Shown here one piece after another: positions 1 to 64,000 of a stretch of 64,000 nt of DNA. How positions within the stretch are numbered: position 1 is the stretch's first letter; every line of letters begins with the position of its first letter. The DNA comes from Basidiobolus meristosporus CBS 931.73 (Eukaryota > Fungi > Basidiobolomycota): assembly GCA_002104905.1 (NCBI GenBank), contig MCFE01000272.1, forward strand, positions 42,020 to 106,019, given 5' to 3'. The translations under genes and the position numbers were made by a program. The notes beneath the pieces were generated by a model. The model was not told the origin of the DNA, did no database searches, and saw only the letters and a list, made by a program, of their open reading frames with translations.

Positions 1-1091
1 GGATTTAATACATATGCTACACAATAGATATGGACATCTTGGAATTGAAGGAATCTATAGCTTTGTGAAAGCCAGAGCATGGTGGCCCAGAATGAAACAT
101 GACATTGAAAGCTAGTGAAAACATGCCCAAATTGCCAAATCAACCAAGGCCAACCACAGAGAATTGCTGAACTCTTTACCTTGGAGCCTGTAAGATCATT
201 TGATAGATGGGGAATTGACTTTATTGGAAGACTGCCAACTACAAGGAAATGCAACCATTGGATCCTAGTAGCAATTAACCATGCCACTAAATGGTCAGTG
301 GCTAAAGCTGTACCTATAGCCAGCAAATCAGAAGTTGTAAGTTTAATCTACCATGAGATCCTTATGAAGTTTGGATGCACTGTAGAGATTTTATCCAATA
401 GGGGTGCAAACTTTATGGCAAAGTCATTGGAAGCTTACCTGGAAATGCAGCAGATTAAACACTTGAAAACCTTGGTATATCACCCCAGAACTAATGGAGT
501 CACTGAATGGTTTAATGGTTTATGTAGAAAATGCTGACCAAGTATGCAAATCAAGTTGTCAGCAGATGGGATGAGTATATAGACCAAGCACTCTTTGCAT
601 GCAGAGTCAGAGTACACAACACCACCCAACAATTGCCATTTTACTTAGTGTATGGATGTGAACCAAGGATTCCAGGAGATCTCACACAACCAAAGCTTAC
701 AGACATCTTAGAAAATGAACACAGTCAGGCTAGCAGACACCAGCAACAGGAACAAAGACGTCAAGAGGCACAGACCAAAGTATCTCAAAGTGCGCAAAAG
801 ATGAAGCAGAGATTTGATAAGACTATAGCACCAGAAGCATTGACAGTTGGGAACTTTGTATTGCTAAGAAACTACACTTGGAAGAAGTTTGAGCCACAAT
901 GGACAGGACCATTCAAGATCATCAGAGAATGTCCATTTGCAACTTACCTACTAGTGGACAGACAAGGCAATATCTGGGAAGACTTAGTACATAGGGACAG
1001 ACTCAAGCTTGCAAGACTTGCTGATAATACTGAACCATCAAGATATTGGTATCACAAGAAAAGAGATTCAGGAGATCCTTCTCAACTTTAG
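1..1091 (+). pseudogene. Ty3/Gypsy pol 3' end (integrase), frameshifted; element runs off the window start
   Basis: HHCC zinc motif (H-NRYGH...CPNC), core RWGIDFIG...YHPRTNGVTE, C-terminal GPF motif (FEPQWTGPFKI); split across ORFs 115-537 and 531-1091. Confidence 0.9.
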
Positions 1092-1101
1092 TAGGGGAGA
1101 A

Positions 1102-1470
1102 TGTCATGATCTGCCACTTAAATGCTTAAGTTAGATCAGTTTTTACTCAAATCAATTGGTTATATGTTTAGCTTATCAGTATATCAGTATTATCTATCAA
1201 ATCAGTAGCATTAGTCAGCAAATGAATCAGCAGATCCTTATCAGACAGAGATAGAGATATTAAGTAGGATCATATTGGGTGATGATGATGCAATCAAATG
1301 AGTCATCAGCCACAGCCTACATTAGGAAATACAATTAGTGAGCAATTGATCTGGCAATATGTATATAAGGAGCTGCTGGAATCTCAATAAAGATCAACTT
1401 AAGTTTTAGTGAATACAATACTAGCTAAACTCCCTATTCCTCTACAACTCTTATACCAAGACTTGTTACA
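1102..1470 (+). mobile_element. 3' LTR (369 bp) of the Gypsy element
   Basis: Follows polypurine tract TAGGGGAGAA; TGTCA...TTACA termini; colinear with the 369-bp copy at 8112-8480. Confidence 0.85.
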
Positions 1471-1559
1471 ACATGATATTCAGTTGTTAATTTAATTTTG
1501 TACCCTTTTTTTGTCCCACTTGTTAGAAATCCACCATTGAGGGAAAACATTATTTATAC

Positions 1560-1900
1560 GCTGAATATATTCTAGTAACACCCCATCTAAAATAGCTCAT
1601 GCCGTGTGACATCTGCTATAAAGCTATCAAGTACCACACTTACTATCAATCAAGCCCCAACATTATTGATATATTCAATGGCAAACATTGCAAGTAACTA
1701 AGATGCAAGGGCTTCTTGCCTTAGTACTTGATGGATTCTCTATTCACAAGTACTCTACAAGTAAATCCTGCTAGCCACTGATTTATATCAGCCTGTTTCT
1801 GCCACTTATCTTATGGTGTCAAAGCAGAAGTCTGATTGTAGTCTCATTGGTATCTGGGTCTTTATCACCACCCTGCCTGTATTGCTACCAGTATCCATTG
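1560..1900 (+). pseudogene. CACTA/EnSpm-like transposase fragment
   Basis: Translates to LVLDGFSIHKYSTSKSC*PLI, matching the better copy near 12480 (LVLDGFS...SCWPLILFNL). Confidence 0.6.
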
Positions 1901-1929
1901 CTGAATGAATATTGTATATTTTCCAGCAA

Positions 1930-2990
1930 GATTCTATCAAATGGCTGTGATATCAAAGTGCGTAGTTTTATCTGCTTTGGAGATACCCCAGCCATTGTCA
2001 AGATAGAATTTTGTCAGTTGCACAGTCAACTAACTCCATCAAGTTCTTTTCTACAGCTTCACTCAAATAGTGGTGTTGTATATCTATGTGCTTAGTTCTG
2101 GCATGATAAGTAGGATTTCTAGCTAATGAAAGGCAGCTTTGACTGTGTTGCAATATAAGAAATGATTTGGATATAAGGAACTTATTAATAATAGTAATAA
2201 CAGTGGAACTGTTGCTTGCTCATAAAGAAGCTCAGTACTTGTATGTTTCTGGAAGTAATAAAAGTGTAACAATCAATAAGGAGAACCTTTCAACACTCAG
2301 AAGCATGCTGCAACAGTTTGAGGGTTGGTACATAGTGTTTGATAAAAGTGCAAATTTGATCTTGATTGTAGGGGAATTGTCATAGGATCATAGATCTGAC
2401 AAGAGTGGCAAAGCTAGGGCTGGAAGTAAATACTACAGTGACAAAGACTAGTCCAGAATTGTTAAGTAGATTTTTATCTGCTGAATGATACCAAATAGTA
2501 CAATGTTTCAGCAAAGGTTTTGTTTTGAATAATGCTTGCTTGATACAGACTTTGCTCTAAAGATCTTCTCTAAAAATTCCTGTGCTGATTTGGCTGTACC
2601 TGAAGTATGAATTTGTCCAATGAAGGAATCTTGCACATTGATATATATGGCATTACAGGACTTTCTCTCCTTCTCCTGAAACTTCTTCACTTCTTCTGCA
2701 GCTCCTTTGGACTCAGCTTCTTTTTCTGTTACTATATTCCAAAGCTTTTTTCCCCCAGGTGAATCTGCATCTTGACTCTCCAAAGTCTGTAGTTCTTCCC
2801 ATCAAACCTCTCTTTTGCAGGTAAGATGTTTGAATTATTGTGCTTGCTGGTATTAGTTATGTGAACAATAGATTGAACTAATTAGGTTCATATCCTATTG
2901 CAAGTTCTAGCTAATGAAATGCAACTTTGATTATGTTGCAATTTAAGAAGTGATTTGGATATATGGGACTTATAAAGAAATAGCAATAAT
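1930..2990 (-). pseudogene. Decayed Copia remnants (RNase H and gag fragments) of a second family
   Basis: Minus strand gives ARNPTYHARTKHIDIQHHYL (Copia RNase H); ORF 2508-2783 resembles gag (LWNIVT...SCNAIYINVQD...TAK). Confidence 0.7.
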
Positions 2991-3680
2991 GGCTGAACTG
3001 TTGTTTATTCATAAAGAAGCACAGTATTTATATGCCCACTTGGCACATCTACAGCTTTTATGCAACAAGATTGTGGCAGGATTTGAGCAGCTCAAGTACA
3101 AGTATAAAGCTGAGTGCATAGAGCCCTGCTGCCACTGTATCCATTCTATACTCCACCTTTTGGGAACTTCCTAAGGAGTGGATGTGTGGGGTGATAGGAA
3201 GTTGGGTCAAGTTACAATACCACCATATCCAAATCTCATCATGAATATAACCTTTAAGTCTATAATGGATATGATGAGTTGGCACACAGAGGACAGCCAA
3301 GAGTTGAAGAATATATATGACAGATGTGCACATGGAGACACCTATACCTTTGGCATTAAGAAATTCAGCAGCCCCTATTTGTGGGTAATCTGTTAAGTAG
3401 TGCTAAGTTTGGTTGGGTGCAACAAGCAGCTAATTTCTATAAGGACAACTTTACCAAAGTATGATGGGTTCTTCTTGGTCACAAGCCCATTTCCACACCA
3501 TTAAATACACAACTCTCACAAACAAGAGCCAGAGCATACCTATAAGGGTGACTGGAATCCAGCATGGAGAAGGAATATATTGACTAATCAGCAAAAAGTT
3601 GTTTGCAGATATTGAGGAGGTAACTTTGGCAACAGTGGCAGCAACCAAGCATATATTTGCAAGATGTATAAGTTACCAGC
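2990..3680 (+). pseudogene. CACTA-like transposase C-terminal fragment
   Basis: GFEQLKYKYKAECIEPCCHCIHSILHL aligns with ORF 14395-14841. Confidence 0.6.
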
Positions 3681-3794
3681 AATCCACAATTATTTCTAAA
3701 AACCTCTCAAGCTTGAAAAAATATTTTTACAAGAAGTTTTCTGAAACAATAAACCATTATGATTTGCTCTTTATGCAATACCTATACGCACACC

Positions 3795-4080
3795 TTTTTT
3801 GATTCTAAATATCCTCTTGAGCTTGAAAACCTGTTTTGTCCAAAACTCTCTCCAAATGACAAGTTATTTAAAGTAAGTCCTATTGTAATAACTACATATA
3901 ATTTATCTTATTTCTAAGTATTCTCTCTGAGCTCAAAATTTTTCTTGTCCAAAACTTTCTTCAAAGGACAATTTATTGTAAGTAAGCCCTACTGTAATAA
4001 TTGCATAAGCTTTATTTTGATTCTAAATAGTTTCTCCAAGCCCAATTTTTTTTCTCAGCCAAAAAGTTTCTCCAGACAAC
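3795..4080. repeat. Degenerate ~109-bp tandem repeat, about 2.5 copies
   Basis: TTCTAA-anchored units at about 3803, 3912 and 4021, each with CCAAAA(C/A)TTTCTCCA...GACAA. Confidence 0.5.
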
Positions 4081-4439
4081 AACCTTTTGAGCATGTTAAC
4101 TCTTAATATATACAACATATTTTTTAAATTAAGAATTCTATTCAGACTTGATTTTTTTTAAGTTTTGTTGACAGCCATCTCATGTCTATATATTTTCTAC
4201 ATTTTTAACACGTTCCTCTCATTTAAAAATAAGCTTCAGATTTGTAAGAATATCTCTTTAGCTTGAGCAAGTTTAAACCAAAAATTATCCCAGACAATAT
4301 GAATCATGGTTTACAAGTTATTTTTTCCAAAAAATTTCCCAGGCAACAAGAATCATGTGTTATAATAAATAAAAAACAGATTCCATTTCATCCACTAGCA
4401 GGGTGATTCTGTTCATTATATTTTTCATTTCTTCCCCTG

Positions 4440-5171
4440 GAAGCATCTTTGTGGTAAAATATTCTGTCAACAATATACCTTCTTAGCAGTACAACTTGAC
4501 TAGTATGTGTTTCTAATGCCTTCCAGGCATTCTTTGCTGTTATTGCTCTTGAGCATTGAATTAGCAAGTTGACTTTGACATTAAGGCAAATGCAGTTAAA
4601 GGCACTTTATTCTTTCTTCTGGTACTTTAAGGCTTGCTCTCCCATTCTTTTAGGGGGGCATTCTTCTGCCATGATAATATCCCAAAGGCCTTGTTCTCAA
4701 AGCAGCATCCTCATCTTCACCTTTGACACTTTGTAGTAAAATCCATCCAACTCTTTGGTGGAGGGAAGAATTCTAGTAATAGCAGTAATAGACATTGAAG
4801 AGAATGACAGCCTGGAATTCATAATTGGTTGTGAGAGTATTGTGGAAACTGGATGTGATTGAGAGAAATAGTAGATTATGTGATTTTCACCTAAGGATAT
4901 ATGGAATGTAAAAGTAGTATTTATACCTTATATAATCATGGCATAACAAACACAGAATAGGCTGAGGAAGGTCCCAAGAACATGATGCAAAGTTGGAGAC
5001 TGATTGCCTGACTTACCTGATTTTCATTTTCTGGGTATCTGATATTTTTGTGAAAAAATTCAAAGTAGCTCCTGACAAAGAACTTGGTTATTATTCTCCA
5101 ATATATGTAGGTAAGGATATAATTCACCACATTTGGTGAATACTTAGGTGGATTAACAAGCTTTTACAACA
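4440..5171 (-). mobile_element. Copia family 1 fragment (LTR ~4828-5171 plus gag start)
   Basis: Reverse complement matches the LTR and gag of the copy at 54126; TGTTGTAAAA terminus at 5171. Confidence 0.75.
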
Positions 5172-5379
5172 CAAATACAACTATGGTAGTGTATAAGCCC
5201 AAGGGAGAGATATATCTAACACTTTGCAAGGGTCTTTATGTGAAGTGTGCAATATCCTCTGGCAATGTCTTGCTAAGAAAATTGAGGTTTTGTTACCATA
5301 TTCATGAGTAGGGAAGTAAAGCCTTTGCTTCTGAAGGGAAACCTATAGAGCTTCAATGCTCAACTTTGCCAGTATCCTA

Positions 5380-5930
5380 ACAAAATATGTGCCAGGTTCA
5401 GCATCCTTTGAATGACAATGTACTGAAGGTTTCAAAGTCACAACAACTGTAAACTCCACCTGCAGGGACTTGACAAGAATGCAGATGTGGTCAATAATTA
5501 CAAAGCTAAAAGAGTCTCTTTGTCTGTACAAGAACAAGCTAGGGCAAGCATCAAATATAATGAAAGATAACTACTCTTAATACTCCCTACAAGCAATACC
5601 TCTAAGGTCAGTTGGCTATCAGTGTAGTTTCCTGGGAGTATCCTGTGGTTTGGAACTGGAATCTCAGGTAGCAGCAGGTAGCAGTGGTTGCACTTATTAC
5701 CAAGTTGCAATATTACTCAATGGGGCAATGAGTAATTATTAAGGGAGTGTCTGCCTTATAAAATTTTATCACTGGCTAAGTGATTGCAAATCATGATGTT
5801 TCAGAAGGTTCCTGAGGTCAGTTTAAGTCATAAACTCAACAGAATGAGCTACAAGTACTGAAGTAGGTGCCACCAGGTTCTATAAGGCAAAGCACCTCCA
5901 ACCAATCAGAGCAGAGTATTTAGAAATCTA
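5380..5930 (+). mobile_element. Diverged partial copy of the 1.07-kb LTR-like element at 13037-14107
   Basis: Colinear similarity to about 13260-13800, including the junction CAGTG-TAGTTTCCTGGGAGT. Confidence 0.6.
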
Positions 5931-6699
5931 GATCTGAATCAATGCACTGTGCCAAGATGTTCAATGTAATTCATAGCTGTTAAGAACTATCAGGTGCATT
6001 GTTGTAGCAAGCAATAGGCAAGGTTGTTGTTGGACAATTACTCACTAGGTTGGTTGATCTTTAACACTATGGTTAAATCTTACACAACAAGATTGGCATG
6101 GATGATTGCACCAATTTGTAATGTTTGCATCAGGTGCATTATTGGACACTTCTATTATGGTAGGCAAAATCTGGTATTCAGATATGTGTCATTAGTTTAT
6201 ATAGATATTAATACATATTACACTAAAAACTACACTCTTACTTACCAGCTTGGTGATCATCACTCCAATTCAACTGCATATCAGTGATTGATTGGACTAA
6301 AGGTATCCCAAAGCAGTGAGCCTCTCATTGGCTCATGTACCAACACACAAGCTATCTAATTTGCCATCAAATATCCCATTTTACCAATTGAGCAAGTAAT
6401 TTCCTGATCATAGATATTAGATAAGGCATCATTGCAAGCAGATTGTGTAGGTGCAAATCAGATCAATTAATATGTACTCCTGAGACTCCCCTAAAAATGA
6501 ACAAAAATCTTACAAACTAACTTCTAAGTTAATATTCTGAAATATGTAATTTAACTATGTGCTAGTTCATAATATATTGATAATTAGGTAAACTCTCGAT
6601 TATTGAACAGATTTTACTGCTAAATATAGTTACAAAATTGACAGTGTTTGAGCAGTCTTTTGACAAGAATAGCTTATCATACTAATGGTCCTGATGAGC

Positions 6700-7900
6700 T
6701 CAACATTTGTTTGAGCAGACCTAACTAGCCAATACATCCAATTGCCTTATATAGCAAGTAACTTGATGGTATTCTGCTGGTCTAATTATAAACCTCTGCT
6801 GGCATTATAACAACAGTATGGCAATCTACAGCTAGTTCTGTATAATGCTACCATACCAACTTAACATATGGTACTTTCTTCTTGTACCTCACCTGACACC
6901 ATTTAAATTGCCACTGTAAAATCATCCCTCTTTATTTGCTTATCCTCTACTTCCTTGGGTATTCAACACATAGCTTGAATAAAAGAAACTATATCCTCCT
7001 GCTTACTAACATCTACATAGGTGCACATCTGCTGCAATTGACACTCTTATATCAACTCAACTTCAGTGCTTTTTAGCATGATACTTGCAAGCTTTTGACT
7101 TACCTTGTCTTGCTGATAACATATACATCTTGCAAAGATATGCTTGGTTGCCACCACTTTTGCCATAAATGCCTCCGGAATATTGTCAAAGATCTTCTCA
7201 ATAATTAGTCAATATATTCCTTCTTCCTGCTTGATTCTATTCCTCTTATATGTGCACTCTGACTCTTACTTGGGTGAGTTCCAAAGTAAATAGTGTGGAA
7301 TCTGGCCTGTGACCAAGAGAAACCTGGCATACTCTGGTAAAGTTGTCCTAATATGTATTAGTTTCTTATTGCACCCAACCTAACTTTGCACAACTTTGCT
7401 GATCACCCACACATCAAGGCTGCTTTGTTTATTATTGCAAGTGGCATAGGTGTCTCCATGCTCCAATTTGTGCTCACTATTTTCCACTTGTTCCTGGCTG
7501 TCCTCCATGTGCCAACTCATCTCATCCACAACAGATTTGAAGGTAATATTCTTGCTGAGACTGGGATATGGTAGGCCCTGCAACTTGAGTTGTCTTTCTA
7601 TTTTTTCTTATATGAGCAGCATTAGAAACTCCAAAAAGGTAAAGCAAGATCCATGATTCTCCACACCAGGCAGGATGGAGTTCAGAATGGACATAGCAGC
7701 AGCAGAGATCTACACATTCAGCTTTATGCTTACAGTGCAGTTACTCAAATCCCAATACAAACTCTTTGCATAAAAGCTGTAGGTGCATCAAGTTGGCATT
7801 AGTGATCTGTTAGGGATAAACATTCCTACAATTTCAACATATGACTCCCAGTGCTTCTAGTTTACTCTTGGTACCTTATGAAAAATAATTTGGTCCAGTG
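6700..7900 (-). pseudogene. CACTA-like transposase C-terminal fragment
   Basis: ORF 7380-7583 (PYPSLSKNITFKSVVDEMSWHMEDSQE) matches 14395-14841. Confidence 0.6.
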
Positions 7901-8111
7901 AGCAGATTCAATTTGGATCAGCCCTCAGGAAACTGCAATGAGTCAGTCATAATGCTTACAGCTTGGAATTATTGACCCTCCACACAGTCTTATGATGGGA
8001 TTATGATGGTGATTTGCCAATTTTACTGCCATATAAAGTAGAAATTCTAATGGAGCTTAAGCAATCACATGACAAGAATTGCATGGCATTCTCGCAATTT
8101 TAATGTGCCTC

Positions 8112-8480
8112 TGCTATGATCTACTGCTTACATGTTTAAGTTAGATATGTTTTTTGCCAAATCAATTTGTTCTATGCTTAGCCTATCAGTTTATCAGTAC
8201 TATCTATCAAATCAGTGGCATTATTCAGCAAATGAATCATCAAGTCCTTATCAGACAGAAATAGATATAAAAGCTAGGATCTTATTGGGTGATGATGATG
8301 CAATCAAGTGAGTCATCAGCCATTACCTACATTAGTGGATACAATTAGTCAGAAATTGCTCTGGCAAAGTGTATATAATGAGCTGGTGGAACCTCAATAA
8401 AAATCAGTTCAAGTTTTTGTGAATACAATACCAGCTAAACTCCCTATTCCTCTCTAACTCTTACACCCAGACTTATAACA
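8112..8480 (+). mobile_element. Solo LTR of the Gypsy family at 1-1470
   Basis: 369 bp, TG...CA, colinear with 1102-1470; no clean target-site duplication. Confidence 0.8.
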
Positions 8481-8489
8481 CTTTATATT

Positions 8490-9626
8490 TATTTGAGCAG
8501 ACCTGACTGGCCAGTGCATCCAATTGCCTTATATGGCAGGAAACTTGATGGTGTCCTGATGGACTCATTTCAAGCCTCTGTTTGCCTATCCACTACTACC
8601 TTGAATATTTTAGATACAACCCATATCCAAAAAAACTATGGCCTCCTGCTTACCAACCTTTACATAGGTGCACACCTGCTGCAATTAACACACTTCTATC
8701 ACCTCAATTCTATGGGCTTTTAGCATGATGCTGGCAAGTTCCTATATGCCTTCTGTTGCTGGTAACATATACATCTTGTAAACTAATGCTTGGTTGCTAC
8801 CACCTTTGCCATAAATACCTGCTGCATATCTGCAAAGAGCCACTTAATATATACCAATTTATTCCTTCTCCTGGCAGGATTTAAGTCCCCCTGATAGGTG
8901 TGCTCTGGCTCTTGTCTGTATGAATTCCATATTGAGTGGTGTATAAGCTGGGTGTGTCCAAGAGAAACCCAGCACACTTTGTTAAAGTTGCGCTGATAAA
9001 AACTAGTTGCTTGTTGCACACAGCCCAACTTGCATTACTTAGCATTACCTTGTATTGGGGCTGCCTAGCTGCTTGATGCCAAAGGCATAGGTGTCTCCTT
9101 GTGCTCATCTGTCCTCAACATTTTGCAACTCTTTCTGGTGGTCCTGCATATGCCAGCTCATTACATCCATGACTGACTTGAAGGTAATATACTTGATGAG
9201 ACTGGGATATGGTTATACCTGCAACTTGACATGTCTTCCTTTCTCCCCACATATCTGCTACACAAGAAACTCCCAAAAGCTGAAGGAAGGAGCAATATTC
9301 TCCACATACTAAGCAAGGTGGAGTAGAACATGGATACAGTAATGGCAGAGATCTACATGCTAAACTCTATGCTTGTAGTATAGCTGCTCAAACCCATCAC
9401 ACACTATTTGAACAGAAGCTGTAAATGCATCAAGTTGGTATTGGTGATCTGCTTTGAGATAAGTAATCCTATAATGTTGCATATGGCTCCCAACATCTCC
9501 AATGTATGCATGGTAGAAATAGTTTGAGAAGGTCAATTGAATATATACATATCCAGTTCATCCAGTCCTGGCATTTTTATTACTGCATATGCACACAAAT
9601 AATAATTGGAGCACATGAGAAGTACT
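8490..9626 (-). pseudogene. CACTA-like transposase C-terminal fragment
   Basis: Reverse complement is colinear with about 14250-15300. Confidence 0.65.
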
Positions 9627-9630
9627 CCAG

Positions 9631-10704
9631 TGTGGTGGGGTGACAGTGACACCCACTGACAGATGTGCTCATTCCCATATTTTCTACTTCCCTACGTCTC
9701 TGCCACACTTATTTTTGTTTTATCCCATTTGTCTTACCTGTTCAGTACTATCCCATAAGCCGGTTGACTATCACACCTGCTTACCTTATTGAATAGGTTA
9801 TCCTGCATTTTATGTAAGATTACTAGCTATAAGTACCTCTATATTGAGCAAGTACCTGCACAAGTACCTGTGACACCTGATCAACCCATGTCACCATCCC
9901 TAGCATTTCCATACCATATATAACATCTCTATATTATACAGGTTTCAGAGTACTGATTCCTGATTGGTTGGATGTGTTGTGCCTCTTAGAGCCTTCTGGC
10001 ACCTACTTAGAGCATTCTTAGGTCATTCTGATGTCATTAAGATTTCTGCTGACACCTGGAACCTTCAGGAACACCATGATTAGTAATTACTTAGCCAGTA
10101 AGAAAAGTATATAAGGGAGGCAATCCCTCAACAACATATCACCATCCCTTTTATCAGTAGACCAACTTGATGATCAGTGTGATCACTGCTACCTGCTGCT
10201 ACCTGAACTTCCAACCCCAGACCACAGGACACTCCCAGGAAACCACTCTGTGGTGGTGTATAGGTCCAAGGGACAGATACGCCTAAGACTTCTCAAGTAT
10301 TTTGTGTGTGCGGTGTTCACTGGGTGCAATAACCTCTGGCAAAAGCTTGCTAGGAATACTTGGGTTCTGTCTCTAATCTTATGTGATGGGGAATAAAGCC
10401 ACAAGCTTGTCATGGGAAAACTAATGAGCTACAATCCCCAACTTAGTTGGCATCTTAACAGAAGTATGTGCTGGGCTCAGCATCCTTTGAGATGACAATG
10501 TACTAAAGCTTCCAAAGTCAAAGCAGCTGTAAACTCCACCAGCAGGGACTTGATAAGAATGCAGCTGTGGTCAATAGTTACTAAGACCAAAAAGTATATT
10601 TGCCTGTACAAGAACAAACTTGGGAAAGAATCAAGAATAATAAAAGATACCTACTCTGAGTATTCCTCACAAGTAGTGCCTCCAAGGTTAGTTGGCTGTC
10701 AGTG
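9631..10704. mobile_element. Rearranged copy of the 1.07-kb LTR-like element
   Basis: 9631-10246 is the reverse complement of 13492-14107; 10249-10704 is a direct copy of 13037-13492. Confidence 0.75.
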
Positions 10705-12399
10705 CAGCCTAAGTCATGCTCTGTTTCCATGACCTTGGCAGGAACCCTATGACTTATGCCACTGTTGATTCACTTGTTCCCATACATCCTGGTCTTCAGC
10801 TGGCACTGCAAGGTCTAGCACCTCATCTGACAGTCTTTGCAATAAATTCTTCCAGTGTTGAAGTATGTGTTTTTGGGGACTGCTCTTGAAGAAGTGCTGC
10901 AGACTCTTGGTGTGCCTATTAAGGTTCAAAATTCCACTGATGGTATTGTGATAACCTTTTGAGTTCTTAATACTGTTACTTTGCCTGTCAGTGGGATCTC
11001 TGCTCTGTCAACAATGGAGGATGTGGATGCTGTGGTAGACAAATTGCCTTGCTCTGCAAACTCATCTACCTCACTGTAGTGTAGCTCAATTGGCTGCATT
11101 TCCAACTCTTGTGACAACAGCTGTTTTCTTGCTTGTAATTCTACTTGGCTATGATGGGATTTGGTCTGTTCTGGGCTAATGGTGTTTATTGGCAAGCACT
11201 GCAGCTTTTTCTCACACTACCCTGTCCCTGGCTTTGGTAGACTTTTTCCCTTTACCATTTCCTTTATCACTGCCAGGCCCTTCACTACCATTTTGACTGA
11301 GTACCTCTTGAGTAGAACCACATTTTTTCCCTGGTAAATGTTGTGCAGGTACATCTGTGTCTTCCTGCTTTTCCCTTATTGGTACTCTTCCAGCTACCTG
11401 ATATCTCTTTGATGCTTACTTGGAGCTTTTTGCCCTGCTTGTGATGGGCTCTTGAGGAAGCCTCTTTTTTTAGCTGTTGCACCCTTGTTCCTGTGCCTTT
11501 GATAGTTTCTGATATTCTTGAGATACTCTCTTAGCATACTAATGCTGGCCCAGAATTTGCTTGCTAGTTTGAATCCAGGATAATGCCCATGGAGCAAATT
11601 AGATACATTCTGATTGGCCTTGAGTTCCCAATGGTCCCATTGTATGCCAGCCTTAAGGTGTTGGCATGCAGACTCCTATATTTGGACATTTGCCAGTCAC
11701 TACTGTACCAGTAATATCTTGCCAGCTGCAAAATACTTTTATAACAGCACCCAGCTGTACTTGTTACCTTGCGCAAACTGAGTCAGGTGAGTTTGTGATG
11801 CCTTCAGGCTCATCCCAGCCTCCTAAATATAGCACACATAGGGATAGCTCTGAAGAAGCAGGCTCACTGATGGATTATGATCCTATTTCCCCTGACAACA
11901 GTACCCTACATGAGCTTGGCAAAGTCCCATTAAGCAATGAGACAGCACCCATGGAAAAAAAAGCTAAGTATACTTTATGGAGTCAAGTGAGCCCAGAAAT
12001 CCATCCACTGGTGAATGATGTAATGTTGTGGCTAGAGAAGTGGCACATTCCACAAATATCAGAAATGGGGGCTCTGAGGACTCAATAGTACCTCTTGCCA
12101 AAATCATCCCAGGATGCAACTTACCATGTACATGGTAAAAATGGACAACCATCATGCAGCTGGCAGCATATGACCCAGAGACTGTCCTGATACCAGCATG
12201 TGTTGATAGTTGCATGGGATACACATCAGAAAATGCCACCATTACAAGGTGACCTACTTGTCAGGGATCCACCACCATTGGGGGAGTACATTGTTCATAC
12301 CCTGGATATATTTGGGTAATACCCCATATGAAGAATCCTGTGCAGTCTAACAAATATTGTGAAGCTATAAAGTACTGCACTCAGTATTAATTAAGTGTA

Positions 12400-15300
12400 A
12401 ACATATCCAATATATTTGATGGCAAATATTACAAACTGCTGGGAAGCAAGGGCTACTTTGAAGGAATGTATGACCATGCCTTTGCCTTGGTACTTGATGG
12501 ATTCTCATTAAGCAAGTACTCTACCTGCAAATCTTGCTGGCCGTTGATTCTCTTCAACCTGAATCTGCTGCTCATCTTATGGTATCAGAGCAGAAATCTG
12601 ATGGTAGTCTCACTGATATCTGGGCTTAAATGAGCATCCAACCTGGATAGCTACTTACATCCATTGCTGGATAAATTTTGTTTGCTTTCCCACTGGATAA
12701 CAGTAAATGGCCATCATGTCCATGTGCATAATATTATGTGCATTGGAGATGCCCTAGCCATCAGCAAGATAGCTGGATTTTCTAGGCACAGTGGATGGTA
12801 TTGCTGTCAAATGTGTGAGATCCAGGGGATTTACTACATAATTCACACACATTATTGTTACCATGACACCAACACTAAGAACAGCATCTTCCTGCAGAGA
12901 GAACATACAGAAATCAGCATGCAATTGCAGCACAGTTAGCAAGCCATAAGCCATTGGCCAGAATATGGTATTAATTGGAAACCAGAGATACTTATGATAG
13001 AGAGAATCTGTTGGAGCAAAAGCTTTCCACTGGCGGTGTGGTGGTGTATAGGTCCAAGGGAGAGATACACCCAACACTTCTCAGGTGTTTTATGTGTGGG
13101 GTGCTCACCAAGTGCAATAACCTCTGGCAAAAGCTTGCTAGGAATACTTGGGTTTTGTCTCTAATCTAATGTGATGGGGAATAAAGCCACAAGCTTGTCA
13201 TGGGAAAACTAATGAGCTACAATCCCCAACTTAGTTGGCATCTTAACAAAAGTATGTGCTGGGTTCAGCATCTTTTGAGATGACAATGTACTAAAGCTTC
13301 CAAAGTCAAAACAGCTGTAAACTCCACCAGCAGGGACTTGATAAGAATGCAGCTGTGGTCAATAGTTACAAAGACAGAAAAGTATCTTTGCCTGTACAAG
13401 AACAAACTTGGGAAAGAATCAAGAATAATAAAAGGTACCTAATCTGAGTATTCCTCACAAGTAGTGCCTTCAAGGTCAGTTGGCTGTCAGTGTGGTTTCC
13501 TGGGAGTGTCCTGTGGTCTAGGGTTGGAAGTTCAGGTAGCAGTAGGTAGCAGTGATCACACTAATCAACAAGTTGGTATATTGATAAAAGGGATGATGAT
13601 TTATTGTTGAGGGATAGCCTCCCTTATATTCTTTTCTTACTGGCCATGTGATTACTAATCATGGTGGTCCAGAAGGTTCCAGATATCAATAGAAATCTTA
13701 ACAACATCAGAATGACCTAAGAATGTTCCAAGTAGGTGCCGGATGGTTCTAAGAGGCACAGCACATCCAACCAATCAGGAATCAGTATTTTGAAACCTGT
13801 GTAACATAGGGATACCATATATGGTTTGGAAATGGTAGAGATGGTGACATGGGTTGATCATGTGTCACGGGTACTGGCGTGGGTACTTGCCTAATATAGA
13901 AGCACTTATAGCTAGTAATCTTACATAAAGTGCAGGATAACCTATTCAATAAGGTAAGCAGGTGTGATAGTCAACCGGCTTATGGGATAGTACTGATTGG
14001 GTAAGACAAATGGGATAAAACTAAAATCAGTGTAGTAGAGATATAGGGAAGTAGAAAATAAGGGAATGAGCACATCTGTCTGTGGGTGTCACTGTCACCC
14101 CACCACAGTGGCAATGCATTTGCTTTTCAACAATATCCCAATAATGATGACCAAGTGGTACATGAGGCATTTCAAGCTAAATGAGCCCTTTGAAATACCA
14201 GAGAAATTTGAAAGTATTGGAACAATATTACAGATTATCTATTACCCTAAGTACTTTTCATGGTCCCCAATTAATATTCATACACATATGCAACAATACA
14301 AGTGCAAGGACTGGATGAACTGGATATTTACTTGTTCAGGTGACCTTCTGAAGCCTTTCTACCAAGAGTTGATTGGAAGCATTGGGAGTCATATGTGGAC
14401 ATTGTAGGCATATTCATCCAGATGCTGATCACCAAAGCCAACTTGATGCATCTACAGCTTTTGTGCAAAGAGTTTGTGATGGGATTTGAGCAGCTGTACA
14501 ACAAGTACAAAGCTGAACATGTAGATCTCTGCCACTACTATATCCATTTGATACTTCATCTTGCTTGGTGTGTTGCAAATATGGGGCCTTGCCTCACCTT
14601 CTGGGAGTTTGCTATGGAGTGGATGTGTGAAGAGATAGGAAGACAAGTCAAGTTGCATGTACTACTATTTCCCAATCTCATCAAGAATATTACCTTCAAG
14701 TCCATCATGGCTGTGGCAAGTTGCCACATGGAGGACAGTCAGGAAGAGTTAGAAAATTCTGAGGACATATGTGCACATGGAGACACCTATGCCTATGGCA
14801 TTAAGAAGCAAAGCAGCCCCAATGTGTGGGGAATCAGTTAAGTAATGCAAAGTTGGGTTGGGTGAAACAAGCAAATCATTACATTAGGAAAACTCTACTA
14901 AGGTAAGCCAGATATCTCTTGGTTACAAACCAATTTCTAGAGCATTTGTAGCGGAATTTGCACAAACAAGCGCCCAAATGCACCTATAAGGAGGCCTAGA
15001 ATCCAGCAGGGAGAAGGAATATATTGGCTAAATACCAAACAGTCCTTTGCAGATATTCAGGAGGTATTCATGGCAGAGGTGGTGGCAGCCAAGCATATGT
15101 TTGCAACATGTATATGTTACCAGCAATACAAGGTATATGGCTACTTCGCAAGTATCATACTAAAAAGCAGTAAAGTTGATGTCATCAAAGTATGTCAATT
15201 GCAACAGGTGTGCGCATCTGTAGTTGTTAGTAAGCTGGAGGCCATAGTATTTTTTGATTCAGACTATAAGTGGAATACCCATGGTAGTAGTGGGTAAGCA
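12400..15300 (+). pseudogene. CACTA/EnSpm-like transposase interrupted by a solo LTR
   Basis: DGFS...WPLILFNL...YLHPLL...IGDALAISKIAGFSRHSGWYCCQMC (Tnp2/Transposase_21-like), then MHLLFNNI and HLILHL...GP...FWEFAME (DUF4218-like); stops and frameshifts. Confidence 0.75.
13037..14107 (+). mobile_element. 1071-bp solo LTR-like insertion
   Basis: Inverted termini TGTGGTGG...CCACCACA; 4-bp flanks GCGG/GTGG differ by one CpG-type transition; splits the transposase. Confidence 0.75.
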
Positions 15301-16046
15301 AACAAAGAGGGGTGATTCTACAGTGAAATACATCAATTGCACATGGGGATGTAGACAAAGGAAATATCATTTGGTAAATTGGTATGGTAGCATTATACAG
15401 CACTAGCTGTAGGCCACCATACTGCCACAATAATGCATCAAAGTCTTGCAATGAGGCCATCAAAACACTGTCAAATTTTTTCCAGATAAGGCAATTGGAA
15501 GTACTGGCCAGTTAGATCTACTCAAATTGTTGTAGGATGCACTAAGACTGTTACAATACCATCCCACCCTTTGCAAAACACCATACACACATTGTACAAG
15601 CACCATTATGTTTTTCAACATTATTTGGCTGTAAATTTAGGCAAATGCTGCTATGATTCCATCTTAAGATTTTGTAGATAGTCATCAATTCCAAGCTGCT
15701 GGTATTTTAGAGGTCTCCTGATGAGATCTTAATGGCTGATCCTCATTGGATCCACCTGCAGGACCAAATTATTTTTCATAGGGGCTGCTGTGCCGCTGTT
15801 ATAATGCCAACATACTTCAGCATCAAAGCTGTTCAAATACCATCATGTTTTTCCATATATAGCATTTGCATGTGCTGGCCTGTTGGGTCTGCTGGAATAA
15901 GTGTAGGCCACAATAATATGTCAGAATGGCAATCAAATCCTGTCTAAAGACCACCTAAACACCATCAAGCTTGCTTACCAATTAAGCAGTAGAATTAGCA
16001 AGACACCATCTTAGTCCCATTGTAATATTGTAAAGAGGCTCAATTA

Positions 16047-19000
16047 TGTTGTAAAAGTCTTGAAGATATTGGCAGTGATTGAGAGAACAAGTAGATTATA
16101 TAGTTTTCACTTAATGATTTAATGAATGTAAAAGTAGTATTTATACTTCTACATAGTTTTGGAAAATCAAGCACAAAGAATAGGTGTAGGAAGGTCCCAA
16201 GAATGTGTGCAAAGTTTGGGGCTGTATGGACAACTTTGGGAATTTTCATGTTTTGGGTACCTGATATTTTGGTGAAAGTATTTTAACTAAATCCCAACAA
16301 GGATTTTGGTGAGTATTCTCTAGGATTTGAAGGTAATGTTCTAAGTGACCAATTCAGGTGATTATCTAGGTGAAATTATGAATTTTTACAACACTCCCAC
16401 TTGGCTAAATGTTTGTACTGACTAGTCCTAATTAGACCTCAGATATTCAAACCTGTCTCTAGGTGATGGTTTGGTGAATATGTCTACAATTATCTCATTT
16501 GTAGGATAGTAAGCCATGTTGACTAAGTTGCTTGCTATAGCTTCATGTATGAAATGAGGTCTGATATCTCTGTGCTTAGTTCCAGCATGAAAAGTTGGAT
16601 CTCTACCTAATTGATTCATCCTTGATAATTGTCAAATAAAGTGACAGGCATTCTTTGGTACAAGCCTAATTCTTTAATAAGCTTCCTTTACCACATTACT
16701 TCTTTGTGGCATCACAGGCTGTCATATACACTGCCTCTGAGGTGGAAAGTGCCACAGTAGGTTGCTTTCTTGAGTTCCATGAGATTGTTCCATTACAGTA
16801 AAGAACAGTGTATCCTGTGGTGGAACTCCTGTCTTCTAAATTTTGTCCCCAATTAGCATCAGAGTACTCCTCAAGATCCTGCTCTGGATCCTTATAAGTG
16901 TATCTTAAGCAGATATCAGCAGCTCTGTTTAGGTATCTAAATATCTGCTTAAGTGCTGCAATGTGATCAGATCCATAGCTCTTATTATGCTGGCTGACAG
17001 CTCCCATTGAGTGCAAGATATCTGGATGTGTTCTAAGCTGGATATACATCAGACTGCTGACCATAGATTGATTAGGAAAGTCTGGACTTTCAGATGGCAC
17101 CAAGCTTTCTTGATTTGGTAGAACTTTGACCAAGTTAAGGTTTATTTCCATTGGGGTAGCTGCCAGTTTACAGTCTTCCATTTGGTACTTCTTTAGTAGA
17201 TCTTGAATATACTTGGATTGGCTTAGGGTGATATTCAGGGTACTTCTATCCATGGAAACCTTATCCCAAAGTAGTAATTGAGTTCTCTTGGATCAGACAT
17301 GGTGAAATCTTTAGATAGGCTGGAATTAGTCTCTTCCAATGATTCTGGGTTATTGGTGGCCATATTGATATCATCCAGAAATAGAGCTAACAGAACTGGA
17401 TTTACTCTAGCTGGCTTGTAGTAACTACTACTATAGCACTACTCCTTTTGAAACTTGCAGATTTCAAGAAAGAATCTATTTTTCAAATCCAGGCCCTTAG
17501 TGTTTGTTTGAGTCCATATAGAGACTTTTTAAGCTTGCAGACCAAGTGGGGGTTATCTTGGTCAACAAACCCATCAGGCTGGTATATATTCACATCCTCA
17601 TCAAGTTCTCCATTCAAAAATACAGCTTTTACATCCATTTGATGTTTAACAAACTTATATTTGGCTGCAATAGACAAGATCAATCTAACAGAATTAAGCC
17701 TGGCTACTGGTGCAAAGGTCTCAGTATAGTCAAGTCCTTTTGTTTGAGAGTATCCTTTGGCCACAAGTCTTGCTTTATATATTTTGATTGTACCATTGGC
17801 CATGTTTTTGCCTTAAAGACCCATCCACTTCCAATTAATTTTCGATTGATTGTTAATTTGACTAAGTCCCAGTTTGATTTTCCATTAAGGCCTGATACTC
17901 CTCAGTCATTGCACATCTCTAAAGCATTGTCTGAGTGCTATTTAGTGCCTCTTTTACAGTCTGGGGCTCATCAATATGGACTGAATAAGCATTGGATATG
18001 TTTGTACCCTCATTGATATAGTAATTTGGGCTATTTCATGTCTGGTTGGATCTTCTGGCAATTGATAAAGGAATGATCACTTCTGGGATATTCCTGGGCA
18101 CTGATTCAGGCTGAACCACAGTTGTTGAGCTCTCTGTAGTGAAAAACCTCTAACTGCTTTGCTCTGATTTACTCCTGACAATTGGTGAACTTAAGATCAG
18201 ATTTTTGTCATCATCCAATAAATATTTTGTGAAAATTCTGAATTTTCATCAAACAGCCAGTCCCTGGACTTCATCAGCTTCTTTGCTTTGGTATTGTAGA
18301 GTATGTATGCTTTACTCTCATTGCATTAGCTCAAAAATATGTATTTTACACTTTTTTGTCTCAAATATTCATTGATTTCCAGGCTTTTTCTTGGCATATG
18401 CTGTGGACACAAATTTTCTTCAATATGCCTCACTTTGTTTGTATTCATACCATGCTTCAAATGGAGTGGAATCATAAAGTATTCTGTTATAACTTCTATT
18501 ATTAAGGTACACAGCTGTGGCAACTGATTCCACCCAAAAACCATAGGATAATGATTGATCATGGATTATAGATCTTGCCATATCAGTTATTGATCTATTT
18601 GCACATTCTGCTACTCTGTTTTACTTTAGGGAATATGGTGCAGTAGTCTCTTGTATTATTCACAAATTTTGCAGAAGTGGATGAAGAGTTTTGCAGTATA
18701 TTCTCCACCATTGTCAGAGCACATTTTCTTGACTTTTTTCCACCTGTTTCTCTCTCCACCATGGCTTTAAACTTCCTGAACTTAGACTGAGCTTCTGCCT
18801 TTCTCCTCATGAAGTAGTCCCACTGTTGTATCCAAGAGAAACGTGTAATAAAACTCTTGAATGAGTTAACTGAGCCTAAGTGACAAGTAAGTGCAGAATC
18901 TTAGAATTGTCAAGAGTGCCAGAAATATTAGCAGAGAGGTTCTGGTCTAATACTGGTCTTATATATGGCTGAGTTGGGCTATAAAGAAAACAGAGTAGGT

Positions 19001-21398
19001 CTGCTATGCAGGTTAGGCTTGGTGCTCTTGAGAATGCTAGATATGCTAAGCTTGGGTAGAAACTAGAATGGATTTGTTGAATTCTTAATTTCATTGTGAC
19101 ACACACTAAACCAAAAGGTTCAGTAAACTTTATTTATACTTTCCTGATTGAGTTGCATTAGTAAGCAGCAAGAGACTGGACTAATTGAAATCTGTTGGGG
19201 TGTTGATAGGTGCATAAGATAAATGAAAAGTTGTATCATTAATCAGCTGATGTCTTGGCAACTGCTGAGTGGTTGGATAAATCTCAGATGACTAATCACT
19301 TGGAAAGGCTTAGCAGATCTGTTGAGGATGTAATGACCACATGAAAATTGATCAGGTGTGACAGCTAAAAATAGATTCTGAGAAGTGATAAAATAAACCA
19401 TAACAGGGATTAGTTATGTTTATGTTAGGGAAAATCAATAAGGGTACTAGATTTTCTAACAGAGTGAAATTGGCCAAGTTTTAAATGTTGATGCACAACA
19501 CCCACATGTATTGTATATATATTAATCAATAAAAGTGATTAAATAATTCATCTTGCTTGAGGTTAAATTCTGCATAGGTCTACACATATCTGAGTGAATT
19601 AGGTCTAATTTTTTAGTTTTGACTAACCAGAGCTCTTGAATGGTTGCCTGGCTTGCTTTCCACAGATACAGGCTTCACAGTGCTCCTGATCAGCTGGGGG
19701 ATCAATTTTTACTCCAGAAATTAGCTGATCTATGATATTGTGTGGAAATAAGCAAAATTGATGTGTTCAAATCTCCTGTATCATAGCAATGGTGTTTCTT
19801 CATTCAAGTTACTTATTTTGGCTTCTTGATATGATGGAATATTAGTCAACTTATACAGATTCTGATCCCTGGTACCCAAATCACTATGAGCACCATTTTG
19901 AATGGTGAACCTGCATCCAGGATTGTCAAAGCTGAAACTGAGTCCTTCTGCTGTGGCCTTGCTTACAGATAGTAGGTTCTTGGCTATTTCTGGTACATAG
20001 AGTATTTCCTTAAAGGTCAGTGCAGGGCTTCCTTCACTGCTTCTAAGGTTTACTTGGATACTTCCTTCTCCCACTGCATCAACAGTTCTATTGTCACCCA
20101 TGAAAACCTTCTCAATTGGGATTTATTTATATTGGGTAAAAGTTCTTTTTGGTGTGTGAGGTGTTCAGATGCTCCAGAGTCAATATATCATGTCTGCAAA
20201 TCACTGTTTGTGGTCATATTTAGTGCAGATATGAATAGTCTATCTTCAGTTGTTGCAGCATTTCCATATTCAGGCTTTTTCTGCTGATTATCTCTCTTTT
20301 TGAAGCACCAGTCTGATGTATGTCCTTTGCTTTTGCAGTAGTTGCCAAACAGGTTGCTATTGCCTTTAAAAGGTCTTGGGAATCTCCTTTGTAGGTTATT
20401 ATTGCTGATTAAAACATTTTCTTCTTTCTTCCTATTGGTGCTTGATTTTCTTAATTCTTCATCCAGGGGCCTTCCATATATGTGATTTAAGGTCAAATCT
20501 TGAGTTCTGGACTCCAGGGTTGATACAAGGCCCTGAAACTTGTCTTTCAGGCTATTCAGGATGGTAACTGTCGCATCATCATAAGTAGCTGGTATGCTGC
20601 AGATTCCATCTCATCCACAAGCAGGCTAATTTTGCTTATTAGATTTTTCATTTCTTCTCCTGGCAGCATCTTTGTAGTAGAGAATTTTTGTCTAAGATAC
20701 ATCTTCTTGGTATCTGAACATGACTGGTAGGTGTATTCAAATGCCTTCCAGGCATTCTTTGCTGTTTTTGCTCTTGAGCATTGAATTAGTAATCTGTCTT
20801 TGACATTAAGGCAAATGCAGTTAAAGGCACATTGTTCTTTCTTCTGGTACTTTAAGGATTCCTCTTCCACATGTTGAGGAGGGCATTCTTCTCCCAAGAC
20901 AATATCCCAAAGACCTCATTCTCACAGCAGCATCTTCATCTTCACCTTTCACACTTAGTAGTTAGTTCCATACAGCTATTCAGCAGAGGGAAAAATTCCA
21001 GTAATATCAGTGATAGAAACTGCAGAGAGTGACATATTGGGGCTCATCACCTGTTGTAAGAGTCTTGGAGATATTGGAAGTGATTGGGAGAACAAGTAGA
21101 TTATATAGTTTTCACTTAATGATTTATTGAATGTAAAAGTAGTATTTACACTTTTACATAGTCTTGTCTAACAAACACATAGAGTAGGTTTAGAAAGATT
21201 CCAAGAGCATGTGTGCAAAGTTTGGGGCTTTTTGGGCAATTCTGAGAATTCTCATGTATAGGGTACCTGATATTTTGGTGAAAATATTCCAAGTAAATCC
21301 CAACAAGGAATTGGGTAGTATTCTCTAGGATTTGTAGGTAATGATCCAAGTGACTAAGTTAGGTGAACATTTAGGTGGAATTACAAATTTTTACAACA
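16047..21398 (-). mobile_element. Full-length decayed Ty1/Copia element, family 1
   Basis: Two 347-bp LTRs (16047-16393, 21052-21398, TGTTG...CAACA), PBS GGTGATGAGCCC, PPT AAGTGGGAG; gag, CCHC knuckle, integrase, RT ([18 protein letters not shown]) and RNase H (TKHRDIR) fragments with many disruptions. Confidence 0.92.
18824..19500. mobile_element. 677-bp solo LTR nested in the Copia integrase
   Basis: TGTTG...CAACA termini with perfect 5-bp target-site duplication CCCAC (18819-18823, 19501-19505). Confidence 0.85.
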
Positions 21399-21525
21399 GA
21401 TCAATCCAAGCTGTCAGCATTATGATGGCCTCATTGCAGGATCTTGATGGCTAATCTAGATTAGATCCACTTGAGGGACCATATTATTTTTCCTACGGTA
21501 TATGAATATTTAGTTGTGTGGGCAT

Positions 21526-22150
21526 GTTGTGAATTTTGTACTTACTACCAAGTATTCACCTAACTAAGTCACTTAGATTATAGCTCACAAATCTTGGCAA
21601 ATTCCACCTAACTTCTTGGTCAGGATTTACTTGGAATATTTTCACCAGAGCATCCAGTACCCAGAACATGAAATATCTCAAAGTCAATAACTCATTAGGT
21701 GAAAGCCACATTATATACTTGTACTCCCAATCACTTCCAGCATCTCCAAAACTCTTACAATGCTTTCTTCTAGTACCTTAAGCTCATTCTCTTACACTTT
21801 TAGGAGGATATTCTTTGCTTTCAGCAATATCCCAAAGGCCTCTTTCCCAGAGCTTCCTCTTTATCTTTGCTGAGAAGTATCATGGATCTTATCACCAATT
21901 CTGTAAGGCAGAGGGGAAAGCTCCAGTAACAACAGTTTTGGACATCCCAGAGAGTGATAGCCTGGAACTTGTAGCCTGTGGTAAGAGTTTTGGAAACATT
22001 GGAAGTGATTGGAAAAACAAGCAGATTATGCGGTTTTCACTCAATAATTTATTGTGTGTAAATGTTGTAATTAAACTTTGAGATGGTCTTGGCCAAAAAG
22101 CACATGGAATATGTTTAGAAAGGTGCCAGGAGCATTTGTGCAAGGTTTTA
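21526..22150. mobile_element. Two further Copia family 1 fragments (deleted + strand LTR; - strand gag/LTR piece)
   Basis: Similarity to the LTR and gag start of the 54126 copy. Confidence 0.65.
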
Positions 22151-22872
22151 GGTCGAGGGGCACCCAAAGAGCAAAGGAAGTCTTATAGCATCACGCCCAA
22201 AACAGTTGCAACACTCTTTTCTGTTGTAAGCGTTGGCGCTCATCATTGGCAATGATTCAACCGCTCATAGATGACAGTTGACACTAGGTCGATTTGGCCT
22301 ACGGCGGGAACTAAGAGTTTGCAGACCCCAAAAGAGGCAACATCTGTTCGGTATGGCAACGCCAAATGGTAACCAGAGTTTTAGAAGGGGACTGATCAAT
22401 CACGCATCACATCCAAAGCAGGCTGCATCAAGTCAGAACTGGAGGGCTTACAGAATACACGGACCAAGGGTGGAGAGATCTGGATCACCTCACTGCGGAA
22501 CACTGCTAATCCAAGGAGGGCACTCAGCAAATAAGTGCCCTGGCATCACCCCGGGATTTTTCTGGCACCGGTCGTATTGGAACGTCCATACAGTAGGCCA
22601 CATCAGGACCAACCTTCGTTTGTGTAGCCATCACCCACCAAATTCACCATGAAGTGAAAAAAGCGATGGGTCTTCCGCCAATAGATCCACACCAACCCCC
22701 TCTCTCCAGCTCAAATCGATCCCATAGCAAAAATAAGCCGTCCTCCAGCGGAGCAGAGGCGGGACCTTATTGGTGGAGAGGGAGGGCTCAATTTTTTCCT
22801 GGTGCAAATATTTCTCGAAAACCTCCGTCCGGTCTCTTCACCCTTGAGGTAGTCCATCTTCAACCCGGAGTC

Positions 22873-25101
22873 ATGTCCTTTCTGCCAAAGCACCATCGCC
22901 CCTTGGGGAAACTCGCCAGGTATGCCAGATACACCGGAGCCGAGGCGTTCTCCAACCCCCGATGCACCAAGGTGGTCGGCGCGTCCTCACCGGTGACCCT
23001 TCGTGCCCATTCCACCGAAGCCCAGCCCAAGAAAAAAATCCTGGTGTTTGACAACAAATCCCCCAATCTCCAGGATTTCATCCGTGCCTCTTCAAACCAG
23101 CTTTCTGGGGCCACGGTGAATATCCCGCAGCCCGAGGCTGTCCCTTACCTTCCCCAGGTCAATTATGGGGCTGGCTCGAAGTATTTTATTGAAGTGTATG
23201 GGTGCCAGGTATGAAGAGAATCTCTGCATTGCTTGAAACTCCCCCCCCCACTCACCCCCTTTTTCTCTAGATGAATGTGAACGACACCGAAATCCTCATG
23301 GGGATCTTGAACCAGGCAGGCTATTCCAGAACTCACGAGCTCGAGGATGCCGATGTGATTTTCCTAGTGACCGTACGTAACTTGAGCCCCCCAGCCTTGG
23401 CAGGACCTAAAGCTAACCCTCTCCCCACCCCCCCCCCTTTACAGTGCTCCATCCGAGAGAACGCGGAAAATAAGATTTACCAACGTCTCAATTACTTCAA
23501 GCACCTGAAGACCAAAAAACGGCCCACTCGACCACCTCTTGTGGGAGTTCTTGGGGTATGTCTTGTCTGTCGGGAAACTAGCTAGCGCGATTGACTGACC
23601 AGGTTGCTTCACAAACAGTGTATGGCCGAAAGACTGAAGGGGAAACTGCTGGAGCAAGAGAAGGTGGTCGACATCGTATGCGGGCCCGATGCTTATCGCT
23701 CCATCCCCCACCTTATCAGTATGGCAGAGACCTCTATCCAGCAAGTGGCCAATGTGATCCTCTCCGCTGATGAAACCTACGCCGATATTATGCCCGTCAG
23801 ACTCAACGATAACAGCGTCAGTGTTCACTTGTCGATCATGCGGTACTGCTTCTGTGTAGCGTTGATATCACCCGAGTGCTAATCCAACTTCCCGTTGATG
23901 TTTAGTGGATGTAACAATATGTGCAGTTACTGCATCGTTCCATTTACTCGTGGAACGGAACGCAGTCGCCCCATTGACTCGATCGTAGACGAGGTGAGGA
24001 AACTGAGTGATCAAGGGATCAAAGAAGGTAGGTGAAATCGACGTGCAACCCCTTCACCCCCCCCAACCGCACCAGTCAAATAACCGCTTCGACAGTCATT
24101 CTGCTTGGACAGAATGTGAACTCGTACAGAGACACCAGCGAGAGCAAGATCTTCGCCACCTCCACCATCGGCCAGGACTTGAGTCGAGGATTCAAAACCA
24201 TCTACAAGAGAAAGGAGGGTGGAAGACGCTTCGCCGAGTTGATCGACAGAGTCTCGGAGATCGATCCCGAGGTAGGGTGTGCTTTGGATGGCACCGGTTG
24301 ACCAGACATTGACGGAGTTTATTCCCAGATGAGAATCCGATTTACGTCCCCGCATCCCAAAGACTTCCCCGATGACCTTCTATGGTTGATCAAGGAAAAG
24401 CCCAACGTGTGCTCCAACATCCATATGCCAGCGCAGTCGGGCAACACCGAAGTATTGGACAGAATGCGCAGAGGATACTCCAGGGAGGCCTACCTGGACC
24501 TGGTCAGCAGGATCAGAGGAGTGATCCCTGGGGTCACCCTCAGCAGTGACTTCATCACCGGGTTCTGTCATGAAACTGAGGAGGAGCACAGGGATACCGT
24601 CACACTCATGGAGCAGGTCAAGTACGATATGGCCTACATGTTTGCATACAGGTAATTCAGACGTCACAGATGGTCAGCCGCCACCTACAACCCATGACTG
24701 ACCCCTGTTACTCCCATTATGGTGACAGCATGCGCGAGAAGACCCACGCCCACCGCAAGATGATTGACGATGTACCGGACGATGTCAAGTCCCGTCGCCT
24801 CCAAGAGATCATCGAGACCTTCCACAGGAACGCCAGAGAGAAGAACCAAGCCTTAATAGGAAAGCCCCAGCTGGTTCTTGTCGAGGGGACCACCAAGAGA
24901 AACGCCAACATGCTCCAAGGACGTGATGATGGGAACCACAAGGTCTTCATTGAAATCCCTGCTGGCCAAGACATGAACATCAAGCCCGGCGATTACGTCA
25001 AAGTCATCACGCAAGCTGCAAGCGCCACCTCTCTCTCGGCCCTCGCCGTGGAGAAGACCACCTTGGCTGAGTACGCTCGACAGCACCCCACTGCCAATTA
25101 G
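22873..25101 (+). CDS. CDK5RAP1: MiaB-family tRNA 2-methylthiotransferase (CDK5RAP1-like, probably mitochondrial), multi-exon; start uncertain
   Basis: YGCQ|[15 protein letters not shown], radical-SAM [26 protein letters not shown]-terminal TRAM region; GT-AG introns; basic N-terminus. Confidence 0.92.
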
Positions 25102-25508
25102 ATATGTAGGGGAACATCCGAATAGAACCCCCCTCTTCTCAACCATTTCGTGTCGTTAATTCCAAGCACCATGTAAACACGATTTCCAAAGCACCTGGTA
25201 GATCATTGTAATCTAATGTCTGTTACGCATCCCACCCATAGTCGAGATAGATCAGTCTTTGAATAAACGTCGTGAGGAGATTTCCTGATATTCAACTGAG
25301 CCGCGGTTTGCGATGATCGGTGTGTAAAGGGTCATGGGTGGTTTACCGTTGGCCCAACGCCTAGTGCACGCTGTCATGCAAGTGTCATGCACACCCAGTC
25401 ACGTAGTCTGAAATTCTGGTTGGTTGCTGGCCTACCAAGGCGAATTGGAGCCGTTCCCCTGCCAGCCAACTGAAATGAATTTATTGCTTGCCAAGTGCTC
25501 TAGAAGGG

Positions 25509-27135
25509 TTACATCTTGGGGGGAATCAAGGCTTCCAGGAGATTCCCCCACGCCCCCTTGTCATATATATTACGGAGTTGGCTGATGCTCCGAACCTTGA
25601 TCAGGTCTTCGCGGTCGACGGCCGAATTCTCGTCTCTCATTACTTTGCGCTGTCTAACTTGGTCGTGCTGGACATGAACTACGGTGGCTTCGGCGGGATC
25701 TAGCTGAGCTTTGGTCATGTAACATCTTCCCTGTCTTATGTCGGCTCGAAGCCGCGCCCACTTGATGGATTCGTTGGTGGTGGTTCCCGAAGCAACGGTA
25801 TACAAGTGGAGGCCGAGAAAGAACGTCAGGATGACTGCGATCGCAAAGGAAAGAACACCCAACGAGAATAGCATCGGGTTGTCATCAATGACAAACTGTA
25901 GAATGATCGTGAGTAGCAGTTCACGTTGGAGAAAGCATTAGTGCATTTACCACCAGGTAGTCCAGCCAGTCTAGCTGGTCGAGTTGGTCGATATCCCCGT
26001 ACCAGGATTCGGGGAATCCGAGCTCTATCAGAATCACTGCCACTACGTAGGTGGCATACAAAGAAATGGCCAGGGTTGCTCCCAGAAAGACCAGGAAGTA
26101 GTGGTGGTTGCCTTGGCCGATACAATTGTTCACCCAGATACCTAAGTATTTATGCTGTGAATTCCAACCCATGGATGCATAGAAGTCATGGAGCCATTAC
26201 AATGATGATCGAAGAGCCCTACACACACGTTGCATCGTGAGCAGTGCTTGGAGCGCGCTGGCCTGTCCGTGCGATGCTCATGAGTCTAGGCTTTTCCGTA
26301 GCCATTTCAATCCGTTGCGACTGACCTTATAAAATGACAAGTTTCACACTCTTTAGGCTCGTAAAGAACATAATCATATTCATAGCGTCTCCTCGCCATG
26401 AGCGAGTTCTCGGCGTTGATAATCCCCGGGTCGCTAAACGACACAAGCCCAAACGACCCATAGGTGATTACCACCATCAGAGGGATTGTACAGCTGAAAA
26501 TAAACCGGGTGAGCCGGTTGTCAAACAAATCCAAGCAGAATCAACGTACTAGTGAAAATCAGCGAGTGAGGTGTCCGCGAGCTTACTCCATCCCCTCGAA
26601 AAAAAGACCCAAACTCCGAGGGTGAGAAGAAAACAGTACAAGCCCTAAAGGCCTTCCAGGTTAGAGAATGGCCTAATAACAAACGACAAAGTGGGGGATC
26701 CAACCTGCAACAGAGGATTTGCCGCATAAATCACATAGTTGTATGTCCGCTGGATAGTCTGAATTTGCTTTCTTCCTACAACCGGAAGTAGCAGTACTCT
26801 GTGTCATCAACGGAAAAGACAACTTAGACAATGCCCCGCCTGGCGAGAAACTTCAGAGCTTACTTCAAATCATTTACGAACTCCTCAAAAAGAGAGTTGT
26901 ATAGCCAGCCAAAGAAATTTGTTCTTCTCCAGAAGTTAGTACCGAGAAACGAACAACGCATCCTAGATAATCCAACCTGGAGTTTGCTCTGGGTCCTAAT
27001 AGCAGGATCGATATGAGCAGCAAGATGAGGCTTATCCCAATAAGGCAGAAAACAATCAATCCTCCCTGTTAATAATAAAGATGTTCAGGTAATCAGATGG
27101 TCAGAGTAAACAGTACAGGAATAACAGCGTACCAT
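25509..27135 (-). CDS. SWF1: DHHC palmitoyltransferase (Swf1/ZDHHC4-like), multi-exon
   Basis: ECETCHFI|[22 protein letters not shown]...NNCIGQGN; TTNESIKW and NIYDKG motifs; probable ATG mini-exon at 27135-27133 followed by a GTACGC...TAACAG intron. Confidence 0.88.
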
Positions 27136-28804
27136 TAGCAAGGCTGCCGTCGCGTGTTTACCCACCACTATATATCAAAAATGGTAGATGACACTTCCTA
27201 GTTCCAAGGGATTGATAACCCAGTGTTATCTCAATTGCTGAAAACATGTTTAACAAATCACATTACCAAAAAATTGGTTTACTTTGAATCGGGCTAAATA
27301 TTTATGATGTATAATGCCAATCTGCTGAAATATCCCCCATTACCTATCGACTTTAGATCTACCTTGTTCCATAAGCCAGAAACCCTATGCAAGCGACCAG
27401 AATAGATAGAAGGCGTTCAGTCACGTGACTAGACATTATAATACCGTACTCCACAACCAACTAGGCATGGTCATGGTAATACCCCGGGTATTTTAGGATT
27501 TCTGTTTCATGTTTTGCCTACCGCTCATGATTTCTATATCTGTCCTTATGCATCATCTATTTGGAGAACGGAGAATTTCCTACACCTCCAATTCATGGCG
27601 CTCCTGGTTACGGATTTCAACGCCTTCGAAGCAGGAATACACAGCACGCCTAACCTTTAACAGAATTGGCCTGCTTAGCTCAGCTCTCAGTATTTCGAAT
27701 GGTACTCTACAATGTCTGACGATAAGTACCCATAATTGAGGCTAGACCCATATACATTGTAGAACCCAAACACTGCCATCACTGCATATCGAGGACTCCT
27801 TGTGGAATGGAGTCGAATTGCCATTTGCGAACATCTAAGATGTCCCTTTTGCCAGGATGAGATAGGGATTCGGCGATGCCCTTTTTCCTGGCCCACTTAT
27901 CCATACTGCTAAGCGGTGACCAGGGACTGGTTTAAATCCTTCAAGCCTCCTCTGCACGTTGCAAGGTAATGGCCTCTCGGTTGCTGACTGCTTTTCCTGT
28001 TCCAACCAAACCAATCTGTTCAGAATCATCATGTAGGGGCAATGGAGGTTATCATTAGTGTCAGAAATGAGGGATCCCCCAGTGACTCTGAGGCTCAAGA
28101 AATAGGAACATCTGGTGCCATTGGTTACGACTTGGATTGAGATACTTGGCTGCTCGGCTCATACCTCAGGCGCTACTCTGTAGTGACCAATTACCCAATG
28201 GACTAAATGTACTGGGAATGGACATGCACGGTGATGGCCATCCAAGCACTTCTTCATTGGTAAAGACCATTTGAACGGATTCCCATTTTTGCAGCCATGC
28301 AGTCTGCGAGTACACCGCATGAAACCTTTGCAATTGGGAAATATCGAAGAAAATTCGAGAAGGATTAGTGATACAATGGCGACACAGTTAATGTGTGTTT
28401 GAGGACAATCCCATTGACTCACCAGCTCATGCAGTCCGTATATGGAAAGAACAAGGAAGGCATGAAATAGTTCTAGTTTCTTTCCATATCCGAAAGGTTC
28501 ATTATTGGTATCTGTTCTAGAGAATTGCCTAATTTGAGGAGAAATCCGAGGGGTTGTATAAGAAGTAGAGCTGCTGATGATTTTGATAAGGAGAAATGTT
28601 ACACCTAATCATATCACAATAGCTAGGAATATACAAATGAGCAGTGTGATCACCTCATTGTAACACGAAGAGTGCGAGGCCGTTACCAATGACAGTTGGG
28701 GTTTGTTGATCAAGCGTCCATTGCTGTAATATATAAGTTGCATAGAACATTCTATGCTTCCTCATTACCTTTTTTGTAAACTCGTCACACGCTTTGTTGA
28801 CCAA

Positions 28805-29425
28805 ATGCTTTCACTGAATACCTGCTCTGGCGCCTTGGTTGTGCTGCTTACGCTCGTGAATCCAGCTGTATCTCATATCACCGCTAATCCAAGCGCAGCT
28901 TACTTGAATACTTACTTCCAGACGGCGTTTCGCGTTCCCCATGGCTGCTCAGGCTCGCCAACCGTGAAGTTGACTATTGATATCCCTGATGGCGTTATCA
29001 ATGTTGCGCCTCACCAGATCTACAATTGGACCATTTCCATTGCCTACCGTCCACTCTTTCCTCCCGTCATCAGTGAGGGGGCAGTTGTTAACCAAACAGT
29101 CAGCTCGGTTACATATTCCGGTTATTTAGATCCAACCTGCTACGAGGACTTCGGAATCTCCATGAAACTGCCTGCCCAGGTTCCAAACAGCATTCTGTAT
29201 TTCCCCGCCCATCAGATTTGTGTCAATGGATCCACTGATTGGACCAATACTCCACAGAGTGGCCAAAATGCGATGTCATTGCCCGCCCCAGCACCTAGTG
29301 TCCAAACGGTTCCTCAGCCGTCCTCCAACAGTGCCAGCGGGGTTGCCGCTGCGGCGTCCTTCACCAATGCATCGAGCCACTCGCTGGCATTGGCATTCAT
29401 TTTGATCTTTGCATTTGCCCACTAG
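28805..29425 (+). CDS. YcnI-like (DUF1775) secreted or surface protein, copy 1, intronless
   Basis: Signal peptide then HITANP; FRVPHGC.GSPTVKLTIDIPDG; GSTDW; hydrophobic C-terminus. Confidence 0.8.
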   Translation: MLSLNTCSGALVVLLTLVNPAVSHITANPSAAYLNTYFQTAFRVPHGCSGSPTVKLTIDIPDGVINVAPHQIYNWTISIAYRPLFPPVISEGAVVNQTVSSVTYSGYLDPTCYEDFGISMKLPAQVPNSILYFPAHQICVNGSTDWTNTPQSGQNAMSLPAPAPSVQTVPQPSSNSASGVAAAASFTNASSHSLALAFILIFAFAH

Positions 29426-30083
29426 TTTTCCCTCGTTGATTGCTCCACTTTAATGTATGTAACCGAAATGCAGTTCCATGGGTTTCGTAACATCAGGTGA
29501 AGTGCTGAATTGCTGTCTAATAAAACCACAATTCTTTATCGGTGTCTGTGATACCATGGGAGTGGAATCAGATGGATATTGGTATTAACCCGTGCAACCA
29601 TAACACCCATTTGATTAGATGGAATGAATTGATGGGACTACTGGCTGAGACCAGGCTGTTGCTGGAAAACTTTTCGAACCCCCTATCCTGTGGTGACTGT
29701 TCTAGAAGCCTTCCATTTGAGATGGTCTCACGAGGAATCACGACATCTTCACAATTCCATGACAACACCACTTACGGTGCTAACCGATAAAGCCATTTGG
29801 TCCAATCAATGCAGCCTGCTGCCATGTTTTCTGGAAGATTTCCTTTCCTGGGCAACCTGAGGGATATGTAAATTAAGCTTCATTGCACTGTGAAACCATC
29901 TACATGACGAGCAGCTTATTATTCTCCCAGGTATGTATTGATCCGTTGCAAATTTGTATCGACCAGATAGCACCCCCTGGTACGTTGGAAGTGGAAACCT
30001 GCCTATAAATATGCCAAAGCTCACTGGTAGCTTTCGACAAGCTTGTCTGATTCATACTATCTCCCACTGAGCAAATCTTGAAT

Positions 30084-30698
30084 ATGGTCTCCTTCAGAGC
30101 TCTTTTCACCTCCACAACCGCCTTCTTGGCCACTCTTGCTCCTGTTATGTCTCATGTCACTGCTAATCCCAACGCCGCCTACCTGGATTCTTACTTCCAA
30201 ACCTCCTTCCGTGTCGGTCACGGGTGCTCAAACTCCCCAACTGTCAAGCTAACCATTGATATTCCCGATGGTGTCACCAGTGTTGCCCCTCACCAGCTTT
30301 ATAACTGGACCATTGCCATCAATTATCGCCCTTTGGTTCCCCCTGTCACCAGCCACGGAGAAACCATCAATCAAACAGTCAGCTCTGTTACCTACACTGG
30401 TTACCTGGAGCCCACCTATTATGAAGACTTCGGTGTCTCTATGAAGCTCCCCGCTCAAGTTACCAACAACGTGCTGTACTTCCCAGTCCATCAGATCTGT
30501 GTCAACGGATCTACCGAATGGACCGACATTCCCCAACCCGGAAAGACTGGCCAATTGGCTTCACCTGCCGCTAGTGTGCAAACTGTCCCCAAGCCTGCCA
30601 CCGATGGTAAGGGCACCACTAGCGCTGCTACCTCCATGACTTCCGCCAGATCCCTCTTAATCCTAGCTCTTACAGCTGTGTCTGCCATGGCACTCTAA
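30084..30698 (+). CDS. YcnI-like (DUF1775) secreted or surface protein, copy 2, intronless
   Basis: Paralogue of 28805-29425: HVTANP, FRVGHGC, GSTEW, Ser/Thr spacer and hydrophobic tail. Confidence 0.82.
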   Translation: MVSFRALFTSTTAFLATLAPVMSHVTANPNAAYLDSYFQTSFRVGHGCSNSPTVKLTIDIPDGVTSVAPHQLYNWTIAINYRPLVPPVTSHGETINQTVSSVTYTGYLEPTYYEDFGVSMKLPAQVTNNVLYFPVHQICVNGSTEWTDIPQPGKTGQLASPAASVQTVPKPATDGKGTTSAATSMTSARSLLILALTAVSAMAL

Positions 30699-31288
30699 TT
30701 TAATGTACACAGCCAAGTGCAACGGTAGAATCCTATGGTCCCCTGTATGTAATCGGCATTAAGCTTAACCATCATACCCATTCAAGTTGATTAATTAAAG
30801 TTGAATATTCCATTCACCACAAATGGCCCACCCATGTATCATGCTATCTTTATGCTATTAATTTATACCAACATCCAGTCAGTAGTTGCATGGGGAATCA
30901 GCATTCCTTCACGTCACACTGTTCGGTAAATAGAGCTGACACTATCCGGCTCTGGCCGAGATGTTGGAAACACAGGATTTCGTTGATCAATTCGTACATA
31001 TTGCCCAACAGATTCCCTCTGGTATGCACTACATGAATTAAGCCTAGGCTACAATAGCCATGTATGTAACAAAACGGTCGTAGTTTGATATTGATGTGGT
31101 CCTCCTCCTCCAGTAGCATTCAGCATCGGTTGCTTACTCACATCCAATCTTTGGGCTCATGAGCATCGTTGGGTAAATAATTCGTGCGAGGCTAGTATTT
31201 ACAGGTAAACATTTTACATTTATTATTCAAATTTCAACACATCGAATGTCATGATATCCGACATTGGTGTGGAATGTGGGCGATATGC

Positions 31289-31576
31289 CTAAGAGTTCCA
31301 GTTCATACGAGCATCTCCCTTGGTGGCTCCAGCTTTGCCTTCGGCTTGCATTTGCTCGTTACCAAGGGCGCCTCCGACGGTGTCCTTGATGTTGCCCTTA
31401 ATCTTTTCACCGGCACCTTGGGCGTAGCCTTGAGCTTGGGCGCCCTTATATTCAGCATCGGCACTGGCGCGGTCGGCTTTTCCTTCGGCTTGCATCTGTT
31501 CGTTGCCCATCATGTTCCCGAGGTTTTCCTTGATGGCGCCACCAGCGGACTTCAAGTTAGCGTTGATCTTATCCAT
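31289..31576 (-). CDS. CsbD-like small stress protein
   Basis: Two repeats of G.IK..(L/V)G...GNEQMQAEGKA; TATA-like TATAAAA upstream. Confidence 0.8.
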   Translation of the reverse strand: MDKINANLKSAGGAIKENLGNMMGNEQMQAEGKADRASADAEYKGAQAQGYAQGAGEKIKGNIKDTVGGALGNEQMQAEGKAGATKGDARMNWNS

Positions 31577-34500
31577 AGTAGTAGAGAATGTTGTTGAACT
31601 TGTCGGGACTGAGGGTCAACTCCGCACTTTTATACATGTTACGAACGAGGTACGCTGACGATCATGCCAGGAAACGTCATCCATAGAAATTTATGAGTAT
31701 GCTCCTTAGCGTTGATACGTGTCATACAGTTCATACCTTGCAGCAGCAAAGCTAATGGTTCGATCTACCTTGCTTGCTGAAATCGATTTTTGGAAACAGA
31801 TCCCACTACATGGAGCCAACCGTATCGTTTACATGCTCGCAATTGCATCATCACCCGCAATACGTGTACAGCCAATCCAATAATGCGGGCCGTGTTCATT
31901 GACACTTTGTTTCTTCCTCTATTCGAGCGACCAGTCATCCTCGCCCTAGAGCCTGATTGGCCATAAGGGCTGATGTCGTAGGCAGGCGCGTTTAAGAGTG
32001 ATAGTGATACCTCCCCTAATCAGTGTCACTTTTAATGCAACTTTCCGCCAATTTATTCTTATGAATGCTGGAATAATCAAACTAGTGCTAGATCTGTTTA
32101 ATGAGCATGGTCGGTGGAGTCAGGCTTGAGCAGGCGATACGTAGTCTGTTCAAATTGACCGCACAGTAATTCTAGCGATTTGCTATGGAATACATACGGG
32201 GGGTCTTTTCAAAAATCTTATTTGAACGTGCCATTCAAGAAGGTCAGAGAGACCCGAGTGAGCAGAAACAAATCAATATTTATTGAAGCTTGGTGCTGAG
32301 GCTCTCTTTTTTCCAGTTGGTAATAATATCGTCTTCTTCCCAGGTTGCTTGGTCCTGGAACTTATCCTGGTAATGGCAATGCCCGGTATGAGAGGAGTGG
32401 GGTTTCTTGGTTACCTTTTCGCTTGAGGGGGTATCATCGCTTTGCGCGGTCCTCCGCGAGTCAGCTTGACCTTTAGACAGTTTGGTTTTCTGGTCCATCA
32501 CGATTGACTAGTCAGCTAAGCCAATCTTCCTTATATATGGGTCGTGCGAGTGCTCTTCGGACTGCAGTTACGTCAGTGGGACATCAAGTGATGGCTTGCC
32601 AGTAAAATGCTAGAATAACATGTTAAACATGACTTATTTAAATGAGTCAGGCAGTGCTTCGAATCCTTATATTTATTCTACAAAGTTTTCCACCATATTC
32701 CTAGTAGTGATGATCGCTCGATGAGTCAGCGCTCTAGAAGGAGCCCAACTCCCCCATTCGAGCGAGACTTGGGCAATGGCTATCGTGCACGGTTTAATAT
32801 CCTTTAACAAGTCCACTCTGGCACGGAATATTAGGCCATTCGTAGATCATGTAGAGGTTGCTTACTTACTCATCATCCTCGCCTCTACATTGTACCCGCC
32901 ATGCCTGGGACGCAACCGGGGCTAGTATCCTTTCAAGTTGACATATGCAGTACGCCCTGACAATACGTGATTCGTGTGGAGTATAGTCATATGTTTCGAA
33001 CAGTCACAGAATTTAACTTTTCATGCCATCTACTACTACGAGCCACTTGATGCCGCCAACCACGTTTCAGAAGTGCGCCAGATTGGGAATCACCAATCAG
33101 GGTGTGTGAAAGTTTCCGCTGAGAAGTCTAGATCACTTGGAGGGATTGAGGGATGCTGGAAATGGGCCAATTCGATGCGTAGGGTTTACTCTTTCGCTTC
33201 GGATGCTGGCACCTTATGTATGGTGCTCGTCGTTTTATGGTGACTAGCCCCTCTTGATTTCCACTACCATCAAGCGTCGCGCATACTTCGACGTGATGCC
33301 ACGTATCCATTCCTCTAGTAGTGGCAGTGTTGTCAAGATACTGTAGGACTTCGGTAACCCATCGCTCGCTGTATGACTTGGGGGTGGATCACCAGATCGC
33401 CCAGAGCTGGTCACACTGCTCGGATGAATGTTTGGCGCCGCAGATATTACGAAGTTGGTTCGTAAGGAGCTGTGACATTCTTGTAGAGTGTTGGTATTGA
33501 TGGCTGTGGAGGCAAGAGTTGGGCTGTGCTTGAGGGCATCAAATTGAGGAGAGACAGAAAGCTCGGCCAGGATCTTCATTGATGCCATCTACCTATAGTG
33601 CAGCTTTGTACTCGCCTGGTAAGATACGGGCACTGATGGGGTGTTGGCATTTCTCCCAATTGTCCCGTGAAGCACTTAATCAACAATGTGCAAAGTTGCA
33701 TAGAGTATTTAAGTTTCAAATAAAATTCAATCGAAGGCAAGTGGGGTTTGGCACTGTACATAATCTCTAGGATAAATACAACCAATAACAGTTTCTGAGG
33801 TGTTTACACCATAAGGTGTGATCATTCGAATCTGAATCTGAACCAGGCATTTATCCAGATTATGCGGGGATGAGTTCATGCTGTGCTTGAGGATATTTTC
33901 ATACCTTGATCAAACTCATACATAGTGGTTTCACAAGAATGATTGTCCGAAACGTCCGTTGAATGGATCTAAGGTGTACAGTTATACTAGCATGAGATAC
34001 AAGAATCCGGTATATTTCTTGATTGCTCATAGCGTTCCCCACAATAGAGCAATAGTAGGTGACACCCGGGACATTGCTAGGTAGGCAATATCAACATCAC
34101 CTTCAAGCGTCACCAATACGCTCTTCGCTGTAAAGCCCTGAGCTTGAGTGCTAGTGACAGCTAGTTCAGTAGAGCTAGTCTTTGTTCATTTCATTTACAG
34201 GGTATGCTCATTATAGCCAATATTTGATCAACAAAATTCGTTCGAACCACCCTTTTTCGCAACTCTGACACCTTGAAACTGATTCACCCCTCCAGAAGAG
34301 AGTTTAGAAAGAGAAAATCTAACAACCTATGGTCGGATTTGTAAAGCAAGAGCGTGCTTGAGCAGCCCTCAAAGCATTCAAGGCGTCTTTGGGGCTACCT
34401 ATATTAAATCTCCCGGGTGGTGGCGTAGTTAATAGCTTATCACAATCTCGCATACCATCAAGGCCACCCACCTCCCCGAGAGCCAAGTCTTCAAATATCG

Positions 34501-35316
34501 GGGCAGCCGCTGGAGTACATAGTCTCTGTAGAGAAATGAGGGAAGGGAACAATCCAGTCTAATCTTCACCTGCATGCTAGTCTACAGCAGATACTGCCGA
34601 ACATTCATTCGAGTTAACCTCAATCCAACGTCTTCGCGATTAGGCTAGTGCACCATGGTTGCCCAGGAACTACTAAATAGAGATATATCGGGGAATTCCT
34701 CTGCTTGGGCTGCGGCACGAAATGATGGATTTCTCACCTGACAGAGTTGTTTCCTGCACTTACTGAAAATATTTGGGTGATCCTATTGGTGATTGGTGGC
34801 ATTGGTAGGAGCTGGTAGTGAATGGCCACCATTTGTTCACGACGATTAGTGAGCATTCACTCGAGGACAATCAGGCACGATCCCATGATTGGATATCGAT
34901 CTAACGAGTCAGAACAAATATTGTTCAAAATAAACATCCAGTATGGAGATGTTCAACCCCTACGTTGACGAAAAACAAATAGACACCTGATTGATTGGCT
35001 GGTGAAATCCCGATCACTTCACATTTAAGCGTGATCGAGGACCTAGCAAACTAGCGGTTTGGTAGTTCCCGTAGATCAGCTCCTTTCAGCTTCTCCTAGG
35101 TTGACCAACATTGGCCTATTCTTTATCGTTGAAAGGAAGCATTTTCACAGGTAGCCTCTCGATAATTAACTCTCACTTCACATAAGCCAAACTACAATCG
35201 GTAAATCAACCAGCTTCCAAATAACTCGCCTTTCTTGATAAGCTTTTTGAAGCTAATGCTCACTTCAATGACCTTGTGCATGTCATTCTTTATGTATCTT
35301 AGGCAAGGCTTTCTAA

Positions 35317-38300
35317 ATGGATGATATAGACAAAGACGCGTTCTTTAAGCATTTAGACGATGTCCTCTTAAGTTTAAAAAGCGAGTCGAACGACACTTCT
35401 GGCCGAGCAGACGATATGAAAACGGCCGGCGATGCTTTCGTGCAAAGTGTGGTCCAAGTCAGCTCCAAAGAAAAATCCACCCTTTCCCAGGGGTGCGGTA
35501 GCCATCAAGACCAGGGGCCTTCCGAACTGCGTCCACAACACAGGTCGGAAAACATGGGATATCAAGTGCGATCGGTCATTGGAAATTCGGAAGAGGATAT
35601 ATTGAAAGGAATGTACTCAGGGCTTTTGGGGTTACAAGACAACACTTCACCAGACCATCGATGCCAATCGCTTATTCACCGGGGTTCACGTTCTCTGTGT
35701 AGCACAGAGGAATTCGATCCAAATCAGTACAGAAACGAGCACTCTCCTAAGGGCATGTATGTGGATGATCTGCCGAGAAGACAGCTAAACATTGGCGGCG
35801 TTGGACGAACCGGGTATTTACTGGAAGATGAGCCAAGCTTATCACCAATTCCCAAAGACGCAAAACAACCGAGTCAGACACCGCCACCGTATTCGACCCA
35901 ATACCTTGATGTAGACTCATATATAGGTTCATTAAATGGCAGTTCATCATTGCACGATGAGACATTCCCACCGCCTGAAGTTTCATCTATACTAAGTCAA
36001 GGTATCTTGGATGAACCGTCGGTTCGGCATCGAAACCCCGCATGTATCGCACATCCCGGTACAGACCAAGAGATGGCCAATTCGAAGCATGAGAATTACG
36101 GGGCTTTTGAAACTGAGGACGATGCCAGTGATAAGAACACATCAGGCTCCATACCAAGTAGTCCAGAGCTTTATGCTTCGCCCAGGCGACCACCCGTGGA
36201 TCCGGCTCGTAGTAATTTCGGCCCCACGCTTTGTAAGGACCACAAGAATTCGAGGCTTTTGGATTATCAATCGTCCGATTGTCTGGCTAAGGATCTCAAA
36301 TCGATCCTATGCTTCACACGCCAAAAATCCTTTTCGACTTCGGACAACTCGCGTGCCGATGCACTGGAGGAGGATAAAGCTAAGGCGGACTTTACAGGCG
36401 ACAATGAAGAGCAAACGGATTCAAGCGAGACAGATGCCGACTCGGACTTGACATTTGGCGAGCAGTATTGTAAGGCTGGTTCCGCCTCTCGCCAGCTTCC
36501 ATTTGGTCGCAGGATTATCCATAGCAAACCAGCCAGGGAGAGCAAGCTGGAATCAACTCGAAAAAGAGCGAAGTTGAGCCGGGATGGTATGGGCATCTCT
36601 GGTAGGGTGTTGCGTTCGGAACTGCCTTCCCGATTGCCGAGCACCCACTCAACAGGTTCCGATTGCAATGAGCCAGATCATATTACGGGGCCAAAATCTC
36701 CTTCAAGAGATACTTCCGCGGAACCAGCGCATCATTTAGTCGATGGCCAACATCCCTGGAGAATTTTTACTGGAACGCGAATCTTTATCATTCCATGCAA
36801 GATTGACAAGACTCGTCTGAGCCTATTCAAGCAGCGACTGGAAGAAAGAGGAGCTGTCGTGGTCGGTGCTTATTCAACGCATATCACGCATTTGGTGAGT
36901 GAGTTGACTGGCATGCTCATTTTGCGTGAATTGGGTGTAAGTGAAGTCCCAGTAAGTAGAAATAAAATTCGTCCCGTAACCAAGCCTGAATGAGTTCATT
37001 AACCAGTGTCGCTGTATTGGCGACTTCCTGTGTTCATAGGAGCATGTAGTTGTTGTGCGATCTAACTGGATCTCGGAATCTGTCATGGTACGGCCTATTT
37101 CCCTTTTCATTGCATTTATCCACCATATGCAGTATCGGCCCCGTGTTGACTAAGGCGATTCTTTGTTTTCTCCGACCGAAGTTTGGAAGATTGGCTGACG
37201 TCGACAAGCACAAGGTATCCCTGGAGCCGCAGAGTTGCGTTGAAACTGCATCCCAGGAAGTCTCAACCGCCCTGGCCAAGGACCCCTCACCTGTTCAGAC
37301 TCCCAAGTTATCATCGAAAATACTCTGGTGGAAGCGGCGGTGGAGATACAAAAAGCGGAAGTATGAACCGGAATCCGACACAGATAAGGAGGCAGGGAAC
37401 TCCGGGAACGATAGGTCAGACAAACTCAACTATATTTATTGCTTGGACACCCATTCTTACACCCATTAGCGATCACGATGGCCCCACGAGGTTTTCAGAA
37501 ACCGAAAGTACCACGACAGCCACCCAAGGGCAGATTGACCAATGGTACCACCAGGTGATCTACAATCCCAGAATATCGAATTATTTATCGCCTCAACTGA
37601 CCCTGATATCCTGCGTCCGTCTAATGCTAATACAGTCAGGCGATTCTTGTCCACGCGCAAGTATCGAGCCCAAGATGAGTTCATCAACTAATCCCTTCAC
37701 GGTAATACGCCTGGATTCATCCTGCTACACAGCTCCCTAACATTTTCTGCCCTGCAACTGGTAACAGGAATTGAATTACGCAGAAGGTGCTACCTATTCA
37801 CCCAAGAGCAATGGCCCAAGAGAAAAGGTGGGTCCTTGGGTCAGTATGTCCTTGCTACACACGAATTAACTTACGCATTGCAGTACAATTGGGAGCAGAA
37901 ATTTCTTTGCATGCATCCAAATACACTGGACAAAGGAAAGAAAGGATGCCCCAATCAGATTATCATCAACAAACTAATGATCCTAAAAGAAGCATACGAG
38001 AGTGTGAACGATAAGTTTCGAGCACTGGGCTATACCAAGGCCATTGCCGCGCTCAAGAAGTATCCTAAGCCGATTACTTCCAAAGAGGAGGCTCTTCAGA
38101 TCCCGCGTGTGGGGAAGCGATTGGCTGACAAGGTGATCACCCCACTAAGCCATGGCTATTTCTCCACTTTAAATAACCAGCATTTTATGGCAAAGATCGG
38201 AGAAATCATCGCTAGTGGCCACCTTCAAAGACTAGACTATATCGGCGAGGATGTTCAAGTGATGGAGATGTTCACCAAAGTTTACGGTAAACCCGGCACT

Positions 38301-39520
38301 TTCAAATGCTGCATCGTGCCCCGGCTCAAAGTGCTGATCTTCAACAACCCCGTAGGCGCCGGCCCGTACCAGGCCCAAGTGTGGTATAACCAGGGATTCC
38401 GAACCTTGGAGGATTTGAGAACGAAGGCGGTGCTAAACCGCGACCAGAAAATCGGGCTGAAATACTACGAAGTAACTTTTCGTGGGAGAATCGATCCTTT
38501 TACATCACTAACCATCAATTTTCCGAAGGACCTGAATCAGCGGATGCCCCGCGAAGAAGTCGCCAACTACGCCAAAGTAGTCATGGAGGTGGCATCTGAG
38601 GTGGATCCCAAGCTTCAGTGTTATGTGGCAGGATCGTTTCGGCGTCTTAAGGTTGTATGCTGCACTCGCATGATCAGTCTATGCCACTCTTCACACGAGA
38701 TTTTAACCTTGTTTGCATCACACTGCATTAGCCAACTTGTGGTGATATCGATATTCTGATCACACGGTACATGCTGGATTTGATGGCAACTACAAGGATC
38801 GCCATGCTTCAAATCACTAACCCACCTGATGCTTTCCAGTGATCCCAGCGATGGAAAATCCCACCAAGGTAAGCACCGCCTGGGTAGCCTCCAGACCAAC
38901 AGCAGGTTCAGCTGACACTTTCTATCAGGGCTCCTTGCCAAGATCGTAGCCATCCTTTCAGAACGGAAATTCTTGACTGATGACCTGGCACTTCCCGCAG
39001 ACGAGACTGGAGCCAAATACATGGGCATCTGCCAATTGAACGGAGGACTGCACAGACATATTGGTAAAACATCGTCGTGACCTGTCGTACAAGGGATAAT
39101 CCCATTCAAATGGCCTTTTCAGACCTCCTACTAGTTCCATACAAGCAGCTGGGGGCTGCCCTACTCTACTTCACCGGGAGTGACATATTCAACCGAAGCA
39201 TGCGGTTGCTGGCTATCAAAAAGGTAATACGTCCCTGATCGATACAAACCCACTCCGACCGGTTAACTGATACGCTCCTCTGCGCAGGGCATGATGCTGA
39301 ACATGCACGGGCTCTACGACCAGGTACTGCGTGGTCGCAAAAGAAAAAACCTCTCGGAGGGCAGACTGATAGCCTCTTCCACCGAAAGAGAGATCTTCGA
39401 GAGGTTGGGCATGCCTTATCGGTAAGTGGGACATCAGGGGTTCGATAGAGAGTGGAAGCGGACTGAACCCGGATTGCGGAACTACCATTTAGTGAGCCGC
39501 ACGAACGTAACTGCGAGTAG
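35317..39520 (+). CDS. POLL: Family X DNA polymerase (Pol lambda/Pol4-like) with BRCT domain, multi-exon
   Basis: Long low-complexity N-terminus, BRCT-like segment (IFTGTRIF...GAVVV...ITHLV), lyase domain (YTKAIAALK...[11 protein letters not shown]), [26 protein letters not shown], final exon R|EPHERNCE*. Confidence 0.9.
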
Positions 39521-40196
39521 ACAAGTGTCTAGATGGCGTTGGGTTCGTGCTCGATGCAAGAACCATGCTCCGTAACAATCACCCAGCTGAACATGGCGGG
39601 CCCCGAGTTCTCGCTGCTTGTGAGGCGGGAGGGCCCTTTGATCAGGATATCCTCTCGTGGACGCCATGAGCTTTCCGTGTGGCGATTGAAATTTTGGATC
39701 CTCTGAAGTAGACGTGAATTGGGTTTGTTTCCGAAATTAATCTAAGTCGGAGGATCGTTTTTCTTGTTGATGTGTGCGTGATGAAGGGAGGGGAGGGGAA
39801 GGTCTGCATCACAGATCGAATCCCCGTCCAGCCTATCGGCATCGTCACAGTTGGCATGCCCAGGAAAACGGGCAGGTTCACATTGATCTGTGCATTTGTA
39901 TAGCGCTACAGGCAAAGCCCTGGTGTCAATAAACATCATTCATGCTGGATGTGGAGCGATGTTGTTTTAGATGAATGTGGATATTGCAAGGTTCTCTCAT
40001 CAGAGGATAGGAACCCTCGCGGCATGATGTAGCAGCACCTATGTTAGAGATGGCCAACCCCACCCCATTCCGCCTGCTATAAATACCTGAAAGTGGGCAG
40101 AATCCCGGCTTCTAATCGCTTCATACTATTACCCAGACCCCATCCTTCGATTCCAAAGTCATCACTGTATTATTAAACCTCTGGCTCTGAATTCTG

Positions 40197-42591
40197 ATGA
40201 TAGGTTCCACATGGCTCACCAGGATCCAATGCGTACTTGGGATAGCAATTCTGCTCATAAAACCCGCCAGGCCGGAGGGGAACATACCGTACGTCTCGCT
40301 CCTGGGAGATTCCCTACTCTTCTACGAAGCACAGCGGAGCGGTAAACTGCCCGCCGACAATCGAATCCCATGGTACTAGGTTGTTTCTATGTTTCGTGCG
40401 CCTGACATTTGGCTCGGGATGGTCCGAAGTCAACTCACATGATGCGACTCGTTCTAGGAGGCACGACTCCGCACTGGACGACGGGAATAGTAGCGGGATT
40501 GATCTAAGTGGGGTAAGCTAGGCCTGGTTCCAGTTCGTTGGTTTCGTGGATCCCCATGCACTTTGTCCCGCTGGTCGAATGAATCTAACTGAACTCGGGC
40601 TTCTTTGATCCAGGGATACTACGACGCGGGTAATGGGCAGTTTCTTAATGTCCAAGTGGCTTCCCTCGGATGGTTTCTGTCCCGGAAGATAGGTTGCTTA
40701 TGATACCGGAGAGGATGTGGGCGCTAATGGGTTTGTCTCGGTTTTTCGCAGGTGACTACGTCAAATTCCTGTTGCCGCTGTCCTACACCGTGACAGTGCT
40801 TTGCTGGGGTGGGCTGGAGTTCTTCAAGGGGTATACCATTGCAAACGAGGAAAAGCACTTCCACGACATGATCAAATGGGCCACCGATTGGATCATCAAG
40901 GCCCATCCGACCCCAAACGAGCTTTATGTCCAGGTGGGTCAAGGCGACATCGATCATCAGGTAAGAGATCAACTATAGGTCAGGCGCTTGAGGCTGCTTT
41001 GAGGAGGGGCGAGGCTGAGGCGCCAGAAGGCAGAGCGTTTCCCTTAGTGCGAGTGCGCCTTTTCTAATGACTGTTTCATGTTCGGCTGCTCCCTTCCTGC
41101 CGTGTATAATCCTTGGCTGTTGATGATAGTATTGGGGTGAGTGCGTCTGTCTCGAGTTCCTCGTCTGGTCCACTAGTATTGATGAATGGCCTGCGATTCT
41201 CGGATCACCGCTTGATCGGCACGGCTTCTCTACACAGGCTCGGATCTGAATATCCCATCTCCTAGGCCTTCTTTCAAGATCGACCTGAATCGTCGAGGTA
41301 CGGACGTTGCGGCGGAAACTGCGGCAGCGTGTGCAGCGGCGGCGATCCTCTTCAAAGAAAAATACGCAGATAGCAAGTATTCGGATACGCTTCTTGAGCA
41401 CGCGAAAGACCTGTTGCGCTTTGCCGAGGTCCAGCCATGGGTGCGTTACCACGAGTCCGTTCCCGAGGCCGCCGATTTCTACGGCTCCGGGGGGTACGGA
41501 GATGAGCTGTGCTGGGGAAACCTATGGCTCTACCGCGCAACCAACGATGTCGCCTACCTGGAAAGGGCCAAGCTCTATTTCACGCTCTTTAGCCTGGAGG
41601 GGCGGAACTCCCCGTTCAACTGGAACCAGAAATCCCCAGGAATCTACGTGCTTTTCGCGCAACTCATCCAAGGAAGTCCCGGCCTCGCTTGGAGGAACAT
41701 CTCCGAGGCTTGGCTTGACAACGTGTTAGGTGGTACGGGCGACCTAGAGAAAACCAAAGGTGGGCTGATCTGGTTCAAAAACACGAGGTAAGTGGTCTCT
41801 CGCTCGTCTGGTTATTTGCTCGGGCCAAAGGATAACCAGGACTCGTTCGTTCAAGTGAGCAAGCATCCACCGGGCCTGCATTAACTGCTGCTCTGCTAAT
41901 GCACATCTACGCAAACTCCGTGCTGGCTGTTTCTGGGGCGTCCTCGGCGGAGGGTAAGAGATCAAGCTACGATGCTTTTGGGAACCAGCAGCTCGATTAC
42001 ATTTTGGGCAACAACCCGATGAAGATGCCCTACGTTCTAGATATCCATCCCAACTCCCCACACAACGCTCACCACGCCGGAGCTCATGGTGGAGCGGATT
42101 TCAAATCCATGGACAATCCGTTCGAGAATGATCATCGACTGGTTGGTGCAGTCGTCGGCGGACCCAACAAAGAGGATCAATACTTGGACAACAGACAAGA
42201 TTATTCGCAATCCGAGGTAAGTCTCCAGCCACACCACTCCAGGTAGAGGTGCTGGAGCACACCGTCCCACGTGTCACGCATGGCCTCCGTCCACCAACCC
42301 TGACCCTCCTCCTATTCTTCTTAGGTTGCCCTGGACTACAACGCAGCCTTCCAATCCCTGGTTGCCCGGCAGGTGATATTCTCTGAGGTCGATCCGTTTT
42401 ACACCAGGTTGGTGCCAAAGCACCCAAGACTGTATATGACCATCGTGATCATAGCATCTGCCATTGTGGCTGCGGTGCTCTTGGTTGCCATCGCAACCTA
42501 CTGCCTGGTCTGCAGGAAGAAACGCCAGCCGACCACCACTGTTCCAAAGCCCAAAGGGAAATCTACTTCCAAGAAGCTAGAGCTCATCTAA
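40197..42591 (+). CDS. Glycoside hydrolase family 9 endoglucanase with C-terminal transmembrane helix, multi-exon
   Basis: LLFYEAQRSG, DLSG|GYYDAG|DYVKF, YVQVG, DELCW, HNAHH, YLDNRQDYSQSE|VALDYNA; signal peptide; hydrophobic stretch followed by RKKR. Confidence 0.9.
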
Positions 42592-43307
42592 ATGGGGAAG
42601 CCTCGGCGGCGTCAGGCAACTTCGACCATGAAAGGCTACCACCGGCCAAACACTTGGGCACGCCACTCCGCTCAATCTTGCTTCAACCCTGGAAGCCAAT
42701 CTTCCGGTCACTGTGTACATAAAAACTCATGCTAAACGTAAATCCTCAAGCAAACTAAACCCAACCCCAACCCCAACCCCGATCTTGCTGTCAATAAAGT
42801 TTGGTGAGAAGTGTGCAGTTGGGCTGTTCAAGCTGGGGCCAGAGAAACACCAACCGCAGTGTTGCTTCCGGAACCCAGCCCTCTCCAACCAAATAGAGCA
42901 CTGTAGCGCATACCGAGCGTCCAACAGGGTGTGGATTGGAAAAATCCTCCAAGAGGATGCAATTTAATTAGGGACCAATGTAGGTTATCGGTGCTCCGTT
43001 CTGAGCAGAGATGGCTAGATCGTTGGACAGAAAGACAGAGTGATTGTCAAAGAGAACCCCTGGTTGGGGAGTTTTCATTAGCTGCTTGAAGCATCAGAAA
43101 ACAAAATACAGATAGTGTGGTTGAAAGCCAGCTATGGGCAGTGTAAACGGCTGGTGTGATTGGCAAGCTCCAAAAGCTTTCTCAAAACTAACCAAGTTCT
43201 AGCGGAGTGATTTTCAATTCTAAGCTTCATGCCTCAACACACATTCTAATCGGCCCTTCTTAACTGTACATAATCCAGCACCTTGGTGGGAAGACACCAG
43301 TTTCGTG

Positions 43308-45103
43308 TTAGCTCGCGTTTTCACGGGACAATGCCTGGCCATGCTGACTTACCAGTCCTGTTTTCCAAGAATCTCTATCCGATATGATCTCAAATCCGAT
43401 ATCAGAGTAGTAATAGCTTCCATCCACCACCAGCTGCTGCGGCGCTATCAGATCGAACCATCCAATGCCAGCTGTGCGCTGGAAAAAGCTGACTCCAGGG
43501 TCCAACTCAACATAGTGTCCTTTTTTGATTTCTTCGGCTTTTTCCACCAACGGCGCGAACCGATTCACTCCTCTTTCCACCTCGAAATCCTCCGGCACTC
43601 CCTGGGAAGTATCGAGATGAGTCAATTGCATACACCCCTGGTGCTGGCGGTACACTCTTACCAATACTCGGGCTACAAAGAACGTGTTGCGCATATAGGA
43701 TCGATGGAACACTTTGATCTTCCAGATAACGTCGTAACGTCCGCGCGGCACACCCTCCAGTGTAGCTTTGGACTAGATATCCACAACAATCAGTACCCCT
43801 AAACGCGCCGCACGGCAAGCCGACTGAACTTACGTAGAACCCATAGAAATCATTCAGGCACAATACCATTCCGGACACACTAGAGCAGATTTCACTAAGA
43901 AAGGGTTGGAGCATACGAGAGAAGGTGAGGCAAGTTACCTGTATTCATCGTACTCACGAAAGGAATTAGAGCCTTGGCCTTGTCGGGCAAATCCATTCGC
44001 GATGGATATTCTCATCACCGCTTTCAATGGAATGGAACGTTGAGTATAGGGTCAGGGGCCGGAGTTGCTTACGCTACATAACCTTACTTACATTTCTCCT
44101 TGTAGACTTCTTTACACTTCTGTCCGATACCTAGTGTACATAAGTGATGTCTACCAAAGCGTCGACTTGAAGCACACGATAAATAAACAGTCATATAGCA
44201 AAGACCTGAAGCTTCGAGCTCTACTTACCACAGCATCATGCGCCACAACCGATCATCCTCGCAGATCTGGTTGAAAAATTTACATATCTAAGAAGGAGGA
44301 AACTCATTACTAACGGAAGAGGGAATAGGACGAGCCGAAACCAAAATCAAGATCCATCTGGGTCTAATAGCTAAAGTTCAACTCTACGACAGTTCCCGTT
44401 TACTAACTTAAAGCGGTGACAAGGGATGCGTTCAGCCTATTCTATGCGGGGACCTTCCACAACGGCACCAAAAATATATACACGAATGGCTGAACTACTG
44501 TACAAGAATCAAAGGGCTCTCTACTACTCGACCCTTCACGGTTTTTTGTTTAGAAGATCAGCTTATACAAGAAGTACCAACCTGACTGACTCTGTGCACC
44601 TCCTCGCCGCCGAGAAACGAGAATATTAGCAGGACAATCTCTGCCGGGAGGGCGTTGAGTGTGGTGGTCGGGTTGTTGCCAGCCCAGGCGTAGTTGTGAC
44701 AAGGCGTGATCGATCTCTGCCTAGAATGGTTGCGAAGACCCCCTGAACTGTCATTGGGCTGTGGTTCGTTGGGGCTTTCTTTATTACGATTACGGTTCTG
44801 CTTACTAGTTGGGTGCCCGAAATGGGGGTTTGTCGCTGAGAAGTCAGAGTTGCTCTCTACCGACAAACATCTGGAGGAAAATGAGGAGTATAGACTGTGC
44901 GACGTTTGATTTTTGGACTCTTGAAAGGGAGTTTGGTTGATGTTCGTCATGAGAGTAGATTGAACACGGCTGTGTTGTAGAGGTATATGAGAAATCTTGT
45001 TTGCGTCCCCTGACTGATTGTATGGCTGTGGGGGTGGGAGTGGGTGTGAGGTGGTGGTGTATGGGCGTATGTGTGGCGAGTAAAGATGTGAGGGCAAGTT
45101 CAA
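43308..45103 (-). CDS. F-box domain protein, multi-exon; start and downstream exons uncertain
   Basis: Spliced LNALPAEIVLLIFSFLGGEEVHRVSQ|ICKFFNQICEDDRLWRMML (second part near 44230-44290). Confidence 0.7.
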
Positions 45104-45503
45104 TATAATGAGCGATGATAAGGGAGTAGGGTAAATTCGAAAACCGATTCTACTGATTTATGAGGAATCAATGCCAGAGGTGGACAGGGGGATCGGAAAA
45201 TAGAGGGTTCTCGATTTCGGGGGAGGGTGGAATAATCAGGAGTTTGGAGGACAATGTGGCCACAACCAAATAGTCTCTCTGAATCCACATTCCAGAATCA
45301 TGGTGATCACAAGGGAGGCCAAAGAAACCCTTTCTACATCTGCTCCGACCCATGTAGTGTGTAGGCATCCACCAACATGAGCACCGAGAACCGTAATTAC
45401 CCGAAGAATCATGTGGGTCTTTATTTACCGCCAGCTGCTTTACATTGTGAGTTTGGTCAAGAAAGGAAACCTGATCAAGTGGGCCGTCTGGACGGCAATC
45501 CTC

Positions 45504-46127
45504 CTATATCTTATTTGGCATCTTGACCAGAAATGTCCATCCCATGCTCTGAAATTTCTTAGCAAGGCTTGGGGTGATCGCAACTGTGAGCGGCACCCTG
45601 ATAGGGAGCAGCAGCTTGTGCAGCGTGTATGCTATAAGCAACACCGACGTTAGAGAGCTCTTCTTCTTCCCCTCAACCGAGTAGACGTCCGAGGGCTTGT
45701 CGTCCTTTACTATCCCTATGCGCTTACTCCACTTCAACACCCATTCTTCCGCCGCTTTGACAAATGTCTCCCCTCCAGAATAAACTAACGCAAAAGATGC
45801 CAGGAAATCTACCACTGATAAGCCTAAATACGCGACGGTTGCCGTACGGCCATACTTGCGAAACAGCTCCTTCATCTTACTTGGCTGCTGGGTTGAAGCA
45901 TTGGTCTCACTGGTGGTAGCCAGTGGTCGAGAAGGGCTTCTGGTTATTCTGTTTAGGCGATTAGGAGAAGGCAGGCAGGGCCTGAAAGCAATCCTGTTAA
46001 AGTGGCCCCTATTCACGTTGTTGAGAATCACAAGCCCAGTAACAGGTAGTTTCTGCGGGGTTGGGGTGTTCCGTCTACCTAGAGTACTGATGTTTCTGAG
46101 CGGGAAGAGAGCAGCTGGACGAAACAT
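45504..46127 (-). CDS. FAM210/DUF1279 family mitochondrial membrane protein
   Basis: KELFRKYG...YLGLSVVDF and IAYTLHKLLLPIRVPLTVAITP; Arg-rich presequence. Confidence 0.85.
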   Translation of the reverse strand: MFRPAALFPLRNISTLGRRNTPTPQKLPVTGLVILNNVNRGHFNRIAFRPCLPSPNRLNRITRSPSRPLATTSETNASTQQPSKMKELFRKYGRTATVAYLGLSVVDFLASFALVYSGGETFVKAAEEWVLKWSKRIGIVKDDKPSDVYSVEGKKKSSLTSVLLIAYTLHKLLLPIRVPLTVAITPSLAKKFQSMGWTFLVKMPNKI

Positions 46128-47780
46128 AGTGGGACTGAGGAAGTATGCGGGCCGAAGTGAAAAGCAATAGTCACGAAGAAGAAATGTCTGGCGGACACGG
46201 TGTCTCTGAGTAGCAGAAAGCGGATTTACGTGCTAGCAATATACCACACCTCGTCATCAGCGATCTGATTTTCCATAGTCACAGTCAGGCCGCTCCCTGC
46301 CCATTAGTTCCAGTTGATTCCCCTCACATGCCATACATCATCGATTTCCTAAATGAGAAGCATGATGACTTGGTCAAAGCGAATCGAACTAATTAAAAAG
46401 ATTGTGAACCAACGTATCTTAGCCATGGATCAAATTGCTGGAGGTGCCTTCCAATGCCCAGATCTGATCAAGATGTTCATGGTGGCCATTTCATATAGCT
46501 GACAGCGCAACGACTGGATCAGAATCGCCCTGTCACCGAATTAATTCGGAATTCAGAAAACCAGGCTAGCCCCGTTGCTTGTGAGCCTTTCTTGCAGCTG
46601 AAGGTCCGACATGCTATTCTGAGTGTGCAGCCGAGTCTAAAATAGCCGGACCTCCCCAAAGCCTGCTCGCACCAACATCCAATCCATTTCCGGGTTACGG
46701 GGGATATTCGCCCTATGAACCAGCAAAGCCCTGCTAAACAAACTCCAGGCAACAGACCAGGCATAACCGGGGCGAACAAAGCCGGGGCTCAAGCCCATCC
46801 ATTTTTGGGATAACTTAATGATGATCGCCATATCCAACAGGTACTTCGGGAGTGTATTCCGAAGCCCCAATGCATCCCCCTTCTGCCGCAGCTGATCCAC
46901 TTGACATCAAATTTGCATGTCCGAATCACCTATGCTAGAAGCAATGGATGCACCTGATCCAACTCTGGCAGAGTTGTAGACATGCCACTGATGCAGGGAA
47001 GAGCGGAGACACCATCGACCTTCCCACTGCCACGCAACTCCGTTCCTATTAATGCAGATCCAATTCTCTCGGTCGGATCAAGAATTGTCAATCATGACAT
47101 CGCTATCGGGTGTGTCAACCCAGTCTTTCCCAGGTATCAGCTCATGAGATCCCAAAGCAACAATCAGCTCGGACCTCCATCCAGTCCGGATTCCAGCTAC
47201 CACATCCCATCACTGTAACTGCCAATGGTGTAAACGCCACATATCTGATGGTGGCAAACACCGTCTTGAGACGCATGCCTCTGTTTCCAAACTATGGAGG
47301 CGCCCAGCGTTGCATGGTCTATTTTCCAATCACCTCAAATGATGCATTCTTGTGCGAATTAACTCACCTAGTCGTGATGTCTTGCGAAACATCAGACTGC
47401 CAGAGCCATACACCTGGCCAAAAGATGGGCCTGTTTCCAATTACTGAGCATTCCTGCGCTTAACGCAGTTGGCCATCTGTGCTTTGTGGGGATTCCTGGT
47501 GCCTGCGGAAGTAGATGTTAATAACGACAGGGTTAACCATGGCTGCGGATGTGATTTGGGGTTAGGAATAGGAGTTTACCCGTTTGTGGCCATCCGCCAA
47601 ACAATAGAGTCGGTGACACTACGCAACACTATATAAGGACTATTATATATATATGTACCCGAAGAAATTGCTCACAATCGCTCTGATTGGGCACTCCCAG
47701 ATGCCGTGTATTTCTGCACACTGTATATAACCGGGCTGGTGAGGACATTGTTCAATATTAAAATCGGTGTGCATCCCGCG

Positions 47781-48629
47781 ATGTCTTCATCCGAAAAGAC
47801 CCCTCTATTCATTGATTACGATACTCAAGCAACGCTATATGAGCGACTGACTGGTGGCTGTACACGTGATGTAGCCTCCGAGATGATTGCTCTCTCTGAA
47901 CCCGTTGATAATTCCTCCAAAGTTCTTGACAATGCTTGCGGGACTGGCATTCTGACGCTGGAACTCTTAGAAGCTTATCCTACACTCTGTGATGGCGCTA
48001 CCAATCCAATAATCCATTCCGTTGATATTTCCAAACCTATGACCAGTTTACTGCAAGCACGAGTCGCCGCACGAAAGTGTAGCGCTGTCGAGATTGGAGT
48101 GATGGATGCGCAGAAGCTTGACTTTGAAGAAGACACATTCACTCATTCTTTCACCAACTTCGGCATCTTTCTATTTCCTGATCCGCTTAAAGGTGCTCAA
48201 GAAATACACCGCACCCTCAAGAAAGGCGGAACCGCTGTGGTGTCGACCTGGAAATACTATGGATACCTGCCTATTCTCCATGGAATCCAGAAAGCCATCT
48301 GCCCAAGTGAGCAGCTTTTCGAAGTACCAGTAAGCAAAGAATGGCAAAAGCCGGAAACCCTGAGGGAGCTTTTGCAAAAGGTTGGGTTTCAGGATGTTGA
48401 AGTGCACGAGAAGCAGGCACGTAGTAAAGCAAAAGATATTCATGCACTTGCATCCACACTGAAGGATGGCTTTTATAAAACATTGACCAAATCCTGGACT
48501 GCAGGGCAGGCCGAAAGGTGGGATGAAGTTATGCTCAATGTCTTAAAGCAATCGTGTGTCGTACAATACGAGAGTGATGGCACAGTGGCTCTACCAATGA
48601 TCGCATGGGTTGCTGTAGCAACCAAGTAG
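47781..48629 (+). CDS. Class I SAM-dependent methyltransferase, intronless
   Basis: VLDNACGTG, VMDAQKLDF...F, EIHRTLKKGG. Confidence 0.88.
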   Translation: MSSSEKTPLFIDYDTQATLYERLTGGCTRDVASEMIALSEPVDNSSKVLDNACGTGILTLELLEAYPTLCDGATNPIIHSVDISKPMTSLLQARVAARKCSAVEIGVMDAQKLDFEEDTFTHSFTNFGIFLFPDPLKGAQEIHRTLKKGGTAVVSTWKYYGYLPILHGIQKAICPSEQLFEVPVSKEWQKPETLRELLQKVGFQDVEVHEKQARSKAKDIHALASTLKDGFYKTLTKSWTAGQAERWDEVMLNVLKQSCVVQYESDGTVALPMIAWVAVATK

Positions 48630-48809
48630 GGCAAACTACAGCAATCTTGATATCAACAAATAAACACAAGGCCTTGTACTCGCAAGATAGCCTGGAGTTG
48701 TTCTTTAGTCGTCCAAAGCAATTGGAATGGGATAGATAGGCCAGACTTACAGGCTATTCATTCAGAGCAAAGGGAAATACATAGTACGAAGGCTGGGGCG
48801 TAGGGAGAG

Positions 48810-51018
48810 CTAATCAGTCAACCTGGTATGGATGACTTCAAGATCCTCGGGCGCAAATAGAAACGATTGGCCAAAATGAAGAGTCTCTTTGTGAGGGCTA
48901 TCGTGGGGAAGCGAAAGGTGATATCTACGGACTAGCAGAGATGAGAACGGGGCTAGTATAGCAGGTATTGTTCTCAGTCGGCTACTTACCAAGCATCGAC
49001 AAGACTATCCGTAATTCGTTCATAGCGAGGCTTTTACCAATGCCTACGAAAAAAGGTTCTTAGCCCAGGGTAACGTAAGTGAAAACTGAGATGACTCACA
49101 CATGCGCATGCCATCGGTGAAGGCGCTCCAGGCTGGTAAATCCCGGAGCATGCCTTCAGGGGACAGCCATCTATCGGGATCAAACTTGTCTGGATTTTCC
49201 CAATGCTTCTCATCCCGATGTAAGGCATATAGATTCAATGTAACCATGGTGCCTTTGGGCAGAGGGATTGCGCCTAGAGAGGTATCCTGAGCAACTACCC
49301 GGGTTGGTATGAGAGGTGCAGGTGGATAAAGTCTCATCGTTTCTTTGATCACAGCCTCCAGATAATTCAATCCTAGGGCATCGGTGTTAGATTCGAGCAT
49401 TTCCTACACTGTACCCGTTTCAACCGTACTTTTGATTTCCGTGATAGCTGGGATGCCCATAGAAGAAGTATGATGCTGAAGCTCGCGGTTCACTTCCGCA
49501 CGGACTTTCGTCTGAATTTCTGGATGTCTGGCCAATAGATATATAGCACACGTCAGAGCGGTGGCGGTCGTGTCTGCAATATCGTTAGTGGCGTAAAATT
49601 GCGGTGGGACAATTGTTAGTTACCGTGTCCAGCGAAAATTAGGGCAAACGCCTCATTCTAGAGTAGACTTGGAGTTAAGCGCTTGGCTCGGGCCTTGAAA
49701 AGTCGGTTACTTACCAGGGTCTCCTCGAACTCCAATTTACCATTCAGCCATGCCTGAACAAGAGCCGAGAGAACATCCTGCGGTGGATTCCCACTATCTT
49801 GCTGCCCGCCCTCCATACTCTTGGATTTGTTAATGGCAATGGTGGCTAGCCATTTGCGGAAATTCTCGGTGGTGACCCAGTCTTGCCGCCTCTTCCCAAC
49901 TGGAAACCTGTCTAGAAGGGGAAATGTAAGATACAACATATTTGTACCCGCGTCAATCGCTGTGTAGAAGGTGGTAACATGTTCGCTCTCCGGATGCCGA
50001 ATTGCCTGACAACAGTCACGTAAGCCAGTGTGCATGCAAACCAAACAATGCGTTACCTGAAAGTCGAACCCAAAAAGAACCTTTCCAATGATGTCCAGAG
50101 TTAGTCTAATAACCAGTTTCAACAATGAGTTCTCTTGGTATCAACAAGGTCATTGGCAACTAACAATTTCATTGCATGATGTAGGTTGGGTATGGAGTTT
50201 GTGGTTTCCAGCCGCTGGAAGAATTCGATGACTATCTCTCCAAAGTTTGTAGGCTCCCAACCTAAACGAAACAGCGGACCAATAATCTCGCGCCGTATTT
50301 TCCAATCCTGCCAAAACCTCGTTAACATAGCCCTGCGTACCCACCAAAATCAACCATGACTAACCTTGCCATTACTTGGTAGGAGGTCACAAGAGAATAC
50401 GGTCATTAGCACACAGCGGGCGTTTTCCATTTGTACTGCACCACCTACACAAAAACTATGTTGTCTCCTCCCAGCTTGTGGTTGAGGGTATACTCCTCAA
50501 TAGCCAGGGGAACCTTTTGGAATATCTCTAGAAGCCCGTGCCTGATTAGAGTGGATTGTTGGACTGTGTGGTACGTGAAGGTACCTGCCAGGATGCTTGT
50601 ATATGTATTTCAGATACTCCAAATTGGAGACCTGTGGGAGAGAGGAGCATGCTTAAACTATGAGCCCGAATCCTGGATTGCTTTAGCGTAACAGTACCAT
50701 GACTCCAGGCTTCATCTTAATGTAGGTCTATATGGTGGCGCGTTGTATAGTAGGTTGCTCTGTATACCAATCGTATGCCTGGGCACTTACCCTGGCGATC
50801 CCATACGTTCGCAACTTGGGAACAAAGTATTTATCAATGATCTCCTGGAACCCCATTCCGCCAAGTAGGCGAATCACCACAACAAAATCATTGATTTTGG
50901 GCAGGGATCGAAGCTCTTTGGGAAGTGGAGAGCTAAACCAAACGTATTTAACAATAGCAATTACAATGACTGAGAGCAAGGCTGACAAGAGCATTTTAAG
51001 TTCGACTGGCATATTCAT
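48810..51018 (-). CDS. Cytochrome P450, multi-exon
   Basis: N-terminal membrane anchor, ETMR (ExxR), FDPDRW, spliced heme motif FTDGMRMC|IG, I-helix ATNDIADTTA. Confidence 0.9.
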
Positions 51019-51745
51019 AACGCTCTCTTGTTATATATCAAATTTTCACTGTTCTGGGACTGAGGCCGGGGTTGTTGATATGTGAACTCCTACTAATAGA
51101 TATCGGAGTTGCTAAGCCGCCTCACATGGAACAGATGTACTTGTGGCACCACCAATTATGAAATTCAGGCTGCCGATGTGTGAAATCGTCACTCTACTGG
51201 TTTATTAATATATACCTCTAAAGGTTTCAGCTCAAGCCAGTTGCTCCTAAGGGAGTGTCGCAATAGTTACAGTATCCTGAGGTCTGATAGCAGTAGTGCA
51301 ATCATAAGCAAAAGGAATAATCCTTCTAAACATGATTAAGAGGTAACTATGAGTGACTTCTGTGTTAGCTTTGTGAAGGCTTGGCATGTGGGATATCGTG
51401 CCCAAGTTGGCATCGTGGAATCTTGCACAAAACTGAGACCTGTTATACTTGATAAATAAGAGTGTTGTTTCTCATCCAATACTTGATGAAGTATACTAGC
51501 TACACTGAGACCAATTGTATTCATGAGATATTTATCTTACACTAGTGTAACCTTTATACCGGAATATCAGCGTTTGCAACTTTCAAGTTGATAAGATATG
51601 ACTTATATAGAGAGTAACTCATTATATATACTATAGCCGCAACTGTTTGGGGAAAATGTCACCAGTGATGGAAGTCCATCCATGATGCAGGTTTGGTATC
51701 GATGGTGAGAAAAGGTTTGATATTGCTTGCAAATATAGCACTTGC

Positions 51746-51956
51746 GGTTAGCAGGGATGACAATCACCAGCAGGTGAAGTTTTTATTTGAATAGTTCAGA
51801 ATATAGAAGCCAAGCGCTACATGGGGACCTTTTTTACAATTGAATAAAGAGAAGGATTCTTTGCAAAAGCTTGAAAGAAAGGCCACTAAGATCAAATGAA
51901 GCAAAAAGTGAGTTAAGTGCCACTGGGGGGATAACTACAGGAAGTAATGGCTTATC
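51746..51956 (-). mobile_element. Module E0: decayed 3' end of a telomeric RT element
   Basis: GGTTAG remnant, degenerate shared 3' motif (TCACC-AGCA-GGTGA...GAAGCC), and frameshifted DKPLLPVVIPPVALNSLF...PSLYSIVKKVPM* resembling module A HKSFLPLLLPPFPLNSVL...PQLHTLVSKLQQ*. Confidence 0.75.
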
Positions 51957-52651
51957 TGTTGTAAAGATTCGGAATTCCACCTAAATATTTACCTAACCTA
52001 GTCACTTAGATCATTACCTTCAAATCCTAGAGAATACTGACCAAATTCCTTGTTGGGATTTACCTAAAATATTTACCCAGAACATGAAAATTAGATAAGC
52101 TCGAACAGCCCAAACTGTGCACACATGTTCTTGGGACCTTCCTTAACCTATTCTACATGTTTGCTATGCTAAGACCATGTAAAAGTATAAATACTACTTT
52201 TATATTCAATAAATCATTAAGTGAAAACTATATAATCTACTTGTTCTCCTAGTCACTTCCAATATCTCCAAGACTCTTACAACAGGTGATGAGCCCCAAT
52301 CTGTCACTCTCTGCAATATCTATCACTGCTATTACTGGAATTTTTCCCTCTGCTGAAAAGTTGGATGGATCTAACTCTCAGGTGTGAAAGGTGAAGATGA
52401 AGATGCTGCTACAAGAAAGAGGCCTTTGAGATATTGTCATGGAAGAAGAATGCCCTCCTCAAAACCTGGGAGAGGAATCCTTAAATACCAGAAGAAAGAA
52501 TAAAGTGCCTTTAATTGCATTTGCCTTAATGTCAAAGGCAAATTGCTAATTCAATGCTCAAGAGCAAAAATGGTAAAGAATGACTGGAAGGCATAGGAAG
52601 ACACCTACCAGTCATGTTTAGCTGCCAAGCAAATGTATCTTATACAGAAAC
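51957..52651 (+). mobile_element. Copia family 1 5' LTR (51957-52284), PBS and decayed gag, truncated at telomeric repeats
   Basis: TGTTG...CAACA, PBS GGTGATGAGCCC, gag similar to the 54126 copy, ends at (TTAGGG)3. Confidence 0.88.
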
Positions 52652-52669
52652 TTAGGGTTAGGGTTAGGG
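52652..52669 (+). repeat. Interstitial (TTAGGG)3
   Basis: Read directly. Confidence 0.97.
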
Positions 52670-54125
52670 GGAGGCAGTCACCAACAGGTGAAATCTTGAT
52701 TTCAGTTGAAACAAAGAAGCCAGCACTACTGTTGTAGCTTTGATACAAGAGTGTGTAGCTGAGGGGAATTTGTAGGTAAGTTAATAAGAAGTGATGATAG
52801 TTCTTCAGTGCTCAAGACACTGTTCAGTGGGAAGGGGGGTAGCAAGAGAGGTAAGAATGACTTGTGAACAACATTAATGAGGGGAATGTGATAAGGATTG
52901 ATATTCATCATAAAGGGAGTGTGCTGCTGCAGATATTGCTGCCAAAGGTCTGTCAAGTACTTCAGGTAGGCCAGCTTGGGTTTTTCTGACTGCAGAATAT
53001 AGTGAGCAAACTTCTTGACTTCAGGATCTCCAAGTATAGTTCTCCAGCAGGAGCCAGGTGTTGTGTGGTGTGTTCTCTTCCAGGCCTTAATCAGTGGGTT
53101 GTTGCAGTTGTGAAGTCTGAGGTATGATCTGGTTCTAAGGTAGAGAAGTCTGATCTTATAGGGCATAAACCCAAAAGCACCAAGAATAGCATGTCTGTAG
53201 GGGCATTCAGGCAAATGAGGCACCAAGGAGGTAATGCACCATACTGCAAGCTTGTCAAGCTTAGTGCAGTCTCTAGAAGTAAGAGAGAGAAGTGGCAAGC
53301 CAAATTCCAGGACAGGGAAGACAAACTGCTTGAGTAGAAGGAGGCAGCTGGGAGCTGAAGCTGTAGGAGGAGTAACAGCCAGTAGCTTGTGGAGTGCCTG
53401 TCTTGCCAGGATAATTCTCTTCTTCAGGTGTGCTCCAGAGTCTAGTCCAGTAGGAAGGAAAGGAAAGCCAAGATATGTAGCAGAAACCTGAGCAGGTAGA
53501 GTGGAGTTCTCCAAGTTGATGGGAGAGCCCAAAGGTACTGTCTTTGCAATGGAAAGCTGAAGATTATTCTTCTGCAGATACTGGTGGATGGTCTGGGAGT
53601 CTTGTTGCACATTGGAGGAGGATATTCTGATGTCATCAGCAAAGAGAGTAACCAGGCAGTCAGCTGAGAGTCTTGGGAAATCATTCAGGAAGATGGCAAA
53701 CAGTATAGGACCAAGCACAGAGCCTTGAACCACTCCATTAGGAACTGAGAACACAGCTGATTGCTCACTTGGGTGCAGAATTCTTGCTTGTGGATCCAGA
53801 AACAGAGACCTGACAAGGAGGGTGAGAGAGGTACTGGAGAAGCATTGCAACTTGGACCAAAGCAGATTTCTGTCAACTGAATCAAAGGCCTTAGTAATAT
53901 CAAACAGAACAGAGGGATACTTGCACTGGAGAGAGTGATCTTGGCTAAGTATGACTGCATATTCTAAGGAGAGGCCAGGAACAAAGCCAAACTGTGCAGG
54001 GTGAAACTTGAGGGAGTCAGAGTAGAGCTCCTGAGTAAGCAGAAGCTCAAACACCTTTATGCAGGTGGGCAGCAGAGATATTGGCCTGTAGGAGCTAGGA
54101 TCCAGGTGCTTTCCTTTACCCTTGT
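52670..54125 (-). mobile_element. Module A: telomeric non-LTR RT element, 5' part replaced by a Copia insertion
   Basis: Open frame 54125 to 52726: YRPISLL, QFGF, DITKAFDSVD, GVVQGSVLGP, FADD; 56-nt 3' UTR is the shared motif. Confidence 0.92.
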
Positions 54126-57100
54126 TGTTGTAAAAATTTGTATTTCCACCTAAATATTCACCTAACTTAGTCACTTAGATCATTACCCTCAAATCCTAGA
54201 GAATACTGACCAAATTCCTTGTCGGGATTTACTTAGAATATTTTCACCAAAATACCAGGTACCCAGAACATGAAAATTCTCAAAGTTGTCCAAACAGCCC
54301 CAAACTTTGCACACATGTTCTTGGGACCTTCCTTAACCTATTCTACGTGTTTGTAATGCCAAGACCAGGTAAAAGTATAAATACTACTTTTACATTCAAT
54401 AAATCATTAAGTGAAAACCACATAATCTACTTGTTCTCCCAATCACTTCCAATATCTCCAAGACTCTTACAACAGGTTATGAGCCCCAAGCTGTCACTCT
54501 CTGCAATGTCTACTACTGCTATTACTGGAATTTTTCCCTCTGCTGAAAAGTTGGATGGATCTAACTACCAAGTGTGGAAGGTGAAGATGAAGATGCTGCT
54601 ACAAGAAAGAGGCCTTTGGGATATTGTCATGGGAGAAGAATGCCCTCCTACAAACGTGGGAGAGGAAGCCTTGAAGTACCAGAAGAAAGAACAAAGTGCC
54701 TTTAACTGCATTTGCCTTAATGTCAAGGACAAATTGCTAATTCAATGCTCAAGAGCAAAAATGGCAAAGAATGCCTGGAAAGCATTAGAAGACACCTACC
54801 AGTCATGTTCAGCTGCCAAGAAAATGTATCTGAGAAGAAAATTCTTTACTACAAAGATGCTGCCAGGAGAAGAAATGAAAAATCTAATTAACAGAATTAC
54901 CCTGCTGGTAGATGAGATGGAATCTGTGGGCGTACCAACTACTGATGAGGATGTGATAGTTACCATCCTGAATAGCCTGACAGACAGGTTTCAGGGCCTT
55001 GTATCAGCCCTAGAGTCCAGAACTGAAGATTTGACCTTAAATTACGTATACGGAAGGCTCCTGGATGAAAAATTAAGAAAATCAAGCGCCAATAAGAAGG
55101 ATGATGAAAATGCTTTAATAAGCAATGATAACCAACAAAGGAGGTACCCAAGACCCTACAAAGGCAACAGCAACCTATTTTGCAACTACTGCAAAAGGAA
55201 AGGACACACATCAGACCGGTGTTTCAAAAAGAGAGATTATCAGCAAAAGAAGCCTGAATATGGAAATGCTGCAACAACTGAAGATAGACTATTCATATCT
55301 GCACCAAATATGACCACAAACAAGGATTCTCAGACGTGGTATATTGACTCTGGAGCTTCTCAGCACTTTACACACCAAAAAGAACTTTTTACCCAATATC
55401 AAGAAATTCCAATTAAGAAGGTTTTCATGGGTGACAATAGAACACTTGATGCAGTGGGAGAAGGAACTATCCAAGTAAACCTAAGAAGCAGTGAAGGCAG
55501 CCATACACTGACCTTTAAAGAAGTACTCTATGTACCAGAAATAGCCAAGAACCTACTCTCTGTAAGCAAGGCCACAGCAGAAGGACTCAGTTTCAGTTTT
55601 GACAATTCTGGATGCAGGATCACTGATCAAAATGGTGCCCATATTGCTTCGGGCATCAGAGATCAGAATCTATACAAGTTGACTTATATTCCATCATATC
55701 TGGAAGCCAATATAAGTAACTTAAATGAAGAAACGCCAATGCTTTGGCACAGGAGATTTGGACACATCAATTTTGATTATTTGCGTAAAATGATCAAAGA
55801 TCAGCTAATTTCTGGAGTGAAAATTGATCCCCCAGCTAGTTTGGAGCACTGTGAAGCCTGCATATATGGGAAACAAGCCAGACAACCGTTCAAGAGCTCT
55901 GGGTTAATCAAAACTAAGAAAAAATTAGATCTAATTCACTCAGATCTGTGTGGACCTATGCAAAATTTATCCTTACGGCGGGATGAAGTATTTAATCACT
56001 TTTATTGATGATTATACAAGATACACATGGGTCTACTTCATGGAGAGAAAGGAAGAAGCTCTGTCTAAGCTCAGGGAGTTTAAAGCCATGGTGGAGAGAG
56101 AAACTGGTGAAAAAATCAAGAAAATACGCTCTGACAATGGTGGAGAATATACCTCAAAACTCTTCATCCACTTCTGCAAAACTCATGGGATAAAGCAAGA
56201 GACTACTGTACCATACTCCCCACAGCAAAATGGAGTAGCAGAACGAGCTAACAGATCAATAATTGATATGGCAAGATCTATGATCCATGATCAAAAATTA
56301 TCCTATGATTTTTGGGCGGAATCAGTTGCCACTGCTGTATATCTTAAAAATAGGAGTTACAACAGAATACTTTGTGATTCTACTCCATTTGAAGCATGGT
56401 ATGGATACAGACCAAGTGCAGAACATCTAAAATATTTGGGTGTACAGCATATGCCAAAAAACTGGCCGGAAATCAGTCAAAATTTGAGCCAAAAAGTGTA
56501 AAATGCATATTTTTGGGCTACTGCAATGAGAGTAAGACATACAGACTCTACAATACCAAAGCAAAGAAGCTGATCAAGTCCAGGGATGTGTTGTTTGATG
56601 AAAATTCAAAATTTTCACAAAAAATGACATCAGATGATGACAAAAATTTGATCTCAAGTCCACCAATTGTCAGGATTGAATCAGAGCAAAACAATGAAAT
56701 TTTTTCACTCCAGAGGACTCTACAACCGTGGTTCAGCCAGAATCAGTGCCCAGGAATATCCCAGAAGTGATCATTCCAGTATTAAAGCCCGGAGATCCAA
56801 TCGGACAAGAAATAGCCCAAATTACTATATCAATGAGGGTACAAACTTAGCCTATGCCTATTCAGTCCATATTGATGAACCCCAGACTGTAAAAGAGGCC
56901 CTAAATAGCCCTCAGACAAAGTTTTGGAGATCTGCAATGACTGAGGAATATCAGGCCCTGATGGAAAATCAAACTTGGGACTTAGTCAAATTACCAATCA
57001 ACCAAAAATCAATTGGATGCAGATGGGTCTTCAAGACAAAATACAAGGCTGATGGTACAATTGAAAGATACAAAGCAAGACTTGTAGCCAAAGGATACTC

Positions 57101-58253
57101 TCAAACAAAAGGACTTGACTATACTGAGACCTTTGCACCGGTAGCCAAGTTTAATTCCATCAGATTAATATTGGCTATTGCAGCCAAATATAAGTTTTTT
57201 ATTCATCAAATGGATGTAAAAACTGCATTTTTGAATGGAGAACTTGATGAGGACGTGTATATGGACCAGCCTGATGGGTTTGTTGACCAAGATAACCCCC
57301 ATTTGGTCTGCAAGCTTAAAAAGTCACTATATGGTCTCAAACAATCACCGAGAGCCTGGAATTGCAAGATAGATTCTTATTTGGAATCCTTGAGTTTCAA
57401 AAGAAGTAATGCTGACTATAGTATATACTATAAGCCAGATAGAGCAAATCCAGTTCTATTAGCTCTATATGTGGATGATCTTATTATAGCCACCAATGAA
57501 CCTAGAAACACTGGAAGAGACTAAATCCAGCCTATCTAAGGAGTTCAAGATGTCTGATTTAGGAGAACTTAGTTACTACTTAGGGATTAAGTTCTCCATA
57601 GACAGAAGTACCCAGACTATTACCCTAAGCCAATCCAAGTATATTCAAGATATACTAAAGAAGTACAAAATGGAAGACTGTAAACCGGCAGCTACCCCAA
57701 TGGAGACAAACCTTAACTTGGTCAAAACTCAACCAAATCAAGAGAGCTTGGTGCCATCAGAAAGCCCTGACTTTCCTTATCAATCTATGGTTGGCAGTCT
57801 GATGTATATCATGCTTGGAACACGTCCAGATATCTCATATTCAGTGGGAGTTGTCAGCCAACATAATCAGAACTATGGATCTGATCACATTGCAGCAGTT
57901 AAGCGGATTTTTAGATACCTAAAAGGAACTGCTGATATTTGCTCAAGATACACTTATAAGGACTCAGAACAAGATCTTGTGGGATACTCTGATGCACATT
58001 GGGGACAAAATTTAGAAGAGAGAAGATCCACCACAGGATACACCTTTCTTTACTGTAAAGGAGCAATTTCATGGAATTCAAGAAAGCAACCAACTGTAGC
58101 ACTTTCTACTACCAAGGCAGAGTATATGGCAGCCTGTGAAGCTACAAAAGAAGCAATGTGGTTAAGAAAGCTCTTTACAGATTTAGGCCTATGTCAAAAA
58201 CGCTATTACTTTATTCAAGATAATCAAGCATGTATACAATTAGGTAGAAATCC
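54126..58253 (+). mobile_element. Young Ty1/Copia family 1 element (LTR 54126-54474), truncated in RNase H
   Basis: PBS GGTTATGAGCCC (54475-54486), gag, CNYCKRKGHTSDRC, protease DSGAS, integrase RSDNGGEY/QQNGVAER, RT YVDD, RNase H SRKQ..VA.ST..AEY; about four frameshifts; no 3' LTR. Confidence 0.95.
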
Positions 58254-58259
58254 TTAGGG

Positions 58260-59084
58260 GGGAGACAGTCACCAACAGGTGAAATCTTTATTTCAGTTGA
58301 AACAAAGAAGCCAGCGCTACTGTTGTAGCTTTGATACAAGAGTGTGTAGCTGAGGGGAATTTGTAGGTAAGTTAATAAGAAGTGATGATAGTTCTTCAGT
58401 GCTCAAGACACTGTTCAGTGGGAAGGGGGGTAGTAAGAGAGGTAAGAATGACTTGTGAACAACATTAATGAGGGGAATGTGATAAGGATTGATATTCATC
58501 ATAAAGGGAGTGTGCTGCTGCAGATATTGCTGCCAAAGGTCTGTCAAGTACTTCAGGTAGGCCAGCTTGGGTTTTTCTGACTGCAGAATATAGTGAGCAA
58601 ACTTCTTGACTTCAGGATCTCCAAGTATAGTTCTCCAGCAGGAGCCAGGTGTTGTGTGGTGTGTTCTCTTCCAGGCCTTAATCAGTGGGTTGTTGCAGTT
58701 GTGAAGTCTGAGGTATAATCTGGTTCTAAGGTAGAGAAGTCTGATCTTATAGGGCATAAACCCAAAAGCACCAAGAATAGCATGTCTGTAGGGGCATTCA
58801 GGCAAATGAGGCACCAAGGAGGTAATGCACCATACTGCAAACTTGTCAAGCTTAGTGCAGTCTCTAGAAGTAAGAGAGAGAAGTGGTAAGCCAAATTCCA
58901 GGACAGGGAAGACAAACTGCTTGAGTAGAAGGAGGCAGCTGGGAGCTGAAGTTGTAGGAGGAGTAACAGCCAGTAGCTTGTGGAGTGCCTGTCTTGCCAG
59001 GATAATTCTCTTCTTCAGGTGTGCTCCAGAGTCTAGTCCAGTAGGAAGGAAAGGAAAGCCAAGATATGTAGCAGAAACCTGAGC
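58260..59084 (-). mobile_element. Module A': 5'-truncated near-identical copy of module A
   Basis: Preceded by one TTAGGG (58254-58259); frame open from 59084 to the stop at 58317; colinear with 52670-53494. Confidence 0.93.
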
Positions 59085-59095
59085 TTAGGTTAGGG

Positions 59096-59612
59096 GGAGG
59101 AAAGTCATCAAGTGGTGAAATCTTTATTTACTTATGACAAGTATCTAAAGAAGCCAAGTTAATCTGAAGTTATTCCTAGAAAGCTAGGTCTGAGAGATAT
59201 CTTCCTGGTAAGCCAGGTCTGAGAGTTGAGAAGCTGAGTGGTACTATATTTCCTAGTTAGCTAGGTCTGAGAGTGGTTTCCTGGAAAGCCAGGCCTGAGA
59301 AGTGAGAATCTGAATATATCTGAGCTAAGTTATACTGGTTTGCGGTAGCTGAATTGTGGCCGGAATGGCCAGTAGACTGGGGGAACTGAGATGTATTTCT
59401 GGGCGATCACTGGCCAAATTTACTAGGCAAATCTGGCCAAGTAGCATTTCAAGGATTTCAGCCAATCAGAGCCTTTACTTTGCCCGATGGTTGATCAAGC
59501 CATCTCCCAATGAGCACACATCAATTTATTAATCAAATTTTGCTGGATCCAGGATTTGAACCCACAACCATGGGTATGGAAGGGTTAGGGATAACCACAA
59601 GGCTAAGTGTTC
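59096..59612 (-). mobile_element. Module B: tRNA-derived SINE-like non-coding element with the shared 3' motif
   Basis: Head 59612-59541 has A-box TAGCCTTGTGG and B-box GGTTCAAATCC at tRNA spacing; hairpin-rich body; shared 3' motif; telomeric repeats on both sides; no ORF. Confidence 0.8.
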
Positions 59613-59614
59613 TT

Positions 59615-59639
59615 GGTTAGGGTTAGGGTTAGGTTAGGG
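59615..59639 (+). repeat. Interstitial telomeric tract GG(TTAGGG)2 TTAGG TTAGGG
   Basis: Read directly. Confidence 0.95.
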
Positions 59640-61876
59640 GAGGGAAAGTCACCAAGTTGGTGAAACCTTTATTTGAGTTAAGATCTAATCTAGGTACAAA
59701 TAAAGAAGCCAATTAAGAGGTCTAGAACCTCTCTAATAAATAATCTAATTTATGTTTTGTTTCATCTCTAATGTTTGTTTCAATAAAGTAAAGCTCATCA
59801 GGGGTAAATATAAAATTCAGGGGTTTTGGGGGAAGTACAAATTGTAGATGTTTCTGATCAATATAATCCAAGACTGGAACCCAGCCTGGGATTAGGTGTA
59901 GTAGGAAAGGTGTGTGGACTTGTAAGTAGCTCTGCCACATAGATCTTAGATGGTCCTGAGCCAGTAGTCTTGGTTTCTCAGCTTTTTGAAGTTTTGAAGC
60001 AAGCTCTGTTACTACAGCAGAGCCAACCAGGGTGTGCCAGCAAGAAGATTTCAGGGAGGAGTTAGATTGAAGCCATTGTTTGATGGAGGGGTTATGTGAT
60101 TTCTGAAGTTTGACTAGGAAGGAAGCACGGAGATAGACCATTCGGATTTGGTATGGGTAGAAGCCAAAGGCTCCATTAGTTGCATGGATATAGGGAGATA
60201 CTGGAAGACAAGGTACCAAGGATCTGATACACTGATGGAGAAATTTATCCAGGCGGTGAAGTTCTCTGGAGGTTAGGGGTATAATGTGGAGACCAAACTC
60301 AAGTACCGGCAGTACATACTGCTTCAGAAGTATAGGGATCTTTTGAATTGGAGTGTCTGGAGTGACTACTACCAGAAGCTTTTTGAGAGCCTGTTGAGCA
60401 AGACGGATCCTATTATTCAGGTGGAGCTTTGAGTCAATCCCATGTTGACAAAATGGCAGACCTAGATATATTGCAGTTTGTTGTGGCAGAATGCTAGTGT
60501 TCTGTATAGTTGTAGTGCATCCAATTGGGACTGTCTTGGAAATTGAGAGTGAGAGGTTGTTGGCAGCCAAGTACTTCTCAATGATGGCAGTGTCTGCTAT
60601 GGGATTAGGAGTAGCAATCTTGATATCATCCGCATAGAGAGTTAGTAGTGGATAGGGAGAGTCTGGTGAGGGGCCTTTTGGAAATAAAGGAAAGTCATGT
60701 AGGAATATCACAAATAGTAAGGGACCTAGTACAGATCCTTGGACTACTCCATTTGGAACCTCATAAGTCTCTGATGTACAACTTGGATGCAAAATTTTGG
60801 CTGAGTTCTCACAAAATAGAGAACGTACAAGAAGGGTCATTGGTAGTGTGGTAACTGCTAATAGCTTTCTCCAAAGCAGAGCTCTGTCCACAGAGTCAAA
60901 GGCTTTAGTAATGTCAAACAGAATGGTTGGCAATGAGAATTGAAGTGAATGATCATGGCTTAGCACTACAGCCATATCCAAGGAGAGTTTGGGCAAGAAG
61001 CCAAACTGAGAAGGATGGAATGGATATAGTTGAGATTGCAAGGATCTTGCAATTATAAGCTCAAAGATTTTCCGGCAGGTTGGCAGGAGTGAAACTGGCC
61101 GGTAAGAACCTGGGAGTGAGTGTTTCCCCTTCCCTTTGTATAAGGGTATTACATTTGCCTGTGACCAGGCCTTTGGGGTAGTCAATTGTTGGGCACAGAT
61201 AGAGTAGAATGGGAGAAGTAAGTGACTCATTTTGGAGTAGCACACCCGGAGTAGATCGTAGGTAATCAAGTCATGTCCAGGTGCAGTATTTGCAGGAAGC
61301 TTCTTTAAAATTTTCTCCAGAAGCTTTGCTGAAACCAAAATTGGAGATGTTGGACTGCTAGATATGTTACCAGTATGGTAGAAAGGAGGAGTGGGATGCA
61401 CGGTTGAATCAAAGAATATAGGGGCCAGTTTGTCTGGTGATGGTATACTTCTTGCTTGGGGTCTCATGGCTTTATATACTCTTGATATGGACCTTGTGGT
61501 GGCATTCATATTTACTAAGGGCAAGGTATCCATGATATGAGCCCATAATCTAGTATGCTCAGTGATCTGTAGTGACTTGGAGTAGGAGATTGTGCTTTCC
61601 AGGAGGTTCTGTGTTTTTGGGTTAGGGAAACATAGGTAGCTGGAATTTAAGGCAGAAATGATGGATTTCCATTTAAGTTGGTTTGCAGATGGCTTTTGGT
61701 AGGACTTGGTGGGCAGGGCCAGACAGCCAGTGATTATGATGAAATGCTGGTAAAATAGCCATAATGCATTTATATCATCACAAATCCATGCAGGTAAGCT
61801 GGGAAATGCATATTCTGTAAGCAAGGATAGGTAGTTGGCAAAGTCCTGTGTCTGTGATACTGAAGCTTTGGCTGGC
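59640..61876 (-). mobile_element. Module C: telomeric non-LTR RT element, second subfamily
   Basis: Open RT frame plus shared 3' motif; bounded by telomeric hexamers. Confidence 0.92.
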
Positions 61877-61989
61877 AGGGTTAGGGGAGGGAAAGTCACC
61901 AAGGTAGGTGAAATCTTTATTTGATTGCAGACAAGTCTAACTACAAATAAAGAAGCCAGCTGGGAATAGAAGATTCCCAAAGTAAACAC
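59722..61989 (-). CDS. LINE-type reverse transcriptase without recognisable endonuclease (annotated start is GTG; true start unknown)
   Basis: TAPGHD (domain 0), YRPVSLL, QFGF, DITKAFDSVD, GVVQGSVLGPLLF, YADD, YLG; no APE, PD-(D/E)xK, GIY-YIG, CCHC or RNase H motif seen. Confidence 0.88.
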   Translation of the reverse strand: MFTLGIFYSQLASLFVVRLVCNQIKISPTLVTFPPLTLPAKASVSQTQDFANYLSLLTEYAFPSLPAWICDDINALWLFYQHFIIITGCLALPTKSYQKPSANQLKWKSIISALNSSYLCFPNPKTQNLLESTISYSKSLQITEHTRLWAHIMDTLPLVNMNATTRSISRVYKAMRPQARSIPSPDKLAPIFFDSTVHPTPPFYHTGNISSSPTSPILVSAKLLEKILKKLPANTAPGHDLITYDLLRVCYSKMSHLLLPFYSICAQQLTTPKAWSQANVIPLYKGKGKHSLPGSYRPVSLLPTCRKIFELIIARSLQSQLYPFHPSQFGFLPKLSLDMAVVLSHDHSLQFSLPTILFDITKAFDSVDRALLWRKLLAVTTLPMTLLVRSLFCENSAKILHPSCTSETYEVPNGVVQGSVLGPLLFVIFLHDFPLFPKGPSPDSPYPLLTLYADDIKIATPNPIADTAIIEKYLAANNLSLSISKTVPIGCTTTIQNTSILPQQTAIYLGLPFCQHGIDSKLHLNNRIRLAQQALKKLLVVVTPDTPIQKIPILLKQYVLPVLEFGLHIIPLTSRELHRLDKFLHQCIRSLVPCLPVSPYIHATNGAFGFYPYQIRMVYLRASFLVKLQKSHNPSIKQWLQSNSSLKSSCWHTLVGSAVVTELASKLQKAEKPRLLAQDHLRSMWQSYLQVHTPFLLHLIPGWVPVLDYIDQKHLQFVLPPKPLNFIFTPDELYFIETNIRDETKHKLDYLLERF

Positions 61990-62009
61990 TAAGTTGAATA
62001 TGAATAAAT

Positions 62010-62738
62010 CTAAGCTAAAGTTAAGGCAGTATCCCAGAGTACACTGGAGTTCAGGTTCATGGGGGAGTGAAGTAGATAAGCTTGAGAGATATAATAATCT
62101 TTGAGGAAGTGGGTAACAGCAGGTGAAGGGGAGTTTTTGATAAGTGAAGTGAATCTTGAGAGCAGAGATTCCTCTAATGAGAAGGTCCTGTAAACTGGAG
62201 AATCAGGAAACTCTTTAAAGGCATGGTCAGTAGGTTCCCAGTAAAACTGGTCAGAGACATTTTGAGAGAACTCTTTAGCAATACTTTTGTCAAGTACTAC
62301 CTCCAGAGTGTGATTGTTGATAAATCTCATGTTAACAATCTTGGATAAATTGTAACCTTGTTGCTTGAGATACATCCTATGCTCAGATATAGGAATGAAC
62401 TCCACATTGGCAAAGTAGCAGACAGCCCAGTCAGTAGCAGGAGGCATATCAGAAGTAGAAGGAAACTTTCTTTTAGTCTTGGGAGAAGCAGCAGGATGTC
62501 TTGAGGAAGCAGGAACAGGCTTTTTGACAGCTTCAGAGTAGGAAGAGTGAGCAGGAGCAGATGATTCTTGGGGAGTCTTGTTGACAGGAACAGCTGGCAG
62601 AGAGACAATAGATTCTTGCAGTTCAGAGAAGGCAGAAAACAGCTTTTGAACTTGTTTCTTGAGTAAAGCATTTTCAGCTTCAACAAGTGCAAGCCTTTCC
62701 TCAAGGAAGGAAATCTGAAGGGAATGGAGTGAAGGCAT
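62010..62738 (-). CDS. ORF1/gag-like protein, 242 aa from the first ATG
   Basis: N-terminal heptad coiled coil (LEERLALVEAENALLKKQVQKL), SYSEAVKK motif, Pro/Ser linker, compact C-terminal domain; family assignment is inference. Confidence 0.65.
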   Translation of the reverse strand: MPSLHSLQISFLEERLALVEAENALLKKQVQKLFSAFSELQESIVSLPAVPVNKTPQESSAPAHSSYSEAVKKPVPASSRHPAASPKTKRKFPSTSDMPPATDWAVCYFANVEFIPISEHRMYLKQQGYNLSKIVNMRFINNHTLEVVLDKSIAKEFSQNVSDQFYWEPTDHAFKEFPDSPVYRTFSLEESLLSRFTSLIKNSPSPAVTHFLKDYYISQAYLLHSPMNLNSSVLWDTALTLA

Positions 62739-62778
62739 AAGAAATAAGAAGAAGAGGGTAAGATGGGGTGGGTGGGTG

Positions 62779-63812
62779 GGAAAATTAGCAGGGAGAAGAG
62801 AAGGAAGGAGCAAAAATTCCAGAAGTCAGAATTTATAGATGGATGGACAAGGGTAGATGGATGGATTATTCCTGGGTTAGGAAAATTAGCAGGGAGAAGA
62901 GAAGGAAGGAGCAAAAATTCCAGAAGTCAGAATTTATAGATGGATGGACAAGGGTAGATGGATGGATTATTCCTGGGTTAGGAAAATTAGCAGGGAGAAG
63001 AGAAGGAAGGAGCAAAAATTCCAGAAGTCAGAATTTATAGATGGATGGACAAGGGTAGATGGATGGATTATTCCTGGGTTAGGAAAATTAGCAGGGAGAA
63101 GAGAAGGAAGGAGCAAAAATTCCAGAAGTCAGAATTTATAGATGGATGGACAAGGGTAGATGGATGGATTATTCCTGGGTTAGGAAAATTAGCAGGGAGA
63201 AGAGAAGGAAGGAGCAAAAATTCCAGAAGTCAGAATTTATAGATGGATGGACAAGGGTAGATGGATGGATTATTCCTGGGTTAGGAAAATTAGCAGGGAG
63301 AAGAGAAGGAAGGAGCAAAAATTCCAGAAGTCAGAATTTATAGATGGATGGACAAGGGTAGATGGATGGATTATTCCTGGGTTAGGAAAATTAGCAGGGA
63401 GAAGAGAAGGAAGGAGCAAAAATTCCAGAAGTCAGAATTTATAGATGGATGGACAAGGGTAGATGGATGGATTATTCCTGGGTTAGGAAAATTAGCAGGG
63501 AGAAGAGAAGGAAGGAGCAAAAATTCCAGAAGTCAGAATTTATAGATGGATGGACAAGGGTAGATGGATGGATTATTCCTGGGTTAGGAAAATTAGCAGG
63601 GAGAAGAGAAGGAAGGAGCAAAAATTCCAGAAGTCAGAATTTATAGATGGATGGACAAGGGTAGATGGATGGATTATTCCTGGGTTAGGAAAATTAGCAG
63701 GGAGAAGAGAAGGAAGGAGCAAAAATTCCAGAAGTCAGAATTTATAGATGGATGGACAAGGGTAGATGGATGGATTATTCCTGGGTTAGGAAAATTAGCA
63801 GGAAGAAGAGAA
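62779..63812. repeat. 101-bp tandem repeat, 10 full copies plus a partial copy
   Basis: Exact 101-bp period (62779, 62880 ... 63789); unit boundaries carry GGGTTAGG. Confidence 0.97.
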
Positions 63813-64000
63813 GGGTTAGGGTTAGGGTTAGGGTTAGGGTTAGGTTAGGGTTAGGGTTAGGGTTAGGGTTAGGGTTAGGGTTAGGGTTAGGTTAGGGTTA
63901 GGGTTAGGGTTAGGGTTAGGGTTAGGGTTAGGGTTAGGGTTAGGGTTAGGGTTAGGGTTAGGGTTAGGGTTAGGGTTAGGGTTAGGGTTAGGGTTAGGGT
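63813..64000 (+). repeat. Telomere (TTAGGG)n with two TTAGG variants
   Basis: Read directly to the window end; variants at 63840-63844 and 63887-63891. Confidence 0.99.

Follow-up and report, generated by a model that had tools for sequence, protein, structure and literature searches.

A telomeric array of APE-type LINE retrotransposons with SINE-like and ORF1-only partners in the fungus Basidiobolus meristosporus

The last 12 kb of this Basidiobolus meristosporus chromosome is a stack of retroelements arranged head to tail and joined to one another through about one telomere repeat each. The window, which is the whole 64,000-nucleotide stretch analyzed (C560:42020-106019), ends in a (TTAGGG)n tract at 63816 to 64000 on the plus strand, where the contig stops, and a telomere repeat search of the window found 29 double-hexamer matches compared to 0 expected. 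Probably, a telomere-targeted family of APE-type LINEs, accompanied by SINE-like and ORF1-only partners, occupies the end of a TERT-bearing fungal chromosome. Telomerase, which the first-pass annotation had suggested looking for, is present in the genome (Telomerase_RBD match above the cut-off). The family represents a new form of an already known kind of telomere-targeting retrotransposon and is not an endonuclease-free system; no prior description of it was found in the literature examined.

All six modules of the stack lie on the minus strand with their 5′ ends outward, and their 3′ ends start at 51746/51761 (E0), 52670 (A), 58260 (A′), 59096 (B), 59640 (C), and 61887 (D). They have one tail in common, TGGCTTCTTT..AAATAAAGATTTCACC-loop-GGTGAyT..C-run, which is followed by TAACCC (alignment A1), and no poly(A) or visible target-site duplication was found at any of the six. 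To this extent the first-pass annotation, which had described a terminal stack of outward-pointing LINE-type modules with a common 3′ tail ending in a reverse-complement telomere unit and with neither poly(A) nor a visible duplication, was borne out. The telomeric stretch on the 3′ side is degenerate for E0, and then consists of 3, 1, ~2, ~4, and ~1.3 hexamers for the successive modules. The innermost module, E0 (51746 to 51957), is 211 bp of old, diverged 3′ tail sequence that was recognized by the tail motif in alignment A1 and is included in the junction listing; it meets unique DNA through the degenerate sequence GGTTAGCAGGG, contains no RT, and gave no BLAST match to the young family references. 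It is followed by a plus-strand Ty1/copia fragment comprising the LTR and the element start (51967 to 52653; 88.9% identity to a longer Copia copy, positions 2 to 709), which is cut off distally and joined through an interstitial (TTAGGG)3 (52652 to 52669, plus strand; repeat search) to module A. This module (52670 to 54125) is a 5′-truncated LINE of family A that contains the C-terminal half of the RT and the 3′ UTR (98.4% identity to the full-length A reference, 4322 to 2864; RVT_1 E = 5.7e-26), and it is interrupted on its 5′ side by a Copia insertion. The inserted plus-strand Ty1/copia element (54135 to 58253) carries gag, integrase, and RVT_2 (Pfam Retrotran_gag_2, rve, and RVT_2; ORF listing), is frameshifted, and is cut off distally within pol.

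A single TTAGGG (58254 to 58259, plus strand; junction listing) joins this truncated Copia to A′ (58260 to 59084), a second, independent 5′-truncated family A copy of 825 bp (98.9% identity to reference 4323 to 3496). Beyond the interstitial TTAGGTTAGGG (59085 to 59095, plus strand; junction listing) lies B (59096 to 59612), a full-length, 517-bp, noncoding SINE-like element with the family 3′ tail, and then ~4 interstitial telomeric repeat units, one of them a variant (59613 to 59639, plus strand; repeat search). Module C (59640 to 61882) is a 5′-truncated LINE of a second family, C, that retains ORF2 from the point where the APE-RT linker ends up to the stop, followed by the 3′ UTR (99.6% identity to full-length C [L001], 4224 to 1977; RVT_1 E = 9.9e-21); it aligns to residues 157 to 889 of P0001. 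The C/D joint is a single TTAGGG with microhomology (GGTTAGGG; 61881 to 61886, plus strand; junction listing). The body of D (61887 to 62778) consists of a 123-nt 3′ tail and an ORF1-only coding region (ORF 62010 to 62813; ORF listing), and its 5′ region (62779 to 63814) consists of 10.3 tandem 101-bp monomers (TRF period 101, 99% matches), a putative 5′ UTR/promoter array. The noncoding and ORF1-only partners of the first-pass annotation thus stood, whereas its three RT sequence types were reduced to two in the window: A and A′ are of the same family, C is the second, and E0 has no RT. On the other side, ordinary genes extend right up to the array within the window.

The window copies of A and C have no APE because they are 5′ truncated. 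In full-length A and C copies, which occur elsewhere in the genome, a coiled-coil ORF1 is separated by one in-frame UGA-CUA stop from an in-frame ORF2 (APE plus RT), and the open frames are 922 and 952 amino acids long. Tandem monomers comparable to those of D occur at family A 5′ ends (the family C 5′ end was not recovered). The 3′ UTR is short and contains two conserved hairpins, the C-run, and one reverse-complement telomere unit (CCCTAA) without poly(A); no Rfam ribozyme, including hammerhead, was detected there at E ≤ 1, the two hairpins being found instead. The RT is of the non-LTR type (RVT_1 E of 1e-20 to 1e-26; Pfam), its nearest solved proteins are L1 ORF2p (E of ~1e-13 to 6e-13), and its distant homologues are APE-RT proteins with PF03372/PF14529 plus PF00078. 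LTRs are absent, ORF1 lies upstream of ORF2, and the 3′ end is intact with variable 5′ truncation: every copy starts at reference position 4323, 4224, 517, or 1014 on its 3′ side, and the point at which it stops varies. The autonomous A and C elements are therefore APE-type non-LTR (LINE) retrotransposons.

As modeled, the N terminus of ORF2 is an APE-fold domain. The AF2 model of the domain has a pLDDT of 84.6, and its best Foldseek matches were ExoA, TRAS1 EN (TM 0.70), APE1, and L1 EN, with E values of ~1e-9 to 1e-10. The catalytic motifs N / D-for-E / Y / GDxN / D / SDH are kept in an alignment of A, C, and relatives from other samples, although A and C are only 39% identical within the domain and the relatives are 47 to 66% identical across ORF2. 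This conservation across lineages argues that the nuclease is used. However, its activity is not assured, because the catalytic Glu is an Asp in the A/C family and the Pfam scores were weak (A below the cut-off, C with no score). No restriction-like (REL) endonuclease family was found in Pfam scans. The first-pass annotation had proposed a LINE RT without an endonuclease and had named full-length copies that carry an endonuclease and insert into internal TTAGGG as a finding that would speak against it; the first half of this holds, since endonuclease-bearing copies exist in both families, and the proposal was wrong.

The two partners match known kinds of nonautonomous element. B has a LINE 3′ tail in common, is noncoding, and has a defined 5′ end, as a SINE partner would, and the identical unit with its complete 5′ end recurs in many other arrays. 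No tRNA was found in B by ARAGORN or by Rfam at E ≤ 10. A-box-like and B-box-like strings (GGTTCAAATCC) are visible in it by eye only. D is similar to a HeT-A-like, gag-only element in that it has ORF1 alone, occurs in many intact copies, and bears the terminal signals of its RT-encoding partner. Its ORF1 frame, usually 271 amino acids, is uninterrupted in at least 75 genomic copies, and in at least three copies the D tail directly follows ORF1. Since both B and D carry the A/C tail, they are presumably mobilized in trans by the RT of the A and C families.

The genome-wide distribution of these elements is terminal. The tail motif matched the genome 1,467 times, with 1,354 matches on the minus strand, and on the six large contigs whose length is known, every one of the 25 matches was ≤22 kb from an end, in agreement with the subtelomeric placement that had been predicted for the motif. 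Tracts of 12 TTAGGG repeats gave 4,639 forward and 50 reverse matches, and among the matches listed, all were at contig right ends; the forward-strand element copies were at left contig ends. The copies are confined to telomeric repeats in a single orientation; the first 51 kb of the window and the interiors of the six large contigs contain none. The same tail plus TAACCC is also retained by relatives in other samples. In seven of eight arrays, copies become more similar to the family references toward the chromosome end (pooled rho, 0.40), which, with the distal divergence of contigs C539 and C2 and the failure of interrupted elements to resume (both below), shows distal turnover. Dozens of ORF2 and ORF1 copies are intact and 98 to 99% identical, which argues for recent transposition; family A ORF2 alone is intact in at least 49 copies.

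Contig orientation is oddly uniform (the 4,639 forward versus 50 reverse tracts) and many contigs are ~20 kb, as might be expected if repeats had produced chimeric long-read contigs, but such an artifact is hardly credible given an identical junction grammar across dozens of independent contigs and in short-read contigs of other samples (L038, L039, and L044), and given ordinary genes that run up to the array.

In the reading that we favor, the G-strand 3′-OH, ending in a partial TTAGGG, would pair with the telomere-complementary 3′ end of the element RNA and be extended by target-primed reverse transcription. Every copy would have its 3′ end toward the centromere because it is this 3′-OH that pairs with the RNA 3′ end and is extended. 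Most likely, the APE of the element itself would generate the primer by nicking the duplex of the terminal telomere, much as TRAS/SART do and as MoTeR does with another nuclease; an eroded natural end may be an alternative source. The arrays would then be shaped by repeated terminal truncation, telomerase healing at 1- to 4-nt seeds, and new insertion, and fragile long interstitial tracts would be lost so that only joints of ≤2 repeats persist. Such a filter is needed, since random nicking in a 27- to 40-repeat tract should leave long proximal tracts. It is known from Magnaporthe (PMC7367193).

Several trends at the junctions bear on the source of the primer. First, the joints are about one repeat long: the telomeric stretch was 4 to 12 nt in 92 of 97 sampled junctions, with modes at 6, 8, and 10 nt, and ~9 of the 97 contained no TTA at all. 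Joints that follow a complete B 5′ end mostly read exactly GG+TTAGGG. Second, microhomology of 1 to 4 nt was present at 29 of 38 mapped breakpoints, far above chance, and the terminal tracts begin at the same kind of seed as the internal breakpoints. Third, the terminal tracts are 162 to 243 bp (27 to 40 repeats), and no internal tract of this size was seen. Finally, Copia copies and unique DNA break off at arbitrary points, after which come one repeat and a tail; no interrupted element or Copia copy continues on the far side of an inserted module, and no nested insertion (0 of 40) was found in the internal (TTAGGG)2 sites of family A 5′ UTRs.

All of these trends, apart from the seeds of the terminal tracts, favor a second explanation, which we regard as possible but distinctly less likely. 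The short joints, the microhomology, and the lack of resumption are also part of the case for the first reading; the absence of nested insertions and the junctions with no TTA count against it. In the second explanation, the naked or nearly naked G-strand 3′ end of an eroded or broken telomere pairs over 1 to 4 nt with an RNA ending in a C-run and CCUAA(CC), and the LINE RT extends it directly with no need for the APE, as has been proposed for Athena/Coprina PLEs and Drosophila HeT-A/TART; the joint repeat is copied from the RNA, and telomerase caps the end afterwards. If so, a LINE lineage, with an RNA whose telomere-complementary end lies behind a hairpin pair that would bind protein, may have converged on the Athena/Coprina strategy of extending deprotected or eroded ends, and a telomerase-positive fungus with hundreds of ends would have a second, retrotransposon-based end-healing system that also mobilizes a telomere-specific SINE and a gag-only partner. 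The retention of the APE fold and catalytic motifs down to ~39% domain identity argues for use of the nuclease instead. However, the presence of the APE does not prove its use, because Drosophila TART and TAHRE keep an APE although they attach to chromosome ends. The contigs C539 and C2 have 1,260 bp of proximal sequence in common (99.4% identity) and then diverge distally; from one truncation point they continue with 4.3 and 1.3 repeats, respectively, before different elements, which fits insertion at different depths of a preexisting tract. Moreover, all the junction features that favor the second explanation are also reported for MoTeR, which encodes an endonuclease and in whose arrays tracts of ≥3 repeats are lost by breakage (PMC7367193). 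Short tracts therefore do not prove endonuclease-independent priming, because MoTeR arrays have the same architecture.

It is improbable, though somewhat less so than an assembly artifact, that the arrays spread mostly by recombination among ends (break-induced replication [BIR], unequal exchange, or D-loop copying) with the elements largely as passengers. Identical junctions and truncations do occur on different contigs: besides C539 and C2, C22 and C25 have an identical terminal truncated D in common, and C23 and C45 have ~1.07 kb in common at 97%. C2 also contains tandem 115- to 120-bp A-tail units, and amplification by BIR and D-loops has been documented in MoTeR arrays (PMC7367193). But most junctions are unique and differ in their truncation points, the many intact, nearly identical ORF2 and ORF1 copies speak against passengers, and recombination alone would not explain why each module starts precisely at its 3′ end.

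The first-pass annotation, made without a literature search, knew of no described system with this combination; to say that there is no described equivalent would be an overstatement, as comparison with MoTeR/FoTeR arrays (PMC7367193), TRAS/SART, and Tx1-1_ACar (PMC7265360, PMC10088271) makes clear. The closest architecture is that of the telomere-targeted non-LTR elements MoTeR1 and MoTeR2 of Magnaporthe oryzae and the FoTeRs of Fusarium oxysporum (PMC7367193, PMC12857005). Their arrays have the same polarity and LTR-element insertions, interstitial tracts of ≤2 repeats (AGGG to (TTAGGG)2), and seeds of 1 to 7 nt at truncation-telomere joints (PMC7367193). Like them, the present elements form head-to-tail arrays in the TTAGGG telomeres of a telomerase-positive fungus, with 5′ ends outward, 5′-truncated copies, short interstitial tracts, seeds, LTR insertions, and a nonautonomous partner with common ends. 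However, MoTeR/FoTeR elements (CRE clade) encode in one ORF an RT and, C-terminal to it, a restriction-like endonuclease, whereas here there are two ORFs, an N-terminal APE, and no REL family, and membership in that group was rejected. The present elements also differ in having no TTCGGG/TTTGGG variant repeats at the 5′ end, a hairpin motif as the 3′ tail, and SINE-like and ORF1-only partners.

With respect to coding capacity, the resemblance is to TRAS/SART, and one of the best fold matches of the APE domain was to the crystal structure of TRAS1 EN. TRAS ends in poly(A), and TRAS/SART are located within long repeat tracts. Here, the tails end in the C-run and TAACCC with no A-run, so that the end is telomere complementary, the joints are about one repeat, and the host is a fungus. 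TRAS/SART of Bombyx mori (R1 clade) and Tx1-1_ACar of the anole lizard are APE LINEs with two ORFs and a fixed orientation in the telomeric repeats of telomerase-positive hosts (PMC7265360, PMC10088271), and SART1 ends in poly(A), requires ≥3 repeats, and has a defined repeat as its insertion point (PMC7265360).

The outward head-to-tail arrays and the gag-only element with an RT partner are like those of Drosophila HeT-A/TART/TAHRE. In these arrays, the gag-only HeT-A depends on a partner that encodes the RT, poly(A) is present on the elements, and the host has neither telomerase nor short repeats, unlike the TTAGGG tracts, TERT gene, and poly(A)-free tails found here. Finally, the terminal position, the inward 3′ ends, and a telomere-complementary unit adjoining a structured RNA motif are also seen in Athena/Coprina. 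These are endonuclease-deficient Penelope-like elements (PLEs) at chromosome termini, with 3′ ends toward the centromere and short reverse-complement telomeric repeats by a hammerhead ribozyme; pairing of these repeats with the G-rich overhang has been proposed (PMC8557442). In contrast to their PLE-type RT, lack of an endonuclease, and hammerhead motif, the RT here has its affinity with LINE/L1 ORF2p and is accompanied by an APE, with no ribozyme detected by Rfam, and assignment to the Athena/Coprina type was rejected.

Ordinary genes, among them Pol-lambda-like, COQ5-type methyltransferase, and FAM210 genes, extend up to ∼50 kb of the window, and from position 51746 outward the chromosome end is made of retroelement modules. 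In plus-strand order these are E0, a truncated Copia fragment (51967-52653), (TTAGGG)3, A, a longer truncated Copia (54135-58253; gag, integrase, and RVT_2 by Pfam), TTAGGG, A′, TTAGGTTAGGG, B, ∼4 repeats, C, GGTTAGGG, D, and the telomere, a 185-bp plus-strand (TTAGGG)n tract at 63816-64000 with which the contig finishes. D, the outermost module, contains 10.3 copies of a 101-bp monomer on the minus strand and adjoins the telomere. The six modules are all in minus-strand orientation; each starts at an exact 3′ end, and none carries poly(A). The window sequence bore out the module coordinates and description of the first-pass annotation, except for its count of three reverse transcriptase (RT) types: only two are present, A and A′ being one family and C the second. 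The non-coding and ORF1-only partners are there as described, and E0 is an old tail.

Common to the six modules is a 3′ tail of the form TGGCTTCTTT..AAATAAAGATTTCACC-loop-GGTGAyT followed by a C-run, and at least three further tail types (F, G, and E0) were found beyond those of A, B, C, and D. Thirteen diverse tails accommodate two hairpins, with 94.9% of cells paired compared to 40 to 52% when the partner columns were slid, and compensatory changes occur at four pairs. Among 500 shuffles, the observed values were reached by at most one on four of five measures and by three on the fifth. The covariation support for the hairpins is nonetheless modest because most stem positions are simply conserved. 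A search of the tail against Rfam (E ≤ 1) showed no hammerhead or other known RNA family, the sole match being a chance intron inside Copia. Such a 3′ end would join a LINE-style recognition hairpin to the telomere-complementary terminus of endonuclease-less Penelope-like elements. Relatives with ORF2 47 to 66% identical were found in loci from other samples (L038 to L045, from ERR14127404, ERR14042393, ERR14042384, ERR14656578, ERR14042375, ERR14127551, ERZ23872178, and SRR13100619), which are public, unrelated, and presumably from other Basidiobolus-like fungi. These relatives share the short 3′ UTR, C-run, and TAACCC, and the tail-bearing system is therefore old and not peculiar to the assembly studied here. 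Where their contigs run on past TAACCC, the next feature is another tail or a 5′ monomer; several of the contigs stop exactly at the telomere unit.

Polarity and terminal restriction are general in the genome (89.5 Mb in 1,366 contigs, the window spanning C560:42020-106019). A strict tail pattern gave 1,467 matches, 1,354 on the minus strand and 113 on the plus strand, compared to 0 for a reversed-pattern control, and the assembly is estimated to hold at least 1,400 tails. On six large contigs (C1, C2, C3, C14, C25, and C36; ∼1.3 Mb in total), 25 of 25 tail matches were no farther than 22 kb from the right end. Forward-strand copies, with the single exception of C613:97994, were at most ∼11 kb from the left end of a contig. 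This agrees with the earlier prediction of near-exclusively subtelomeric copies with their 5′ ends outward. An element array was present at each of 10 telomeric ends sampled, and in at least 8 of them a family element directly adjoined the terminal tract; in C23 and C45, the final stretch before that tract had no match to the element references. Tracts of 12 perfect TTAGGG repeats gave 4,639 forward matches compared to 50 reverse, and among the matches listed, all were at the extreme right contig end. The telomere is thus at the right contig end and almost never at the left, a near-uniform orientation that probably reflects a convention of assembly or orientation. From ∼4,600 overlapping matches at ∼17 to 20 per 27- to 40-repeat tract, ∼240 to 270 telomere-bearing contig ends were estimated, a very large number of chromosome ends or haplotypes given the 89-Mb assembly. 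Telomerase is present as well, a point that the first-pass annotation had wanted checked: a Telomerase_RBD match in two pieces at C935:173109-173423 scored 40.5 and 34.7 bits, compared to the 25-bit Pfam cutoff, and this is probably a TERT gene with an intron.

The main novelty proposed for these elements, a LINE-type RT without an endonuclease, falls, since full-length copies of both A and C encode a predicted APE domain. The reading frame of C led to an 890-aa relative, P0001, at 66% identity and, more remotely, to typical APE+RT proteins, and Exo_endo_phos matches, several of them weak, were found at the N termini of P0001 and the further protein relatives P0002, P0003, and P0005. Searches with P0001 and P0005 recovered dozens of full-length copies in the window's own genome, including family C open frames of 952 aa and at least 49 family A copies with uninterrupted 922-aa frames. 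In an alignment with canonical APE-LINE proteins, the catalytic motifs are kept in A and C (N, Asp for the usual Glu, Y, GDxN, D, and SDH), and this despite only 39% identity between their APE domains. For the family A domain, AlphaFold gave a model (pLDDT 84.6, pTM 0.82) that matched Bacillus subtilis ExoA at rank 1 and the endonuclease of TRAS1, a telomere-specific element (PMC10088271), at rank 2, with L1 EN also matching (E of ∼1e-9 to 1e-10). Among solved RTs, human L1 ORF2p is nearest, and Pfam, PDB, and ESM Atlas give the assignment APE+RT LINE, without a finer clade. The endonuclease is missing from the window copies only through 5′ truncation, the copy of C beginning at residue 157 of P0001; it is therefore absent from these copies and not from the elements. 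Truncated terminal copies may in this way falsely suggest an endonuclease-free element.

Full-length copies also showed how the two reading frames are arranged. The coiled-coil ORF1 is 397 or 438 aa long in L001 (family C) and L029 (family A), and Pfam gave nothing for it beyond coiled-coil noise. It ends at one in-frame TGA, directly followed by the ORF2 frame, which has LLLNCNS, the first APE motif, at its start. The stop is at L029:4267-4269 (minus strand), L001:4354-4356 (minus strand), and L036:2115-2117, and is found also in L038 and L043. In A, C, and the relatives from other samples, ORF2 without exception continues the frame of ORF1, one stop with the conserved context S/T-A UGA CUA lying between them, and the APE motif sets in 5 to 6 codons past the stop. 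This arrangement suggests that ORF2 may be made as an ORF1-ORF2 fusion by programmed stop-codon read-through. Upstream, full-length A has 5′ monomers of ∼100 bp, one or two in tandem and GGATGG-rich, in style like the 101-bp monomers of D; both are possible promoter units. Inside the family A 5′ UTR, ∼190 nt downstream of its 5′ end, there is also a (TTAGGG)2 as read on the G-strand (47 genomic copies; e.g., L014:6990-7010 and L023:7335-7355). No nested insertions were seen at this UTR, an intact internal (TTAGGG)2 preceding the distal part in 40 of 40 copies. Of the two partners, B is non-coding and 517 bp long, its complete 5′ end is recurrent, and neither ARAGORN nor Rfam called a tRNA in it. 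In D, monomers are joined to an ORF1, homologous to the ORF1 of A and C, and to the tail; at least 75 copies of the D ORF1 have an open frame of ∼271 aa at 90 to 98% identity.

The joints between modules were analyzed at 97 3′ junctions taken from 13 array-bearing contig ends, 14 single-copy loci, and the window. The telomere-repeat-matching stretch upstream of the tail was 4 to 12 nt long in 92 of 97 (modes at 6, 8, and 10 nt) and at least 15 nt in 4, in contrast to terminal tracts of 162 to 243 bp. The joint was bordered upstream by another module, at its 5′-truncated end, or by a truncated Copia or unique DNA. At 29 of 38 breakpoints mapped on reference copies, 1 to 4 nt were shared between the lost continuation and the repeat start, and at 21 of 38 at least 2 nt were shared, compared to ∼16% expected under a null that allowed ambiguity on both sides. 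Terminal tracts begin at the same type of seed, for example, AAGC|TTAG.

The cDNA strand continues the G-strand, and the sequence itself therefore shows that the primer is a G-strand 3′-OH on the centromere side. This end may have either of two sources. First, the predicted APE of the element may nick the terminal telomere duplex, as in TRAS/SART. Such nuclease-assisted targeting seems reasonably probable from sequence and analogy, and it is weighted above priming on a chromosome end because of the parallel with MoTeR, a pair of related contig ends, and the retention of the predicted APE across deep divergence. MoTeR arrays encode a nuclease and always have their 5′ ends outward (PMC7367193, Rahnama et al.). 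Their stable interstitial tracts run from AGGG to (TTAGGG)2, since tracts of three or more repeats break, their truncation joints show 1- to 7-nt seeds in 17 of 23 cases, the LTR element MAGGY inserts into them, and array segments are duplicated by BIR (PMC7367193). Polarity, short tracts, seeds, and LTR-element insertions are all as in the Basidiobolus arrays, whereas the MoTeR nuclease is restriction-like. The pair of contig ends is C539 (L001:1-1260) and C2 (L012:6845-8104), which are 99.4% identical over 1,260 bp as far as a 115-bp A tail; beyond it, C539 has 4.3 repeats, B, and a full-length C, compared to 1.3 repeats and A copies in C2. One truncation point with two tract depths suggests insertion into a preexisting tract.

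Second, a natural, eroded, or broken chromosome end could supply the 3′-OH directly, which appears rather doubtful here. Attachment to a natural end has been seen for HeT-A. Priming from such an end is proposed for Athena/Coprina (PMC8557442). The one-repeat joints initially seemed favorable to it; as proof of RNA-templated, nuclease-free priming, they were dropped, the MoTeR pattern being identical via the fragility of longer tracts and accompanied by a nuclease-encoding element (PMC7367193). Finally, recombination is a contributor to the arrays and not their primary cause.

To our knowledge, few lineages have telomere-specialized retrotransposons (Drosophila, silkworm and other insects, Chlorella, Giardia, anole lizard, rotifers, and Magnaporthe/Fusarium). 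Published lists name SART/TRAS, GilM/GilT, Zepp, MoTeR, Tx1-1_ACar, and Athena, with no APE LINE in fungi (PMC10088271), and the known fungal telomeric cases are restriction-like-endonuclease elements (PMC12857005). Nothing relevant was found in the literature searched for Basidiobolus telomere retrotransposons. The arrays are telomere-targeted non-LTR retrotransposons, a real and striking feature but not a new category. Through them, an early-diverging fungus would join the lineages listed above: its APE-type LINE family, which has dozens of intact copies and is accompanied by a SINE-like rider and a gag-only rider, is present at every telomeric contig end sampled. This is a natural system for asking whether LINEs need an endonuclease for telomere targeting and how telomerase and retrotransposons share chromosome ends.

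Several trends point to turnover at the distal ends. In every array, modules start at an exact 3′ end and stop at varying 5′ points, and the interrupted sequence never resumes past the next module. About nine Copia copies, for instance, are cut at differing positions and in both orientations, and none resumes. One Ty1/copia family is recurrent in the arrays (51967-52653 and 54135-58253 in the window; L015 to L020, L026, and L028), with many distal cut points, each followed by one repeat and a new LINE tail. This suggests that the family targets or accumulates in arrays, and its cut-off copies document repeated terminal loss. Identity to the family references tends upward toward the telomere, with a positive correlation in seven of eight arrays and a pooled rho of 0.40, the window's array being biased in this test as the source of two references. 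Proximal array segments of L001/L012, L017/L020, and L018/L028 are 97 to 99% identical and distally different. Contig ends with such common segments may be either paralogous or allelic, and the segments fit subtelomeric duplication plus independent distal turnover. In L010 (C1:330001-340000), ∼12 kb with no match to the element references, and whose ORFs had no match in Pfam, separates an older inner array from the terminal array. In C2 (L012:7982-8336), three successive family A tails of 115 to 118 bp have a common truncation point, GGTAAG, which recurs in L001 and may be either a truncation/re-priming hotspot or the product of local tandem duplication.
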